From assembly GCA_965277805.1 (NCBI GenBank), contig OZ255842.1, forward strand, positions 4,640,001 through 4,704,000: a stretch of 64,000 bases of DNA. Direction: 5' to 3'. The notes beneath the pieces were generated by a model. That model made no database searches, had not been told where the DNA came from, and worked only from the letters and a program-made list of their open reading frames with translations. Every line of letters begins with the position of its first letter. The first letter of the stretch is position 1. Below are positions 1-64,000 of the stretch, piece after piece. This stretch comes from Candidatus Lustribacter sp. Its GTDB lineage: Bacteria > Vulcanimicrobiota > Vulcanimicrobiia > Vulcanimicrobiales > Vulcanimicrobiaceae. The translations under genes were made by a program, and so were the position numbers.

Positions 1-1
1 G

Positions 2-166
2 TGGGACGTGGCGTTTGCCCGGGGCATGTACGTCGAGTCGGCCCGGCTCGATGGCGGACGCCTCGAAGCATCGATCGTCCCGCATTCGAACGCGATGCAC
101 CAGATCTACGATTCGCTGCTAACGCTCGGTCTCGTCGTCAACGATCCGGCGGGGTCGCTCGTCTGA
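2..166 (+). CDS. 3' end of an unidentified upstream gene (partial)
   Basis: Frame 2 is open from the window edge (WDVAFARGMYVESARLDGGRLEASIVPHSNAMHQIYDSLLTLGLVVNDPAGSLV*) with typical codon usage. Its TGA overlaps the probable crtB start (CTGA). Confidence 0.6.
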   Translation, partial: WDVAFARGMYVESARLDGGRLEASIVPHSNAMHQIYDSLLTLGLVVNDPAGSLV

Positions 167-1053
167 CCGCAAGCGCAGCCCTGGCCGCAGCGACCGTTCG
201 CGCCCTCGAGCTCCCCGATGTCGACGCCAGCTACGCGCTGTGCCGCGACATTGCCAAGGAACACTCGAAGACGTTCTATTTTGCGTCGCTCTTTCTCACG
301 CCCGAGAAGCGCCGCGCCGTGTGGGCGATCTACGCCTTCTGCCGTTCCGCGGACGACGTTGCCGACTCGTCCCAACCGGCCGCGCAGCGGCTTGCCGCAA
401 TCGACGATTGGCAGGGCCGTCTCGTGGCGGCCTACGATGGGCGCCCCGACCACCCGTTGATGGTGGCGTTGGCCGACGCGGTCAAGCAGTTCCACATTCC
501 GATCGAACCGGCGTTGCAGCTGCTCTCCGGCGCGCGCCAAGACGTGGTGGTGCGCCGCTACGAAACCTACGAAGAGCTGCGCCGCTACTGCTATCTCGTT
601 GCCTCGACCGTGGGGCTGCTCGTATGCCCACTGCTCGGGTACGAATCGGGCGCACTCGGATACGGGATCGAGCTCGGGCGGGCAATGCAGATGACGAACA
701 TCCTGCGTGACGTCGGCGAAGACAGCCGCCTCGGGCGCATCTATCTGCCGGCCGAAGATCTGCGGCGCTTCAACTACACCGAAGCGCGGCTGCTGGCGGG
801 CACCGTCGACCGCGACTTCATCGCGCTGATGCGGTTCCAAATCGCGCGAGTGCGCGCCATGTACGAAGAGGCGGCTCCGGGGATCGAGTTGCTGGCGCCG
901 GGCAGCCGCTACACGGTGCGCCTCGCACTCTCGTTATATCGCCGGATCCTCGCGGAGATCGAACGCAACGGATACGACGTTTTCACCCGCCGGGCGCACG
1001 TTCCGGCGCGCGCAAAACTCGTCACGGCCATGACGACCGCTTTGATCCGTTAA
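163..1053 (+). CDS. crtB: Phytoene synthase
   Basis: SKTFYFAS, YAFCRSADDVAD, YCYLVASTVG and QMTNILRDVGED..GRIYLP motifs. Start uncertain, probably CTG at 163. Confidence 0.92.
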   Translation: MTASAALAAATVRALELPDVDASYALCRDIAKEHSKTFYFASLFLTPEKRRAVWAIYAFCRSADDVADSSQPAAQRLAAIDDWQGRLVAAYDGRPDHPLMVALADAVKQFHIPIEPALQLLSGARQDVVVRRYETYEELRRYCYLVASTVGLLVCPLLGYESGALGYGIELGRAMQMTNILRDVGEDSRLGRIYLPAEDLRRFNYTEARLLAGTVDRDFIALMRFQIARVRAMYEEAAPGIELLAPGSRYTVRLALSLYRRILAEIERNGYDVFTRRAHVPARAKLVTAMTTALIR

Positions 1054-1054
1054 C

Positions 1055-2131
1055 GTGTCCAGTCAGCTCGCCACCCTGTTGCGTAAGGGCGCCCCGGTCT
1101 ACCGCGATCTGTGGATCGCGCAGTCGCGCGAAGGCTTCGGCACCGAACCCAAAGCGGAAGTCGTGCACCAGCACCTCGGCTATTGGGATGCGATCGCTAA
1201 GGCCGTCGAGGACAACGAGTTCTCCGAGCTGATGAAGCTCTCGCGGGAAGCGGGGCAGTACCAGTTCTCGATGAGCATCGATCTCTCCGAAGCGGTGCGG
1301 CGCACCGTCGAAGCGACGAACATGATCGAGATTGCGCTGCTCGAGGTCAACGACGAGGCTCCCTCGATCGAGATCATCAGCGAGATTGCCGAACTGCGCT
1401 CGATGATCGTGATGGCGGTCGTCGCGGGCTACAATGGCGCCTTCAGCGCGATGGAGAAGCGCCCGACGGCAAGCGATCCGTTACGTGTGGCCCTGATGCG
1501 GTCGCCGAAGAAATACTCGGCGGTCAATCTAAAGACGCGCGACGAGATTGCCCCGCTCTACGATGAGGAGATGCGTTTTTACGCCGTCGAGAGCGGCAAG
1601 GTACGCCTGTACAACCTCTTGCCGAACGGCCGCGCGATCACGCTCTCGATCCTGAGCGAAGGCGACGTGTTCTTCCAATGGCGCACGCAAACCGGCAGCT
1701 TGTCGTGCATCTGCGCTGAGGCAATGGCGCCCTCGCGCGTCATCGGGGTTTCCGAGAAGGATCTGATCGAGCTGCTCGGAGCGCAGCCTGCGGCCGCCGT
1801 CGACGTGATCGGCAACTTCGCGCGCCGCCTGACCGAGAGCCAAGTGCTGATCGAAGATCTCATGAACAACAGCATCAACCTGCGCCTGTATCGCACGTTA
1901 CTCGAACTCGCACGCGAGTTCGGGCGCAAGCCGGCGGCCGCCAATTCCGTGATCATCGACATGCCGCTCACGCATCAGCGCCTGGCCGATATGATTGGGA
2001 GCAACCGGGTCACGGTCACGCGGAAGTTGCTCGAGCTGCAAAAGCGCGGCGTGATCGCCGCACGCGGCAGCGGCTCGATCGAGATCCTCGATCTAGATGC
2101 GTTGAACCGCTTGACCGTCCACGACGACTGA
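1055..2131 (+). CDS. Crp/Fnr-family regulator with N-terminal all-helical (globin/RsbRD_N-like) domain and NtcA-like recognition helix
   Basis: C-terminal cNMP-barrel (VESGKVRLYNLLPNGRAITLSILSEGDVF) and HTH LTHQRLADMIGSNRVTVTR, plus about 130 extra N-terminal residues. Confidence 0.88.
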   Translation: MSSQLATLLRKGAPVYRDLWIAQSREGFGTEPKAEVVHQHLGYWDAIAKAVEDNEFSELMKLSREAGQYQFSMSIDLSEAVRRTVEATNMIEIALLEVNDEAPSIEIISEIAELRSMIVMAVVAGYNGAFSAMEKRPTASDPLRVALMRSPKKYSAVNLKTRDEIAPLYDEEMRFYAVESGKVRLYNLLPNGRAITLSILSEGDVFFQWRTQTGSLSCICAEAMAPSRVIGVSEKDLIELLGAQPAAAVDVIGNFARRLTESQVLIEDLMNNSINLRLYRTLLELAREFGRKPAAANSVIIDMPLTHQRLADMIGSNRVTVTRKLLELQKRGVIAARGSGSIEILDLDALNRLTVHDD

Positions 2132-2758
2132 GGCCCGCGGCACCATTGTCGCGACGCGCGCGGCGGGCACCGGCGGATTGCGGAGCGTGGGTTCGGTGCC
2201 TTCGCTCAGGCGCGCATAGCTATTGCGGAAGCGGCTCGCGACGAGCAGCAGCATCGCGACGCCCGCGAACGCGGCCGGGGCACCCGCAAAGAACCAGAGC
2301 GAAACGACCGTGATCGCTGCCGCCGTGAGCGAACCCGCGACGGCGTAGTTGCTGCCGGCCGCGACCGTAACCCAAACCCCGAAATAGACGATCGCGGCCG
2401 GCCAGCACACGCCGATCAGCGCGCCGAACTCGGCCGCAACGCCGGTGCCGCCGTCGAAGCGGCGCCACGGACAGTAGGTGTGTCCGGCTACCACGGCAAC
2501 GGCGGCGAGCAAGCCGACGTCGAGGCCGCCACCGTGGGTGGCGATCGCAACCGGGATTGCGGCCTTGACGGTGTTCATGGCCGGCGCGAGGGCGACCGCG
2601 GTACGGGCGATCCGCGCGTCCAAACCGGCGAAGAGCCAATGCATGATCGGCGTGACCGGGATCGAGCCCATCAGCACGGCAAAAACGACGGCGGCCAGCT
2701 CCCGGATGTAGAGATTGCCGTAGAACCAATTATGGAGCAGGGCCTCGTTGACGACCAT
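2093..2758 (-). CDS. PlsY-like membrane protein, degenerate
   Basis: GSIP and GH..PW..F.GG.GVA motifs and hydrophobic helices. The canonical GSGNxGxTN motif is absent. Confidence 0.7.
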   Translation of the reverse strand: MVVNEALLHNWFYGNLYIRELAAVVFAVLMGSIPVTPIMHWLFAGLDARIARTAVALAPAMNTVKAAIPVAIATHGGGLDVGLLAAVAVVAGHTYCPWRRFDGGTGVAAEFGALIGVCWPAAIVYFGVWVTVAAGSNYAVAGSLTAAAITVVSLWFFAGAPAAFAGVAMLLLVASRFRNSYARLSEGTEPTLRNPPVPAARVATMVPRASVVVDGQAVQRI

Positions 2759-2780
2759 CAGCTGCCTTTATCCGCTCGGG

Positions 2781-2824
2781 TGTGCCGACCGCTACAACGT
2801 GCGTGATGCATCGGGCGTTAGTAT
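2781..2824 (+). promoter_or_regulatory. NtcA-type box TGTG-N8-TACA plus -10 TAGTAT
   Basis: TGTGCCGACCGCTACA at 2781-2796. TAGTAT at 2819-2824 lies 23 nt after TAC, the same spacing as the box at 3867. Confidence 0.6.
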
Positions 2825-2891
2825 CATTTCACCACTCGAATGCCGTCCCTACTTTTTCGGGACTCATTGTGTGCTGGAGGAGAAAGCGTAC

Positions 2892-3086
2892 ATGCAAGCG
2901 ATTCGTCGCACCTTGCTGGCCCTCGCAGCAGTCGTGGCCGGCACGGCGCCTGCGGCTGCCCAAACGGCTGCAGCCACGACCGATACCGGACCAAGTCTGT
3001 TGTGGGTTTGGGTCTGGATTCTCGTCGCGGGCATCATCATCATGATCGTCGGCACCAGCCTCGGCGTCAACTCGAACCGCCGTTAA
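2892..3086 (+). CDS. Small signal-peptide plus single-TM protein (64 aa), candidate RC-LH accessory subunit
   Basis: GGAGG upstream of the ATG at 2892; AxA signal-like segment followed by the TM stretch LLWVWVWILVAGIIIMIVGTSLGV. Confidence 0.7.
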   Translation: MQAIRRTLLALAAVVAGTAPAAAQTAAATTDTGPSLLWVWVWILVAGIIIMIVGTSLGVNSNRR

Positions 3087-3089
3087 CCG

Positions 3090-3176
3090 GTGTTCTGGAT
3101 TGTCATGGTGATCTTCGTGGCGGGAATTCTCGTCGCTCCGGTCATCGCGATACTCGCCGGCCGCCGAACGGGATAA
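3090..3176 (+). CDS. 28-aa single-TM peptide (not in ORF track)
   Basis: GTG 3 nt after the previous stop; MFWIVMVIFVAGILVAPVIAILAGRRTG*, a hydrophobic helix with a basic C-terminus. Confidence 0.6.
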   Translation: MFWIVMVIFVAGILVAPVIAILAGRRTG

Positions 3177-3200
3177 GTCGCTAAACGGACGGACCGGGCG

Positions 3201-3911
3201 ATGATGACCGTGCTCCACGTGTTCTTCGGGACGCTGGCACTCATCGTCGCGCCGGTAGCGTTCTGCGTGCGCAAGGGCGGCGCTTGGCATCGCCGGCTGG
3301 GCTTCGCGTTCATACTGGCCATGGCGATCGTGCTCTTCAGTGCCGGGTTTCTGTGGCAAGCCAAAGGTCATATTTTTCTGTTGCCGCTGGCCGCCGTCAG
3401 CGGCTATTTGATCTTCAACGGGTACCGCGCGGTCGTGCGGCATCGGCGGCCCGTTGCCGACCCATTTGAAGATCGCGTCGACATGCTCGCCGCCGGCATC
3501 GCGTTGCTGGCGGCGTCCGGCATCGTCTACCTGGCGGCGACCGCAGCCGGCCCGTTGATGCTGAGCATCCGCCCGGCGCTCGTGGGCATCGGCGCGATCG
3601 CCGTCGCCTTTGCGTCCAACGAGGTGCTGGGATTCTTCGGCCCGCGCATGCGGCTCGGTTGGCTCCTTTCACATTTTGCCGGCATGATTGCCGCCTACAT
3701 CTCCGCCGTCACCGCGTTCGCCGTGATCAACGCGCACGACGTCCCGATGATGGTGCGCTGGATCGTGCCGAGCACGATCGGCGCCTCCCTGATCGTGGGC
3801 CTCACGCTGCGTTACCTCCGGCGCGAGCGGCCGGTGGGGGTGGCCGGATCGAATTGCGGCGAGCCGGTAGCAACGGCTACAGCGCCCGGTCACCGTTTCG
3901 TACTACATTAG
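3201..3911 (+). CDS. Multi-pass membrane protein (DUF2306-like)
   Basis: LH..G...KG..WHRRLG and H...M.AAYISAVTAF patterns; about 6-7 TM segments. Confidence 0.7.
   Translation: MMTVLHVFFGTLALIVAPVAFCVRKGGAWHRRLGFAFILAMAIVLFSAGFLWQAKGHIFLLPLAAVSGYLIFNGYRAVVRHRRPVADPFEDRVDMLAAGIALLAASGIVYLAATAAGPLMLSIRPALVGIGAIAVAFASNEVLGFFGPRMRLGWLLSHFAGMIAAYISAVTAFAVINAHDVPMMVRWIVPSTIGASLIVGLTLRYLRRERPVGVAGSNCGEPVATATAPGHRFVLH
3866..3909 (+). promoter_or_regulatory. NtcA-type box GTA-N8-TAC plus -10 TACATT, predicted pufBA promoter
   Basis: GTAGCAACGGCTAC at 3867-3880; TACATT at 3904-3909, 23 nt after TAC. It lies inside the low-complexity tail of the upstream gene. Confidence 0.68.
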
Positions 3912-3965
3912 CCGCACGTCGTTGCTAGAGGGCCGGTCGCCGGCTCTCAGGAGGGCACACTTTCC

Positions 3966-4139
3966 ATGACTCAAGCGGTGGTACTGGAGGTCGGGAACGA
4001 CCGCGTTCCCGACGTGTATCGCGACTTTTTCAACAACGCCGACTGGACGCTGCACAAGTTCGTCGTCGCAGGCTCCTGGTCGTTTTTCATCGTCGCAGTC
4101 GTCGCCCACATTTTCGTGTGGCTGTGGCGGCCGTGGTAG
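3966..4139 (+). CDS. pufB: Light-harvesting antenna beta subunit, B808-866 type (57 aa, not in ORF track)
   Basis: MTQAVVLEVGNDRVPDVYRDFFNNADWTLHKFVVAGSWSFFIVAVVAHIFVWLWRPW; AH.....WRPW signature; AGGAGG RBS. Confidence 0.95.
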   Translation: MTQAVVLEVGNDRVPDVYRDFFNNADWTLHKFVVAGSWSFFIVAVVAHIFVWLWRPW

Positions 4140-4157
4140 GGAGTTGAGAAAAGCAGC

Positions 4158-4340
4158 ATGACCGTTCGTACAGGCTACAATTTCCGCGCGGTTCTCGGCG
4201 CCTACATCCTCGCCGGCGTCGTCGTCGCGTTCCTCATCCACTTCATCGTCCTCAGCTCGCCGCGCTACAACTGGATCTTTCCGGTAAACAGCACGACGAT
4301 GACGACGACGACCGTCAATCCAGCACCTGGGGCTAAATAG
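4158..4340 (+). CDS. pufA: Light-harvesting antenna alpha subunit
   Basis: AFLIHFIVLSS..YNW signature. Confidence 0.95.
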   Translation: MTVRTGYNFRAVLGAYILAGVVVAFLIHFIVLSSPRYNWIFPVNSTTMTTTTVNPAPGAK

Positions 4341-4352
4341 GAGCGGAGCGCC

Positions 4353-5171
4353 GTGGCTGATCTCGAGTTTCTCGAGTTTGAGAGCGCCTATCGCAAGCCC
4401 GGCAACACGCTCTTCTCGTTGATCCTGGGCGACGACCCGTTCGATTTCTGGGTCGGCCGCTATTACGTCGGGTTCTTCGGAGTGATCGCGCTGGTCGCGA
4501 TCGCGATGGGGGTAACGATCCTCTTCGTCGCCGTCGGTCAGTACGGGGATTGGGATTTGTTACGTGCGGTGGTACCTTCACCGGACCGGTCGGTCGGTCT
4601 CGGCTGGGCGCCGTTCCTCCATGGCGGTGCGTGGCAAGCCGTGATCATCCTGGCGACGGTGTCGTTCGTCGCGTGGGGACTGCGCGAGGTCGATATCTGC
4701 CGCAAGCTTCAGATGGGCTTCCATATCCCGGCGATGTTCAGCTTGGCGATCTCCGCCTGGGTGGTGCTGCAGATCCTGCGGCCCCTGCTCATGGGCTGCT
4801 GGTGCGAGGGCTTCGATCTCGGCTTCACCGGTCACCTGACGTGGGTTTCCAACACCGGTTTCAAGTACCTGAATTTTTACGACAACCCGTTCCACGCATA
4901 CGCCGTCCTGGGGTTCTTCCTTACGGCGATGGTGCTCGCGATGCACGGCTCAGCGATTCTCGGCACGTACAACACCGATAAAGACCCCAACGTCGAAATG
5001 CGGCGCGAAGACTCGTTCTGGCGCGACTACGTCGGGTACTCGATCGGCGAGTACGGCATCCACCGCCTAGGCTTCTATCTCGCCGTCTACACGCTCGTCA
5101 TGTCGGATCTGTGCATCCTGACGAGCGGGACGCTGGTACAAGACTGGGTCGACTTTTGGCATCCATTCTGA
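4353..5171 (+). CDS. pufL: Type II reaction centre L subunit
   Basis: DPFDFWVG, HLTWVSN, NPFH, MHG and GYSIG..GIHRLG; His L153/173/190/230 equivalents present. Confidence 0.97.
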   Translation: MADLEFLEFESAYRKPGNTLFSLILGDDPFDFWVGRYYVGFFGVIALVAIAMGVTILFVAVGQYGDWDLLRAVVPSPDRSVGLGWAPFLHGGAWQAVIILATVSFVAWGLREVDICRKLQMGFHIPAMFSLAISAWVVLQILRPLLMGCWCEGFDLGFTGHLTWVSNTGFKYLNFYDNPFHAYAVLGFFLTAMVLAMHGSAILGTYNTDKDPNVEMRREDSFWRDYVGYSIGEYGIHRLGFYLAVYTLVMSDLCILTSGTLVQDWVDFWHPF

Positions 5172-6178
5172 TGGCAACGATTCTTCCGCGCCCGATCGAG
5201 CCGCTCGAAGAGGCCGAACCCAGTTCGTTTGATCACGCGGATCCGCTCGGTATTCGCGCCGGCACGCCGACGCGCATCGATCGCTTACGACACATGATGG
5301 TCGATACGCAGGTCGGGACGATCTGGCTCGGTACCTGGGGCGTCTTTTCCGCGATGCTCTTCCTGGCCGGCACCGGCGTGGTCTTTCTGGCGGCGATGGA
5401 CCAAGTCGGCGGCAGTCCGTGGCTGGTGGTCAAGTACTTCGCGAACCTGAACCTCGCGCCGCCCGACGGGTTGGGTTTGGCCCACTCGCTTCGCAACGGC
5501 GGCTACTGGCAGATCACGCTTACATTATGGGCCGGCTCGACGATCTTTTGGGCGGCCCGCTGCTTCGAACGGCTCGCGCGTCACAAGTGGCGCCCGTTCT
5601 TGCTGTTCGCGTGGCTCTCGGCGATTTTTTTGACCGCGTGCATCTGGGTGTTCCATCCGCTGATCGTCGGCTCGTGGGCCGATGCGCCGGCGCTCGGCCT
5701 GAACTCCGATTTGCAATGGGCGCAGAACTTCAGCGTGCTGTGGGGTAACCTGTACTACAACCCCTTCCATCAGCTCGCGATTTTCTTCTTACTCGGCAGT
5801 ACGATGCTCTGGGGGATGCACGGCGCAACGATCCTCGCGACCGGCAGCGAGAGCAGCCATCACGAGGATGCCGAGATCAAGAACATGAGCTCGGGCTCCC
5901 AGAAAGCCGCGCTGTTCTGGAAATGGACCATGGGCTTCAACGCCTTTCCGAAGTCGATCCACGACTATCTGTGGTGGTTTGCGGTGGGAACGGTGTTGGC
6001 TTCGGGTATCGGCATCCTTACCACCGGCGTTATAACGCGGGACTGGTACGTTTGGGGCGTCGATCACGGTACCGTTTCGCAGTACGGTCCGATAACACGT
6101 GAGGCGATCAACGAGTATCCTCGGCCGATGCCTCCCATGCCGGCTCCGGGCGGCTACATGCCGGCTCCGGCCAGATAA
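5171..6178 (+). CDS. pufM: Type II reaction centre M subunit
   Basis: GNLYYNPFH, MHGATIL, AALFWKWTMGFNA and SIH; TGATG overlap with pufL. Confidence 0.97.
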   Translation: MATILPRPIEPLEEAEPSSFDHADPLGIRAGTPTRIDRLRHMMVDTQVGTIWLGTWGVFSAMLFLAGTGVVFLAAMDQVGGSPWLVVKYFANLNLAPPDGLGLAHSLRNGGYWQITLTLWAGSTIFWAARCFERLARHKWRPFLLFAWLSAIFLTACIWVFHPLIVGSWADAPALGLNSDLQWAQNFSVLWGNLYYNPFHQLAIFFLLGSTMLWGMHGATILATGSESSHHEDAEIKNMSSGSQKAALFWKWTMGFNAFPKSIHDYLWWFAVGTVLASGIGILTTGVITRDWYVWGVDHGTVSQYGPITREAINEYPRPMPPMPAPGGYMPAPAR

Positions 6179-6190
6179 GGCGCAACAGCG

Positions 6191-7102
6191 ATGCGGCGGA
6201 CTTGGCTTGGCGTTTTCACGATCGTGTTCGGTCTCACGTTCGGCGGCCTGATACAGCCGCTCGTCGAACGCACCCATGCCGCGACGATCGTTACCGGCGA
6301 AGACAACGGTGGAACGATCGGGACGGGCGTGGAGACTCCGCCGCACGCGCCGCGTTACGGTCCCGTGGATCAGAAGGCGCCGTTGGACTTCAAGACGCAG
6401 CCGGCGGGCGTTCCGCACGCCTATGCCGCCGGTCGCCTATACAACGTGCAAGTCCTCAAAGGCGGCTATGGCGACGTCGTCGCGCAGATGACGGATTACA
6501 CGCAAGCGCTGGGGGTCGGCTGCGAGTACTGCCACAACACGAGCAATTTTGCGTACGACACGCCGACGAAGCAAATCGCGCGCACGATGATCAAGATGGT
6601 CGGAAGCATTCAGACCGACTGGGTCGGGCCCGTTCATAAGGATTTTCCCAACTTTGCCGTCACCGGCGCCGTCGGGTGCATCACGTGTCATCGCGGTTCG
6701 CCGCTGCACCCGGTGGCCTACAACATCGTGCCCGTCCAGTATCTGGACTGGCCGGCGAAATCCAGCCGTCAGGCCGGCTTCGTCGTCAACTCGATGTACT
6801 CGGTGTCAAAATCGCTGGGCGTGAACTGCCTGTTCTGCCACAACTCGGCCGACTTCGTGACGCTCCAGTCGTATCCGACCAATCGGATCGCTCACCGGAT
6901 GTGGCAAATGGTCGACACGATCAATCACAAATATTTGCCCCCGAACATTGAAGCCGTTACGTGCTACACGTGCCATCACGGCGCAAAGTGGCCGACCGAA
7001 CTTGTTGCCGGAGGAGAAGATCAGTCTCCGGCAAAAGCGCGAGCCCTGCGCCCCGAAGTCCACCTCAATCCGGGAGCGCACACGGCCTCGGGAGTTCAGT
7101 GA
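6191..7102 (+). CDS. pufC: Reaction-centre tetraheme cytochrome c
   Basis: Four CxxCH motifs (CEYCH, CITCH, CLFCH, CYTCH) in two repeats; N-terminal hydrophobic segment. Confidence 0.93.
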   Translation: MRRTWLGVFTIVFGLTFGGLIQPLVERTHAATIVTGEDNGGTIGTGVETPPHAPRYGPVDQKAPLDFKTQPAGVPHAYAAGRLYNVQVLKGGYGDVVAQMTDYTQALGVGCEYCHNTSNFAYDTPTKQIARTMIKMVGSIQTDWVGPVHKDFPNFAVTGAVGCITCHRGSPLHPVAYNIVPVQYLDWPAKSSRQAGFVVNSMYSVSKSLGVNCLFCHNSADFVTLQSYPTNRIAHRMWQMVDTINHKYLPPNIEAVTCYTCHHGAKWPTELVAGGEDQSPAKARALRPEVHLNPGAHTASGVQ

Positions 7103-7779
7103 TGGATTTCTTTTGGAGTCTGCCTAAAGCCAGCATCGCCGGTCTAAACGATCCGCTCAACGAGCTTTTTGCGACCGTCCAGCCGCGCCGATACGACGAG
7201 CGAACGATCATCAGCGATCCCGACAACGGACCGGAGCGCGCGTTCCTATGTACGAGCGGAACGCTGAAGGTTACGAAGCTGCTCTCCAACGGGCGCGAGA
7301 TCCTAATCACGATCCTCGAATCGGGTTCGATTTGGAGCGATCGTTCCTTGCTCAAGGGCTATTGGCGCGAGGTCTACATCGAGACGATGTCGGCCGTGAA
7401 TATGGTCTCGATCGAAAAAGAGGCGTTCGAACGGTACGTCTGTAGCGACTCGGAGCGCCTGACGCAGTTCATGATGCGGATCTCGGAACAGATGAGCGAT
7501 GCGCTCACGCTGCTCGAGGATTTCCGCGGGCGTGACGTCGCCTCGCGCCTAGCTTCCGTGCTCGTGCGCTTTTCCAAACAGTACGGCGTAGAGAAAGAAA
7601 GTTCGGTCGTCATCGACCTGCCGTTTACGCATCAAGACCTCGCCAACATGATCGGCACGGCTCGCGAAACCGTCAGCCGCAACATGGCCCGCTTCCGCGC
7701 CGAGGGCTACCTCCGGGGCGGCCAGATGGCTACTCTCGAGATCCTCAACCTCAATTCGCTCGAGGCCCTCATCGTCTAG
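7102..7779 (+). CDS. Crp/Fnr-family regulator with CRP-like recognition helix
   Basis: HTH FTHQDLANMIGTARETVSR; TGATG overlap with the pufC stop. Confidence 0.92.
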   Translation: MDFFWSLPKASIAGLNDPLNELFATVQPRRYDERTIISDPDNGPERAFLCTSGTLKVTKLLSNGREILITILESGSIWSDRSLLKGYWREVYIETMSAVNMVSIEKEAFERYVCSDSERLTQFMMRISEQMSDALTLLEDFRGRDVASRLASVLVRFSKQYGVEKESSVVIDLPFTHQDLANMIGTARETVSRNMARFRAEGYLRGGQMATLEILNLNSLEALIV

Positions 7780-7782
7780 ACG

Positions 7783-7838
7783 TCACCCCGGGGAGCAAAA
7801 CGGTACTCTCCCTCCCGCCGCCTGGCTCCTCGGGGTGA
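7783..7838 (+). other. Inverted repeat after the puf-crp operon (possible terminator or mRNA stabiliser)
   Basis: TCACCCCGGGGAGC (7783-7796) pairs with GCTCCTCGGGGTGA (7825-7838) with one G-U pair; no U-tract. Confidence 0.5.
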
Positions 7839-7876
7839 TGGCTATCACCGCAGGCGGACGCCCCTGACCGTACGAT
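7834..7876 (+). promoter_or_regulatory. CRP-type box with class II promoter geometry for bchFCXYZ
   Basis: GGTGATGGCTATCACC at 7834-7849, a 21-nt gap, then TACGAT at 7871-7876 (box centre about -41.5). Confidence 0.75.
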
Positions 7877-7898
7877 AGCTGCGGAGGGCACCCCCCGA

Positions 7899-8381
7899 TT
7901 GCTATCTTTCACGTCGGTCCAAGAGCGGCGAGACGCAAGCAAATGGACGCGGATTCATCCGATTTTCGCCATTGGCCAGTTGGGCGTGTTCCTGGTCAGC
8001 GTCGTCCTGCTCGCGCTCTATGCCGCGCACCTGGTCCCGTTTGCCGCCGTCTACTTGAGTGTACTGCTCAAGATTGTCTTGATGGCCGGCGCGGTCGTAA
8101 CCGGCTCGCTCTGGGAGCACGACGTCTTCGGCGAGTGGTGGTTTGCCGAAGAGTTCTTCGTCGAGGACGTCATGACGTTGAACGTGTTTCTGCTGCACAT
8201 TGCGGTCGTCGTGATGTACTTCACCATGCCGCACCAGCTCGGCGCCGTCGCGGGACTCTTGGTCTTCGCATACGTGATCTACGCGATCAACGTCGCACAG
8301 TACATCACGCAGCACGCGAGCGCGCGCGCTCCGGCCGTCGCATCCGGTGAAGCCGTGAAGAAGACGGACGTCGCCGCGTGA
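7899..8381 (+). CDS. bchF: 2-vinyl bacteriochlorophyllide hydratase
   Basis: RRDASKWT, VTGSLWEHDVFG.W.FAEEFF.ED and YAINVAQY; TTG start. Confidence 0.93.
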   Translation: MLSFTSVQERRDASKWTRIHPIFAIGQLGVFLVSVVLLALYAAHLVPFAAVYLSVLLKIVLMAGAVVTGSLWEHDVFGEWWFAEEFFVEDVMTLNVFLLHIAVVVMYFTMPHQLGAVAGLLVFAYVIYAINVAQYITQHASARAPAVASGEAVKKTDVAA

Positions 8382-9328
8382 ACGCACGTGCCGTGGTCTT
8401 CGAAGAAGCCGGACGCGTCGATCTGCGTTCGGTCGAACTGCGTGCCGCTCAGCCCGACGAGATCGTCGTCGACACATCGTTTTCTTCAATTTCGAGTGGC
8501 ACGGAGCGGCTGCTGTTTGCGGGCAAGCTGCCGGGTATGCCGCAGATCCGATATCCGCTGGTTCCGGGGTACGAAGCCGCCGGAACGGTCACCGGCGTGG
8601 GTGAAGACGTGCGCGGTTTCGCGCTCGGCGACGCCGTGTTCGTCGGTGGCAGCATGTGTTATGCAGACGTCGCGGCAGCGTTCGGGGGGCAGTCGTCGCG
8701 CACGATCAAACGCGCGACGCAGGCCGTCCCGCTCAACGGCATCGAGCCCGCCCAGGCGCCGCTGCTCGCGCTGGCGGCGACGGCTTTGCACGGCGTACGG
8801 CGACTGGGCGATGTCGGCGGGTTGCGCGTTGCGGTGCTCGGGATGGGCGCGGTCGGACAGCTGGCCGCGAGCTTTCTTACGGCCGCCGGTGCCGAGGTCG
8901 TCGCGGTCGACCGTTCGGCCGAGCGTCTCGCGACCGCGAGCGCAGCCGAGAAGATCGACGTCAGCGGCGCGACGTTGGAAGAACAGCTTTCGGCGCCGGT
9001 GCAGCATGCAATCGAGGCCACCGGAATCTCGAGCGAGATCGCGCGTTGCGCGCGCGCGATGCAACTCGGGGGCAAGATCGTACTGCTCTCTTACTACGAC
9101 GAGGTCATGACGCCGTTCGTCGACTTGTTCGTCAAAGAGGCGACGCTGCTGGTGAGCCGCGAGTGGGCCTTTGACGATTTGCTCGCTGCGCGCGACGCAG
9201 TGGCCGGCGGAGCCGTCAAACTCGGGGCGCTCGCCAGCCACGTCATCCCGATCGAACGCTATAAGTCGGCCTACGAGACCGCGTTCAACGACCCGTCGAT
9301 CCTCAAGGTGGTGCTCCAATGGGCGTAA
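8378..9328 (+). CDS. bchC: 3-hydroxyethyl bacteriochlorophyllide dehydrogenase
   Basis: MDR fold with SISSGTE, YPLVPGYE, AFGG and LALAATALHG; located between bchF and bchX. Confidence 0.93.
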   Translation: MNARAVVFEEAGRVDLRSVELRAAQPDEIVVDTSFSSISSGTERLLFAGKLPGMPQIRYPLVPGYEAAGTVTGVGEDVRGFALGDAVFVGGSMCYADVAAAFGGQSSRTIKRATQAVPLNGIEPAQAPLLALAATALHGVRRLGDVGGLRVAVLGMGAVGQLAASFLTAAGAEVVAVDRSAERLATASAAEKIDVSGATLEEQLSAPVQHAIEATGISSEIARCARAMQLGGKIVLLSYYDEVMTPFVDLFVKEATLLVSREWAFDDLLAARDAVAGGAVKLGALASHVIPIERYKSAYETAFNDPSILKVVLQWA

Positions 9329-10323
9329 GCAAAAACCTCACGGTCGCGATCTACGGCAAGGGCGGTGCGGGGAAGTCGTTTCTCACCAGCATGATCGCCA
9401 AAGCGCTGACCGCGCGCCGGAAGCGCGTGCTGCAAATGGGTTGCGACCCAAAACACGACAGCGTCGTGACGCATTTCGGCGGCGCGTTAATTCCTACGGT
9501 GCTCGGAACGTGGGCGAAGTTCGACGCCGAGGGCCGCGCCGACGATCTCGCGCCGGAAGACGTTATGTTCAAAGGCGACGGCGTCTATTGCATGGAGCTG
9601 GGAGGACCGGAATCGGCTCGCGGCTGCGGGGGCCGGGGCATCACGTTCGGATTCCAGATGCTGGAAAAGTGGGGCCTCTCGGAGTGGAATTTCCACTACA
9701 TGCTGCTCGATTTTCTGGGCGACGTCGTTTGCGGCGGCTTTGGTACGCCGATCGCGCGCTCGATGGCCGACAAACTGATCATCGTTTGCAGCAATGAAGC
9801 CCAGTCGATGTACGCGGCCAACAACATCGCCTCCGCCGCGCGCTATTTCGCCAATAACGGCGGCCGCACGAAATGTCTGGGCCTCTTCGTCAACAAGGAC
9901 GATGGCTCGGGCAAAGCCGATCGCATGGCGGACGCGCTCGGCATTCCGGTGCTCGCGAAGCTGCCGCTGCTGCCGCAGGACGAGGTCCTGGTCGACGGCG
10001 TCCCGCACCCGTTGATCGCGGCCGCGGTGGAGCGCGTGATCGCGGCGATCGATACCGTGGATGCGGTCGTTCCCGATGCGGTCGACTTCGTCGAGTTCAT
10101 GATGTCGCTGCACGGCAACGCCTCGAAGATGGATGGAACGGCAGTGACCTCCGATGAGCTGTGGACGCTCGGCGACAACGACGATCTGCTCGCCGGTGTT
10201 CCCAACGGCGGCCGGCCCGATCACCGGTATCTCGAGAGCGAAGACGACGCGGACCGTGCGTTCGGCCCGACGATCATCTCGGTCGGCGGCGGCGCAGTTC
10301 CCGCCGGCGCCTGGGAGCGCTAG
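9319..10323 (+). CDS. bchX: Chlorophyllide a reductase iron protein
   Basis: YGKGGAGKSF, GCDPKHD, GCGGRG and [11 protein letters not shown]. Confidence 0.95.
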   Translation: MGVSKNLTVAIYGKGGAGKSFLTSMIAKALTARRKRVLQMGCDPKHDSVVTHFGGALIPTVLGTWAKFDAEGRADDLAPEDVMFKGDGVYCMELGGPESARGCGGRGITFGFQMLEKWGLSEWNFHYMLLDFLGDVVCGGFGTPIARSMADKLIIVCSNEAQSMYAANNIASAARYFANNGGRTKCLGLFVNKDDGSGKADRMADALGIPVLAKLPLLPQDEVLVDGVPHPLIAAAVERVIAAIDTVDAVVPDAVDFVEFMMSLHGNASKMDGTAVTSDELWTLGDNDDLLAGVPNGGRPDHRYLESEDDADRAFGPTIISVGGGAVPAGAWER

Positions 10324-10332
10324 GGCAAGTAC

Positions 10333-11637
10333 ATGAGTAAACAGCCGTCGTCGATGTGTCCGGCGTTCGGTGCCGTGCGCAATCTGCTGCGCATGGAAGA
10401 TGCCATGCCGATCGTCATTTCGTCCGGTGACGGCTGCCTCTACGGCCACACGTTCGTCGCGCACTTCTACGTGGCCAACCGGCCGATCTATTCGCCCGGC
10501 GTCTCCTCGGAGATCTGGGCCAAGGGCAGCGCGTTCGACGAACTGCGCGCGATGGTCGTGCGGATGGCAGAAGAGCACCAGCCGGCGCTCATCCCGATCT
10601 GTTCGCTGTGCGTCTCGGACACCGTCGGCTTGCCGTTCGATCTGCTGCCCAAGCAGATCGGCAACACCGAAGTGGTCTACGTTCCGTTACCGGCGTACAG
10701 CGTGCACACGCACGCGCGGGCGAAAGACATCGTCGTCGATTCGCTGGTGTGGCGTCTGCCGCCGCAGCGGAAGGCGCGAGCCGGCGTCAACTTGATCGGC
10801 GAGATTTTTCCGTCGGATCCGATCAAGATCGACGAAGTCTTGCGCGCGATCGGGACGCACGTCAACACGCACGTGCCGGGCCCGCGCTGGGCAGATTACG
10901 TTGCAATGGTCGACGGCGCGCTTAACGCCCCGCTGCATCCGTTTTATAGCGAGAGCGTGAAGCGGATGAAGATGAAGCAGGGCTTGCCGTTCGTGGAGGG
11001 TGCGCCGGTCGGCATCGACGGCACCTATCGCTGGATCACGTCGGTCGGCACGGCGCTCGGGCTCGACCGGGCGACCGTCGAACGTGTCGCGAGCGACGAG
11101 CGCGAGCGCGTGCGGCTGGCGATTGCCGATTATCCGCTCAACGGATTGACCTTCATCGTGGCCGGCTACGAAGGGCACGAGTTTTTACTGGTGCGGCTCC
11201 TGATCGAAGCCGGCGCGAACGTCCCCTATCTCTCGACCGCAGTGAACGCGAACCCGCTGGCGCGCGAAGAAGCGGCCTGGCTCGAGGCGCACGGCTGCAG
11301 AGTGCTCTACGGCGCGAACTTCGAAGACGAGATCCGGGCGCTGACGGATCGCCCCTACGACTGCGTGATCGGCACGACGCCGCTCTGCGCCCACGCCAAA
11401 GAACTGGGCATTCCCTCGATCTACTATACGAACGCCATCGCGACGCGGTCGCTGATGCTCGCCTCGGGGGCGGCCGAGGTGCTGGGTCTGGTCGCGCAAA
11501 CCGTGCGCGCCAAGCCGCGCTACGACCGCATCGCGCGCTTCTTCGCCGCTGACGGCGCGAAGCTCGAGCGCTCGTACACGTCGTGGGCGCCGAAGATCGA
11601 TATCACGGCGCAGCTGATCGCCAACCGCGCGCTCTGA
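10333..11637 (+). CDS. bchY: Chlorophyllide a reductase subunit Y
   Basis: SMCPAFG, CLYG, SLCV, GEIFPSDP and GYEGHE. Confidence 0.95.
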   Translation: MSKQPSSMCPAFGAVRNLLRMEDAMPIVISSGDGCLYGHTFVAHFYVANRPIYSPGVSSEIWAKGSAFDELRAMVVRMAEEHQPALIPICSLCVSDTVGLPFDLLPKQIGNTEVVYVPLPAYSVHTHARAKDIVVDSLVWRLPPQRKARAGVNLIGEIFPSDPIKIDEVLRAIGTHVNTHVPGPRWADYVAMVDGALNAPLHPFYSESVKRMKMKQGLPFVEGAPVGIDGTYRWITSVGTALGLDRATVERVASDERERVRLAIADYPLNGLTFIVAGYEGHEFLLVRLLIEAGANVPYLSTAVNANPLAREEAAWLEAHGCRVLYGANFEDEIRALTDRPYDCVIGTTPLCAHAKELGIPSIYYTNAIATRSLMLASGAAEVLGLVAQTVRAKPRYDRIARFFAADGAKLERSYTSWAPKIDITAQLIANRAL

Positions 11638-13223
11638 TGGCTCAGATTCGCGAGAACATCGCCGAGAGCGAGCTGGTATCGGACGTCGTCAATACGCCGA
11701 TTCGCAAGCAGGTCACCGATCTCGATCATGCGGGCGGCGACACGGGCGCGATGCAGGTCTTTGCATCGCTGCGCGACGCGAACGTCGTGCTCGACGGGCC
11801 GGTGGGCTGTCATGTGATGCCGGCGGTGGCCGTCATCAACTACACCGATTCGGTTCCCTACTTGCAGAACGTCACGTGTTCGGAGCTCTCCGAGACCGAG
11901 GTAACGCTGGCCGGCACGCTCGGTGCCCTCAAGGCGAAGGTCGCGCAAGCGGAGGCCGACGGTCGCCAAGTGTTCATCGTCTCGACGCCGGTCTCCGAGT
12001 TGATCGGCGCGGCATGGACGACCGAACGCGCGCACGAGCCGCGCTCCGCGCTCTTCTTCGATTCGCATTCGCTCGACGACGACGAGTGGAAGTCGCGCGA
12101 TCGTGCGCTGCTCTTTCTCTGGCAGAATCGCGCACACTTCGCCGCCCCCGAGGGCACTCAGGCGGTGCCCGTTCCGGCGCGGCCGTCGGTGAACATCATC
12201 GGGCCGACGTACGGCAACTTCAACTCTTATAGCGATCTGGCGGAGATCAAGCGGCTCGTCGAGGGCATCGGCGCCGCCGTCAATCTGGTCTACCCGTTCG
12301 AAGCGAACTCGTACGACACGGCGCGTTTGGCGGACGCCGGTGCGACGATCGTGATGTATGCGGAGTACGGGCGCTCGCTGGCTCGCGAACTCGGTCTGCC
12401 GGCGTTCGCGGCCCCGATCGGTCTCGAACCGACGACGGAGTTTCTACGGGGACTCGGCGCCGCGCTCGGCTTGGAAGCGCAAGCCGAGGCGTTCATCCGG
12501 CTCGAAAAAAAGACCACCTTGAATGCATGGCACGACATCTGGCGCTCGACGCACAGCGACTTCTTCGCTAACGCACCGATCGCGGTGGTCGCGCCACCGA
12601 CCTACAAGGATGGACTGACGTATTACCTGGGCGAGGAGCTGGGGCTGCCGATCGCGTTTTCCGCCTACCGTACGGGGCCGGAAAGCGCGCCGAGCGAGGA
12701 CGTCCGGCACGCGCTGCGGGATCTCAGCCCCTCGCCGATGATCGTGTTCGGCTCGATCAACGAGCGCATGATCGTGGCGCAAGAGAAACTGCCGTCGCTG
12801 TTCTTGCAGTGTTCGTTCCCGGGCGCCGTCGTGCGCCGCGCGACCGGTACGCCCTTCGTCGGCTACGCGGGCGCCGTGTGGCTCTTGCAGTGCGTGTGCG
12901 AGGCGCTTTTCGACGTGCTCTTCGCGAACTTGCCCACGTCCGCGGCGCCGCCCGAGAAGGCCCTCGTCCCCACGCGTGAACTGATGCGCGACGCCGGCGA
13001 AGCCGTCGCCGCGTTGGGTAAGGGGCAGAACAGCGTGATCGCGTGGACCGCCGATGCGAAAGCGCTGGCTGAAGTCACGCTCAAGCGCGTGCCGTTCTTC
13101 GTCCGCGTGTCGGTGAACAAAAAACTCCGCTCCGAAGCGGAGAAGCTCGCGCGCGAACGTACCGGTACCGTCGACGCCGAGATCATCCGCGAGCTCACTG
13201 CCCGCTACGCTCCCGGCCGCTAA
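11637..13223 (+). CDS. bchZ: Chlorophyllide a reductase subunit Z
   Basis: DGPVGC, VNIIGPTYG.FN..SDLAEIKRLVEGIGA and GTPFVGYAGA; C-terminal PCP_red-type domain. Confidence 0.95.
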   Translation: MAQIRENIAESELVSDVVNTPIRKQVTDLDHAGGDTGAMQVFASLRDANVVLDGPVGCHVMPAVAVINYTDSVPYLQNVTCSELSETEVTLAGTLGALKAKVAQAEADGRQVFIVSTPVSELIGAAWTTERAHEPRSALFFDSHSLDDDEWKSRDRALLFLWQNRAHFAAPEGTQAVPVPARPSVNIIGPTYGNFNSYSDLAEIKRLVEGIGAAVNLVYPFEANSYDTARLADAGATIVMYAEYGRSLARELGLPAFAAPIGLEPTTEFLRGLGAALGLEAQAEAFIRLEKKTTLNAWHDIWRSTHSDFFANAPIAVVAPPTYKDGLTYYLGEELGLPIAFSAYRTGPESAPSEDVRHALRDLSPSPMIVFGSINERMIVAQEKLPSLFLQCSFPGAVVRRATGTPFVGYAGAVWLLQCVCEALFDVLFANLPTSAAPPEKALVPTRELMRDAGEAVAALGKGQNSVIAWTADAKALAEVTLKRVPFFVRVSVNKKLRSEAEKLARERTGTVDAEIIRELTARYAPGR

Positions 13224-13229
13224 GGAAGA

Positions 13230-14540
13230 CTACTGGCTGTCCCTCGACAAGCTCGGGATGACAGTAGCGGGCACGCCGGCAGCGATAGCGCGCCGGGTAG
13301 CGATAACGGCTTCTTTGGCGGTGATGGAGGGGGGCGCCGTGTTGAGCGGCGCGCGCGGGGCGAGCCACCAGTTGGTGACGGCGCCGATCGCACCTTCGAA
13401 CATCAGGTTGAGGTGGTCGAGCGGCCGGACCGTTGCGAGATCCTTGAAGAGATAGCTGTCGAACGTCAGCTTCTGCACCGTATCGACGCGGCACATGTCG
13501 GTGAACCACTCGCGTTTGAAGTGCCCGGTGTACGAGATGCCTTCGAGAAACTCGAGGAAGTCGAACATCGCCCCGTATTTCTTCTGCCAGTTCTTCTCGT
13601 AGGTTTCGAGTTTGCCGGCGTAGCCGAAGAAGCCGGTGAGCGCGGTCGCGGCCATGCGGCCCGCGGCCATCGAGAAGTAGATGCCCTCGCCGGACGTGTG
13701 CGCGACCATGCCGGCGGCGTCCCCGACGAGCAGCGTGCGGCCGAAGACGAGCTTCTTGTTGCGCTTCATCGGCAGCGGGTGGCCTTCGAGCAGAATGCGC
13801 TTCGCGCCGCGCAGCTTCGCGCCGGCACGGGCTTTGACGCCTTCCAAGAACGCGTACGAGGCGTTTGCGTGTTCGGGACGGCAACCCGTGCCGACCGCCA
13901 CGTGATCGCTTTTCGGAAACACCCAGCCGTAGAAATCGGGCGAAATGTCATCGCCGAGGTAGAGCTCGGCCCGGTTTTCGTAGTACGCCATCGCGTCGGG
14001 CGGCAGTTCGAGACGCTCCTGGATCGCCGAAGCGTAGCGCACCGCGGGGCGGCCGACCGATTTGGCAACCGCGGAGCCGGCACCGTCGGCGCCGACGACG
14101 GCGTCACAATTGAGATATTCCTCGCGTTCGTCGCGGTATCGCACCCGGACGCGCAGCGTGCCGTCGGGCTGCGCCTCTTGCGAGACGAAGGCGGCCTCGC
14201 GGAGTTCGGCACCGGCCTGCTGCGCCTTCTCGCGCAGCGTGCGGTCGAGCACCTCGCGCGTGAGCATGATGATGTAGTCATCATCGCGCGCAACCGTGCC
14301 GCGTACGTCCATCTCGACCGTCGCGCCGCTCGGCGCGATGACCGTGGCGTGCGTGACCTTACGCTCGATGATCGAACGCGGGATGCCGAACTCGCTCATC
14401 GCCTTGGGCGGGATCGCGCCGCCGCAGGGTTTCTTGCGCTTGAGATCGCGCTCGAGCAGGATGACGTCCGCGCCCGTTGCGGCCAAGTCTCCCGCCGCGA
14501 CGCTTCCGCCGCAATTCGCTCCGACGACCACGACCTTCAT
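13230..14540 (-). CDS. bchP: Geranylgeranyl reductase
   Basis: KPCGGAIP, ISPDFYGWVFPK.DHVAVGTG and GDAAG...SGEGIYF. Confidence 0.95.
   Translation of the reverse strand: MKVVVVGANCGGSVAAGDLAATGADVILLERDLKRKKPCGGAIPPKAMSEFGIPRSIIERKVTHATVIAPSGATVEMDVRGTVARDDDYIIMLTREVLDRTLREKAQQAGAELREAAFVSQEAQPDGTLRVRVRYRDEREEYLNCDAVVGADGAGSAVAKSVGRPAVRYASAIQERLELPPDAMAYYENRAELYLGDDISPDFYGWVFPKSDHVAVGTGCRPEHANASYAFLEGVKARAGAKLRGAKRILLEGHPLPMKRNKKLVFGRTLLVGDAAGMVAHTSGEGIYFSMAAGRMAATALTGFFGYAGKLETYEKNWQKKYGAMFDFLEFLEGISYTGHFKREWFTDMCRVDTVQKLTFDSYLFKDLATVRPLDHLNLMFEGAIGAVTNWWLAPRAPLNTAPPSITAKEAVIATRRAIAAGVPATVIPSLSRDSQ
13239..13265. repeat. REP-like repeat, copy 1
   Basis: GTCCCTCGACAAGCTCGGGATGACAGT, identical to 39141-39167. 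Confidence 0.85.
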
Positions 14541-15518
14541 CTAGAAGCCTCCGAATCGCAATGCCAGCGCGCCGGCCAGCATCGACCAGCAAAAGAGCGG
14601 GATCGCGCTCGCGCAATACCACGGCGCGAGGCGCTTTGGATCGGTCGAGAGTTTGCCTTGCATCGGCAACTGCGCGATCAGCAGCACGTTCATCACGAGC
14701 GCCTCGATCCAGCCTTTGTTCGCGAGTACATATGCCAGCGCGATGGCCTGGAACAGGTTGATAAACGTGACCGCTTGCAGCAGCGCGCGCTTCTCGCCGA
14801 GCATCACCGGAATCGAACGCAGACCGAGCTGCCGGTCACCTTCCACGCTTTTGAAGTCGTTGAGCGTCATCAGGCCATGCGCGCCGAATGAGAAGAGCAC
14901 GGCGAGGACGATCGTGCCGAACGTGATCGCGCCGAACGCCGCCGAGCCGGCTAACCATGCGAAGCCTTCGTATGAGAGCGCGCAGGCCGTATTGGCCAGC
15001 CAGCCGTTGCGCGCTTTGAGGCGCACCGGCGGCGTGCTGTACGCGAGTGCCAAAAGCATACCCGCTAGCGCCAGATAGCCGACCGTCCGCCCGAGCCCGA
15101 ATGCGAACGCGAGCGCGAGCGCGCCGAGCCCGAGCGCCACGAGGACGATCGTGCGCGTGCTCAGGATGTTGGCGGCGGTCGGGCGATTGGGTTCGTTGAT
15201 GCGGTCGACGTCGCGGTCGAAGTAGTCGTTCACGACTTGCGAAAACGCGCACAGCAACGGTCCGGCCATGAACATCGCGATGATGATGCGTGCGACGGTC
15301 GGGATGTCCCAGTGGCTGCCGGATGAGCCGACGGCGCCCACCATGATCGCCCACATCGGCGCAAACCACGTACCGGGTTTGGCAAAGCTTCCGAGCGAGG
15401 CGTTGATCTTCGCTGCGCCGCGCTCTTTGTCGGTGAACGGCAAGAGCATCGCGCCGAATTCGCGCACGGTGCTGACGGTCGATTGGGCCGACTCGGCCAG
15501 CACGTCGCGCTTAGCCAC
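14541..15518 (-). CDS. bchG: Bacteriochlorophyll synthase
   Basis: KPGTWFAPMWA, SQVVNDYFDRDVDRINEPNRP and NDFKSVEGD. Start uncertain (GTG at 15518). Confidence 0.93.
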   Translation of the reverse strand: MAKRDVLAESAQSTVSTVREFGAMLLPFTDKERGAAKINASLGSFAKPGTWFAPMWAIMVGAVGSSGSHWDIPTVARIIIAMFMAGPLLCAFSQVVNDYFDRDVDRINEPNRPTAANILSTRTIVLVALGLGALALAFAFGLGRTVGYLALAGMLLALAYSTPPVRLKARNGWLANTACALSYEGFAWLAGSAAFGAITFGTIVLAVLFSFGAHGLMTLNDFKSVEGDRQLGLRSIPVMLGEKRALLQAVTFINLFQAIALAYVLANKGWIEALVMNVLLIAQLPMQGKLSTDPKRLAPWYCASAIPLFCWSMLAGALALRFGGF

Positions 15519-17019
15519 CGACGTGTTCGCGTGCCGCCAGGACGGCCGACTCGTCGATGCGCGCGATCCCATGCTCGCGTGCGTACAGCTCGATATTCGA
15601 GCGCGCTTTCTTGCGCACGAAGAACGGAATGCGCCCGATGAGCTTCAGTGCGCCATCGTCCCAGATCAGCTCGCCGCTCGTCGGCGCGCTCCGCTCTTCG
15701 AGCCCTTCTGGAGCCGCTTCGGCGAAGCGGCCTTGCCCGCGCGGTCCAAACGTCTCGATCAGATGATGCTCGAGGCCCAGGACCTGCGTCTGGTTGACGA
15801 GGTCGCCGATGTGGTTGGCGCCGTCATAGCCCAAGAACGGCGCATAACCGAGCGGGAAGTTCAGCACGTGCGCGGGCGGCGAGATGACGGCGCACGGCAC
15901 GCCGAAACGGCTGGCGGAGTGCCGCTCCATCTGCGTTCCGAACACGATGTCGGGCCGGGTCAAGTCGATCAGGGCGGCGATCTGGCGGTAATTATCGGTG
16001 ACGACGATGTCTTTGGCGATGGTTCCGATCCGCTCGCGTAAGGCGCGCTCGTGCGGCAGCACGTACGTGCCGGCCCACTCGACGTCCATGTCGAGCTCGT
16101 CATGCAGTACCCGCGCGATACCGGCCGCGGCGGACGGGGTACCGAACACGCCGACCCGTTTCCCCGAGAGCGCGTGGGCGTCGACCGTGCGCGCGTACCA
16201 TGCGAGCTTCGCCCCGCGCGCGGCATGTGTCACGCGAGCGCGGGGAATCTCGAGCATCAGCGCGATCTCGGCAAGCAGCCGTGTCGTGCCGGCTTCGCCG
16301 TAGGGCGCCTCCGTCACGTACGGCATTCCGAAGCGGTCGCGCAAGAATTCCATCGTGGGCAAGGCGAGTTCGGGCGCCGTCGGCACGTTGAGCCACGCAC
16401 GCGTGATCGAGCGCAGGTCGTCGGGAGTCGCCCCGAGCGGCAGAACGGCGTTGACGCTCACGCCGAGGTCGGCGAACATGCGCCGCAGTGATTCGATGTT
16501 GGCGTGGTCGTGGAAGCCGAGCAGCGATGGGCCGATCAGGTTGATCGACGGGCGGGGCGTGCGGTCGTGGCCGTCTTGCGCGAAGTGTTCCACGATCTGC
16601 GCGACGGTCTTCGCAAACGCACTATACTCGGTGTCGCGCACGGGGTGCGTAGCGGCTTGCAGAATTTCTGCTCGCACCGAGCCGCGCGGGATCATCGCGA
16701 TCTCGCCATCGAGCGGTTCTTGGAGCACCGCGGCGGTCGCGCTGCGCGTGACGACGATCAGCTCCGGCGCGACGCGCTGGTCGACCTCGAGGACCGCGCG
16801 CCCGATATCGGCCGGTGCGCCGGCCAGCGTGGCTTCGGATACGGCCGAGATCGTGAGCGGCGGCATGACGCCGAGCCGTTCGAACATCGCCAGCATGATC
16901 GTGCCGTAGCCGTCGCCCTTCGGCGCGCGCAGGATCGTGTGCACGCCGCTAAACGACGACGCTGCCTTGCTGACGCCGACGTGCGCGGGTGCCTCGTACG
17001 ACCAAACCGCGAGCTTCAC
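15511..17019 (-). CDS. bchB: Dark-operative protochlorophyllide reductase subunit B
   Basis: MKLAVWSYEAPAHVG, AP.GD.Y, GTQMERH and PCAVISPP. Confidence 0.95.
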   Translation of the reverse strand: MKLAVWSYEAPAHVGVSKAASSFSGVHTILRAPKGDGYGTIMLAMFERLGVMPPLTISAVSEATLAGAPADIGRAVLEVDQRVAPELIVVTRSATAAVLQEPLDGEIAMIPRGSVRAEILQAATHPVRDTEYSAFAKTVAQIVEHFAQDGHDRTPRPSINLIGPSLLGFHDHANIESLRRMFADLGVSVNAVLPLGATPDDLRSITRAWLNVPTAPELALPTMEFLRDRFGMPYVTEAPYGEAGTTRLLAEIALMLEIPRARVTHAARGAKLAWYARTVDAHALSGKRVGVFGTPSAAAGIARVLHDELDMDVEWAGTYVLPHERALRERIGTIAKDIVVTDNYRQIAALIDLTRPDIVFGTQMERHSASRFGVPCAVISPPAHVLNFPLGYAPFLGYDGANHIGDLVNQTQVLGLEHHLIETFGPRGQGRFAEAAPEGLEERSAPTSGELIWDDGALKLIGRIPFFVRKKARSNIELYAREHGIARIDESAVLAAREHVGG

Positions 17020-18299
17020 GCTTGCGGTACCGACGCCGGAACCGAACGAAAGAAGTTCAGGTCGATCGGATGTTCGGGCGAGCCGGCGATGGCGCGCGTC
17101 TCGGCCAGCGCGTCATGACGGCGGCGAGCCATCGCGAACATCCGGAAGAGCGCCGGCGCGCCGGAAAAACCGCGGATCGGCTGAAACGTGAGCTCCGTCG
17201 ACCACTTCACGTTGAAGCCCATGCCTTCGAGTGCGTTCGCGACGTTGAGGTTGGCGACGACGAGATCGGGACGATGGTGCGAAAGCTGTCTGAAGGCCGC
17301 AAAGCGATCCGGTGCTTCGAGGATCTCGACACCCGCGAGCCGGTTCGACTCGGCGGCGTGAAACTTGCGGTACACCTTGGGCGTGGAGACGAACGGAACG
17401 TTGGCGCCGGCCGCGCGCAACGAGCGCGCCAGCGGCAACTCGAGCAAGGCATCGGAGTAAAACGCGATCGACAAGCCGCGCAGCGGGGCGATCTCGCGCT
17501 CACAGGCCGCCCATGCTTGCGCTTCGCGCGCTTCATAGGAGACCGTGCGCCCGAACGCGGCGGCGAGTCCCTCGTAGAACGCGCGGGCGCCGTCGGGGCC
17601 ATACGGGAATGGGAGCGCCGGTACCGTGCACTTGCGTTCGCGAACCGCGGCTGCGCACGAGCCGTACAGATACGGATGCACCGGCGCCAGAATCGTATTC
17701 TTTCCAATGGGCGGAACGTCGAGCGCGCTCTCGCCCGGCAAGAACCAAGGACTCGGCAACCCCATCGCTTTGCATTCGATGGTGATTTCGGCTTCTTCGA
17801 GCGCGGAGAGACAGCCGAGGATGACGAGGTTCGCTTCATCCGTCTGCGCCGCACGCGCGATCATTGCGGTCAGCACGTGATCTTCGCCCTCGGTGTAAGC
17901 GGCATCGAAGCCGTCCATGCGGGCCGGGTACACGCGCACGCCCGTTTCCTTTTCCAGCGGCGCGGCGCAGCCCGCGACGTTCATCTTGAGAATTTCCGGC
18001 GTACAGGTCGAGCCGAGGAAGATCGCTTTCGGAGCGTGTTCTTCCACCACGGTGCGTACCAGCGGCAGCAGTGCCGTCAGCGCGTCGCGTCCGGCGAGAT
18101 CATCTTCGTCGAGCAGCGCCGTGGCGAAGCGCGGCTGCGCGAAGATCATGACGCCGAGCGCCGTCTGCAAAAAGCCCTGGCACGACCCGGTTCCGACCAC
18201 CAGGAAAAAGCTGTCCTGCATCTTGTGATGCAGCCAGCCGATCGGCGCGAGCGAACAGAAGTCGTCGCGCTCTAAGACGTCCGCGGCCCCTTCGATCAT
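17016..18299 (-). CDS. bchN: Dark-operative protochlorophyllide reductase subunit N
   Basis: FC..IGWL..KMQDSFFLVVG..C...LQ.ALGVMIFAQPRF; three cluster cysteines. Confidence 0.95.
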   Translation of the reverse strand: MIEGAADVLERDDFCSLAPIGWLHHKMQDSFFLVVGTGSCQGFLQTALGVMIFAQPRFATALLDEDDLAGRDALTALLPLVRTVVEEHAPKAIFLGSTCTPEILKMNVAGCAAPLEKETGVRVYPARMDGFDAAYTEGEDHVLTAMIARAAQTDEANLVILGCLSALEEAEITIECKAMGLPSPWFLPGESALDVPPIGKNTILAPVHPYLYGSCAAAVRERKCTVPALPFPYGPDGARAFYEGLAAAFGRTVSYEAREAQAWAACEREIAPLRGLSIAFYSDALLELPLARSLRAAGANVPFVSTPKVYRKFHAAESNRLAGVEILEAPDRFAAFRQLSHHRPDLVVANLNVANALEGMGFNVKWSTELTFQPIRGFSGAPALFRMFAMARRRHDALAETRAIAGSPEHPIDLNFFRSVPASVPQA

Positions 18300-18311
18300 C
18301 GGACGCCGGGG

Positions 18312-19145
18312 TTAGATCGCAGCGGCCAACGCGGGTTCTCCGGCATGGACGAAGTCGCCGCCGAGCAAACCGAAGAGTTCGCGCTCGGGGATCGGCGTCG
18401 GAATCGAACACGGCACGCCGTCGAGCATGCGTTGCGCGAGGTCCATCCAGGGTGCGCCGAGTTCGCCGCTCGGATCGATGTCGAAGACCGTGCGTGCGGT
18501 GAGGCGGCTGCGGCGGACGCCGTCGTGCTCGGGTATCGCGGCCAGCACGACCGTACCAATGCGCTCCGCAAACGGCCCGACGAGGGCGGTATCGCTCGCG
18601 CGGTTGGCGACGATCCCGGCCAGCATCCCCCCGCCGCTCTTCTGCTTGATCCCGATCGCGGTCGCAATGCGGTTGGCGGCGAAGATCGAATCGAAGTCGT
18701 TGGTCGCCACGATGATCACTTGCTCGCTGTGCTGCAGCGGCGCCGAGAAACCGCCGCACACCACGTCGCCGAGGACGTCGAAGACCTGGATCTCGTAGTC
18801 TTGGTAGACGCCGAACTTCTCCAGCAGCTTGACCGTTTCGCCGACGACGTATCCGCCGCACCCGGCGCCCGCGGGCGGGCCGCCCGACTCGACGCAATCG
18901 ACGCCGAACTTGCCGGGGAAGATGATCTCCTCGCGCTCGATCTCTTCGGCCTTGAATTTGTAGGACGAGAGGACCTCGACGACCGTTGGGATCAACGAGC
19001 CCGTAAGCGTAAACGTCGAATCGTGCTTGGGATCGCAGCCGACCTGAATCGTCTTCTTGCCGAGACGCCCGAATGCAGCCGAGAGGTTCGACGAGAACGT
19101 GCTTTTTCCGATGCCGCCCTTGCCATAGACTGCGATTTTGAGCAT
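18312..19145 (-). CDS. bchL: Dark-operative protochlorophyllide reductase iron protein
   Basis: [24 protein letters not shown] and [15 protein letters not shown]. Confidence 0.96.
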
Positions 19146-19173
19146 AGAGTCCCCCCGTAAGCCGTCCTCATCA

Positions 19174-19244
19174 ACGTTACTGCCGGGTGCGGGGAGGGGC
19201 GGTGATAGCCGTCACCCGCTCGCCCCAGAGAAGTGCGCTAGGGT
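19174..19244. promoter_or_regulatory. Bidirectional promoter with a central CRP-type box (bchL / hemE)
   Basis: GGTGATAGCCGTCACC at 19201-19216. Minus-strand -10 TAACGT lies 21 nt away (19179-19174); plus-strand -10 TAGGGT lies 22 nt away (19239-19244). Confidence 0.75.
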
Positions 19245-19250
19245 GGGACG

Positions 19251-20255
19251 TTGAGTTTCTTAGAAGCCGCTCGCGGCGTCTCGGAGGAGCGGGCGCCGAT
19301 CTGGCTCATGCGTCAGGCCGGGCGGTATCTGCCCGAGTACCTGGCGGTGAAAGCCAAGTCGTCGTTCCTCGAGATGACACGCACGCCGGCGATCGCGGCC
19401 GAGATCACGCTGCAGCCGCTGCGGCGCTTTCCGCTCGACGCCGCGATCATCTTCAGCGACATCATGACGCCGCTCGAAGCCCTCGGCATCGACATCACCT
19501 TCAACCCCGGTCCCTCGATCGCAAAGCCGCTCCGTTCGGCGGCCGCGATCGAAGCGCTCGCGCTGCGCGACGAGGTCGCTCCTTTCGTCGGCGATGCGCT
19601 GCGGATCGTGCGGGCGGAACTCGCCCCCGAGGTCGCACTCATCGGCTTCGGCGGCACGCCGCTCACCCTCGCGACCTACCTGGTCGAGGGCGGCGGCAGC
19701 AAGGAGTACGCGCACTTCCGGCAGTTCTTGCGCCGCGAGCCGGCCGCGTTGCATCTCTTGCTGGACAAACTCACTGAACTCTCGATCGTCTATCTGCGCA
19801 TGCAAATCGCGGCCGGGGCCGATGCGATCCAGCTCTTCGACAGCTGGGCCGGCCTGCACGATGAGGACGTGTATCGCGAGTTCGGTCTGCCCTACTGCAA
19901 GCGCATCATGGACGCGTTGGCCGATACCGGTGCGGTGCGCATGTTCTTCGCGCTCGGCGCGGCACACCTGATGGACGCGGTGGCCGAAGTTCCGGCCGAA
20001 GTCGTGAGCGTCGATTGGCGCACCGACCTGCGCACGGCCCGCGCGCGAATGCCCGGGCGCACGCTGCAAGGCAATCTCGATCCGGCGATGCTCTACGCGG
20101 ACCGCGCGACGCTCGCGGCCGAGGCGCAGCGGATCCTGCGTTCCGGACTCGGCGGCGCGCACATCTTCAATCTCGGCCACGGAATCTGGCCGGACACGCC
20201 GATCGACGCGGTGGCGCACCTGATCGACACCGTGCACGCCTTCAAGCGCGAATGA
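19251..20255 (+). CDS. hemE: Uroporphyrinogen decarboxylase
   Basis: PIWLMRQAGRYLPEY, DAAIIFSDI and FNLGHGI. Confidence 0.96.
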   Translation: MSFLEAARGVSEERAPIWLMRQAGRYLPEYLAVKAKSSFLEMTRTPAIAAEITLQPLRRFPLDAAIIFSDIMTPLEALGIDITFNPGPSIAKPLRSAAAIEALALRDEVAPFVGDALRIVRAELAPEVALIGFGGTPLTLATYLVEGGGSKEYAHFRQFLRREPAALHLLLDKLTELSIVYLRMQIAAGADAIQLFDSWAGLHDEDVYREFGLPYCKRIMDALADTGAVRMFFALGAAHLMDAVAEVPAEVVSVDWRTDLRTARARMPGRTLQGNLDPAMLYADRATLAAEAQRILRSGLGGAHIFNLGHGIWPDTPIDAVAHLIDTVHAFKRE

Positions 20256-21271
20256 GCGGGGATTCGGAGGCCGTGCGCTCGCGCGTCACGGCGTTGGTGA
20301 CCGAACTGCAAGAGGCGATTTGCGCGCGCGTCGTCGCGCTGGAGCACGCTCAGGGGGGCGCGCGGGCACCGGGTGCGTTTTTCGTCGACGCATGGGAGAG
20401 TTCGGCCGATCCCGACCGCATCAGCGGCGGCGGTTCGACGCGCGTCATCGCGGACGGCGCGGTCTTCGAAAAAGGCGGCGTCAACACGTCGGTCGTCACG
20501 GGAACGCGACTGCCGCCGAGCGTGACCGCCCAACGTCCCGAACTCGACGGTCACGGTTTTTTCGCGGCCGGCGTCAGCGTTGTGCTGCATCCGTGGAATC
20601 CGTACGCTCCGACCGCACACTGCAACTTCCGCTACTTCGAAACGCAGGCACCCGACGGATCGCGCGGCGCGTGGTGGTTCGGCGGCGGCGCCGATCTGAC
20701 ACCGTACTATCCCGATCTCGCGGACGTGCGGCACTTTCACGGCACGCTGCGCGCCGCGTGCGACCGTCACGACGCGCTGTTCTATCCGGCCTTCAAAGCG
20801 TGGTGCGACCGCTACTTCTACCTCAAGCATCGCGCGGAGACGCGCGGCGTCGGCGGGATCTTCTACGACTACCTCGATGCGGCGGGCTTCGGCGAGTGGG
20901 GCGAACGGACGCCCTTCGCGCAACCGCGCTCGTTCGATGCGCTGCTCGCCTTCATGCACGATGCCGGCAGCGCGTTTGCCGATGCGTACGCGCCGCTCGT
21001 CGAACGGCACGCTGCCGATGCGTATAGCGAACGCGAGCGCGCCTTTCAGTTGCTGCGCCGCGGCCGCTACGTCGAGTTCAATCTCGTCTACGACCGCGGC
21101 ACGCATTTCGGTTTGCAGAGCGGCGGCCGCACCGAATCGATTCTGATGTCGTTGCCGCCCCTGGTGCGCTGGGCGTACGACGAACAACCCGCACCCGGCG
21201 GCGCGGAGGCGGCGCTCGCGGCGTACTTGCGGCCGCGCGACTGGTTCGCCGAGGATCCGTTCTCGTCATGA
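20252..21271 (+). CDS. hemF: Oxygen-dependent coproporphyrinogen III oxidase
   Basis: FEKGGVN, WWFGGGADLTP and RRGRYVEFNLVYDRGT.FGL. Confidence 0.96.
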   Translation: MSGDSEAVRSRVTALVTELQEAICARVVALEHAQGGARAPGAFFVDAWESSADPDRISGGGSTRVIADGAVFEKGGVNTSVVTGTRLPPSVTAQRPELDGHGFFAAGVSVVLHPWNPYAPTAHCNFRYFETQAPDGSRGAWWFGGGADLTPYYPDLADVRHFHGTLRAACDRHDALFYPAFKAWCDRYFYLKHRAETRGVGGIFYDYLDAAGFGEWGERTPFAQPRSFDALLAFMHDAGSAFADAYAPLVERHAADAYSERERAFQLLRRGRYVEFNLVYDRGTHFGLQSGGRTESILMSLPPLVRWAYDEQPAPGGAEAALAAYLRPRDWFAEDPFSS

Positions 21272-22290
21272 CGCGTCAAGCGATCCTGCTCGTCAATCTG
21301 GGTTCGCCGGCGTCGCCGAGTCCGGAAGACGTGAAGCCGTATCTCGATGAGTTTTTGATGGATCCCTACGTGCTCGACATCCCCACGCCGTTGCGCGCGT
21401 TGCTGGTGCGCGGGCTGATCCTCAACACGCGTCCGCGCGCGACCGGCGCTGCGTATGCAAAGATTTGGACGAGCGAAGGATCGCCGCTGATCGTGATGTC
21501 GCGGCACGCGCAACGCGCGCTCGAGGTTGAGCTCCATCTGCCGGTGGGACTTGCGATGCGCTACGGCGCACCATCGATTGCGCAAGGCCTCGCGGAACTA
21601 CGGCAACGCGCAGGTGAGATCGACGACCTGATCGTGGTGCCGATGTACCCGCACTACGCGATGGCCTCGACGAAGACCGTCGAGGTTGCGGTTGAGGCGG
21701 CCCTCGCGGGGAGCGGTCTGCCGCACCGCTTCGTCGGACCGTTCTTCGACGATCCGGCGTATTTGGAAGCGCTGGCCGCGAAGGCACGCGCGAGGATCCC
21801 GGCCGGCACGCAATACGTGCTCTTCAGCTATCACGGCATCCCGCAGCGTCATCTGCGCAAGGTCGATCCGAGCGGCTCGCACTGTCTCGCAACGATCGAT
21901 TGCTGTGAGCGGCCCTCGATCGCGCATGCGACGTGCTACAGGCATCAGATCATCGGCACGACGGAAGGCGTTGCGCGGCGACTCGGGCTGCAGCGCAATG
22001 AGTACGGGTTCGCGTTTCAGTCGCGCCTCGGCGGTGGCTGGCTCGAACCGTTCACGGATAAGGAACTGCTCGCCTATCCGGCCCGCGGCATCACGCGCTT
22101 GGCCGTGATCTGTCCGTCGTTCGTTGCGGATTGTCTCGAGACGCTCGAGGAAATCGCAATCCGCGGACGCACGTCCTTCCTCGCGGCGGGCGGTGAAGCG
22201 TTCACCTACGTGCCGTGCTTGAACGACGATCCGGCCTGGATCGCGGCGCTGGCCGCGTTGTGCCGCAAGACGGCGACCGTGGCTGCGTGA
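21268..22290 (+). CDS. hemH: Ferrochelatase with Cys-rich insertion
   Basis: LLVNLGSP, FSYHGIP, FQSR and FVADCLETLEEI. Confidence 0.96.
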   Translation: MTRQAILLVNLGSPASPSPEDVKPYLDEFLMDPYVLDIPTPLRALLVRGLILNTRPRATGAAYAKIWTSEGSPLIVMSRHAQRALEVELHLPVGLAMRYGAPSIAQGLAELRQRAGEIDDLIVVPMYPHYAMASTKTVEVAVEAALAGSGLPHRFVGPFFDDPAYLEALAAKARARIPAGTQYVLFSYHGIPQRHLRKVDPSGSHCLATIDCCERPSIAHATCYRHQIIGTTEGVARRLGLQRNEYGFAFQSRLGGGWLEPFTDKELLAYPARGITRLAVICPSFVADCLETLEEIAIRGRTSFLAAGGEAFTYVPCLNDDPAWIAALAALCRKTATVAA

Positions 22291-23612
22291 GCACGATCGC
22301 GATCGTCGGCGGCGGTATTGCCGGTTTGACGGCGGCGTTCACTTTGAGCTCCGAACACGACGTTGTCGTTTTCGAGTCCGAGGCCGTGGCCGGCGGCAAG
22401 ATCCGTTCGCAACAACTGGACGGATTTCTCTTCGAATGGGGTCCGAGCGGCTTTCTTTCGAACGCTCAAGAGCTGAGTGCGCTGGCGGCCGAACTCGAAT
22501 TAACCGGCGCCGTCGTCGACGCGCGTCCCGAAGCGAAGAGCCGTTTCATCTATTGGGACGGCAAGCTGCACAAACTCCCGACGAAGCCACCCGAGATCTT
22601 TTCGATGTCGTTGTTGTCGGGGGGCGGAAAGCTGCGCGCGATCCGCGAGTTGTTCGTTCCGCGCCGCGCCGCATCCGACACCGATGATGAGAGCGTCTAT
22701 GCGTTCATGGCGCGGCGCTTCGGCAACGAAGTCGCCGAGCGCATCGCCACACCGGCACTTCTCGGCGTGAGCGGTGGCAATGCGGCAAGCACGAGCCTAG
22801 CGGCGGTCTTCCCGCGCTTGCCGGAACTCGAACGCGAACGCGGATCCGTGATTCGCGGTATGGTGCGCGGGAGCCGAACAGGATCGCAGATGCGCAGCTT
22901 CGCCGGCAGCGGCATGCAGCGTCTGACCGATCGGCTGGCGGAACACTTGGGCGATCGCGTGCAACTCGGCACGGCGGTCACGCGGATCGAACCCGACGGC
23001 GCCGGCTGGCGCATCGTTCACGAACGCGGCGAAGCCGTGGCCGACCGCGTCGTCGTCGCGGTGCCGGCGTACGCTGCAGCCGGAATGGTCGCCGGCTTCG
23101 ATGCGGAGCTCGCCGGAGGGTTGGGCGAGATCGCCTACGCTCCGATGCGCGTCATCGGCGTGGGCTTTCGCCGCGACGACGTCTCCGAACCGCTCGACGG
23201 ATTCGGATTTCTGGCCGCACGTGGCTGCGGCGTGCGCATCCTCGGCGCAACCTACACCTCGTCGATGCTGCCCGAACAAGCCCCGCCGGACACCGTTTAC
23301 ATCCGCATCTTCATGGGCGGCGCCGCCGACCCCACCGCCGCGCTACTCGACGCCGAAATGGCGCGAACCATCGCGCTCGCGGATCTCGCCACGACCCTCG
23401 GCATCACCGCCGTCCCAACCGCCTACCACGAAACCATCTGGCAAAACGCGATCCCGCAATACGCACTCGGCCACCGCCAACGTATCCAAACAATCGAACA
23501 ACGCACGCTCGCGCATTCAGGCCTCGGACTCACCGGCAATGCCTACCACGGCCTCGGCGTAAACGACACCATCCGCGACGCCCGCACCGTCGCCCAAAGA
23601 ATCGGAACCTGA
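22287..23612 (+). CDS. hemY: Protoporphyrinogen oxidase (HemY/PgoX type)
   Basis: GGGIAGL FAD motif, GGKIRS, FEWGP, GFGFL and IPQY. Confidence 0.92.
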   Translation: MSTIAIVGGGIAGLTAAFTLSSEHDVVVFESEAVAGGKIRSQQLDGFLFEWGPSGFLSNAQELSALAAELELTGAVVDARPEAKSRFIYWDGKLHKLPTKPPEIFSMSLLSGGGKLRAIRELFVPRRAASDTDDESVYAFMARRFGNEVAERIATPALLGVSGGNAASTSLAAVFPRLPELERERGSVIRGMVRGSRTGSQMRSFAGSGMQRLTDRLAEHLGDRVQLGTAVTRIEPDGAGWRIVHERGEAVADRVVVAVPAYAAAGMVAGFDAELAGGLGEIAYAPMRVIGVGFRRDDVSEPLDGFGFLAARGCGVRILGATYTSSMLPEQAPPDTVYIRIFMGGAADPTAALLDAEMARTIALADLATTLGITAVPTAYHETIWQNAIPQYALGHRQRIQTIEQRTLAHSGLGLTGNAYHGLGVNDTIRDARTVAQRIGT

Positions 23613-23619
23613 CTCGTCG

Positions 23620-23765
23620 TTGTCATTCCGAAGGGAGCGCCGAACCCGGGAGTGCGCTGACCATCGTGATAGCTCTGCCACGTTAGGGCGTTGCCCTGGC
23701 ATCTGCAAAGGATGGTGGCGGGTTCCTCGTCTCCGCGCCATTCGGCGCTTCGCTCGGGATGACAA
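23620..23765. repeat. About 145-bp element with REP-related inverted ends
   Basis: TTGTCATTCCGA...TCGGGATGACAA between convergent hemY and ccsA. Confidence 0.6.
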
Positions 23766-23768
23766 AAG

Positions 23769-24758
23769 TTACATTTTGTAGCTGTGGAGGCCGCTGATCC
23801 AGATGTTGACGCCGAGATAGCAGAACATGATCGAGGCGAAGCCGATGATGCTGATCCAGGCGCTGCGCTCGCCGCGCCACGCGTTGCGCGTGTGCAAGTG
23901 CGCGAAGGATGCGTAGATGATCCACGAGAGCAGCGCGGCGGTTTCTTTCGGATCCCACGACCAGTAAGCGCCCCAGGCTTCGTTCGCCCACATGGCGCCC
24001 GTGATGATGCCGACGCTGAGCAGTACGAGGCCGATTGTGATGATGCGATAAGTGAGCATGTCGAGGCGCGCGAGTGACGGCAATCCGGCCAGCCACACCG
24101 CGAACGGATCCCCGGCGGCGGCTGCTGCGGTAACCGCCGGTGTCCCGGTGTGCGCTTCGCTTGCCTGCAGCGTCTCCACCGGCGGTGCGGCGACCGACAT
24201 GCTCACGGTTCCCGCGCCCGCGGCGTTCGCGCGGATCACGCGCGTGCCCGATGAGAAACGGCGTTCGCCGTAGGCTTTGAGCAAGTAGAGGCACGAGACC
24301 ACGAAGGCGACCATGAACGAGGCGTAGGACGTCACGACGATCGGCACGTGGACTTTGATCCAATACGACTGCAGCGCGGGCACCGCGGGCATGTAGCCCT
24401 CGTTCCAGGTGGTCGCGTAGCCGAACGCGATCGCGCTGATGCCGAGCACGCCGCCGCCGATCAGCCACAGGTCGTACTTCTTCGCGAAAATGATGTAGAT
24501 CAGCACGCCGAGGCCGCTGAAGAGCGAGAGCGATCCGTAGAGGTTGGTCAGCGGCCACACGCCGGTCATGTTCCAGCGCGTGCCGAGCTCGGCGAACTGC
24601 GCGAGGCATGCGAGGCATGCCAACACGGCACCGACCCGTTGGAGCAGCGGCGTGCGGAGCAAGAAGTAGGCCATCAAGACGAGCGTTCCGACCACGTAGG
24701 CCGCGAGCGTGAACACGACCAGATCGTGGTCGATGGCAACCTTAAGCGGATCGAGCAT
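23769..24758 (-). CDS. ccsA: Cytochrome c biogenesis protein CcsA/ResC
   Basis: PALQSYWIKVHV and the WWD motif GAMWANEAWGAYWSWDPKET. Confidence 0.95.
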   Translation of the reverse strand: MLDPLKVAIDHDLVVFTLAAYVVGTLVLMAYFLLRTPLLQRVGAVLACLACLAQFAELGTRWNMTGVWPLTNLYGSLSLFSGLGVLIYIIFAKKYDLWLIGGGVLGISAIAFGYATTWNEGYMPAVPALQSYWIKVHVPIVVTSYASFMVAFVVSCLYLLKAYGERRFSSGTRVIRANAAGAGTVSMSVAAPPVETLQASEAHTGTPAVTAAAAAGDPFAVWLAGLPSLARLDMLTYRIITIGLVLLSVGIITGAMWANEAWGAYWSWDPKETAALLSWIIYASFAHLHTRNAWRGERSAWISIIGFASIMFCYLGVNIWISGLHSYKM

Positions 24759-24767
24759 GCTGGTGTC

Positions 24768-26153
24768 CTAACTGGCCTGAGGCGTGCGACGCAGGGCTTC
24801 GACGATCTCGCGGAAGCTGTCCTCGAAGATATCGTAGCCTTTTACGGTAGTGGCGGCAATGCCGACGGTCCAGGAGCGGGCCGCACCGGTCACCACCACG
24901 TAAAGCCGGGCGGGCGTGAAATAAAACGAGATGCACAGCCCCAGCACCAAGACGATCGAACCGATGAGTACCAGCGGAATGCCAGGGTCGTAACGGTACT
25001 GGAATCCGGAATACAACGTATATTTCTGGGGCGTCAGCGCGTAGCCGGCACCGAGATCGAACGGTTTTCCAAGCGGAACCAGGACGCTGCCGAGGGCGGT
25101 GTCGCTGTCGAATGCCTCGAGCACGACGCCCGGATTGTTCGGCCGCGGATCGGGCCCGGCCTGACCCGTAGCGGGATCGATCGTGCCGACGAACGAGCGG
25201 TACTGGATCGCGCGCGTCGTGCCGGGAATCTCGAACGCCTCGCCCTCTTTGATCGGGGTGTCGGGAGGTCCGGCCGTGACGCGGCCGTCTTTCGTGAGCA
25301 CGAACGTGATTGCGAAACCGTACGTGGCTTGATAGATCTTGACGCCGTCTTCATCGTAGGGCAGGTTGACGCGGATCACCGCATCGCGCGGGACGCCGTC
25401 TTTGCCGGTGACGATCGCGTGCGAGACGTAGTCGATCGGCTGATAGACGGTGCCGCTCTTCGTCGCGACGGGCTGGATCTGATAGCCGAACTGTTTGAGC
25501 GCGACGGTCGCGCCGGTTTGCGGGATCGTGCCCTTGGTGCCCGAGAGCACGGCGAACGTTCCCATGTAGCCGCTCGCCCAGTAGATCGTCGTGCCCGCGG
25601 CGATGATCACGAAGCCCACGTGCGCGACGAGCACGCCGCGGCGCGCCCAGTTGTGCTTGTCGATGAACGACCACTCTTCGCCGCCGAATTCGCGCTTGCG
25701 AATCTGCCAGCCGCGTTCGCTGAAGAACTTCTGCACGCGCGCGCGCACGTCGCTTTCCTCGCCTTCGACGCTGACGTTCGCGTTCAAAGCGATCTTGTCG
25801 ATCTTCACCGGGCGCAACGCGGGCAAGCGCGCGGGAATGACGCGGCGGAAGGTGGCGACCGTCATCGAGATCAGGATCAAGCCGATGATCCCGATGTAGG
25901 CCGGCGAGTGGTAGATGTTGTCCATGTGCAGGCGCAGGACGACGCGCGCCAGCAGCGGCGAGTAGTTTTGCCAGTAGAAATCGTTGCCTTTGCCCTGGTC
26001 GACCACGACGCCGATCAGCGTCAGCACGCCCCACACGGCGAACAGCGACACCGCGAAGAGTATGTTCGCGAAGAGAATCAGGAACTCGTTGACGAGCTCC
26101 TTGATCCCCGCAACGGCGCGATCGGCTAAGGCGTTAGGGCGGAGCGCTTCCAC
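24768..26153 (-). CDS. resB: Cytochrome c biogenesis protein ResB/Ccs1
   Basis: G...Q, L..DNIYHS, H.G...I..G, IRVN.P....G.KIYQ and DPG; start approximate. Confidence 0.9.
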   Translation of the reverse strand: MEALRPNALADRAVAGIKELVNEFLILFANILFAVSLFAVWGVLTLIGVVVDQGKGNDFYWQNYSPLLARVVLRLHMDNIYHSPAYIGIIGLILISMTVATFRRVIPARLPALRPVKIDKIALNANVSVEGEESDVRARVQKFFSERGWQIRKREFGGEEWSFIDKHNWARRGVLVAHVGFVIIAAGTTIYWASGYMGTFAVLSGTKGTIPQTGATVALKQFGYQIQPVATKSGTVYQPIDYVSHAIVTGKDGVPRDAVIRVNLPYDEDGVKIYQATYGFAITFVLTKDGRVTAGPPDTPIKEGEAFEIPGTTRAIQYRSFVGTIDPATGQAGPDPRPNNPGVVLEAFDSDTALGSVLVPLGKPFDLGAGYALTPQKYTLYSGFQYRYDPGIPLVLIGSIVLVLGLCISFYFTPARLYVVVTGAARSWTVGIAATTVKGYDIFEDSFREIVEALRRTPQAS

Positions 26154-26863
26154 GATTTCTCCAACAGAACGATGATCCAAATCGAGCTCTCGAAGAGTAC
26201 GTACATCGGTCCGGCGAGCAGCATCATCGTGATTGGGCTGCCGTCGGGAGCGAGGACGGCGCCGACGACGAGCATGCCGAAGCCGATGTACTTACGGTAC
26301 GTGCGCAGCATCGTCGAGTTGATAAGACCGATGCGCGCGAGCAAGACCATGATGACCGGCGTTTGGAAGATCAGCGCGAAGGCGAGAAACAGTAAGAGGA
26401 CGAGATTGATCGTCGATTCGATGCCGAACGTGGCCTGCGCGATCGTACCCGTGATGAACAGCAAGCCCCCGATGACGCGCTTGATCACGATGAAGTGCGC
26501 GAACGCGATGCCGGCGGCGGCTAAGAGAATCGACGGCGCGACGTAGATGTAGACGGCTTGGCGCGTTTTCGGATGGATCGCCGGGACGACGAACATCCAC
26601 ACCTGATAGAGGATGACCGGCAAGCCGATCACGATCGCGATGTAAATCGCAAACTTGAAGATCGCCCAGACCGCATCCGCCGGCCCGAACGCGTTGAGCG
26701 TCGTCCCCGGGAAATAGGTGCGCGCGATGATCGGGATCAGTTGCTGCGCGGGCCACAGCGCGAGGATCCCGATGCCGAAGACCGTGCCCACGCAAATGAA
26801 CAGCCGTTGCCGGAGCTCCCGAAGGTGCTCCGTGAACGGCATTTCCTTTTGGTCCCATTCCAC
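26126..26863 (-). CDS. tatC: Twin-arginine translocase TatC
   Basis: EMPFTEHLRELRQRL, YQVW.FV.PA and FQTP. Confidence 0.95.
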   Translation of the reverse strand: MEWDQKEMPFTEHLRELRQRLFICVGTVFGIGILALWPAQQLIPIIARTYFPGTTLNAFGPADAVWAIFKFAIYIAIVIGLPVILYQVWMFVVPAIHPKTRQAVYIYVAPSILLAAAGIAFAHFIVIKRVIGGLLFITGTIAQATFGIESTINLVLLLFLAFALIFQTPVIMVLLARIGLINSTMLRTYRKYIGFGMLVVGAVLAPDGSPITMMLLAGPMYVLFESSIWIIVLLEKSWKRSALTP

Positions 26864-26920
26864 TTCGTCCGGCCCACCGGGGGTGGGCGGAGTGCTCGCC
26901 AGCGTGCTCGCGGGAGACTC

Positions 26921-27190
26921 CTAGCCTGCGTGCGGTGGTTCGGCGGCCGTGGTTCCGGCCGGCGCAGCACCGCTCGGAGCGGTCGTCGTGGCTGCCGCCT
27001 CGACGTTGGCCGTGGCCGCCTTGCGGGCTTCCTCGCGCGCCTTCTCGGCGGCGACGTCGGCCTCGGCCTGTCCGATCATGAACTCTTTTTTCGCCTGTCC
27101 GGCGCTCTTGGCCAATTTCGGCAGCTTGTCGGCTCCGAAGATCAGGATGGCCACGCCGACGACGGCGGCGATCTCCATGGGTGAGAACAT
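26921..27190 (-). CDS. tatA: Twin-arginine translocase TatA
   Basis: LIFGADKLPKLAKSAGQAKKEF. Confidence 0.93.
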   Translation of the reverse strand: MFSPMEIAAVVGVAILIFGADKLPKLAKSAGQAKKEFMIGQAEADVAAEKAREEARKAATANVEAAATTTAPSGAAPAGTTAAEPPHAG

Positions 27191-27201
27191 ATTGGGTACT
27201 C

Positions 27202-28167
27202 CTAGCCTACCAGTAGCGCGTCCGCCACTGCCACAAATTCTGCGCGCGCCGGCGCGTTTCCGATGGGAGCGAGCGAGGCCTTGGCTCGTTCGAGATACTC
27301 GGCGATGAGCGCCTTCGTCTTCTCGAAGCCCCCTTGCCTCGCTATTCCGGCGATCACGCCGGCAATCCGTGCTGGTGTCGTATCGTCGCCGTCGTAGAAA
27401 CGTTCCACGTCGGCGCGAAATTTCTCGTCCCGGCCCGCGAGCGCCAGGATCATCGGGATCGTGACCTTCTTCTCGGTGAGGTCGTTCCCGACGGGTTTAC
27501 CCAGCGCGCTCTCGGTCGAGGTCATGTCGAGCAGATCGTCTTGCATCTGGAACGCGATGCCATAGGCCTGCCCGAACTCGCGCAGCGCGGCGATCTTCAG
27601 CGGCGTGCCGCCGGCCGCATAAGCACCGCACTCGGCCGAACTCGCGAAGAGGCGCGCGGTCTTCTTGGCCGCGATCTCGACGTACTCTGCGACCGTGAGA
27701 TCGAGGTTGCCGAGCGAACGCAGCTGCAGCACCTCGCCGTCGGTGATGTCGGCGAGCGTGGCGCTGAGGATGTGCGGGATCGGATGCGCGTACGTTGCGG
27801 TAACGTTCTTGAAGATCCACGCGAAGAGATAATCGCCGGCCAGCACGCTGACGCGATTGCCGAAGTCGACGGCCGTTGCGTTGACGCCGCGGCGCGTGTC
27901 GGCGTTGTCGACGACGTCGTCGTGTATGAGCGTGGCGACGTGAATGAGTTCCATGTACGCCGCCAGCGCCAAGAAGTCGCGCACTTCAACCGCGCCGCTC
28001 GCCGATGCGCCGAGCAGCGTGAAGCGCGGGCGCAATCGTTTGCCGCCCGCATCGAGCATGCGGCGAACGGCTTCGGTAATCAGCGCGTTGTCGGTTGAAA
28101 ACGAATTGCTGAAGAAATCTTCGACGAGCCCGTACAGATCGGGTTCGGAGGCGATCGGTTCGAGCAC
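27202..28167 (-). CDS. Polyprenyl diphosphate synthase
   Basis: GGKRLRP, LIHDDVVD..RRG, FQMQDDLLD and GKPVGND. Confidence 0.93.
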   Translation of the reverse strand: MLEPIASEPDLYGLVEDFFSNSFSTDNALITEAVRRMLDAGGKRLRPRFTLLGASASGAVEVRDFLALAAYMELIHVATLIHDDVVDNADTRRGVNATAVDFGNRVSVLAGDYLFAWIFKNVTATYAHPIPHILSATLADITDGEVLQLRSLGNLDLTVAEYVEIAAKKTARLFASSAECGAYAAGGTPLKIAALREFGQAYGIAFQMQDDLLDMTSTESALGKPVGNDLTEKKVTIPMILALAGRDEKFRADVERFYDGDDTTPARIAGVIAGIARQGGFEKTKALIAEYLERAKASLAPIGNAPARAEFVAVADALLVG

Positions 28168-28862
28168 TACGCCACTCCCACGTGCGCCGCGATCGCGCCG
28201 CCGCCGAGCCGCACGTAGCGCACGTCGGAAAATCCGGCGCTGCGAAAGCGCGCGGCGAGCTCGTCGGCGTCGGGATAATTCGTCAGCGAGTTCGGCAGAT
28301 ACGTGTACGCGGTTTTCGAACCGCCGACGAGCCCGCCGACCAGCGGCACGAGCCGGTAGAAGTAGAGGTTGAAGAGCCGCCGGAAGAGCGGGTTGGGTGC
28401 TTTCGACACATCGAGGTTCACGAAGCGCGCGCCCGGTTTAAGCACGCGGCGCGCTTCCTTTAAGGTCGCGACGATGTCGACGACGTTGCGCATTGAGAAG
28501 CCCATCGTCGCGCCGTCGAACGTGGCGTCGGGGAAGGGCAGCGCCATCACGTCGGCTTCGATGAAGTTCGTGCGGCCGGCGCGATCCTCGCGCGGTGCAC
28601 GGGCCCGCGCGCCGTCGAGCATCGGGCCGCAGAAATCGGCGCCGGTCACTTCGAGGCTCGGATCGGTGCGCACCAGGTGAAACGCCAGATCGCCGGTGCC
28701 GCAGCACAGGTCCAGAACGCGGCCGCCGTGGGGCGCCGCGAGCTCCGCCACGGCACGCTTGCGCCAGGCCTCGTCCGCGCCCGCGGTGAGGATTTTGTTG
28801 GTCGCGTCGTAGCGCGGTGCGATTTCCGCAAACATTTCGCGGACGTAAACAGCCTTATCCAT
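28167..28862 (-). CDS. menG: Demethylmenaquinone methyltransferase
   Basis: MF..IAPRYD, VLDLCCGTGD, LPFPDATFD, MRNV and YTYL..S. Confidence 0.9.
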   Translation of the reverse strand: MDKAVYVREMFAEIAPRYDATNKILTAGADEAWRKRAVAELAAPHGGRVLDLCCGTGDLAFHLVRTDPSLEVTGADFCGPMLDGARARAPREDRAGRTNFIEADVMALPFPDATFDGATMGFSMRNVVDIVATLKEARRVLKPGARFVNLDVSKAPNPLFRRLFNLYFYRLVPLVGGLVGGSKTAYTYLPNSLTNYPDADELAARFRSAGFSDVRYVRLGGGAIAAHVGVA

Positions 28863-28944
28863 TCGTGCCGACCCGTTGGGTTCGCCGCAGCCAAGGTTCT
28901 TCACTTTGGCCTTGCCGCTGCTCGGTTGTGCGTGACTGTCGAGC

Positions 28945-29823
28945 GTGATTGCCCTCGATTCTGCCACCGGCTTCATCAATACGCTCGCAAGCGCGCAGCG
29001 GATTCACTTGACCGCCTACATCCTCCAACGGGGCAAGGTGCTCGACGCGCTGGTCGCGGCGGCCCGCCGTGGGGCCGAGGTCGAAGTCCGGCTGGAGCGC
29101 GATCCCCTCGACGGTCCCGCGGGCGAGCTCCATCGCGTCAACGCCGACGCCTTGACCAAGCTGAAGGCGGCCGGAGCCAGCGCCGAGGCAACCAAGCCGG
29201 GTGAACCGATGCTTCATTTGAAGGCGGCGGTGGTCGACGGCGTCGCCTGGCTCGACGACCGCAACTGGGCCGCCGGCGGAGCCGGGCGCCTCATCCGCGA
29301 CACCGACCCAGCGGACGTGGCCGCTGTGGACTCAGCCGTCAGCGGCGGACCCGGCGCCGACCAGCAGCTGGCCACGACCAAGGCCGGCGCGCAACAGTTG
29401 GAGGCCGATGTGATCGTCCGCGCCGGAGCCGATCCGCTGGACGTGGAGAGCGAGTCGTTCGGCAGCGGGGCGATCTACAATGCGCTGCTCCACCGGGCTG
29501 AGTCGCATTTGCCGACCCGCCTGATCGTCGCGGGCCGCGAGGCGGCGCAGGCGACCGGCGGTCTCGAGCGCGCGCATCTGAAGCATTTGGCCGCCCTCGG
29601 AGTCGAGGTGCGGCTCGGTAATCCCAAGCACGGCGATCTGAACGAAAAGCTCGCCGTCGCCGGCGGTTCGGCCTGGGTCGGCTCGACCAATGCCACCTAC
29701 GCGCGCGGTCCCGCTGGAGAACAGCGCGACTGGGGCCTCAGGACGCAAGAGGCGCCGGTCGTCGACGGGCTACGCGCGGCGTTCGAACGCAATTGGTCGG
29801 CGGCGAGCCCGCTCGCTCCATAA
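28945..29823 (+). CDS. Phospholipase D-superfamily protein
   Basis: HLKAAVVD (HKD) and a degenerate second motif NEKLAVAG...WVGSTN. Confidence 0.75.
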   Translation: MIALDSATGFINTLASAQRIHLTAYILQRGKVLDALVAAARRGAEVEVRLERDPLDGPAGELHRVNADALTKLKAAGASAEATKPGEPMLHLKAAVVDGVAWLDDRNWAAGGAGRLIRDTDPADVAAVDSAVSGGPGADQQLATTKAGAQQLEADVIVRAGADPLDVESESFGSGAIYNALLHRAESHLPTRLIVAGREAAQATGGLERAHLKHLAALGVEVRLGNPKHGDLNEKLAVAGGSAWVGSTNATYARGPAGEQRDWGLRTQEAPVVDGLRAAFERNWSAASPLAP

Positions 29824-29845
29824 GGACCTGGCGGTCCGAGCGAGT

Positions 29846-31480
29846 ATGGGTTCGGCCGTGGCTGTTTCAAACAAGTACGACTACGTCATCGTCGGCGCCG
29901 GTTCGGCCGGGTGCGTGCTCGCGCGCCGGCTGACGGAAGATCCGTCGATTCGCGTGTTGTTGCTCGAAGCGGGCGGCGACGATTCGCATCCCTATTTGCG
30001 CGTACCGATCGGCGTCGCGAAACTGCACCAGCACCGCATGTTCGATTGGGGCTACAATACGGTCGTCGAAGAAGGAATGGCCGGTCGCGAACTGATGACG
30101 CTGCGCGGCAAAGTGCTGGGCGGCTCGTCGTCGATCAACATGATGGCGTTGACGCGCGGCTCGAGCGGCGACTTCGAACGCTGGGAACGCGGCGGTGCGA
30201 CCGGCTGGGGCTGGAACGACGTGCTGCCGTACTTCAAGCGCTTCGAAACGTGGGAAGGCGGCGAGACGCCGTTGCGCGGCGGCAGCGGCCCGCTGACCGT
30301 CGAGTTTGCAAAGACCGACGATCCGATCGAAGAGGCGATGTACGAGGCCGCCGTGTCGCTCGGGTATCCGCGCACGCCGGACTACAATTCTGAAAGCGTC
30401 GGCTTCGGACGCACGCAGTTCAGCATCAGCAAAGGCCGCCGCCATTCGGCGGCGCGTGCGTTCTTGCGCGATATCATGAAGCGTCCAAATCTCACGGTGC
30501 TCACGCACGCGACCGCGCGGCGGGTGTTGCTCGACGGCACGAAAGCCTACGGCGTTGCGTACGGTCACAAGGGCGTCATCACGACCGCCGAAGCGCAGCG
30601 CGAAGTGATCCTGAGCGGCGGCGCGTTCAACACCCCGCAATTGCTGATGCTCTCGGGCATCGGGCCGGCCGATCACTTGCGGGAACACGGCATCGACGTC
30701 GTCGCCGCGTTGCCGGTGGGCGATAACTTACAGGATCACCTGAAGGGCGTGCTGTTGTGGAAGCGCCGGCTGCCTGAAGGGCCGCTGCACCGCTTCCTGC
30801 GCTTCGATCGCGTCGCGCTCGCGTTTGCGCAAGCCTATCTCTTCGGTACGGGACCCGCGTCGAAGATGCCGCTCGGCATTCAAGCCTTCATCAAGACGAG
30901 TCCCGAACTCGACGTGCCGGACATCGAGTTCATGCTGCGCACCGCGCCGGTCACGGCTGCGCCGTATTTCCCCGGCGTGCTTCCCGGCTATGACGATGCG
31001 TTCGGCATCGATCCGGTGATCTTGCATCCGGAGAGTCGCGGAACGGTTCGCCTGCAGTCGGCCGATCCGCTTGCGCCGGTGCGCATTCAGTACAATTACC
31101 TGAGCGCGCCGGCTGATATCGCGAAGTTCCGGCAAGGCTTCCGGCTGGCGCGCGAGATCGGCAACCAGGCCGCGCTCGATGCATACCGCGACGTGGAACT
31201 CGTCCCGGGCCCGGACGTGACCAGCGACGCCGACATCGACGCGCATCTGCGCCGCACCTCAACGACCGTGAGCCATCCCGTGAGCACGTGTCGCATGGGC
31301 ACCGGCGAGAACTGCGTGCTCGATCCCGATCTACGCGTGCGCGGCATCGAGAATTTGCGCGTGGCCGACGCGTCGGCATTCCCCGAACTCGTCTCGGCGC
31401 ACACGAATGCCGCGGTGTTCATGCTCGCCGAGAAAGCGTCCGACATCGTCCGCGGCCGCGAGCTTGCGGTGGCCAAATGA
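29846..31480 (+). CDS. GMC-family oxidoreductase
   Basis: YDYVIVGAGSAGC, GKVLGGSSSIN, VGDNLQDH and H...TCRMG. Confidence 0.93.
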   Translation: MGSAVAVSNKYDYVIVGAGSAGCVLARRLTEDPSIRVLLLEAGGDDSHPYLRVPIGVAKLHQHRMFDWGYNTVVEEGMAGRELMTLRGKVLGGSSSINMMALTRGSSGDFERWERGGATGWGWNDVLPYFKRFETWEGGETPLRGGSGPLTVEFAKTDDPIEEAMYEAAVSLGYPRTPDYNSESVGFGRTQFSISKGRRHSAARAFLRDIMKRPNLTVLTHATARRVLLDGTKAYGVAYGHKGVITTAEAQREVILSGGAFNTPQLLMLSGIGPADHLREHGIDVVAALPVGDNLQDHLKGVLLWKRRLPEGPLHRFLRFDRVALAFAQAYLFGTGPASKMPLGIQAFIKTSPELDVPDIEFMLRTAPVTAAPYFPGVLPGYDDAFGIDPVILHPESRGTVRLQSADPLAPVRIQYNYLSAPADIAKFRQGFRLAREIGNQAALDAYRDVELVPGPDVTSDADIDAHLRRTSTTVSHPVSTCRMGTGENCVLDPDLRVRGIENLRVADASAFPELVSAHTNAAVFMLAEKASDIVRGRELAVAK

Positions 31481-31851
31481 GCAACGCCGGCGAAGCGGCG
31501 CAATTGCTCAGCGGTTCGGTGCGGCTGAAGCTGTTCGTGATGCTTAGGCGGACGCTGGAGCCGGCGCTGTTGCGCGAGCATCTCGCCTCGCACCTGCGCT
31601 GGATGATCGATGCGGAAAAGCGCGGGGCGATCTTTCTTTCGGGGCCGATCGCGAAGCGCGAAGGTGGCACGCACCTCGATGGTTTGACGATCGTCCACAC
31701 GGCGAGTCTGGCCGAAGCCGAGGCTGTCGCGGCCGAGGACCCGCTGGTGAAGATCGGCGCGGTTGCGTTCGAAATGCGCGAATGGACGGCGAACGAAGGC
31801 GCGATCAACGTGACCGTGACGCTGTCCGACAGCGCGGCTCGATTCCAATAA
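31477..31851 (+). CDS. YciI-family protein
   Basis: H.....E..G..FLSGP and EA..VAAEDP; ATGA overlap with the GMC gene. Confidence 0.8.
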   Translation: MSNAGEAAQLLSGSVRLKLFVMLRRTLEPALLREHLASHLRWMIDAEKRGAIFLSGPIAKREGGTHLDGLTIVHTASLAEAEAVAAEDPLVKIGAVAFEMREWTANEGAINVTVTLSDSAARFQ

Positions 31852-31858
31852 TCGGGCC

Positions 31859-32632
31859 TTAGCTCAAGCCGAAAAAGCTCTTCGCAGTCGCCGTCGTCGT
31901 TGCATTGACCTCGGCGAGGTCGACGTTGAGGATCTTCGCCACCATGGCGGCGCTCTCGGTCACGAACGCGGGTTCGTTGCGTTTGCCGCGGTACGGTACG
32001 GGCGCGAGATACGGGCAATCGGTTTCCATGATCACCGGTGCCAGGCCGACCGTGCGCACGGCCTCGCGCAATCCCTCGGCGGTCTTAAACGTCAGCACGC
32101 CGCCGATCCCGAGCAGCATGCCGAATTCCTCGACGAAAGTGGTCGCTTCCGATGCGTTGCCGCTGAAGCAGTGGATCACGCCGCGCATCGTGCTGCGATC
32201 CCACTCGGCGCGTAAGATGGCGACGAAGTCGTTGAATGCTTCGCGCTGGTGGAACACCACCGGCAGCGCAGCGGCGCGGGCGTAGGCGATCTGGTCGCGC
32301 AGAACGCGGCGCTGATCCTCGGCCGGGCTGTGGTTGTAGTGGTAATCGAGCCCGGTTTCCCCAATCGCCACGATCGGCGCGTTTGCTCCCGCGCGCAACG
32401 CGTCGAACGCCGCGGCAATATCTTCCGGGGCATCCTTGGCCTCGTGGGGATGAATGCCGATGGTGGCGAGCAGGCCGTACGACTCGGCCGTACGGATCGC
32501 GCGCTCGCTGTCCTCGAGGTCGGTCCCGATCGTTACGATCGTGTTAACCCCGGCCGCGTGCGCGCGCTCGATCGTGGCGGCACGATCTTCGTCATATTGG
32601 TGATCATGGACGTGTGCATGGGTATCGATCAT
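31859..32632 (-). CDS. tatD: TatD-family hydrolase
   Basis: MIDTHAH, GIHPH, IGETGLDY and ETDCPYLAP. Confidence 0.95.
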   Translation of the reverse strand: MIDTHAHVHDHQYDEDRAATIERAHAAGVNTIVTIGTDLEDSERAIRTAESYGLLATIGIHPHEAKDAPEDIAAAFDALRAGANAPIVAIGETGLDYHYNHSPAEDQRRVLRDQIAYARAAALPVVFHQREAFNDFVAILRAEWDRSTMRGVIHCFSGNASEATTFVEEFGMLLGIGGVLTFKTAEGLREAVRTVGLAPVIMETDCPYLAPVPYRGKRNEPAFVTESAAMVAKILNVDLAEVNATTTATAKSFFGLS

Positions 32633-32638
32633 TTTGTT

Positions 32639-34048
32639 ATGGATACGTTCCCTCCGAAGCGGGAGATTCCGTGGCCCCTCGCGGCGAACTCCGATTGGGC
32701 CGTGAAATCGTTCCGCTCGATCGCCGAAGCGTTCCACCTCGGTAAGGCGCTGACCGGCGAGGCAACCCATCTCGACATCGAGCAACTGCGCGAAGAGATG
32801 GAGGCGTGCATCGAAGCCCGCGGCGGCGACGTTGCCACTCGTGCACGCGCGACGGCGATCGGAGCGCGTTACGCCTCGCTCGCGCCGGCGGCCCGCCCGC
32901 GCTTTTTCGAAGTCCTCTCGAGCTTCGATGTCGATCGGGCTGAAGTCGACGGCGCGATTGCCGCCGTTGCCGCTGCCGGCGACGATCGCGAACGCGGTGC
33001 GGCCGAGCGCCGCCTGCGCTCCGCCCTCGTACCGTCGCGCGTCCGTTTGCTCCGCGCGTTCAACAGTTTGCCGAGCGGCGTGAAGTTTCTGGTCGAGATG
33101 CGCGCCGATCTGCTCGACATCGTGAAGCTCGAACCCGCGCTGGCGCCGCTCGAAGCCGATCTCAAGGATCTGCTCGCATCGTGGTTCGACTTGGGGTTTC
33201 TCGAAATGCGGCGCATCTCGTGGGACGCGCCCGCTTCGCTGCTGGAGAAACTCGGGCGCTACGAAGCGGTGCACGAAGTGCGCGGCTGGTCCGACCTGAA
33301 AAACCGGCTCGACGTCGATCGCCGCTGCTTCGCGTTCTTGCATCCGGCGATGCCCGACGAACCACTCATCTTCGTCGAGGTCGCGCTCACGGCCGAGATG
33401 TCGAGCAACATGGCCTCGCTGCTCGATCAGCACGCACCCGTCACCGATCCGGCGCTCGCGACCAACGCGATCTTCTACTCGATCTCGAACTGCCAGCGCG
33501 GCCTCGACGGCATCAGTTTCGGCAACGCGCTGATCAAGCGCGTCGTGCAAGAGCTCACGCGCGAGTTTCGCCACATCCGGACGTTCGTGACGCTCTCGCC
33601 GATGCCGCGCTTTCGCGACTGGCTGGAGACGCAGGGCGCTCCGGGCGACACCGGCGACGTGCCGCTCAAGGCGATGTTCACCAACCGCGGCTGGGCACGC
33701 GACGCGGCTGCGGCGGCAAGTCTGAAGACGCCGCTACTGGAGTTGGCGGCGCACTACCTCATCGAAGCGAAACGCGGCAAGCGCGCCTTCGATCCGGTCG
33801 CGCATTTCCACCTTAGCAACGGCGCCCGTCTCGAACGGCTCAATTGGCTCGCCGACACGTCGGCGCGCGGCATGCGCGAATCCGCCGGCATGATGGCCAA
33901 CTATCTCTATCGCCTCGATCAAATCGACGACAACCAAACCGCCTACGCCGCCGACGGCCGCGTCGTCGCCAACCCCCACGTCATCGCACTGCTCGCCCCC
34001 CGCCGCATTCACGTCCCGTCCCCCAAACGCGAAGACACCGCAGTCTAA
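32639..34048 (+). CDS. Malonyl-CoA decarboxylase
   Basis: YEAVHE, FYSISNCQ.GL.GISFGN.LIK.VV, TLSP.P and DPVAHFHLSNGA; start uncertain. Confidence 0.92.
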   Translation: MDTFPPKREIPWPLAANSDWAVKSFRSIAEAFHLGKALTGEATHLDIEQLREEMEACIEARGGDVATRARATAIGARYASLAPAARPRFFEVLSSFDVDRAEVDGAIAAVAAAGDDRERGAAERRLRSALVPSRVRLLRAFNSLPSGVKFLVEMRADLLDIVKLEPALAPLEADLKDLLASWFDLGFLEMRRISWDAPASLLEKLGRYEAVHEVRGWSDLKNRLDVDRRCFAFLHPAMPDEPLIFVEVALTAEMSSNMASLLDQHAPVTDPALATNAIFYSISNCQRGLDGISFGNALIKRVVQELTREFRHIRTFVTLSPMPRFRDWLETQGAPGDTGDVPLKAMFTNRGWARDAAAAASLKTPLLELAAHYLIEAKRGKRAFDPVAHFHLSNGARLERLNWLADTSARGMRESAGMMANYLYRLDQIDDNQTAYAADGRVVANPHVIALLAPRRIHVPSPKREDTAV

Positions 34049-34055
34049 ACTCCGT

Positions 34056-34081
34056 CTGTCATCCCGAGCTTGTCGAGGGAC
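34056..34081. repeat. REP-like repeat, copy 2 (inverted)
   Basis: CTGTCATCCCGAGCTTGTCGAGGGAC, the reverse complement of copies 1 and 3. Confidence 0.85.
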
Positions 34082-34520
34082 CGCCACCAGATTCCATATA
34101 CACCTTGAACCGGTCTTCGCGCACGACGGTGAAGCCGAGGCGTTCGTAGAGCCGGCGGGCGGGATTGATGCGCGCGGTATCTAGGCGCAGTGCAAGATCG
34201 AGTTCGCGTGCCTCATCGAGCAACTGCTGCAGAAGGTGCGTTCCGATTCCACGACGATGGTGTTTCGGCGCGAGATAGATCGAATGTAGGTAGATGTCGT
34301 CGCTGCGTTGCACGGTGAGCCAGCCGCCGTCTTCGCCGTCGACGACGACGATCGAGGTGTTCGAGGCGTCGTACTGTTCCGCGAACTGCTCGCTTTCGAC
34401 ATCATCGCCGCGCCAGCCGAACAGCGCCTCGATGAGCCAGCGCTGCGTCTCGAAATACACGCGCTCGACAAACGCACGATCGCCGGCGAGCGCCGGTCGC
34501 AACGCGATCTGCGCGGGCAC
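34059..34520 (-). CDS. GNAT-family N-acetyltransferase
   Basis: HRRGIGT.LL and NPARRLYERLGF. Confidence 0.88.
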   Translation of the reverse strand: MPAQIALRPALAGDRAFVERVYFETQRWLIEALFGWRGDDVESEQFAEQYDASNTSIVVVDGEDGGWLTVQRSDDIYLHSIYLAPKHHRRGIGTHLLQQLLDEARELDLALRLDTARINPARRLYERLGFTVVREDRFKVYMESGGGPSTSSG

Positions 34521-36041
34521 CTACGCCGCGGGTGGTTCGAGTCGCGGGAAGAGCGCATCGCCCGGTGCGGTCTGCGTCTCGGCGGCGAGTGCGCCCCAGA
34601 CGAGCTGCTCTTGCCACGGCACGTCGGGTCCGCCGGCGAGGCCGAGTTGCCGCCACATTTCGGTCGCCTTCGACGGCATAAACGGAAAGAGCAAGATCGC
34701 GGTAAAGCGCAAGCCTTCGCACAGATCGTAGAGCAGCGCGTCGAGTTCGACGCCCTTTTCATGTTTGTAGAGGTCCCACGGTTTGCGCTCGTCGATCTCA
34801 CGGTTGAGCGCCGTGATCAGCTCCCAGATCGTATCGAGTCCTTCGCGGAAGCGCAGCGCGAGCACGTGTTCGTGCACTTGCGCGCCGATGTCGGCGAAGC
34901 GTTCGCCGAGTTGCGATTCGCTCGCCGCCGGGACGAGGCCGTTGCGGTACTTCGTGAGCATCGCGAGCGAGCGCCGCAACAAGTTGCCGAGATCGTTGCC
35001 GAGATCGGAATTGTGCCGCTGGCGCAGCTTCTCGAACGAGATCGAGAAGTCGCTGCCGAAGGGCGCTTCGCGAAAGAGAAAATAGCGCACGGCGTCGGCG
35101 CCGAATTGATCGACCAGGTTGAACGGATCGACGACGTTGCCTTGGCTCTTCGACATCTTTTCGCCGTCGGTCAAGAGCCAACCGTGCGCGAAGACGCGCG
35201 CCGGCTCGGCGAGCCCGGCCGACCACAGCATCGCCGGCCAGATCAGCGTGTGAAAGCGCGCGATTTCCTTGCCGATTAGATGCACGCCCGGCCAGTAACG
35301 CTCCATCAGCACCGTGTCGGCCGGATAGCCGAGTGCGGTAATATAGTTGATGAGCGCGTCGAACCACACGTAGAGCACGCCGCCACCCGGCAGCGGGATG
35401 CCCCAATCGATCGTCGCGCGCGAGATCGAGAGATCTTCGAGTCCGCCCTCGAGTGTGCGCATCATCTCGTTATAGACCGCTTGCGGACGCAAAAATTCCG
35501 GCTTGGCCTTGAAGTGCGCGATCAGGCGATCGGTATAGGCCGAGAGTTTGAAGAACCAGTTCTTTTCCGAGAGCCACTGCACTTCGCGGCGGCATTCCGG
35601 ATTCGGACAGCGGCCGTCGATCAGCTTCGCTTCGGGCCAGAACGTCTCGTCGTTCGTGCAGTACCAGCCCTCATACGTGCCTTCGTACACGTCGCCGCTG
35701 GCGCGCATCTTTTCGAACATGGCGATGCACGCTTCACGATGGCGGGGTTCGGTCGTGCGGATGAAGTCCGAGAACTGGGCATCGAAGGTGGGCGCGAGCG
35801 CCTTCCACTGCGGTGCGAGTTCATCGACGTACTCCTGCGGCGTTTTGCCCGCGGCCTCGGCGGCTTGCGCGACCTTCTGCCCGTGTTCGTCGGTGCCGGT
35901 GAGCGAGCGCGCATCGCCGTCCCACGCCCGCGCGGTGCGCGCGAGAATGTCCGCCGCGATCGTCGTGTAGGCGTGGCCGATGTGCGGCGTGCCGCTGATA
36001 TAGTAGATCGGCGTGGTTACGTAAAAGGCGCGGTCGGTCAC
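34521..36041 (-). CDS. metG: Methionine--tRNA ligase (short form)
   Basis: YVTTPIYY, HIGH, YVWFDAL and KMSKS. Confidence 0.97.
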   Translation of the reverse strand: MTDRAFYVTTPIYYISGTPHIGHAYTTIAADILARTARAWDGDARSLTGTDEHGQKVAQAAEAAGKTPQEYVDELAPQWKALAPTFDAQFSDFIRTTEPRHREACIAMFEKMRASGDVYEGTYEGWYCTNDETFWPEAKLIDGRCPNPECRREVQWLSEKNWFFKLSAYTDRLIAHFKAKPEFLRPQAVYNEMMRTLEGGLEDLSISRATIDWGIPLPGGGVLYVWFDALINYITALGYPADTVLMERYWPGVHLIGKEIARFHTLIWPAMLWSAGLAEPARVFAHGWLLTDGEKMSKSQGNVVDPFNLVDQFGADAVRYFLFREAPFGSDFSISFEKLRQRHNSDLGNDLGNLLRRSLAMLTKYRNGLVPAASESQLGERFADIGAQVHEHVLALRFREGLDTIWELITALNREIDERKPWDLYKHEKGVELDALLYDLCEGLRFTAILLFPFMPSKATEMWRQLGLAGGPDVPWQEQLVWGALAAETQTAPGDALFPRLEPPAA

Positions 36042-36901
36042 GGTTCGTGCGTTCCCGCTCGGGTTGCGCCGGCACCTTCGCTACGGCGCGCACCGACCCG
36101 CGCATACAACGCCTTGCGTTCGCCCGCGCCGTTCGCCGCGAGCTGTTTGGCGATCGCCGCGGTCGAGGCGCCGGCTGCGAGCAACGTGTCGATCTGGTCA
36201 TCGAGGCTAGCGCTGTCCGGTGCGGCGCCGGCGGCCGCGACGCCCGCGTCGATCACGAACGCGACCTCGCCGCGCATCGGATCGGGCAATGCCGCCGCCA
36301 CTTGCGCGGGCGTGCCGGCGACCTGCTGCTCGTAGAGCTTGGTGAATTCGCGCACGAGAAAGGTGCGCACGTCGGGGGCGATCGCCGCCAAGTCGCCTAG
36401 GGCCGCCGCGATGCGATGCGGCGACTCGTACCAGACGCTGGGAATCCCGCGGGCCATCGCGGCGCGAAACGCAGCCTTGCGCGCGCCGGACGTGCGCGGG
36501 GGAAAGCCCTCGAACACGAATCGCCGGACGTCGAATCCGGACAGCACCGCGGCGCAGGCGAATGCCGTCGGTCCGGGCAGCACCTCGATTTGGATGCCCG
36601 CCGCGCGGGCGGCGGCGACGAGCGCGCTGCCCGGATCGCTGATGCCGGGCATGCCCGCGTCGGTCACCACGGCGACGTTGCCGGCGGCGGCGCGTTCGAG
36701 AATCGCGGCGGTCGACGTCGCCGCGTTGTGCTCGTGATAGGTCCAGATCTGAGCGCCCGCGATGCCGTGCGCGGACAGGAGCCTTCGCGCGACGCGGGTG
36801 TCCTCGGCCACGATCAGTTCGGCCTCACGCAACGCATCGAGCGCGCGCAGCGTGATGTCACGCAAATTGCCGAGCGGCGTCGGGACGAAGGTCAATCCCA
36901 T
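36038..36901 (-). CDS. rsmI: 16S rRNA C1402 2'-O-methyltransferase
   Basis: PTPLGNL.DIT.RA, AEDTR, DAGMPGISDPG and YESPHR. Confidence 0.95.
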   Translation of the reverse strand: MGLTFVPTPLGNLRDITLRALDALREAELIVAEDTRVARRLLSAHGIAGAQIWTYHEHNAATSTAAILERAAAGNVAVVTDAGMPGISDPGSALVAAARAAGIQIEVLPGPTAFACAAVLSGFDVRRFVFEGFPPRTSGARKAAFRAAMARGIPSVWYESPHRIAAALGDLAAIAPDVRTFLVREFTKLYEQQVAGTPAQVAAALPDPMRGEVAFVIDAGVAAAGAAPDSASLDDQIDTLLAAGASTAAIAKQLAANGAGERKALYARVGARRSEGAGATRAGTHEP

Positions 36902-36938
36902 GAGGCCTAATTCGGCATCGCGATGCGAACACTTTGGT

Positions 36939-36968
36939 TTGACAAACGTCGCAAGCGCGTGTTAGGTT
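36939..36968 (+). promoter_or_regulatory. Sigma70-type promoter
   Basis: TTGACA-N18-TAGGTT. Confidence 0.6.
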
Positions 36969-37120
36969 TGGTGAGCGCGCTTCTTGCGCGCCGGAAAGGG
37001 GCAGCATTCGTGCAAAATATCGGTCAGCGAAATGATAATCGGTCGATGCGAGTCGACGATATTTTAACTTTGGAGGTTTGTTCTTCGTAAGTCGCTGCAC
37101 ACGTTGCGATGATCGGTTCG

Positions 37121-37145
37121 AACCTCCACATCTGGAGGTTTTTTT
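37121..37145 (+). terminator. Intrinsic terminator-like hairpin in a 5' leader
   Basis: AACCTCCA-CATC-TGGAGGTT followed by TTTTT, 5 nt before the ATG at 37151. Confidence 0.6.
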
Positions 37146-37150
37146 GTGTC

Positions 37151-37357
37151 ATGAACCCACATTTGCTCGCGGCCTTGGGCCGTGAGCGCCGCCGCGCCCT
37201 CGACGAAGATTTCGCTCGTGGCGATATCCTCGGCATCGGGTTGCGATCGCTCACGGGACGCGTACTGCGCGCGACGGGCGAGGGCTTGTTTCGTCTCGGC
37301 AGTGCGCTCGACGAACGGGTCCCCGAACCATCGCTGGTGGAAACACGTACGCGATGA
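37151..37357 (+). CDS. Small hypothetical protein (68 aa)
   Basis: ATG after the leader; ATGA overlap with the next gene. Confidence 0.6.
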   Translation: MNPHLLAALGRERRRALDEDFARGDILGIGLRSLTGRVLRATGEGLFRLGSALDERVPEPSLVETRTR

Positions 37358-37860
37358 CAACCATCGGTTTGGTCTCCGACACCCACTTTCCGCGCTTCGG
37401 GCGCGCGCTGCCGCGTGCGCTCGAAGACGGATTGCGGGCGGCGAAGGTCAGCCGCATTTTGCACATGGGCGATTTCACCGACCCGCTCGCGATCGGGCTT
37501 TTCGAAGCGATTGCACCGCTGGATGCGGTCGCCGGTAACAACGATCCGGAAGAAATCTGGAACCGGTACGGCCGCCAGAAAATCGTTACCGCCGACGGTG
37601 TGCGGATCGGGCTCGTTCACGGTGACGTGGGCCGCGGCAACGCGCACGACAACGCGATTCGCGCCTTCGCGCAGCAGCCGGTCGACGTGATCCTCTACGG
37701 GCATAGCCACCGCCCGGTGGTCGAAAAGCGCGGCGCTCAGCTCGTCGCCAATCCCGGCTCGCCGACCGATCGCCGGATGATGCCGACGTTTTCCTACGGC
37801 ATCCTCACGATCAGCGACGGCGTACCGGCAATAGCGCTGCACACCTACGCGGCGCGCTGA
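37354..37860 (+). CDS. YfcE-family metallophosphoesterase
   Basis: SDTH, HMGD, VAGNND, HGD, YGHSH and NPGS. Confidence 0.92.
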   Translation: MTTIGLVSDTHFPRFGRALPRALEDGLRAAKVSRILHMGDFTDPLAIGLFEAIAPLDAVAGNNDPEEIWNRYGRQKIVTADGVRIGLVHGDVGRGNAHDNAIRAFAQQPVDVILYGHSHRPVVEKRGAQLVANPGSPTDRRMMPTFSYGILTISDGVPAIALHTYAAR

Positions 37861-37892
37861 GGTTTTCGCACGCCGGTGCCGAAGAAGCGCCG

Positions 37893-38525
37893 ATGCGTAA
37901 CTTGAGCGAGCTCGTCGCGCCGTCCAAGACGGCGATTCTCGTCGTCGACGTGCAAAATGATTTCTGCGAACCGGAAGGCGCCTCGGGGAAGGCCGGCCGG
38001 AACACCGATGCCGCCATGGCGATGATCCCGACGCTGCAGCGGTTTCTCACCGCCGCGCGCGAGCACGGCACGAACGTGATCTTCATTCAGACGATTCACG
38101 AACCGTCGACCGACTCCGACGCCTGGATCGGCCGGCGCTCGAATCCCGACGCCAAGAACTGCCTCAAGGGCACGTGGGGAGCGGAGTTCACCGGCATCGC
38201 GCCGCGCGAATCCGAACCGGTCGTGATCAAGCACCGTTACAGCGCGTTCGTGAATACGCGGCTCGAGTCGGTGTTGCGCACGCTGAAGATCGAGAACATC
38301 ATCGTGCTCGGCGTCGCGACCAACGTGTGCGTCGAGTCGACGGCCCGGCACGGGTTCATGCTCGATTACAACACGATTTTCGTCTCGGATTGTTCGGCCG
38401 GTTACGATCAAGCCGCGTGCGAGATGACGCTGCGCACGCACGCGATGCACTTCGGCCCGGTGGCGACGGCGCAAGAGATCATGGACACGTGGGCAGCGAC
38501 GCACTCCGTCGCGGCTGCGGTTTAG
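37893..38525 (+). CDS. Isochorismatase-family cysteine hydrolase
   Basis: VVDVQNDF, KHRYSAF and GVATNVCVEST. Confidence 0.92.
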   Translation: MRNLSELVAPSKTAILVVDVQNDFCEPEGASGKAGRNTDAAMAMIPTLQRFLTAAREHGTNVIFIQTIHEPSTDSDAWIGRRSNPDAKNCLKGTWGAEFTGIAPRESEPVVIKHRYSAFVNTRLESVLRTLKIENIIVLGVATNVCVESTARHGFMLDYNTIFVSDCSAGYDQAACEMTLRTHAMHFGPVATAQEIMDTWAATHSVAAAV

Positions 38526-38535
38526 GAGCCGTTCG

Positions 38536-39171
38536 ATGAAACAACTTGCGGAACTCGTGATCCCGGCGAAGAGCGCCGTCCTCGTCGTGGACGTGCAGAA
38601 CGACTATTGCGAACCCGAAGGCGCGCTGGGCAAAGCCGGGTTGCCGACGGGCGCGGCGATGGCGATGATCCCGACGCTGCAGGCGTTTGTCACCGCGGCG
38701 CGCGCCGCGGGCACGCCCGTGATCTTCATTCAAACGAACCACACACCGGAGACCGATTCGGCCGCGTGGTCGTGGCGCAACGGCGGCATCAGCAGCGCCG
38801 TTTGCCGCAAGAACACCTGGGGTTCGGAATTCACCGGCGTCGCGCCGTTGCCGGACGAACCGGTCGTCGTCAAACACCGCTACAGCGCGTTCATCAACAC
38901 GCGGCTCGACTCGGTGCTGCGCACGCTCAAGATCGAGAACTTGATCATGACGGGCGTCTCCACCAACGTCTGCGTCGAGTCGACCGCGCGTCACGGCTAC
39001 ATGCTCGACTACCACATCGTGTTTCTGTCGGACTGCACGGCCGCATACTCGATCGAAGAACACGAAGGCGCGCTTTACAACATGCGCACCCACTTCGGTG
39101 TCGTCGCAACCTCAACCGACGTCACTGACGTCTGGTCGCGGTCCCTCGACAAGCTCGGGATGACAGTTTAG
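38536..39171 (+). CDS. Isochorismatase-family cysteine hydrolase (tandem paralog)
   Basis: Same motifs; highly similar to the upstream gene. Confidence 0.92.
   Translation: MKQLAELVIPAKSAVLVVDVQNDYCEPEGALGKAGLPTGAAMAMIPTLQAFVTAARAAGTPVIFIQTNHTPETDSAAWSWRNGGISSAVCRKNTWGSEFTGVAPLPDEPVVVKHRYSAFINTRLDSVLRTLKIENLIMTGVSTNVCVESTARHGYMLDYHIVFLSDCTAAYSIEEHEGALYNMRTHFGVVATSTDVTDVWSRSLDKLGMTV
39141..39167. repeat. REP-like repeat, copy 3
   Basis: Identical to 13239-13265. Confidence 0.85.
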
Positions 39172-39174
39172 GGA

Positions 39175-41121
39175 CTAGGGTTTGCGGCGCTGCGCGCGGG
39201 CGCGGCGATCGCGCTTGCGGTGAGCGGTGCCGGTAGCCGGCGCGGCTCCGCCGTTCGGCGGACGATGCCCGTTGCCGTGATGGCCGTTGTTGTTCGGGCC
39301 CTTTGGGCGCGGCGGCGGCGGGCCGCCGATCTGCGTGTAACCGGAGAGGATTTCTTTCACACGTTCGTACGCGTTGCCGAGCGCGCCGGGGAGTGACTTG
39401 TTGCGGTCTATCACGCGGTCGGGAATGTCGTCGGTCGTGTAGAGGGTGAGGTATTCCTCGCCGTCGCGCTGCACGTCGATGCGCGGGGAGTCGAACTTGA
39501 CGGTCTTCGGGTTGACGTTGAGCATGCGCGTCGCGAACCGTTCGGCGTCTTCGTGGGGTGCGATGCGCCGGGCTTCGGTCACCCATTGATCCCACTGTTG
39601 CCCGAAGTTAGGAATCGGGCGGCCGGACTTGTCCCACGCGATCCGCTGCGGCGGGAGAATCATGCGCCAGTGATCGGGATCGAGCGGCGCCCAGGTCGGC
39701 TTGATTTCTTTCGGCGCCGCGAAGCCGTCGATCTCGAGCAGCGCGGTCTCGATCTCTTCCGCCGTGCGTACTTTCGCGGCACGTTTGGGATCGCGGCGTA
39801 ACAGCTCTTCGAACTTCTCGGCGACTTGCGCCGTCATTCGGCCTTGCGCGTCGATCTGCGGCGGCAAGCCATAGAGCGAGGGCAGCGTGACGAGTTGGTG
39901 GCGTTGCGCCTGATCGACGAAGTCGATGATCAAGGCGGCGGGCTTCACGCTCTTTTCGATCAGCTCGCGACGCATCAGCGCGGATTCGGTCGATGAGAGC
40001 TGGTTTGCGATGTCGTCGACCGGGCGCAGCGCGCGGCCCGTAATCTGCGTGTAGAGCGTCGTCGACTTCGTGGGCCGTGCGTTGAGGATCACCTGAACCG
40101 ACGGAACGTCGAAGCCTTCGAGATAGAGCCCACAGTTGGCGAGCACGTCGATATCGCCGTTGCGGAAGTCGCGCACGATCTTCTCGCGCTCGTCCTTGGG
40201 CGTCTCGCCGCTGGCCCATTCGGCTTTGACGCCGTTGGCCACGAATTCTTCAGCGATGTCGCGCGCATGTTCGACCGAGGCGGTGAACACCAGCGCCTTC
40301 ATGCCGGGGGTGTGCTGCTTGTAAGCGGCCACGATACGCGCGTTGCGGTCGACGGTGTTGACCGCCGCCGCTAACTGCCCGATCACGAAGTCTCCGCCGC
40401 GCGAGGCAATATCGTCCAAGTTCGTGGTCGTCGCGACGGCATACGATTTGACGGGCACGAGATAGCCCGCGTCGATCGCCTTGCGCGCATCCATCGAGTA
40501 GACGATTTTCTCGAAAACATCCACGAGCCGTACGCCGTCACCGCGGTTCGGCGTCGCGGTAAATCCGAGAACCATCGCTTCGGGTCGTTGCGCGAGGATC
40601 GCATCGACGATCGCGCGATACGACGGCGCCGCCGCGTGATGCGCTTCATCGATGATGAACAACGAGATGCGCCGGTGAAAGCGCTGAACGAACGCTTCGA
40701 GCCGTTTCTCCGAAAGCGTCTGCACGGTCGCAACGATAATGTTAGAATCGTCAGGAGCCTTGCGTTCGGCCTTCTCGACGCCGATCTTCAGACCCGGATT
40801 CTCGATCTGCATTTTCTCGACGGTCTGCTCGATCAACTCATCGCGATGCGCCACAACGAGCGTAACATCGCCCGGTCGCAACGACAACAACTTGGGCAGC
40901 GTGGCTAATACCACGGTCTTGCCGAGTCCCGTCGCCAGGGACACGATTTGGCTGCGAATACCGCGGGCGCGATGTTCGAGAATTGCTTGTTGCGCTTCGA
41001 CCTGATACGGACGAAGACGCGGCGCCGCCGGCGTTGGCCGGGCGCCATTTTGGTTCGTGCGACGCCGAGGCTGATTCCCTTCAGCAGCGATCGCTTCGAA
41101 TTGTTCCATCACGCCTATCAC
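39175..41121 (-). CDS. DEAD/DEAH-box (SF2, ResIII/Irc3-like) helicase
   Basis: LRPYQ, ATGLGKT, DEAHH, TATP, EGFDVP and QITGRALR. Confidence 0.9.
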   Translation of the reverse strand: MIGVMEQFEAIAAEGNQPRRRTNQNGARPTPAAPRLRPYQVEAQQAILEHRARGIRSQIVSLATGLGKTVVLATLPKLLSLRPGDVTLVVAHRDELIEQTVEKMQIENPGLKIGVEKAERKAPDDSNIIVATVQTLSEKRLEAFVQRFHRRISLFIIDEAHHAAAPSYRAIVDAILAQRPEAMVLGFTATPNRGDGVRLVDVFEKIVYSMDARKAIDAGYLVPVKSYAVATTTNLDDIASRGGDFVIGQLAAAVNTVDRNARIVAAYKQHTPGMKALVFTASVEHARDIAEEFVANGVKAEWASGETPKDEREKIVRDFRNGDIDVLANCGLYLEGFDVPSVQVILNARPTKSTTLYTQITGRALRPVDDIANQLSSTESALMRRELIEKSVKPAALIIDFVDQAQRHQLVTLPSLYGLPPQIDAQGRMTAQVAEKFEELLRRDPKRAAKVRTAEEIETALLEIDGFAAPKEIKPTWAPLDPDHWRMILPPQRIAWDKSGRPIPNFGQQWDQWVTEARRIAPHEDAERFATRMLNVNPKTVKFDSPRIDVQRDGEEYLTLYTTDDIPDRVIDRNKSLPGALGNAYERVKEILSGYTQIGGPPPPRPKGPNNNGHHGNGHRPPNGGAAPATGTAHRKRDRRARAQRRKP

Positions 41122-41239
41122 GTACGGAGGCGCACCGCAGTTAGATGCGGTGCGAGTGAGTGGCCGGATCGAGACGCACCTGCGCCTACAAGAGCCGGAC
41201 TTGATTCCCTATTCCTAGACCCGCGTTGCGACTCCTCGG

Positions 41240-42517
41240 TTACAAATGCGACGAAAAGAGAACCGACCGCACGGCATCGTTTCCGATGGCGGCGACCTCG
41301 TCGCGCTGGAGGACCAGCGACGGCCGCGCGTCGTGCGTCTCGCGCACGCGTCCGGCCCGCCCGCCGCCGGTGACGTTGAGGAGTATGCGACGGTCGCGTT
41401 CGACCGATCCGTCGGCGACCGCCCGGATTAGCGCAGCCGTCGCGATGCCGGCTTCGGGGTCGATATCGATCCCCTCGGACTCGGCAAAGAGCATCATCGC
41501 GTCGACCATTTCGTTATTCTCGATCGCGAAGACCGTGCCGCTGCTCTCGCCCAGCGCTTCGCGCACGCCGCCCGCGATCGCGTAGGGCGGGGTTTGGTTA
41601 GAGAGCACTTGAGCCCCGATTTGCGCGATTTGGCGGCGGGCATCGGCCACCGAGCGCTCGATCAGTACGGGTGCGTTGGCGCTCCAAGCATCGAAAAGCG
41701 GCGTGAAGGGCGCATTTTGCGCGAGCATCAGTTGCGGGACGTGGCGGCCGAAACGGCCGTCACCGATCAGACGGAGCGCGGCTTCGCGCACGCCGAGCGC
41801 GCCGGCAGCGCTGCCGACTGCCTGAAAATAGTAGTCCGGGATCGCACCAATTGCATCGGCGGCAGCCAACATCACGATGCCGAGACCGTCGCGCCGGGCA
41901 ACGTTGCGCACCCCGCCCTCGAGGATGAACTCCTCATCGGCGGCGAGCTGGCGCGAGAAAGCGATCGCGTCCTCGTACTCGGCGCCCTCGATTGCCACGA
42001 CCTTGACGGTCGGGCCGATCCGGGCGATGGCCGCGACGCGGTCGAAGGCGTTTGCGGGAACGATCACGACCAGCGGCACGTCGTTGACCGTGCACGCATC
42101 GGCGAAGGCCGCCGCGGTGTTGCCGGCCGAGGCGACGACGAGGGTGCGACTTTCGTCGGGGCCGATGCGGGCGAGCACCGCGTAGGCCTCGAGTTCCTTA
42201 AAGGTCGCGGTCCGCAGGGCGGCGCCGCGTTCCGGCCACCAGCCGTTGAAGCCGATCCAGAGCTGGTCGAGCCCGAGCCGTTTGGCGAGGCCGGTGCTGT
42301 GATAGACGGCGGTTTGTGCGGCGGTTGCGATCTCCCGGCCGCGCGGCAGCCACGAAGAGTAGCGCCGGATCGAGGGCTCGGGGGTGACGACGAAGGCTTT
42401 CTCGTCGTATTCGGTGCGAAGAAGTGCGGACGCGTGGTCGTTGGGGCAGTCTAAACGAACGCCGTCGTCTGGGAACGTTCCGCCGCACCCCGTGCAGCGC
42501 AGCCGGTACTCGCGCAT
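41240..42517 (-). CDS. Cysteate synthase-like PLP enzyme (threonine synthase family)
   Basis: N-terminal CxxC, FNGWWPERGA...TFKELEA, ASAGNTA, EGG.RNVARRDG and YFQAVGS. Confidence 0.78.
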   Translation of the reverse strand: MREYRLRCTGCGGTFPDDGVRLDCPNDHASALLRTEYDEKAFVVTPEPSIRRYSSWLPRGREIATAAQTAVYHSTGLAKRLGLDQLWIGFNGWWPERGAALRTATFKELEAYAVLARIGPDESRTLVVASAGNTAAAFADACTVNDVPLVVIVPANAFDRVAAIARIGPTVKVVAIEGAEYEDAIAFSRQLAADEEFILEGGVRNVARRDGLGIVMLAAADAIGAIPDYYFQAVGSAAGALGVREAALRLIGDGRFGRHVPQLMLAQNAPFTPLFDAWSANAPVLIERSVADARRQIAQIGAQVLSNQTPPYAIAGGVREALGESSGTVFAIENNEMVDAMMLFAESEGIDIDPEAGIATAALIRAVADGSVERDRRILLNVTGGGRAGRVRETHDARPSLVLQRDEVAAIGNDAVRSVLFSSHL

Positions 42518-42644
42518 GTATAAGAAGTATCGGCCGCGGGGCGACGCGGCGTTAGGCAACCCGGTCACTCTATGCCGGGCGCTCCCTCGGGACGCCCTCC
42601 GGCTAGTCGTGATTGCCAAACTGGAACGTTGGGCAACCGAAGGC

Positions 42645-44723
42645 ATGGCCAAGAAAGCACGTAGCGCCGCGTCACGCGATGCGCTCACCGAATTTCGCGT
42701 TGATGCGACCGGCACGACCCTCACCACCACCGTCGGCGTGCCGATCGCCGACGACCAAAACTCACTGCGTGCGGGCGAACGCGGCCCGAGCCTGCTCGAA
42801 GACTTCGCGCTGATCGAGAAGATTCAGCACTTCGATCACGAGCGTATCCCCGAACGGGTGGTCCACGCCCGCGGCTCCGGCGCTCACGGCTACTTTCAGG
42901 TTTACCAATCGATGGCGAACGTCACGCAAGCGGCGTTTCTGTCGGACCCGTCGGTGAAGACGCCGGTGTTCGTGCGCTTCTCCACGGTGGGCGGATCGCG
43001 TGGTTCGGCCGATACGGCGCGCGACGTGCGCGGCTTCGCGACGAAGTTCTACACCAGCGAAGGCAACTACGATCTCGTCGGCAACAACATGCCCGTCTTT
43101 TTCATCCAAGACGCGATCAAGTTTCCGGATTTCGTGCACGCCGTCAAACCCGAACCGCACCACGAGATGCCGCAAGCCTCGTCGGCCCACGACACGTTCT
43201 ACGATTTTTGCGGCTTGACGCCGGAGTCGGCACACATGGTGATGTGGCTGATGTCCGACCGTGCCATCCCGCGTTCGTACCGGATGATGGAAGGTTTCGG
43301 CGTACACACCTACCGGTTGATCAACGCCAAAGGCAAGTCGACGTACGTGAAGTTCCACTGGAAGCCGGTGCTCGGCATGCACTCGCTGGTGTGGGATGAG
43401 GCCCAGAAGATCGCCGGTAAGGATTCGGATTTCCACCGTCGCGATCTGTGGGAAGCGATCGATAGCGGCGCGTTCCCCGAATGGGAACTCGGCGTGCAGC
43501 TCTTCGACGACCGTCAGGCCGACAAATTTGCGTTCGACATCCTCGATCCGACGAAACTCGTGCCGGAAGAACTCGTGCCGGTGCAGCGCATCGGCAAGAT
43601 GACGCTCGATCGCAATCCCGACTCGTTCTTCGCCGAAACGGAGCAGGTCGCGTTTTGCACGAGCCATGTGGTGCCGGGCATCGACTTCACCAACGATCCG
43701 CTGTTGCAAGGCCGCAACTTCTCGTATCAGGACACGCAGCTCACGCGCCTCGGCGGCCCGAACTTCAACCAGATCCCGATCAATCGGCCGCAGTGCCCGT
43801 TTCACAACAACCAGCGCGACGGCTTGCACCAGATGCAGATCAACACCGGAGTGGCGTCGTACGAGCCGAACTCGCTGGGCGACAACTTTCCCAAAGAGAC
43901 GCGCGCCGGATTCACGTCGTTCCTCGAACCCATCGCAGGCGACAAGCGGCGCGTGCGGGCGGAGTCGTTCAAGGATCACTTCTCGCAAGCACGTCTCTTT
44001 TGGAACAGCCAATCCGAGATCGAGAAAGAGCACATCATCGGCGCCTTCTCGTTCGAACTCGCTAAGGTCGAATCGCCGGCAATCCGCGAGCGTTACGTCT
44101 CCCAGATCCTCGCGAACATCGACGGGCGCTTGACGGCAGCCGTTGCGGCCGCGCTCGGCATGCGCGCGCCGGCGGCGCAAAACGGCGCTGCCGCCAAACC
44201 GCGCAAAGGGATCGATATTTCGCCCGCGCTCAGCATGATCGGCACGCAGCCGGCCGATTCGATCGCGACGCGTAAGGTCGCGATCCTCGTGGCCGACGGT
44301 GTCGACGGCGCAGCGGTCGCTGCGATGCAGGCGGCGCTTACGCGTGCCGGCGCGGTCGTCCACGTGCTCGGGCCGCACCTCGGCGCGCTCAAAGCCGCCG
44401 GCGGCAGCGTGATCGTGGATCACACGCTCGTAACGATGCCGTCGGTCGTGTACGACGCCGTCTTCGTGCCCGGTGGAAAAGCGAGCGTCGCGGTGCTGCA
44501 AGCCGACGGCGACGCCGTGCATTTCGTCAGCGAGGCGTTCAAGCACGCGAAGGCGATCGCCGCCGCGAGCGACGGTGCCGACCTGTTGCGCACCGCCGGG
44601 ATCTCCGCCGAAGCGGTGGGCGTCGTGACCGGCAGCGGGCCGGCCTTGGCACGGAACTTCATCGCGGCGATCGCGCAGCACCGCGCCTGGGATCGCACGG
44701 GCCTGATGGCGGTGCCTGCCTAA
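42645..44723 (+). CDS. katE: Large-subunit catalase HPII
   Basis: [15 protein letters not shown] and RNFSY.DTQ; C-terminal DJ-1/GATase-like domain. Confidence 0.96.
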
Positions 44724-44732
44724 TATCACCGC

Positions 44733-45575
44733 ATGAAGACGATCGGGGCGTTGCAGGAGCGGCTGGAAACCGACGGCTTCGCGGTGATCGAGGGTTTCAA
44801 GTCCGCGGCTGCGATCGCGGACTTGCGTGCGCGGGCCGGTGAGATCGTCGATCTCTTCGATCCGAGCGTAGCCAGCGGCGTCTTCTCTGCCGCCGATGAG
44901 AAGGAGCGAGCCGACGAGTACTTCCTCGGCTCGGGCTCGACCGTGCGCTGCTTCTTCGAAGCGGAAGCCTTCGGCGCGAACGGCGAGTTGCGCCAGCCGA
45001 AAGCGCTCTCGATCAATAAGATCGGGCACGCGATGCACGATCTGGATCCCGTGTTCGAGCGTTTTTCTCGCGGCCCGGAGCTCGACGCGCTCGTGCGCGA
45101 TGCCGGCATCGCCGAGCCGCACGTCTACCAGTCGATGTACATCTTCAAGCAACCGCACATCGGCGGCGAGGTTCGCTGGCACCAGGACGCCACGTACTTC
45201 TCGACCGAGCCGCAGAGCGTCGTCACGCTGTGGTTTGCGCTCGAGCGCGCCGATCGCAACAACGGCTGCCTGTGGGTGCAGCGCGGCGGCCAGCGCACGC
45301 CGTTGCGCGAACGCTTCGTGGTGGAGAACCGCGTCGGCAAGCTCGTGAAGCTCGATACGACGCCGTGGCCGTCGGATGCCGAAGCCGAACCGTTGGAGGT
45401 CGAAGCGGGCACGCTCGTGGTCTTTCACGGACGGCTGCCCCATTACAGCGCGCCCAATCGCTCGGCGATTTCGCGGCACGCATACACATTGCACGTGGTC
45501 GACGGGCGTGCGGCATATGCGCCGGAAAATTGGTTGCAGCGCGATGCGGCGTTGCCGGTGCGCGGCTTCGTCTAA
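44733..45575 (+). CDS. Phytanoyl-CoA dioxygenase family (PHYHD1-like)
   Basis: INKIGHA.HDLDP, QSMYIFKQP.IGGEV.WHQD and H.S..N.S..SR. Confidence 0.9.
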   Translation: MKTIGALQERLETDGFAVIEGFKSAAAIADLRARAGEIVDLFDPSVASGVFSAADEKERADEYFLGSGSTVRCFFEAEAFGANGELRQPKALSINKIGHAMHDLDPVFERFSRGPELDALVRDAGIAEPHVYQSMYIFKQPHIGGEVRWHQDATYFSTEPQSVVTLWFALERADRNNGCLWVQRGGQRTPLRERFVVENRVGKLVKLDTTPWPSDAEAEPLEVEAGTLVVFHGRLPHYSAPNRSAISRHAYTLHVVDGRAAYAPENWLQRDAALPVRGFV

Positions 45576-45700
45576 CGGCGCGGTTTGATTCGGACTTTTA
45601 CAACAAATGTAGAGTGACGCGGCAAGCGCCTTTCTTTATCATTCGATAACACTCGGCGCGGACCGCAAAGCCGGCGGGTTGAGTCTCTGGAGGTAAAGTC

Positions 45701-48589
45701 TTGGCTTACTCGCAACGGGTGCGCAGCGTCATTACGCTTGCGCTTAGCTTCGCATTTTCTGTCATGAGTTTCGGAGCGGCAATCGCCGCACCGAACCCGC
45801 CTGCGATCGTCGCACAAGCAACGACCGGCACGCTCTCCGGCACCGTGAGGACGCCGGCCGGCGACCCCGTTTCGGGCGCAACGGTGAGCGTTAAAGGCCC
45901 CGCACAGACGAGCGCGACGACCGGCGATGACGGCACGTTCTCGCTCAGTGTTGCTCCCGGTCTCTATCAAGTCATCGTGAACAAAGGCGGTTATCAGCCG
46001 GCGTCGCTCGACGACGTAGCCGTCGTTGCAGGGGCAACGCAACCCGTGAACATCTCCCTCGCAAGCGTCGACCTGTCGACATTGCGCACGATCGGCTCTG
46101 TGACGGCCACCGGCCGCGCCTCGCAGATTAACACCGGCGCCGCCGCGCAGACCTATACCAGCGCCGCGCAATTCGCGCAGTACGGCAGCCCGCAAATCAA
46201 CGACGTGCTACAGCGCACTCCCGACGTCGTGATCCAGAAATTGGGCACACAGGCCGACACTGCGATTGTAGTCGGCGGCCTACAGCCGTACGAGACGCAG
46301 GTGTTGATCGACGGTCACCCGGTGGCGCTCGGGCAGTACGGTGTCTGGTTCAGCCAATACCTGCCGTCATATCTCATCGGTGGGGCAGAGACGGAGTCCG
46401 GACCCGGTAATACGACGCCGTTCGCCAACATCGCGGTAGCCGGTACGGTCAACCTCACGACGCCCGCATTCACAACGAAGACAACGGCGCAAGCCAACTA
46501 CGGTTACGACCAGTATCAATCGCAATTCGGAAACGTGCTCTTAACCGGGTCGGCCGGGAATCTCCAATACGTCTTCGGCGCCGGAACGGCCGGCGACAAC
46601 GGCTATTGGTACAAAAAGTCCGCTTGTGACGTATACGTTACCGATCCCGCGACGGCGCCGAATACGCCCGGCTTTGCGGGCATCGTGCCGTTTTGCGGCG
46701 ATTTCAGCGGCTCGTTCCATTCGCGCGGCTGGCTGGGTAAGCTGCGCTACAACTTCTCATCGGCAACATCGATCGACTTCGGTTTCCTCGGCACGTACGG
46801 CGGGTTTTCGCCGCAAGGTTCGGCTTGGGGTGAAGACTACGGTCCCACGCTGGTCGAGGCTTGCATTCCGGGCACGCTGCAGTGCACGAGTCCGCAAAAT
46901 GCCAACCTGATCGGAACGACGATCCAAGGCTTCTATTGGTTCCCCGGAACCGACATTCAGAATACCCAGCAGATGTGGACCGCCCAATTCCATACCTCGC
47001 TCGGGAGCGATACGATCGTCGACCGGCCCTACCTCGGTTCGCTGCAACCGGAAATCTACGATGGTACCGGTGAGGGCTACTATCCGGCATTCTATGCGCC
47101 GAACGCGACGTACCCCGCCTGCCCGCCGGTCGGCACGCCCATCGCGGCCACGTGCTATCCCGGGCCGCAATCGCTGCCGCCCGGCACGCAGATCCCCGGA
47201 ACGCCGAACAACACGTTCTTGACCGCACCCAACCAATTCGAAGCGACGGCCTGTCCGCCGGGCACGATCAACAGCTTCAACCAGATCAATAGCCCGCAGA
47301 ACACGATCGTCACGGTAAACGGTCAGGAAGAGTGCTTCCAATATCCGTACAGTACGTACGAACAGGACAAGCTCTACGGCAACACGTTCCAGTACGTTCA
47401 TCCGTTCGGCAATAGCGAACTCACCTTTACCTACGATTTCCACGGGTCGAGCACGTTCGCATACGTCAACAATCCGAGCAACTTTGCCGTACCGTTCTCA
47501 TCCACGCGCTTCTCGACGTTTTCGTTGACGGGGTCGCTCGGCATGATCCCGCATCTGACGATCAACTTCGGTCTCTACAACACGCAGTGGACGGCGTCCG
47601 GCCAACAACCGATCTTCGACGTTGCGACCAACGCCATCACCGGCTACGGCCCGCTCGGCCGCAGCGTTTCGCGCTTTGATCCGCACTTTGCGCTCGTATT
47701 CCGGCCGGGCTCCGACACGTCGTATCGTGTTGCAGCCGGCAGCTCCGAGACGTTCCCGTTCGTCGGCGACATCAGCGGTGCCGCGATCAGTCAGCCGCCG
47801 GCGTTCTTGTTCTCGGCCGGCAGCATCTCGCAGAAGAACCCCAACCTGCAGCCCGAGTACGCCATGTCCTACAGCGCGGGCGTTGACCATCGCTTCGGCA
47901 ACGGCTCCATCGCCTCACTCGATCTGCAAGACACGCTCGTGCAGAACGTGTTCCAGCAGTCGACGGTCCTCGAAGTCGTTCCCTACCAAGGTTCGACGGG
48001 TATCCTCGGCATCTTCACGCCGATCAACGTCGCGCGTTTGAATGCCAAGACCGCGACCTTCAAGTACGCCTTCGCGCCGGCCAAGGGCCTTGGCTTCAAC
48101 ATTGCGGCGACGGCCGATAGTTCGGTCATGAGCGGCATTCCGGCGGCGGTGTTCAACGGCAACCCCGGTCTCCCGGCCAACGACGTGCAGGTCTGCGGCG
48201 GTGCCGCATTCACGCCCGGTCTCGCGACGTGTATTCCGTACTTGAAAGGCTACGGTCAAATCACGTATGCGTGGAACGGCGGTGGATTTGCGGAGATCGG
48301 CGCAGACTACGAAGGCAAGAACAACGCCTACTACCAGCCCCCGTTTACGTTCCTCGATCTCTCGGTGAGGCAGCCGCTAACCAAGTGGCTCCAGCTCCAA
48401 GTCTCGGTCCAGAACTTGTTCAACAACAACACGTTCAACTATCTGCCGGCCGCCAACGCAGGCATTCCGGCGGTCGGCGACTACACCCCCGACGGCGTAT
48501 CGATTGCGCAGGGCAGCTTCTCCACGTACCGCCTCCCGGCTCCCACGCGCACGGTACTTCTCTCGTTGCGAGCGCATTTGGGGAACTGA
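45701..48589 (+). CDS. TonB-dependent receptor with N-terminal carboxypeptidase-regulatory-like domain
   Basis: Signal peptide, G.V....G.PV.GA.V, plug motif VLIDG.P, NP.LQPE and terminal V.NLFN...RT.....R. Confidence 0.88.
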   Translation: MAYSQRVRSVITLALSFAFSVMSFGAAIAAPNPPAIVAQATTGTLSGTVRTPAGDPVSGATVSVKGPAQTSATTGDDGTFSLSVAPGLYQVIVNKGGYQPASLDDVAVVAGATQPVNISLASVDLSTLRTIGSVTATGRASQINTGAAAQTYTSAAQFAQYGSPQINDVLQRTPDVVIQKLGTQADTAIVVGGLQPYETQVLIDGHPVALGQYGVWFSQYLPSYLIGGAETESGPGNTTPFANIAVAGTVNLTTPAFTTKTTAQANYGYDQYQSQFGNVLLTGSAGNLQYVFGAGTAGDNGYWYKKSACDVYVTDPATAPNTPGFAGIVPFCGDFSGSFHSRGWLGKLRYNFSSATSIDFGFLGTYGGFSPQGSAWGEDYGPTLVEACIPGTLQCTSPQNANLIGTTIQGFYWFPGTDIQNTQQMWTAQFHTSLGSDTIVDRPYLGSLQPEIYDGTGEGYYPAFYAPNATYPACPPVGTPIAATCYPGPQSLPPGTQIPGTPNNTFLTAPNQFEATACPPGTINSFNQINSPQNTIVTVNGQEECFQYPYSTYEQDKLYGNTFQYVHPFGNSELTFTYDFHGSSTFAYVNNPSNFAVPFSSTRFSTFSLTGSLGMIPHLTINFGLYNTQWTASGQQPIFDVATNAITGYGPLGRSVSRFDPHFALVFRPGSDTSYRVAAGSSETFPFVGDISGAAISQPPAFLFSAGSISQKNPNLQPEYAMSYSAGVDHRFGNGSIASLDLQDTLVQNVFQQSTVLEVVPYQGSTGILGIFTPINVARLNAKTATFKYAFAPAKGLGFNIAATADSSVMSGIPAAVFNGNPGLPANDVQVCGGAAFTPGLATCIPYLKGYGQITYAWNGGGFAEIGADYEGKNNAYYQPPFTFLDLSVRQPLTKWLQLQVSVQNLFNNNTFNYLPAANAGIPAVGDYTPDGVSIAQGSFSTYRLPAPTRTVLLSLRAHLGN

Positions 48590-48590
48590 C

Positions 48591-49613
48591 CTGACGCCGG
48601 CCGGGTTTGTCCGGGCTCTTCCGAAGGCGGAGCTGCACCTGCACCTCGAGGGGTCGGTTGCAGCTTCGACTCTGGTGGAACTCGCGCGTAAGCACCGCAT
48701 CGACTTGCCTTTCGCGTCGAGCGACGATATCTATCGATTCGACGATCTGGCAAGCTTCTTGCGCATGTACGGAATCGTGTGCGATGCGGTGCGCACGGGG
48801 AGCGACTTTGAACGCATGACGTATGAGGCGCTCGAACGCGTCGCCGGCGCCGGTGGACGTTATGCGGAAGTGTTTTTTAGCCCGCACGCTCACGCCCACG
48901 CCACGTATCCGATGATGCTCGACGGAATCATCAGCGGAATGCACGCGGCGGCCATCGACTTCGACCTCTTCTCGCAGCTCATCCCGGCGCACAATCGTGA
49001 GCTCGGGCCCGACGCGGGCCTCGAGTTCGTGGAGATGGTCGTTGCCGACCGCCGCGACGAGATCGCCGGCATCGGTCTCGACTACATGGAGAACGATCCG
49101 CGCCCGTTCGAGCGGATGTACGATTACGCGCGCGCGGCAGGCTTGCACGTGACCGCGCATGCCGGCGAGATCGGCCCGGCGGCCTTCGTGCGCGACTCGA
49201 TCGACGTGCTGGGCTGCGAGCGGATCGACCACGGTTACCACGTGGTCGACGATGCCGGGCTGGTCGCCGCCTGCCGCACCGCGGGGACGTTTTTCACCTG
49301 TTGCCCGACGACGACATTGTACACGACCCAATGGCGCGACGCCGCCGCACCGGATCATGCGATCCGGCAAATGCTCGAGGCCGGCTTGGCGATCACGATC
49401 AACACGGACGATCCCGGGCTGATGAAAACGACGCTGGTCGAAGAATATGCCATGGTCGTGGAACGCATGGGCGCGACACACGAACAACTGAAGGCGATCT
49501 GCCTCAACGGCGTACGGGCTTCGTGGCTCGATGACGTAACCAAACGCGAGATGCTCGCGGCGTGGAGCATCGAGATCGACGCCATTTATCAGGCACAAGG
49601 TGCGACGGTATGA
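48591..49613 (+). CDS. Adenosine/adenine deaminase-family protein
   Basis: LPKAELHLHLEG, HAGE, RIDHG and NTDDP; probable CTG start. Confidence 0.9.
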   Translation: MTPAGFVRALPKAELHLHLEGSVAASTLVELARKHRIDLPFASSDDIYRFDDLASFLRMYGIVCDAVRTGSDFERMTYEALERVAGAGGRYAEVFFSPHAHAHATYPMMLDGIISGMHAAAIDFDLFSQLIPAHNRELGPDAGLEFVEMVVADRRDEIAGIGLDYMENDPRPFERMYDYARAAGLHVTAHAGEIGPAAFVRDSIDVLGCERIDHGYHVVDDAGLVAACRTAGTFFTCCPTTTLYTTQWRDAAAPDHAIRQMLEAGLAITINTDDPGLMKTTLVEEYAMVVERMGATHEQLKAICLNGVRASWLDDVTKREMLAAWSIEIDAIYQAQGATV

Positions 49614-50569
49614 ACGACGACATTCCGGTCATCTCGCTCGCGGGACTGCGGTCCGGCCGGAGCGCCGACGTGGAACGCATCGGCCGCGAGATCGGCCGGG
49701 CCGCCCGGGGACTCGGGTTTTTCTCGGTCGCCGATCACGGTATCGCGCAGACGCTGGTCGACGCGGTGTTTGCCGAGTCGGCGGCGTTCTTTGCGCTGCC
49801 GGCGGCGGAGAAAGAACGGCTTTCGGTGACCAACTCGACGAGTTATCGCGGTTACGTGCGGCTCGGCGAGGAGAAGCTCGATCCCGCCCTCGCCGGCGAC
49901 ATCAAAGAATGCTTCAACGCCGGCCCCGACCTCGCGCCCGACGATCCCGACGTTCTGGCCGGCAAACCGTATCATGCGGTCAACCAGTGGCCGGATCTGC
50001 CCGCGTTCCGCGCGACGATGCTGGAGTTTCACCGGGCCGCGCTCGAACTCGTCGTGCTGCTGCATCGCGCGATCGCGACCGATCTCGGCATCGACGAGCA
50101 CTTCTTCGAGCAATACTTCACGCGTGCCGTCGGCGTGATGCGGCTCTTGCACTACCCGCCGCATCCGGGACGGTTCGACGGCAGCGCGTACGGGGCCGGC
50201 GCACACACCGACTACGGCAACCTCACGCTGCTCGCGCAAGATACCGTGGGCGGACTTGAAGTGCGCAAGCGCGACGGCAGCTGGACGGTCGTGCCGCCGG
50301 CGGCGGGAACGTTCGTGTGCAATATCGGCGACTGCTTGATGCGCTGGACGAACGACGTCTATGTCTCCAACGCGCACCGCGTCGTGAATCAGTCTGGACG
50401 CGAACGGTATTCGGTCGCGTACTTCGGCGATCCGAACTCCGACGCGCTGGTCACCTGTCTGCCGTCCGTGCTCGGTCCGGGTGACGTGCCGAAGTATCCG
50501 CCGATCACCTACGGCGAGTATTTGCGGTCGCGCTACGACGCGACGTACACGGTGGCACCTGCGCCGTGA
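49610..50569 (+). CDS. IPNS-family 2OG-Fe(II) oxygenase
   Basis: GFF..DHGI, HTDYG.LTLL.QD, NIGD, HRV and RYS. Confidence 0.92.
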   Translation: MNDDIPVISLAGLRSGRSADVERIGREIGRAARGLGFFSVADHGIAQTLVDAVFAESAAFFALPAAEKERLSVTNSTSYRGYVRLGEEKLDPALAGDIKECFNAGPDLAPDDPDVLAGKPYHAVNQWPDLPAFRATMLEFHRAALELVVLLHRAIATDLGIDEHFFEQYFTRAVGVMRLLHYPPHPGRFDGSAYGAGAHTDYGNLTLLAQDTVGGLEVRKRDGSWTVVPPAAGTFVCNIGDCLMRWTNDVYVSNAHRVVNQSGRERYSVAYFGDPNSDALVTCLPSVLGPGDVPKYPPITYGEYLRSRYDATYTVAPAP

Positions 50570-51918
50570 GCGGTTTCGTCGAAGACGTCCACGCGAGCCT
50601 GGTCGAGAACGGGGTTGCGCCCGAGCAGCAAACGATGGCGCTCGACAAGGTGTTTTGGAGCCACTTCTGCACGAATCTAGCGCCGGCGACGTGGGTGCTC
50701 GGCGCGCTGCTGGTCGGCATCGGACTCGATTTCCGCACCGGATTGCTGGCGATTCTGATCGGCAACGTGCTCGGCTGTTTGCCGGTGGGGCTGAACTCGA
50801 CGATCGGCCCGCGCACCGGGCTCACGCAAATCGAGATCTCGCGTTTCGCGTTCGGCCGGCTCGGCACGCGCGTGCCGTCGTGGTTCAACTGGTTTTGCGC
50901 CGTCGGCTGGGATGCGGTCAACAACGTGCCGTCGGTGCTGGCGCTGCTCGCGTTGGCAGCGCTCTTCGGCCTCTCGGTCCCGTTTTGGCTCGGCTTGTCG
51001 CTGCTGGTTGCCGTCCAGCTCGCCGCTAGCATGTACGGCCACCACGCGGTGCAGTTACTGGCGAAGTACCTGTGCTACGTTCTGATCGTCGTCTTCTCGA
51101 TCACCGGTGTCGTGGCGATTCTCAAAGGCGGGTCGCTCGCAACCGTGCACGCGGCGATCAAGCCCGCAACGTTCATGCTCGGCGTCTCGATGATCGCGGG
51201 GTTCACGATCGGCTTTGCGCCGTACTCTGCCGACTACACGCGCTATCTGCCGCGCACGACCAAGCCCGGAACGATCTTTCTCCTCAGCTTCGGCGGACTC
51301 GCCCTCTCGAGCACGCTGATCGAATTCGTCGGGCTGCTGACCGCGAGCCGGTTGACCGATCTGTCGGCCGCCGGCGTGATCGCCGGCATCGGTGCGATGA
51401 CCGGTCCGTTCGCGCCGGTAGCGCTGATTGCGATCGCCGCGTCCGCGATCTCGATCAATTCGATCAACGACAACACCGCCGCGTACAGCCTGATCTCCAC
51501 CGGTATCCGGATCCGGCGCGATGTTGCGGCCGTCATCACGACCGCGTGCGGCTTCGCGCTGGCCGTTGCCGGCGCGGGAAAATTCGCCGAGCTGTTCTCG
51601 AACTATCTGCTCTTGCTGCTGTATTGGATCGCACCGTGGGCCGGCATCGTGCTGACCGACTGGTGGATGTTCGGCGGTACCGAGCGTGCCCCGCGCCGCT
51701 GGGGTTCCGGTGCCACGATCTTCCTCATCGTTACGCCGCTCACGATCGCGCTCTTCTCGGCGACGCCGATCTACACGGGGCCGGTAGCGAAACTGCTCGG
51801 CGGGACCGACATCGGGTTCTTCGTCGGATTTTTTGCGGCGTCGTTATCCTATGCGCTCGTCGAACGCGGGCGGCGTTCCGCGCGGGCGACGTATACCGTG
51901 GCGGATCCCGCAGCGTGA
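50566..51918 (+). CDS. NCS1 purine-cytosine permease
   Basis: GPRTGL.Q...SR.AFG and DY.RY.P; about 12 TM segments. Confidence 0.88.
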   Translation: MSGFVEDVHASLVENGVAPEQQTMALDKVFWSHFCTNLAPATWVLGALLVGIGLDFRTGLLAILIGNVLGCLPVGLNSTIGPRTGLTQIEISRFAFGRLGTRVPSWFNWFCAVGWDAVNNVPSVLALLALAALFGLSVPFWLGLSLLVAVQLAASMYGHHAVQLLAKYLCYVLIVVFSITGVVAILKGGSLATVHAAIKPATFMLGVSMIAGFTIGFAPYSADYTRYLPRTTKPGTIFLLSFGGLALSSTLIEFVGLLTASRLTDLSAAGVIAGIGAMTGPFAPVALIAIAASAISINSINDNTAAYSLISTGIRIRRDVAAVITTACGFALAVAGAGKFAELFSNYLLLLLYWIAPWAGIVLTDWWMFGGTERAPRRWGSGATIFLIVTPLTIALFSATPIYTGPVAKLLGGTDIGFFVGFFAASLSYALVERGRRSARATYTVADPAA

Positions 51919-52832
51919 GCGCGCAGGTTCCGGTCATCGACATCGGGGCGCTGCGCGCGAGCGATCCGGCCGCGCTGCGAACGCTCGCAGGGCAGATCGG
52001 CGTCGCCGCGCGCGAAACGGGCTTCTTCTCGGTCGTCAATCACTGCGTTCCGGCCGATCTCATCGAAGCCGTTTTCGCGCAGTCGGCCGCGTTCTTCGCG
52101 CAGCCGCTCGAACGGAAGGCGGAAGTCGGGATCGAATCGTCGCCGGAGTTTCGCGGCTACGCGCGCATCGGCTACGAGCAATTTGATGAAGCCCATCCGC
52201 CCGATGCCAAGGAATCGTTCGACGTCGGGCCCGACCGGAATCTCTGGCCCGCCGGACTCCCCGGCTTTCAAGCAACGCTCGAACGCTACTACGCAGCGCT
52301 GCTCGCGCTGACGGTCGCCATCCATCGCCCGATCGCGCTCGATCTGGGCGTCGGCGAAGACTTCTTTGCGTCCGCGTTCGACGGCGCGATCGCGATCGCG
52401 CGACTGCTCTACTATCCGCCGCATCCCGGAACGTTCGACGGAACGCTGCACGGGTCGGCGCCGCACACCGACTACGGTAACGTCACGTTTCTCGCGCAGG
52501 ACGACGCCGGCGGTCTCGAACTGCGCGCGCGCGACGGTACGTGGATCGGCATCGATCCGACACCCGGCGCGTTCGTGTGTAACATCGGCGACTGCTTGAT
52601 GCGCTGGAGCAACGACGTCTACGTGTCGAACCTGCACCGGGTCGTCAACCGTTCCGGACGCGCGCGGTACTCGGTCGCGTTTTTCGGCGACCCGGCAGCG
52701 GATGCGATGGTGGCGTGTCTGCCGTCGTGCGCCACGGCCGAGCGACCGGCGAAGTACCCGCCCGTGACCTACGGTGATTATCTGCGGAAGCGACTCACGG
52801 CGGCATACCCGCTGAAAGCAGGATTGGGCTAG
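51915..52832 (+). CDS. IPNS-family 2OG-Fe(II) oxygenase (paralog)
   Basis: HTDYG, NIGD, HRVVN and RYS; GTGA overlap. Confidence 0.92.
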   Translation: MSAQVPVIDIGALRASDPAALRTLAGQIGVAARETGFFSVVNHCVPADLIEAVFAQSAAFFAQPLERKAEVGIESSPEFRGYARIGYEQFDEAHPPDAKESFDVGPDRNLWPAGLPGFQATLERYYAALLALTVAIHRPIALDLGVGEDFFASAFDGAIAIARLLYYPPHPGTFDGTLHGSAPHTDYGNVTFLAQDDAGGLELRARDGTWIGIDPTPGAFVCNIGDCLMRWSNDVYVSNLHRVVNRSGRARYSVAFFGDPAADAMVACLPSCATAERPAKYPPVTYGDYLRKRLTAAYPLKAGLG

Positions 52833-52872
52833 ACCGCGGAGGGACGCTAGCACAGCCGAAGAGGAGCACCCA

Positions 52873-53772
52873 ATGCAGGACAAAATCGCCCGATTGCTCG
52901 CCGAGATGAAGATGAGCATGCCGCTCACGCCGGAGGACATCAAGGCCATCCGCGAGCTGTACACGCCGTTTCAAGAAGTCGAGCCGTACGAGAACGTGGG
53001 CGTCTACCGCAACCAAGCGTACGGGTCGCATCCGCGGCAGCAGCTCGATGTGTTCGCACCCGACGGCATCGCCGAACCGCGGCCGGTGTTGATCTTCGTC
53101 CACGGCGGCGGGTTCGTCGGCGGCGAGCGCCGCACGCCCGGCACCCCGTTCTACGACAACGTCGGCGTCTGGGCTGCGCGCAACGGCTTCGTCGGCGTGA
53201 CGATGTCCTACCGGCTGGCGCCCGAGTTCAAGTTTCCGGCCGGCCCCGACGACATCGGCGGCGCGGTCGCGTGGGTGCGGCAGAACATCGCGGCGCACGG
53301 CGGCGACCCCGACGCGATCGTGCTGCTCGGTCAGTCGGCCGGTGCCTCACACGTTGCCGCTTACGGCGCGAGCCCGAAGCGAGATGAAAACGTGCGCGCG
53401 ATCGCGCTGATGTCGGGCGTGTACGACTACGAAGCGTTCGATCCGGCACCGAACGTCATTGCCTACACCGGCGAAGGCACGGCCGCGCTGAAGGCGGCGT
53501 CGGCGATCGAAGGCCTCGTTGCCTCGCGGCTGCCGGTGCTGGTGTGCGTTTCGGAATTCGACACGCCCCATTTCCACGAGCAAGCACATCTGCTCACCCA
53601 GGCGATCTATCATCGCGACGGGCGCGTTGCGAACTTCCAATACTTGCCGCGGCACAACCATCTTTCGCAGATCTCGCACCTCAACGCCAAGGGCATCGAG
53701 GACCAAGTCCTGAGCGACCGGCTCGCCGAGTTCGTGCGCGCCTACACCACGCCCGCTGTTCCAGCGTTTTAA
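52873..53772 (+). CDS. Alpha/beta hydrolase (HSL/carboxylesterase-like)
   Basis: HGGGF and GQSAG. Confidence 0.9.
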   Translation: MQDKIARLLAEMKMSMPLTPEDIKAIRELYTPFQEVEPYENVGVYRNQAYGSHPRQQLDVFAPDGIAEPRPVLIFVHGGGFVGGERRTPGTPFYDNVGVWAARNGFVGVTMSYRLAPEFKFPAGPDDIGGAVAWVRQNIAAHGGDPDAIVLLGQSAGASHVAAYGASPKRDENVRAIALMSGVYDYEAFDPAPNVIAYTGEGTAALKAASAIEGLVASRLPVLVCVSEFDTPHFHEQAHLLTQAIYHRDGRVANFQYLPRHNHLSQISHLNAKGIEDQVLSDRLAEFVRAYTTPAVPAF

Positions 53773-53773
53773 C

Positions 53774-54820
53774 GTGCGCGGGCCGGCGGTGTCGCGGGCC
53801 GCGGCGCTGGCCGTGCTCGTCGCATTGTGCGCGCAGCCGGCGCCGGCGGTTCGCGCTGCGGATCAACCGGCGACCGATACGGTTCGCTTGGCCATCAACA
53901 CCGAGGCCTATAATAATCTGCCGCTGTTCGTGGCGATGGACAACGGCTATTTCCAGCAGCAGCACCTCAACATCGTCGTCGTTCCGTACACCGGTTCGTC
54001 GCTGACGCAACTGCCGTTCCTCGCGCGCGGCGAAATCGACCTGACCGGGATCGCACCGGCGCCCGGTCTGTTCAACCTCGGCACGCAGGGCTTCAACGTC
54101 AAGATCGTGGCGTCGCTCGGTGGTGCGCGGAAGGGCTGGAACGGCACGTCGTGGATGATGGTGCGCCAAGACCTGTGGGATGCGAAGAAGATCGCTAAAC
54201 CCTCCGACCTGCGCGGGATGCACGTCGACGTTGCGGTCGCCGGATCGCCGAACGACATCCTGGCCCGCGAAACGATTCGCCTAGCGGGGTTGACGCCGTC
54301 CGACCTCACGCTCACGGACGCCGTGCGCACGCCACCCAGCTGGTTTTCGGCGCTGCGCAATCACGCGATCGACGTGCAGTGCGCCACCGAACCATACGCG
54401 ACGCAGCTCGAGCGCGAAGGCCTCGCGCACAAATGGATCTCGTATCCCGACAGCGCTCCCTGGTTTCAGGATTTTTACCTTGCCGCCTCGCCGGCATTCG
54501 CGCGCGATCACCACGATGTGGTGCGGCGTTTTCTCATCGCCTATCTGCAAGGCGCGCGCGACATCACCAGTGCTGGTCCGGTCTGGCAGACGAAAATGGC
54601 CGCCGAGGTCTCGAAGTGGTCGCAGGTGCCGGTCGCGACCATCATGCAGATTCCGGGCCCGGCTTACCCCGGACCACAGGGCGCGGTGAACCTCGCCTCA
54701 CTCGAGCGCGTGCAAAACTACTGGGTCGCGCAGGGGCTCGTGAAAACACCCGAGCCCTTAACCGACATTCTCGATCTCACGGCGCTCGGCGAAGCGCGAA
54801 AGGCACTCCGCATCCGATGA
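53774..54820 (+). CDS. SsuA/NMT1-like substrate-binding protein
   Basis: Signal peptide, P.FVA...GYF, L.RGEID and DLRG. Confidence 0.82.
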   Translation: MRGPAVSRAAALAVLVALCAQPAPAVRAADQPATDTVRLAINTEAYNNLPLFVAMDNGYFQQQHLNIVVVPYTGSSLTQLPFLARGEIDLTGIAPAPGLFNLGTQGFNVKIVASLGGARKGWNGTSWMMVRQDLWDAKKIAKPSDLRGMHVDVAVAGSPNDILARETIRLAGLTPSDLTLTDAVRTPPSWFSALRNHAIDVQCATEPYATQLEREGLAHKWISYPDSAPWFQDFYLAASPAFARDHHDVVRRFLIAYLQGARDITSAGPVWQTKMAAEVSKWSQVPVATIMQIPGPAYPGPQGAVNLASLERVQNYWVAQGLVKTPEPLTDILDLTALGEARKALRIR

Positions 54821-55848
54821 AATTCGGTGCTTTCGACCATCTCGACCGCGGCATCGTCAATACCAGCCAACAATACGAAGAGCGCCTGCAGCTGGTCGAG
54901 GCGTACGAGCAAAGCGGCTGGTTCCACGCGTTTCAGATGACCGAACATCACGGCACGCCGCTGGGAATGGCGCCGTGTCCGAGCATCTTCCTCGCCGCCG
55001 CCGCGCAGCGCACGACGACGCTGCGGCTGGGCACGCTCGTCTACACGCTGGCGGCCTATCATCCGTACCGCTTCTTCGAAGAGATCTGCATGATCGACCA
55101 GATGAGTTGCGGCCGCCTCGATTTGGGTGTGGGCCGCGGCGTCTCACCGATCGAGCTGAGCTTCCTCAACGTCGACATCAAAGACGCCGACGAAATGTAC
55201 GCCGAGTCGCTCGAAGTGCTGCTGCGCATGTTCGCGGACGGCGCGGGCGGTACGCTGAACTTTCAGGGCAAGCACTATCAGTTCGACGACGCGCCGATCG
55301 TGATGGAGACCTTCCAGAAGCCGCATCCGCCGCTGTGGTACGGCATCGGCACCCCCGACCGCACGATCTGGGCGGCGAAGCATCGCGTGAATCTGATGAC
55401 GAACCACAAGGCGGCGGACGCGCGCCTCATTCACGACCGCTACCAGCTCGAATGGGCCAACGCCGGGCACGATCCGCACGATTTCCCGTTCTTCGGCACG
55501 GTCAAGCACATGGTCATCGCCGACACCGACGAAGAAGCGCTGGCGTTAGCGCGGCCGGCCTACGCGATGTACACGAACCACACGACCCTGTTGTGGAAGC
55601 AGCGCAACATCCCACGGCTGCGCGCCTGGGTCGATGACTTCGACGAAGCGCGCGCCGGCGGTCTGGTCTTCGCGGGCAGCCCGAAGACCGTGCGCGACGC
55701 GCTCGCGAAGTTCATCGAGGAGTCCGGCATCAACTACCTCGCCTGCCGCGTCGCCTTCGGCGATCTCACCTTCGAGCAGTCACTGCACTCATTGGATCTG
55801 CTCACCAAACACGTTCTGCCCGATCTCGCCGATTTGGTGCCGGCCTGA
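54817..55848 (+). CDS. Luciferase-like flavin monooxygenase
   Basis: TEHH, AQRT..LRLG, GRLDLGVGRG and QKPHPPLW. Confidence 0.9.
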   Translation: MKFGAFDHLDRGIVNTSQQYEERLQLVEAYEQSGWFHAFQMTEHHGTPLGMAPCPSIFLAAAAQRTTTLRLGTLVYTLAAYHPYRFFEEICMIDQMSCGRLDLGVGRGVSPIELSFLNVDIKDADEMYAESLEVLLRMFADGAGGTLNFQGKHYQFDDAPIVMETFQKPHPPLWYGIGTPDRTIWAAKHRVNLMTNHKAADARLIHDRYQLEWANAGHDPHDFPFFGTVKHMVIADTDEEALALARPAYAMYTNHTTLLWKQRNIPRLRAWVDDFDEARAGGLVFAGSPKTVRDALAKFIEESGINYLACRVAFGDLTFEQSLHSLDLLTKHVLPDLADLVPA

Positions 55849-55852
55849 CCGG

Positions 55853-57199
55853 TTAGCCGCTCAGCCAGATGTAACGCGCGATGAGCAGAACGGCGACGAG
55901 GTAGAGAAGCGGGTCGACGGATTTGCCGCGGCCGCTCAGCAGCATGATCAGTGAGTAGCTGATCACGCCGAAGCTTACGCCGTTGGCGATCGAGAACGTC
56001 AGCGGCATCGTGACGACGGTGAGAAAAGCGGAGATGAGGACGGCGTAGTCGCCCCAGTCGATCGTCTTCAAACCGTCGAGCATCAGTGCGCCGACGACGA
56101 TTAGTGCCGGTGCCGTAGCGGCGGCCGGAATCGCCGCCGCCAGCGGCCACAACACCATCGAGAGAAGGAACAGCACCGCGACCGTCGTCGAGACGAGGCC
56201 GGTGCGCCCGCCTTCTTCGATGCCGCTGGCGCTCTCGATGTACGCGGTCGTCGTGCTGGTGCCGAGGAACGCGCCGCAGATCGCCGCCAAACCATCGCAC
56301 GCAAACGTGCGGCGCGCGCGCGGCAAGTTGCCGTCGGCATCGAGTACGCCGGCTTTATTGGCCAGCGCCACGAGCGTTCCGGTGGCGTCGAAAAAGTCGA
56401 CGAAGAAGAACGTGAACACGACCGCGAGGATGCCGAGACCGGCCGCTGCGTGCAGATCGAGCGCGCCGATCAAGCCGGTTGGAACGATCGGCAATTGAAC
56501 GATGCCGTTGGTGAAACCGGCGAACGGCACCATCGCGCCTTTGGGCCCGAAGTAGACCGGTGCGCGGGTGACGATCGCAAGGACGGTCGAGACGAGGATG
56601 CCGATCAGGATCGCCCCGGGAATCTTCCGCACCAGCAGCACCGACGTGAGGATCAAGCCGACCACCGCGATCAGCACGCCCGGCGACGTCATCGAGCCGA
56701 GCGTGACGAACGTGTCGGGGTTGGCCAGTACCGCCCCGCAGTTCTTGAGCCCGAGGAACGCGAGGAACATGCCGATGCCGGCGGTGACCGAGTACTTCAG
56801 GTGGTTGGGGATCGCGCGCACGACGGCTTGCCGCGCGCCGATGATCGCCAGGATCACGAAGATTGCGCCCGAGATCGCGACCGCGCCGAGCGCCGTCTGC
56901 CACGGGATCTTCTGGCCGAGCACGACCGTGAAGGCGAAGTAGGCGTTGAGGCCCATACCCGGCGCCTGCGCGAACGGGTAGCGCGCGACCAGCCCCATCA
57001 GGAGGCTGCCGATCGCGGCTGCCAGGGCCGTCACGACCAGCAGCTTGGCGAAGCCGTCTGGGATCTGAATGGCGTTGCCGAGGACCTGCGGGTTGACCAG
57101 CAGGACGTACGACATCGTGAGGAACGTGGTGAGCCCGGCGCGCAGTTCGCGCGGAATTGTCGACCCCGCCGCTGCGATACCGAAGTAGCGATCGATCAT
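55853..57199 (-). CDS. NCS2/AzgA-type purine permease
   Basis: AGLTTFLTMSY, APGMGLNAYF and YIESASGI..GGRTG. Confidence 0.92.
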   Translation of the reverse strand: MIDRYFGIAAAGSTIPRELRAGLTTFLTMSYVLLVNPQVLGNAIQIPDGFAKLLVVTALAAAIGSLLMGLVARYPFAQAPGMGLNAYFAFTVVLGQKIPWQTALGAVAISGAIFVILAIIGARQAVVRAIPNHLKYSVTAGIGMFLAFLGLKNCGAVLANPDTFVTLGSMTSPGVLIAVVGLILTSVLLVRKIPGAILIGILVSTVLAIVTRAPVYFGPKGAMVPFAGFTNGIVQLPIVPTGLIGALDLHAAAGLGILAVVFTFFFVDFFDATGTLVALANKAGVLDADGNLPRARRTFACDGLAAICGAFLGTSTTTAYIESASGIEEGGRTGLVSTTVAVLFLLSMVLWPLAAAIPAAATAPALIVVGALMLDGLKTIDWGDYAVLISAFLTVVTMPLTFSIANGVSFGVISYSLIMLLSGRGKSVDPLLYLVAVLLIARYIWLSG

Positions 57200-57297
57200 G
57201 AAGAAGGCTCCGCCGTGCAGCTTTTCTTCTCCCCCTGCCATTTGACAGACGTCGCCCGACCTGAGATGATACCGCGAACATTTTGAGGACGGAGCCG

Positions 57298-58347
57298 ATG
57301 ATGATCGAGCAGAGCGAAGAACGGACTGCGGAGCAAACTGAACTGGATCGGCGCTTTACGGCGATGCCGAAGGCCGAGATCCACGTGCATCTCGAGGGTG
57401 CCACGGCCCCCGATGCGTCGTACGCGATCGCGCGGCGGAATAAGGTCGACCTGCCCGTCGGCTCCCTCGACGAATGGCGCCGGTACTTCGATTTCCGCGA
57501 CTTTCCGCACTTCATCGACGTCTACCGCAGCACGACCGACACGATCCGCACGACCGACGACCTCGCGTTGATGGTGGCCCAGTTCTACGTCGACCAGGCG
57601 CGGCAGAACGTGCGCTACTCGGAGTGCTTCATCAGCATGTCGCTGCATCTGCGGCGCCTGAGCGCGGCCGAGATCCTCGACGCGATCGCTCAGGGGAGCG
57701 AGCGCGGACAAACGGTGTCGAGCGCGCGCGTCGCATTCATCGCCGACATCTCGCGCGAGGATCCGCATACGCAAGGCGCCGTGCTCGACCTCGCGCTGTG
57801 GGGCCAGCGGCGCGGCTTGATCATCGGCATCGGCCTGGGCGGTCTCGAGAAAGAGTTTCCGCCGCACCTCTTCCGCGAGACCTACGCTCGCGCACGCGAT
57901 GCCGGCTTGCACGTCGTCGCACACGCCGGCGAAGCCGCCGGCTGGGAGAGCATTCGCGGTGCGATCGACGATCTGCACTCGGAACGCATCGGCCACGGCA
58001 TCCGCATCGTCGATTCGCCCGAGTACGCGGCGGTGATGGCCGAGCGTCAGATCCCGTTCGAAGTGTGTCCGGTGAGCAACTACGCGATCGGCTCGACGCC
58101 GATCGACAAGCCGCATCCGATCCGGCAAATGGTCGATCTGGGCATTCGCTGCACCGTCAACTCCGACGATCCGGCAATGTTCAGCACGAACCTGGCCGCG
58201 CAGTACGCCCTGCTGGCGGAACAGGGCTTCAGTTGGGATGAACTCTGGAAGCTCAACACGCAAACGCTCGATTCGACGTTCCTGAGCGCTGCGGAAAAGG
58301 CCGCGTACCGTCGCGAATGGGAAGATTTCGCCGCGTCGCTCGGCTAA
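57298..58347 (+). CDS. add: Adenosine/adenine deaminase
   Basis: PKAEIHVHLEG, HAGE, RIGHG, VCPVSN and NSDDP. Confidence 0.9.
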   Translation: MMIEQSEERTAEQTELDRRFTAMPKAEIHVHLEGATAPDASYAIARRNKVDLPVGSLDEWRRYFDFRDFPHFIDVYRSTTDTIRTTDDLALMVAQFYVDQARQNVRYSECFISMSLHLRRLSAAEILDAIAQGSERGQTVSSARVAFIADISREDPHTQGAVLDLALWGQRRGLIIGIGLGGLEKEFPPHLFRETYARARDAGLHVVAHAGEAAGWESIRGAIDDLHSERIGHGIRIVDSPEYAAVMAERQIPFEVCPVSNYAIGSTPIDKPHPIRQMVDLGIRCTVNSDDPAMFSTNLAAQYALLAEQGFSWDELWKLNTQTLDSTFLSAAEKAAYRREWEDFAASLG

Positions 58348-58357
58348 CTCAACCGGC

Positions 58358-59275
58358 GTGAATCAATACCCGCGTGACATGGTCGGCTACGGCGCGCATC
58401 CGCCGCATGCCGCCTGGCCGAACGGCGCGCGCCTCGCGCTGCAGATCGTGATGAACTACGAAGAGGGATCGGAGTACTCGATCCCCGACGGCGACGGCAC
58501 CTCGGAGATGTACCTCACCGAAGTTCCGGGCGCCACCGTAGGGCCCGGCAAGCGCGACCTGATCGTCGAGTCGGTGTACGAATACGGCAGCCGGGCCGGG
58601 TTCTGGCGGCTGATGCGCATGTTCGCCGAGCGCAAGATCGACGTTACGGTATTCGGCGCGGCGCTCGCGCTCGAGCGCAATCCCGAAGCGGCGCGCGCGA
58701 TCGCCGATGCCGGACACGAAGTGTGTTCGCACGGCTGGCGCTGGGTCGGCTTCCAAGATATGGATATCGATGAAGAGCGGGCGCAGATGAGGCGCGCGGT
58801 CGCATCGATCGAGCAGACGATCGGTCAACGTCCGCTGGGCTGGTACTGCCGGTATGCGCCGAGCATCAACACGCGCAAGCTGGTCGTCGAAGAGGGCGGC
58901 TTTCTCTACGATTCAGACGACTACAACGACGATCTGCCCTATTGGGTGCGCGTCGGTGAGAAACCGCATCTCGTCATTCCGTATACGCTCGATGCCAACG
59001 ACATGAAGTTTTCGGTAGCGCCGGGATTCACGTCGGGCGACGGTTTCTTCAACTACCTCAAAGACGCGTTCGACGTGCTCTATGCGGAAGGCAAGACGAC
59101 GCCGAAGATGATGTCGGTGGGCTTGCACACGCGCCTCGCCGGCCGGCCCGGCCGCGCCGCGTCGCTCGCGCGCTTTCTCGATTACGTGCTCGAGCATAAG
59201 GACGTGTGGGTCGCGCGGCGCATCGACATCGCGCGGCACTGGATCGCGCAGCATCCGGCGGAGAAGTACCTCTGA
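58358..59275 (+). CDS. puuE: Allantoinase, polysaccharide-deacetylase type
   Basis: YPRDMVGYG, NYEEG, ES.YEYGSRAGFWR and HG.RW. Confidence 0.93.
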   Translation: MNQYPRDMVGYGAHPPHAAWPNGARLALQIVMNYEEGSEYSIPDGDGTSEMYLTEVPGATVGPGKRDLIVESVYEYGSRAGFWRLMRMFAERKIDVTVFGAALALERNPEAARAIADAGHEVCSHGWRWVGFQDMDIDEERAQMRRAVASIEQTIGQRPLGWYCRYAPSINTRKLVVEEGGFLYDSDDYNDDLPYWVRVGEKPHLVIPYTLDANDMKFSVAPGFTSGDGFFNYLKDAFDVLYAEGKTTPKMMSVGLHTRLAGRPGRAASLARFLDYVLEHKDVWVARRIDIARHWIAQHPAEKYL

Positions 59276-60507
59276 ACGTGCTTCCGTCGCCGCTGGCCGG
59301 TCGCTTGGCGCAGCTCGCAGCGCTCGGCGCGACCGGCCAGGGCATCGACCGCCGTCTCTTCTCGGCCGAAGATGCGCAGGCGCGGACGCTGTTCGCGCAG
59401 TGGGCGCGCGCTTCGAACTTCACCGTCGAGCAAGACCGCGCCGGCAACGTGTTCGCGCGGCGTGCGGGCAAACGTGACGGTGCGGCGATCCTCAGCGGAT
59501 CGCATCTTGACACGGTGCCGAACGGCGGCGCGTACGACGGCGCGTATGGTGCCGTGGCTGCGTTGTGCGCGCTCGAAGAACTCGATGCCGCCGGCATCGC
59601 GACGGAACATCCCATCGAAGCCGTCGCGTGGGCCGGTGAAGAGGGTAGCCGATTTCCGCTGGGTTGTTTGGGCAGCGGCGCGTTTGCCGGATTGAACGAA
59701 CTCGCCGCGATCGACGCGCTGCGCGACGATGAGGGCGTAACGTTTGCCGCCGCGCGCGCGGCCGCGAACGGCTTGCTCGCCGGCGTGCCGGTGCGCGACG
59801 GTTTCCCGCGTCCCGCCGGCTACGTCGAACTGCACATCGAGCAGGGCCCGGTGCTCGAACACCGCCGGGTGCGCTTGGGCGTCGTCACCGCAATCGCGGG
59901 CCAGGTGCGCGTTGAAATCGAGATCGTCGGCGAAGCGGGACATGCGGGCACGGTCCCGATGGAATTGCGTCACGATGCGTTGAGCGCGGCGGCGGAGCTG
60001 GCGCTCGCGCTCGAAGCCGCGGCGCGCACGATCGGCGAGTGCGTGCTGACGGTCGGACATCTCACCGTGTATCCGAATCAAACCAACGTCGTGCCCGGAC
60101 GCGTCGTGCTGCGGATCGACGCGCGCAGCGTCGATGAGGCGCGCCTCGTGGCGTTGCGCGCCGCAATCGAGGACTGCGCAGTTCGCGCGGCGGCCGCGCG
60201 CGGCGTGCGCATCACGGCGACGCCGATCGAAGAACGCCGCGTGGTGGCGATGGACCAGCGGCTGCGCGGCGCGGTGGCGGCCGCGATCGCGGAACTCGGC
60301 GAGCGGGCGATCGATCTGCCGAGCGGTGCGGGACACGACGCGATGTGCGTCGCAGCGGTAGCGCCGGCGGCGATGATCTTCGTTCCGAGCGCCGGTGGTC
60401 TCAGCCACGTGGGGAACGAGTACACCACGCCCGAGGATTTGCAACTGGGCGTCACGGCGCTCACCCGGTCGATCGCGGCGATCGACCGTCTCTTGGCAAA
60501 GGACTGA
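59272..60507 (+). CDS. Allantoate amidohydrolase / M20 Zn hydrolase
   Basis: GSHLDTVPNGG.YDG, EEG.RF, ELHIEQGP and SGAGHDA; start at CTG 59272 or GTG 59278. Confidence 0.9.
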   Translation: MNVLPSPLAGRLAQLAALGATGQGIDRRLFSAEDAQARTLFAQWARASNFTVEQDRAGNVFARRAGKRDGAAILSGSHLDTVPNGGAYDGAYGAVAALCALEELDAAGIATEHPIEAVAWAGEEGSRFPLGCLGSGAFAGLNELAAIDALRDDEGVTFAAARAAANGLLAGVPVRDGFPRPAGYVELHIEQGPVLEHRRVRLGVVTAIAGQVRVEIEIVGEAGHAGTVPMELRHDALSAAAELALALEAAARTIGECVLTVGHLTVYPNQTNVVPGRVVLRIDARSVDEARLVALRAAIEDCAVRAAAARGVRITATPIEERRVVAMDQRLRGAVAAAIAELGERAIDLPSGAGHDAMCVAAVAPAAMIFVPSAGGLSHVGNEYTTPEDLQLGVTALTRSIAAIDRLLAKD

Positions 60508-60510
60508 TAC

Positions 60511-60885
60511 GTGCGCTTTTTCATCTGCGGGTCGGCGCTCACGGGGCAACCCGATCACAAAAATCTCGGCGAAGCAAAACTCGTCGGTCCGGCGCAAACC
60601 GCTGCGAAGTACCGTCTGCACTCGGTCCGCGGCGAGCACCCCGGGATCTACGAAGTGGCCGAGGGCGGGGTCTCGATCAAGGGCGAGGTGTACGAGATGA
60701 GCGACGCGCAGCACGCGCACTTGATCTCAACCGAACCGCCCGATCTCTACGAGTCGCCGATCGAACTCGAAGACGGCAGCAAGATCAGCGCGATGATCTA
60801 CCCGCGCGACCTGATCGAGTCGCGCAAGTATCCCGACATCTCGCAATACGGCGGCTGGGCCGCGTTCAAAAAAGCCAACCCCTAA
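60511..60885 (+). CDS. Gamma-glutamylcyclotransferase-like protein (allophanate hydrolase C-domain-like)
   Basis: F.CGS.L.G, T...YRL, I.GEVY, IELEDG and DISQYGGW.AF. Confidence 0.75.
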   Translation: MRFFICGSALTGQPDHKNLGEAKLVGPAQTAAKYRLHSVRGEHPGIYEVAEGGVSIKGEVYEMSDAQHAHLISTEPPDLYESPIELEDGSKISAMIYPRDLIESRKYPDISQYGGWAAFKKANP

Positions 60886-61112
60886 ACGGGCGGCGGCGCC
60901 GGCGGGCCGAAGCCGATGACGATGTAGGCGCACTTCTGGCAGAGCAGGATCTCGGCCGGAAATTTTTGCGGCGAACCGGGCTTTACGTCGTAGTTCGAGT
61001 ACATCGTGCCGGCTTCGGGCGGTTTGAAACAGCCCGTGCAAGCAACTTCGCCGCCGGTCGCTTCCTGGACATCGCGCCGCGTATAGTACTCGACGACATC
61101 TACGATGGTCAT
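60882..61112 (-). CDS. Small protein with two CxxC motifs
   Basis: CTGC and CQKC; RBS directly after uraH. Confidence 0.55.
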   Translation of the reverse strand: MTIVDVVEYYTRRDVQEATGGEVACTGCFKPPEAGTMYSNYDVKPGSPQKFPAEILLCQKCAYIVIGFGPPAPPPV

Positions 61113-61127
61113 GGGATGCGGGTCTCC

Positions 61128-61457
61128 TTAGCTTCCACGATACGTTGAGTAGCCCCACGGCGACAAGAGCAGCGGGACGTGATACTTGCGGGCGGCGTCG
61201 TCGACGTGAAACCGGATCGTGATCTCGTCGTAGAACGCGGGCACGTTCTTGGCCGCGAAGTACGGCGCGACGCTGAAGATCAGTTCGTACATGCCGGCCG
61301 ACAGGATCTCCGCCATCGGGTTATCGGTGCGGCCGTCCGCATTCGTGACCGATGTCGAGACGTGCGTGCGCACGTTCCCGTCGACCGCAAAGAGCATGAC
61401 GGTGATGCGCGCAGCCGGCTGTCCGGTCGAGGTGTCGAGCACGTGCGTCGAAAGCAT
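61128..61457 (-). CDS. uraH: Hydroxyisourate hydrolase
   Basis: LSTHVLD, YHVPLLLSP and C-terminal YRGS. Confidence 0.95.
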   Translation of the reverse strand: MLSTHVLDTSTGQPAARITVMLFAVDGNVRTHVSTSVTNADGRTDNPMAEILSAGMYELIFSVAPYFAAKNVPAFYDEITIRFHVDDAARKYHVPLLLSPWGYSTYRGS

Positions 61458-62656
61458 TAGGGGCCTTTCGCGCCGGAATCGATCCAGGCCCCGAGCGTGG
61501 CGCGTTCGGCGTCGGTCATGTTGGTCACGTTCCCCAGCGGCATCGCTTTGCTCGCGACCGCTTCGGTTCGGATCAGCGCGGCGTTGGCAACGATATGTTC
61601 GGGCGTGTCGAGTAAGATGCCCGCGGGCGGCGCGCTGAAACCGGCTTGGGTCGGGTGCACGGAGTGGCAGACGGCGCAGCGCTGCGCGACGATCGGCGCG
61701 ATCTGCGCGTAGCTGACGGCCGGTCCGTTGACCGCGACCGCCGGCGCGTGCGGCGCGCCGAACCACGCGATGATCGCAATGAGCACCAGCGCCGCGACCG
61801 GCAGCGCAACGACGACCTTTTTGAAGTGCGTGAGCACGTAGAAGCGGCGCACCAGCACGCCCGCGATCGAGAGCCCGGGCAGCACGAGCCATCCGTAGGG
61901 CCCGCTGTAGGTCATCGGATAGTGATTGCTGATCATGATGAACAGCACGGGCAACGTGAAGTAGGTGTTCTGCACCGAGCGCTGCTTGCCGAGGAAACCC
62001 GGCCGCGTGTCGGGCACTTCGCCGGCACGCAGTTGGCGCACGACCCTGCGCTGACCCGGGATGATGATGAAGAAGACGTTCCACACCATGATCGTGCCGA
62101 TCACGGCGCCGACGTGGATGAACGCGGCGCGCGCGCCGAAGATGTGGAAGAATCCCCAATCGAAGATCAGCAAGAAGATGCCGATCGATGTCCAGAGCGC
62201 GAACTCGTTCTGCTCGAACACGCGGCACAGCGCATCGTAGATGAACCAGCCCAGCACGATCGAGCCGATGCTGATCGCGATCGCGGCCGGCGGCGTGAGG
62301 TCCATGACGCTCTTGTCGATCAGAAACGTCGACGCGCCGGCCCAATACACGATGGCGAGCATCGCCATGCCCGAGAGCCACGTCGAGTACGCTTCCCAGT
62401 AAAACCAGTGCAGGTGGTTGCTGAGCGGCTCGCCCACCGGGCCGGTGAGGTACTTCTCGTTGTGATAGAAGCCGCCGCCGTGCACCGACCACAGCTCGCC
62501 GTCGATGCCGCGCCGCTTCTCCGCATCGCTCACCTGCCGGTTGAGGTTGTCGTCGAGCCAGACGAAGAAAAAGGACGCGCCGATCCACGCGATCCCCGCG
62601 GTGACGTGGAACCAGCGTACGAGCAGGCTCAGCCAGTCGAGCACATAGGCTTGCAT
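61457..62656 (-). CDS. puuD: Membrane urate hydroxylase with C-terminal cytochrome c
   Basis: RW.H..AGIAWIG.SF.F..LD, HGGGFY, MISNHY and CAVCH. Confidence 0.92.
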   Translation of the reverse strand: MQAYVLDWLSLLVRWFHVTAGIAWIGASFFFVWLDDNLNRQVSDAEKRRGIDGELWSVHGGGFYHNEKYLTGPVGEPLSNHLHWFYWEAYSTWLSGMAMLAIVYWAGASTFLIDKSVMDLTPPAAIAISIGSIVLGWFIYDALCRVFEQNEFALWTSIGIFLLIFDWGFFHIFGARAAFIHVGAVIGTIMVWNVFFIIIPGQRRVVRQLRAGEVPDTRPGFLGKQRSVQNTYFTLPVLFIMISNHYPMTYSGPYGWLVLPGLSIAGVLVRRFYVLTHFKKVVVALPVAALVLIAIIAWFGAPHAPAVAVNGPAVSYAQIAPIVAQRCAVCHSVHPTQAGFSAPPAGILLDTPEHIVANAALIRTEAVASKAMPLGNVTNMTDAERATLGAWIDSGAKGP

Positions 62657-63162
62657 TAGTTGACGGCGTCTTCGATGCGCAGCTTGGCGATCTTCGCGAT
62701 TTCCGCGAGGGCCGTTGCGATCTCCGCGGTTCGCTCGTTGTTACGGCGGTGCGCCAGCGCGGCGAGAATCGAGTCCTTCGTGTTCTCGCGGGCGCAGATG
62801 ACGAACGGAAAGCCGAAGCGCTCGCGATAGGCGCCGTTGTCGGCATCGAAGCGCGCGATCTCCGCCGGCGTGAGCGCAGCGAGGCCCGCCCCGGCCTGTT
62901 CGGCGGCCGATGCGGCCGTCAACCGGCCCTCGCGCGCGACGCGGCCGGCGAGATCGGGATGCGCGCGGATCAGCGCGACCTGCGCGTCTTCACCGGCAGC
63001 AGCCACGACCGCGACCATCGCGGCGTGCAGCGCAGCGCGGTCGGCAAACGGCCGCGCCGCGGCGGCAGCACGCGCGATCCAGGGTGAATCTTCGAACGCG
63101 AAACCGATTTCCGCGACGAACGCATCGCGCGGACAGGTATTGAGGTGTTGCAGCGTCGTCAT
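62656..63162 (-). CDS. uraD: OHCU decarboxylase
   Basis: FEDSPW, AHPDL, S..EQ..AGL and FGFPFVIC. Confidence 0.92.
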   Translation of the reverse strand: MTTLQHLNTCPRDAFVAEIGFAFEDSPWIARAAAAARPFADRAALHAAMVAVVAAAGEDAQVALIRAHPDLAGRVAREGRLTAASAAEQAGAGLAALTPAEIARFDADNGAYRERFGFPFVICARENTKDSILAALAHRRNNERTAEIATALAEIAKIAKLRIEDAVN

Positions 63163-63176
63163 CGAAAGGCGCTCGC

Positions 63177-64000
63177 ATGGGTACGCTCTTGATTCGCGAT
63201 GCGGCGCACGTCGAGACGTTCGACGATGCGAACCACGTGCTGCGCGACGCATCGATCTTCGTGCGCGACGGCGCGATCGAAGCGCTCGGGCCGGCCGCAG
63301 AGCTGCCGCGCGACGCGGACCGCGTGGTCGATGCGCGCGGCTGCATCGTCATTCCGGGACTCGTGAATACCCATCACCACTTCTTTCAGACGTTGACCCG
63401 CGCGGTTCCCGGCACGCAGGACGTCGAGCTGTTCGATTGGCTCGTCACGCTCTATCCGATCTGGGCGCGGTTGACGCCCGCCGCCCTGCGCAGCGCGACC
63501 GCCGTCGCCTGTGCCGAATTGCTGCTCTCGGGCTGCACGACGGCGAGCGATCACACCTATCTGTGGCCGAACGGCTGCCGCATCGATGATGAGATCGCTG
63601 TCGCGCGCGAGATCGGCCTGCGCTTCCACGCCTCGCGCGGCTCGATGTCGGTCGGACGCTCGAAGGGCGGCTTGCCGCCGGATTCCGTGGTCGAAGATGA
63701 GGCCGCGATCATCGCCGACACGCAGCGCGCGATCGCGACGCATCACGACGCCGGCCGTTTCGCCATGACGCGCATCGTCGTCGCGCCGTGTTCGCCGTTC
63801 TCCGTGTCGCCCGACTTGATGCGCGAGAGCATCGCGCTCGCGCGCAGTTGCGGCGTGCATTCGCACACGCATCTGGCCGAGACGCTCGATGAGGAACGCT
63901 TCTGTATCGAGCGGTTCGGCTGCCGGCCGGTCGAACTCGCGGAGCAGCTGGGGTGGCTCGGGGCCGACGTGTGGCACGCGCACATGGTGCATCCGTCGGC
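63177..64000 (+). CDS. 8-oxoguanine deaminase-like amidohydrolase (partial, runs off window)
   Basis: MGTLLIRDA..., PGLVNTHHHFFQTLTRA, LFDWL..LYP.W, RGSMS.G.S.GGLPPD and HTHLAET. Confidence 0.88.
   Translation, partial: MGTLLIRDAAHVETFDDANHVLRDASIFVRDGAIEALGPAAELPRDADRVVDARGCIVIPGLVNTHHHFFQTLTRAVPGTQDVELFDWLVTLYPIWARLTPAALRSATAVACAELLLSGCTTASDHTYLWPNGCRIDDEIAVAREIGLRFHASRGSMSVGRSKGGLPPDSVVEDEAAIIADTQRAIATHHDAGRFAMTRIVVAPCSPFSVSPDLMRESIALARSCGVHSHTHLAETLDEERFCIERFGCRPVELAEQLGWLGADVWHAHMVHPS

Follow-up and report, generated by a model that had tools for sequence, protein, structure and literature searches.

Two conserved single-helix micro-proteins encoded beside puf in a phototrophic member of the Eremiobacterota: candidate accessory subunits of an H-less reaction centre

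In purple-bacterial RC-LH1 complexes, quinone exchange depends on lineage-restricted single-helix subunits, namely PufX, PufY (protein-U/Y), protein W and protein Z, by which the LH1 ring is opened or shaped; the pufX gene is located downstream of pufM. A further small membrane protein of Rhodobacter, PufQ, acts in bacteriochlorophyll synthesis; its gene lies just upstream of pufB and belongs to the puf transcript. Time and again, ring opening and quinone traffic have turned out to be decided by small helices, which annotation routinely misses.

The closest described system is the RC-LH complex of Roseiflexus castenholzii, whose reaction centre (RC) lacks the H subunit. According to the available portion of the structural report (PMC10516601), this complex contains protein X (32 aa), protein Y (encoded by a 120-nt CDS, ∼39 aa) and protein Z, the helix of a hypothetical protein of ∼60 aa. 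The micro-ORFs of X and Y had been missing from the annotation; Y and Z each place the N-terminus in the periplasm, and X has the opposite orientation to LH alpha/beta. The earlier note on the present locus had cited this complex as a precedent for small extra transmembrane subunits, and the same portion of the report bears it out, with unannotated helices of 32–39 aa in the RC-LH (PMC10516601). No puhA is reported for WPS-2 in the available part of Ward 2019. Like those of Chloroflexota, the reaction centres of Eremiobacterota are H-less, but their L and M genes are separate and the pufBALMC order is proteobacteria-like. For the present host, the H-less state presumed in the earlier note is in keeping with searches of its single-contig 5.53-Mb genome (95% complete) with PF03967 and TIGR01150, which returned no match, the controls for these searches containing no purple bacterium and their sensitivity being unproven. 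Our literature searches found no structure, subunit list or composition for any RC-LH of the Eremiobacterota.

Here two concrete, conserved and promoter-linked candidates are described that can be sought in density maps and mass spectra, along with a DUF2306-like protein specific to phototrophs and a promoter box of pufB that recurs across the phylum, for which a candidate regulator is named. In the literature searched on Eremiobacterota phototrophy and on DUF2306, supplements apart, no description of the protein families concerned was found, and no proteomic, structural or strand-specific transcript data on the two small proteins were found in the searched sources.

The locus upstream of pufB and its conservation

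The window (i.e. the whole stretch of DNA analysed, 64 kb) is a photosynthesis gene cluster, and its host is a phototrophic member of the Eremiobacterota. The puf genes were called using Pfam (LHC, Photo_RC, CytoC_RC) and NCBIfam (pufB/pufA). The features of the region are as follows.

1–1053: crtB, ∼2 kb upstream of the micro-ORF module
1055–2131, plus strand: Crp/Fnr-family regulator of 358 aa with an N-terminal extension of ∼150 aa (Pfam HTH_Crp_2, cNMP_binding, Crp)
2093–2758, minus strand: plsY-like gene (G3P_acyltransf; Pfam PF02660, E 2e-16), divergent from ORF64
2782–2795, plus strand: Crp/NtcA-type box GTGCCGACCGCTAC (GTG-N8-TAC), a conserved block in aligned upstream regions
2819–2824, plus strand: -10-like hexamer TAGTAT, 23 nt past the ORF64 box, in class II activator geometry
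2876–2882, plus strand: putative Shine-Dalgarno sequence GGAGGAG of ORF64, read from the sequence, 9 nt before the ATG; GGAGG-like in most loci
2892–3086, plus strand: ORF64, 64 aa (ATG at 2892, TAA at 3084–3086), with 44 homologues
3090–3176, plus strand: ORF28, 28 aa, MFWIVMVIFVAGILVAPVIAILAGRRTG (GTG at 3090, TAA at 3174–3176)
3201–3911, plus strand: ORF236, a seven-helix membrane protein of 236 aa from a divergent DUF2306-like subfamily
3867–3880, plus strand: pufB promoter box GTAGCAACGGCTAC, a perfect GTA-N8-TAC palindrome within the 3' end of ORF236
3904–3909, plus strand: -10-like TACATT of the pufB promoter
3928–3948, plus strand: hairpin with a 9-bp stem in what is presumably the 5' leader of pufB (fold -26.9 kcal/mol, z -2.9)
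3966–7102, plus strand: pufB (3966–4139), pufA (4158–4340), pufL (4353–5171), pufM (5171–6178) and pufC (6191–7102)
Next in order after pufC: a second Crp-family regulator (6961–7779), followed by bchF, C, X, Y and Z and by other bch genes

The two micro-ORFs, separated by 3 nt (CCG), correspond in coordinates and sequence to those of the earlier note, and ORF28 and ORF236 are separated by 24 nt. Their placement upstream of pufBA stands, but they are not directly adjacent to it, as ORF236 (3201–3911), which that note had missed, intervenes. The exact sequences of both micro-proteins were absent from a collection of 15 billion proteins that holds ORF236 from the same 5,533,281-base contig; thus, they appear to be unannotated in the public record, as had been claimed.

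ORF64 begins with a signal-peptide-like segment (residues 1–23), with a conserved AAAQ, whose removal would leave a mature peptide of ∼41 aa with a Trp-rich helix, LLWVWVWILVAGIIIMIVGTS, at residues 36–56 and RR at the C-terminus. The basic N-end, Ala-rich core, AAAQ and terminal RR suggest a putative cleavable signal peptide and a predicted N-out topology of the mature protein. A Tat signal was considered and rejected: where ORF64 has RR in its N-region, homologues carry RD, SR, RS or RC, and the motif is not conserved. A collection of 5.8 billion clusters yielded 44 homologues of 48–75 aa (51–94% identity), none of which has a Pfam domain or an informative name. Of 1.84 billion cluster representatives, the ORF64 profile matched just 27, which marks the family as genuine but narrow. 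Residues G33, L36, V39, W40, W42, I43, L44, V45, G47 and G54 are invariant in the alignment of homologues, where the signal-peptide-like N-terminus is variable and AAAQ and the segment GPSLLWVWVWILVAGIIIMIVGTS are nearly fixed. Judged from this alignment, the constraint on the helix is well beyond the needs of a generic membrane anchor.

Since 124 ORFs of at least 20 aa occur in 9 kb, a 28-codon ORF is by itself not above chance. ORF28 was nevertheless found in 17 of the 19 loci that bear ORF64, and the remaining two contigs stop at ORF64. Pairwise differences among 13 distinct copies were distributed over codon positions 1, 2 and 3 as 686, 429 and 1169, respectively, and M1, F2, W3, M6, F9, P17 and A20 are invariant while their synonymous codons vary. 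The first codon is GTG in 14 of 16 copies and ATG in the other two; this alternation is in keeping with a start codon rather than an internal valine. Judging by conservation and this coding-type substitution pattern, ORF28 is a real gene, and conservation of both micro-ORFs in related clusters is evident from the ORF64 homologues and from the third-position bias of ORF28. In the window the two ORFs are in frame (TAA CCG GTG), and a read-through fusion was considered; it was rejected because the offsets between the two starts in three loci (L045, L049 and L050) are not multiples of 3, and this loss of the frame relation shows the two to be separate genes. Each protein has one hydrophobic stretch of 22–23 residues and a C-terminal RR. 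The expected masses are ∼3.0 kDa for ORF28 and ∼4.2 kDa for mature ORF64, whose N-terminus may be a pyroglutamate. By the positive-inside rule, ORF28 is probably a one-helix peptide oriented N-out/C-in.

The order crp-plsY(-)-ORF64-ORF28-ORF236-pufB-pufA-pufL is kept down to ∼51% ORF64 identity. The same module order was recovered in three further genomes, G290 (locus L041), G307 (L075) and G382 (L040), and in 15 metagenome contigs. In 17 of 19 loci ORF64 is succeeded by both ORF28 and ORF236, and the two remaining contigs stop at this point. Wherever a locus is long enough to show it (11 cases), pufB comes next; five contigs stop inside ORF236, and L045 diverges inside ORF236. Upstream, the Crp/Fnr-family regulator was found in 10 of the 11 loci reaching that far, the match in L044 being located elsewhere, and the plsY-like gene occupies its conserved place in 14 of 19. 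ORF64, ORF28 and ORF236 form a conserved three-gene module of membrane proteins beside puf, to which a promoter motif common to both links it.

The phyletic sample comprised 401 Eremiobacterota genomes (29 pufL+ and 372 pufL-), and the counts drawn from it overstate statistical support, because related genomes are not independent. The ORF64 profile matched five of the 401, all within the 29 pufL+ genomes. Orthologues of ORF236 (at least 48% identity) were present in 14 of 29 pufL+ and 0 of 372 pufL- genomes. The ORF28 profile, searched in the 29 pufL+ genomes and in the related loci fetched, was strong in five (the host genome G000 with G290, G307, G382 and G311), and a sixth, weaker match was obtained in G195 (E 0.018; hhalign probability 94%). 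As far as tested, members of the module are found only in phototrophs. The complete module lies beside puf in four of the 29 pufL+ genomes, and ORF28 occurs without the full module in two more. In G311 the order is ORF28-ORF236-puf, without ORF64; in G195 an ORF28-like gene is situated between pufB and crp behind a perfect box and -10 element, and ORF236 is on another contig. From these two arrangements, ORF28 is the module member most faithfully tied to puf. Most pufL+ relatives lack the module, which thus is not a core subunit set of the phylum; other, unrelated genes lie upstream of pufB in G031, G005, G011 and G021. The sole ORF64-like gene outside the clade (G005, 47–49% identity) lies upstream of an MFS transporter; the 250 nt before it contain no box, and its surroundings contain no photosynthesis genes.

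In the clade of G011 and G168, two tandem proteins, each with a signal peptide and one helix, are encoded behind the same type of box. Homology of the G011 proteins to ORF64 was unsupported (hhalign probability 51% and 7%).

Promoter boxes and RNA evidence

In activation of the Crp/Fnr/NtcA type, the dyad is centred ∼42 nt before the transcription start, and the NtcA consensus is GTA-N8-TAC. The box that the earlier note had called NtcA-like was traced to GTGCCGACCGCTAC at 2782–2795. Of 15 related upstream regions, nine have kept it, at positions between -77 and -112 relative to the first codon of ORF64. The sole conserved blocks upstream of ORF64 are GTGCC-N4-GCTACAAC and the TAGTAT-like hexamer, which in the same nine loci takes the forms TAGTAT, TAGAAT, TATTAT or TATACT, 20–24 nt past the box. 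This GTG-N8-TAC site is a variant of the GTA-N8-TAC palindrome of pufB. Phylum-wide, each of the 23 distinct upstream regions of pufB examined has a box of the latter type at constant spacing from the gene, and -10 forms TACATT, TACAAT or TAGAAT are conserved 21–25 nt past it. Both promoters fit the NtcA/Crp class II layout, with the dyad ∼22 nt upstream of a TAN3T -10 box and its centre ∼42 nt before the predicted transcription starts, near 2831 (ORF64) and 3916 (pufB).

The fixed-distance box within the 3' end of ORF236 indicates that pufBALMC has its own promoter. Read from these promoter elements, ORF64-ORF28-ORF236 is a separate transcription unit carrying a variant of the pufB site, which would suggest co-regulation with puf. 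The syntenic Crp-family regulator (1055–2131) is the candidate binder of the GTA-N8-TAC boxes. Boxes in promoter position numbered two in the 64-kb window, those of ORF64 and pufB; a scan of the window allowing 2 mismatches gave 32 boxes against 21.4 expected, a result uninformative for a regulon. The hairpin in the pufB leader has no U-tail and so is not a terminator, and it showed no clear conservation across the other loci.

Contigs covering ORF64 (from relatives) were present in RNA libraries of three studies, a record of presence only, for which DNA carry-over is possible. One RNA-library contig set covers 3153–3303 and 3603–3753 (parts of ORF28 and ORF236) with zero mismatches. The RNA contigs, drawn from four metatranscriptomes, are uninformative on strand, ends and level, their depth cannot rank genes, and none spans a gene junction with 31 letters on both sides.

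Comparison with known subunits and a possible role in the RC-LH core

As with PufX, PufY, protein W and protein Z of purple-bacterial RC-LH1, which are restricted to some genera, the distribution of ORF64 and ORF28 is patchy. Unlike pufX, the module lies upstream of puf and is predicted to be separately transcribed, and purple-bacterial complexes have an H subunit. The position of small single-helix protein genes upstream of pufBA in a photosynthesis cluster resembles that of pufQ; unlike PufQ, ORF64 and ORF28 have no Pfam family, and pufB here has its own conserved promoter.

Neither micro-protein matched a Pfam family at E≤0.01, and the NCBIfam rows obtained (VraH, CcmI and SCO2097) were far under their cut-offs and were taken as hydrophobic noise. 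No match to families of the PufX, PufY or protein W type was found in Pfam, NCBIfam or PDB sequences. The light-harvesting family LHC (PF00556) matched PufB and PufA and neither ORF64 nor ORF28, which contain zero His and no other obvious pigment ligand. Among 177,635 distinct PDB sequences of at least 20 aa, phmmer searches with each peptide and hmmsearch with the two profiles recovered no photocomplex chain at E≤10, the matches being limited to a flavohaemoglobin, a dehydrogenase and aquaporin-7. Roseiflexus entries were present in this set, as their L chains were matched by PufL, for which the best PDB L chain was that of Roseiflexus (E 6e-93), with no close relative. The resemblance of the 28-mer to protein Y suggested in the earlier note is therefore not supported by these sequence and profile searches, which have low power at 28 residues. 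The two families appear from these comparisons to be new and sequence-unrelated to known accessory subunits, whichever reading of their function holds.

ORF64 and ORF28 are nonetheless similar to X, Y and Z of Roseiflexus in being short single-helix polypeptides in an organism with an H-less RC and, as with X and Y, in coming from unannotated genes, as those proteins are presented in the available text (PMC10516601), and the topology predicted for ORF28 and mature ORF64 agrees with that described there. Unlike X, Y and Z, they belong to a different phylum, have no detectable sequence similarity to them and, in the case of ORF64, carry a cleavable-looking signal peptide. The X and Y genes are ∼29 kb apart and, in the text available, are not described as a pufB-side module (PMC10516601), unlike ORF64 and ORF28; linkage to puf is thus not a property of the Roseiflexus precedent. 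Furthermore, X, Y and Z are proven in the Roseiflexus complex (PMC10516601), whereas ORF64 and ORF28 are candidate components.

We tentatively favour the reading that ORF64 and ORF28 serve the H-less RC-LH of this clade as accessory helices specific to it, and place its likelihood somewhat short of even; of the two, ORF28 is the stronger candidate. The two would be co-expressed single-pass micro-proteins from a small operon of their own with ORF236, immediately upstream of pufBALMC, with expression under the control of a pufB-type activator box for a Crp/Fnr (NtcA-like) protein. ORF64 would be inserted after signal-peptide cleavage behind AAA, and both helices would have a periplasmic N-terminus and a cytoplasmic RR tail. 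They may then join the RC-LH core as accessory subunits, with their invariant Trp/Gly/Pro faces in contact with PufL/M, with the anchor of PufC or with the LH ring and, on the model of Roseiflexus X, Y and Z, providing a stabilising contact or keeping a quinone path open. This reading draws support from conservation, puf synteny, the confinement of ORF64 to pufL+ genomes and the pufB-type promoter box, as well as from the retention of ORF28 beside puf in G311 and G195, the Roseiflexus precedent and the absent puhA; the RNA-library contigs over ORF64 and parts of ORF28 and ORF236 add a weak hint of expression. It is weakened by the occurrence of the module in just four of 29 pufL+ genomes and the non-photosynthetic surroundings of the G005 homologue, by the tight spacing with ORF236 rather than with pufB (which has its own promoter), and by the lack of a pigment ligand and of likeness to solved photocomplex chains. 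A complex prediction of PufL, PufM, ORF28 and mature ORF64 with alignments gave ipSAE 0.00 in both runs; with an uncertain partner fold and without controls, it weighs neither way. We consider the two proteins good but unproven candidates for new photosystem parts.

A broader proposal, which we regard as rather doubtful, is that phototrophic Eremiobacterota evolved their own single-helix photosystem subunits, comprising ORF28, ORF64 and the tandem proteins of the G011/G168 clade. Sequence-unrelated to PufX and to Roseiflexus X, Y and Z, these would be stabilising or quinone-gating and would represent a third independent solution for an H-less type-II core, to which ORF236 might dock as a cofactor-tailoring enzyme.

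ORF236 and the alternative readings

The main rival to accessory helices of the RC-LH is that ORF64 and ORF28 serve ORF236 instead, as its small subunits or helpers, which we judge possible, albeit on the unlikely side. The AlphaFold2 model of ORF236 (pLDDT 81) has 7 helices. Against Pfam DUF2306 the protein scored 20.6 bits (cut-off 31.6) over residues 4–55 only; precomputed hits to PF10067 exist for 8 of its 73 homologues, and its nearest Atlas (language-model) clusters are DUF2306, with a score of 0.92. Foldseek of the model against the PDB returned nothing at E≤0.001. A wide VIA-align search, in which helical models reach Z ∼13 by chance, gave only generic helical bundles (best Z 11.3, a soluble PhoU-like protein). 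Five His residues (H6, H30, H57, H158 and H179) are nearly invariant.

In the available portion of one paper, a hydrophobic polyketide undergoes a terminal epoxidation for which PraC, a DUF2306 protein of a fungus, is required (PMC12895699), and the accessible part of another lists DUF2306 among hypothetical haem-binding families (bioRxiv 10.64898/2025.12.11.692455). ORF236 resembles PraC as a polytopic membrane protein and through its weak Pfam DUF2306 match (PMC12895699). Unlike the DUF2306 families proper, it scores under the curated cut-off and is matched over its first ∼55 residues only, and PraC, as described in that portion, differs in having 393 aa and 5 predicted helices (PMC12895699). 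The literature found showed no chemistry for bacterial DUF2306 members. On the basis of the near-invariant His, the patchy and phototroph-confined distribution and the DUF2306 papers, ORF236 could act in the membrane as an enzyme tailoring either a pigment or a quinone.

If ORF64 and ORF28 were partners of ORF236, the latter would be a DUF2306-type membrane enzyme, possibly haem-dependent and possibly an oxygenase. Its substrate would be a hydrophobic cofactor of photosynthesis (a carotenoid, bacteriochlorophyll tail or quinone), which it would oxidise or modify in some other way, and the two helices would stabilise it, by analogy with single-helix subunits in other membrane oxidoreductases; interest would then move to ORF236 as a new membrane enzyme in the chemistry of pigments or quinones. 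Consistent with this are the operon spacing of 3 nt and 24 nt, the presence of ORF236 after ORF28 in every locus reaching it, and the presence of crtB 2 kb upstream. The orthologues are phototroph-only in the sample yet patchy (14/29), as would be the case for optional pigment tailoring, and the near-invariant His, the need for PraC in terminal epoxidation (PMC12895699) and the hypothetical haem-binding listing (bioRxiv 10.64898/2025.12.11.692455) point in the same direction. Against this reading, ORF236 is solitary, with neither peptide nearby, in nine pufL+ genomes (the regions of eight and of G031 were inspected), and the box was absent within 250 nt upstream in 7 of 7 unlinked homologues checked. 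Moreover, G195 has its ORF28-like gene at puf and ORF236 elsewhere, G005 has an ORF64-like gene and no ORF236, and the DUF2306 match itself is under the Pfam cut-off.

That ORF64 and ORF28 are general small membrane proteins, unrelated to photosynthesis and co-travelling with puf in one clade, appears distinctly unlikely to us. It would suit the non-photosynthetic neighbourhood of the G005 homologue, the narrowness of the ORF64 family (27 representatives) and the distribution of DUF2306-like paralogues: ORF236 copies at 29–42% identity occur in six pufL- genomes (one of them, G036, is flagged unpublished and bears on no conclusion), with weaker copies in the pufL+ genomes G298 and G381, and adjoin PadR-type regulators in the loci inspected (n=5). 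However, all five genomes with ORF64 have pufL, the linkage to puf holds to ∼51% identity, and the ORF64 promoter carries a pufB-type box.

We also give little credence to transient RC-LH assembly factors, absent from the mature complex and with an LhaA/PucC-type or Puh-like role, as the identity of the two proteins. A search of the genome for PUCC-family (LhaA/PucC) genes returned none, while its control was positive in 9 of 14 reference genomes. A transcription unit apart from pufBA would suit a lower stoichiometry, and its promoter box is of the type seen at puf. Most phototrophic relatives, however, assemble their RC-LH without ORF64 and ORF28, and neither protein is similar to known assembly factors in Pfam or NCBIfam.

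Lastly, it is highly improbable that ORF28 (perhaps with ORF64) is a membrane peptide modulating the neighbouring Crp-family regulator: the ORF28-like gene of G195 ends 4 nt before crp behind the same box, and crp is syntenic in 10 of 11 long loci, but crp forms a unit of its own in the main clade, beyond a divergent gene, and the Pfam profile of the regulator has no predicted membrane segment.

Promoter region of pufB and neighbouring genes

In all 23 distinct Eremiobacterota pufB regions compared (loci L001-L105), a palindrome of the GTA-N8-TAC type, with the sequence GTAGC-N4-GCTAC or one close to it, was found at a fixed spacing upstream of pufB. It looks like an operator of the puf promoter, shared across the phylum, for a Crp/Fnr-type regulator. 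Two regulator genes of this family lie on either side of the puf operon, and a plsY-like gene is divergent from ORF64, a signal-peptide-like single-helix micro-protein gene, with a promoter region common to both. The features of the window are as follows:

1055-2131, Crp/Fnr-family regulator
2093-2758, minus strand, plsY-like acyltransferase gene
3867-3880, GTA-N8-TAC palindrome upstream of pufB
3928-3948, stable 9-bp hairpin lacking a U-tail
6961-7779, Crp/Fnr-family regulator

The first regulator was in synteny with the module formed by ORF64, ORF28 and ORF236 in 10 of 11 long loci, and carries an N-terminal extension of ∼150 aa with no Pfam match, which may be a sensor domain. The hairpin lies downstream of the predicted transcription start of pufB, ahead of the Shine-Dalgarno sequence of this gene, and may serve as an mRNA-stabilising 5' structure of the pufB leader; no clear conservation was seen among the other loci compared. 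The plsY-like gene is a housekeeping lipid gene whose location inside a photosynthesis cluster is unusual; this location was kept in 14 of 19 loci.

ORF236 and small-protein genes before pufB

The third gene of the module encodes a multi-helix protein:

3201-3911, ORF236, seven helices, His-rich, DUF2306-like

Orthologues (at least 48% identity) were present in 14 of the 29 pufL-positive genomes and in none of the 372 pufL-negative genomes sampled. In two recent papers, a DUF2306 protein is connected to an epoxidation step (PMC12895699) and DUF2306 is among the families predicted to bind haem (bioRxiv 10.64898/2025.12.11.692455); ORF236 is therefore a candidate, worth testing, for tailoring pigment or quinone.

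In a second phototrophic clade (genomes G011 and G168), two genes in tandem lie ahead of pufB and encode signal-peptide-plus-helix proteins of 87-108 aa with the motif GYPGPPxWFWIL; they are accompanied by a divergent 39-aa helix peptide:

Locus L018 (G011), 6256-7194, tandem genes and divergent peptide gene
Locus L104 (G168), 4961-5965, tandem genes and divergent peptide gene

GTA-N8-TAC-type boxes also occur upstream of these genes in G168. The tandem proteins resemble ORF64 in architecture, but hhalign probabilities of 51% and 7% do not establish homology.

Reaction centre genes and assembly factors

Neither puhA nor a PUCC-family (LhaA/PucC) gene was found in the whole genome from which the window comes, while the control search for the latter matched in 9 of the 14 genomes used as reference; it follows that other factors have to serve in LH assembly. 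The stop codon of pufL overlaps the start codon of pufM (TGATG, 5169-5173). The two genes are separate, whereas Roseiflexus has a fused pufLM. The PufC N-terminus (6191-6290) is a hydrophobic segment, WLGVFTIVFGLTFGGLIQPLV, with no lipobox Cys, and could form an uncleaved membrane anchor like the Roseiflexus cytochrome c helix that touches small subunits X and Y. Several phototrophic relatives (G011, G168, G177 and G171) carry two pufL copies with identical scores 26-37 kb apart, and G171 has split partial copies besides, a doubling that points to duplicated puf regions.
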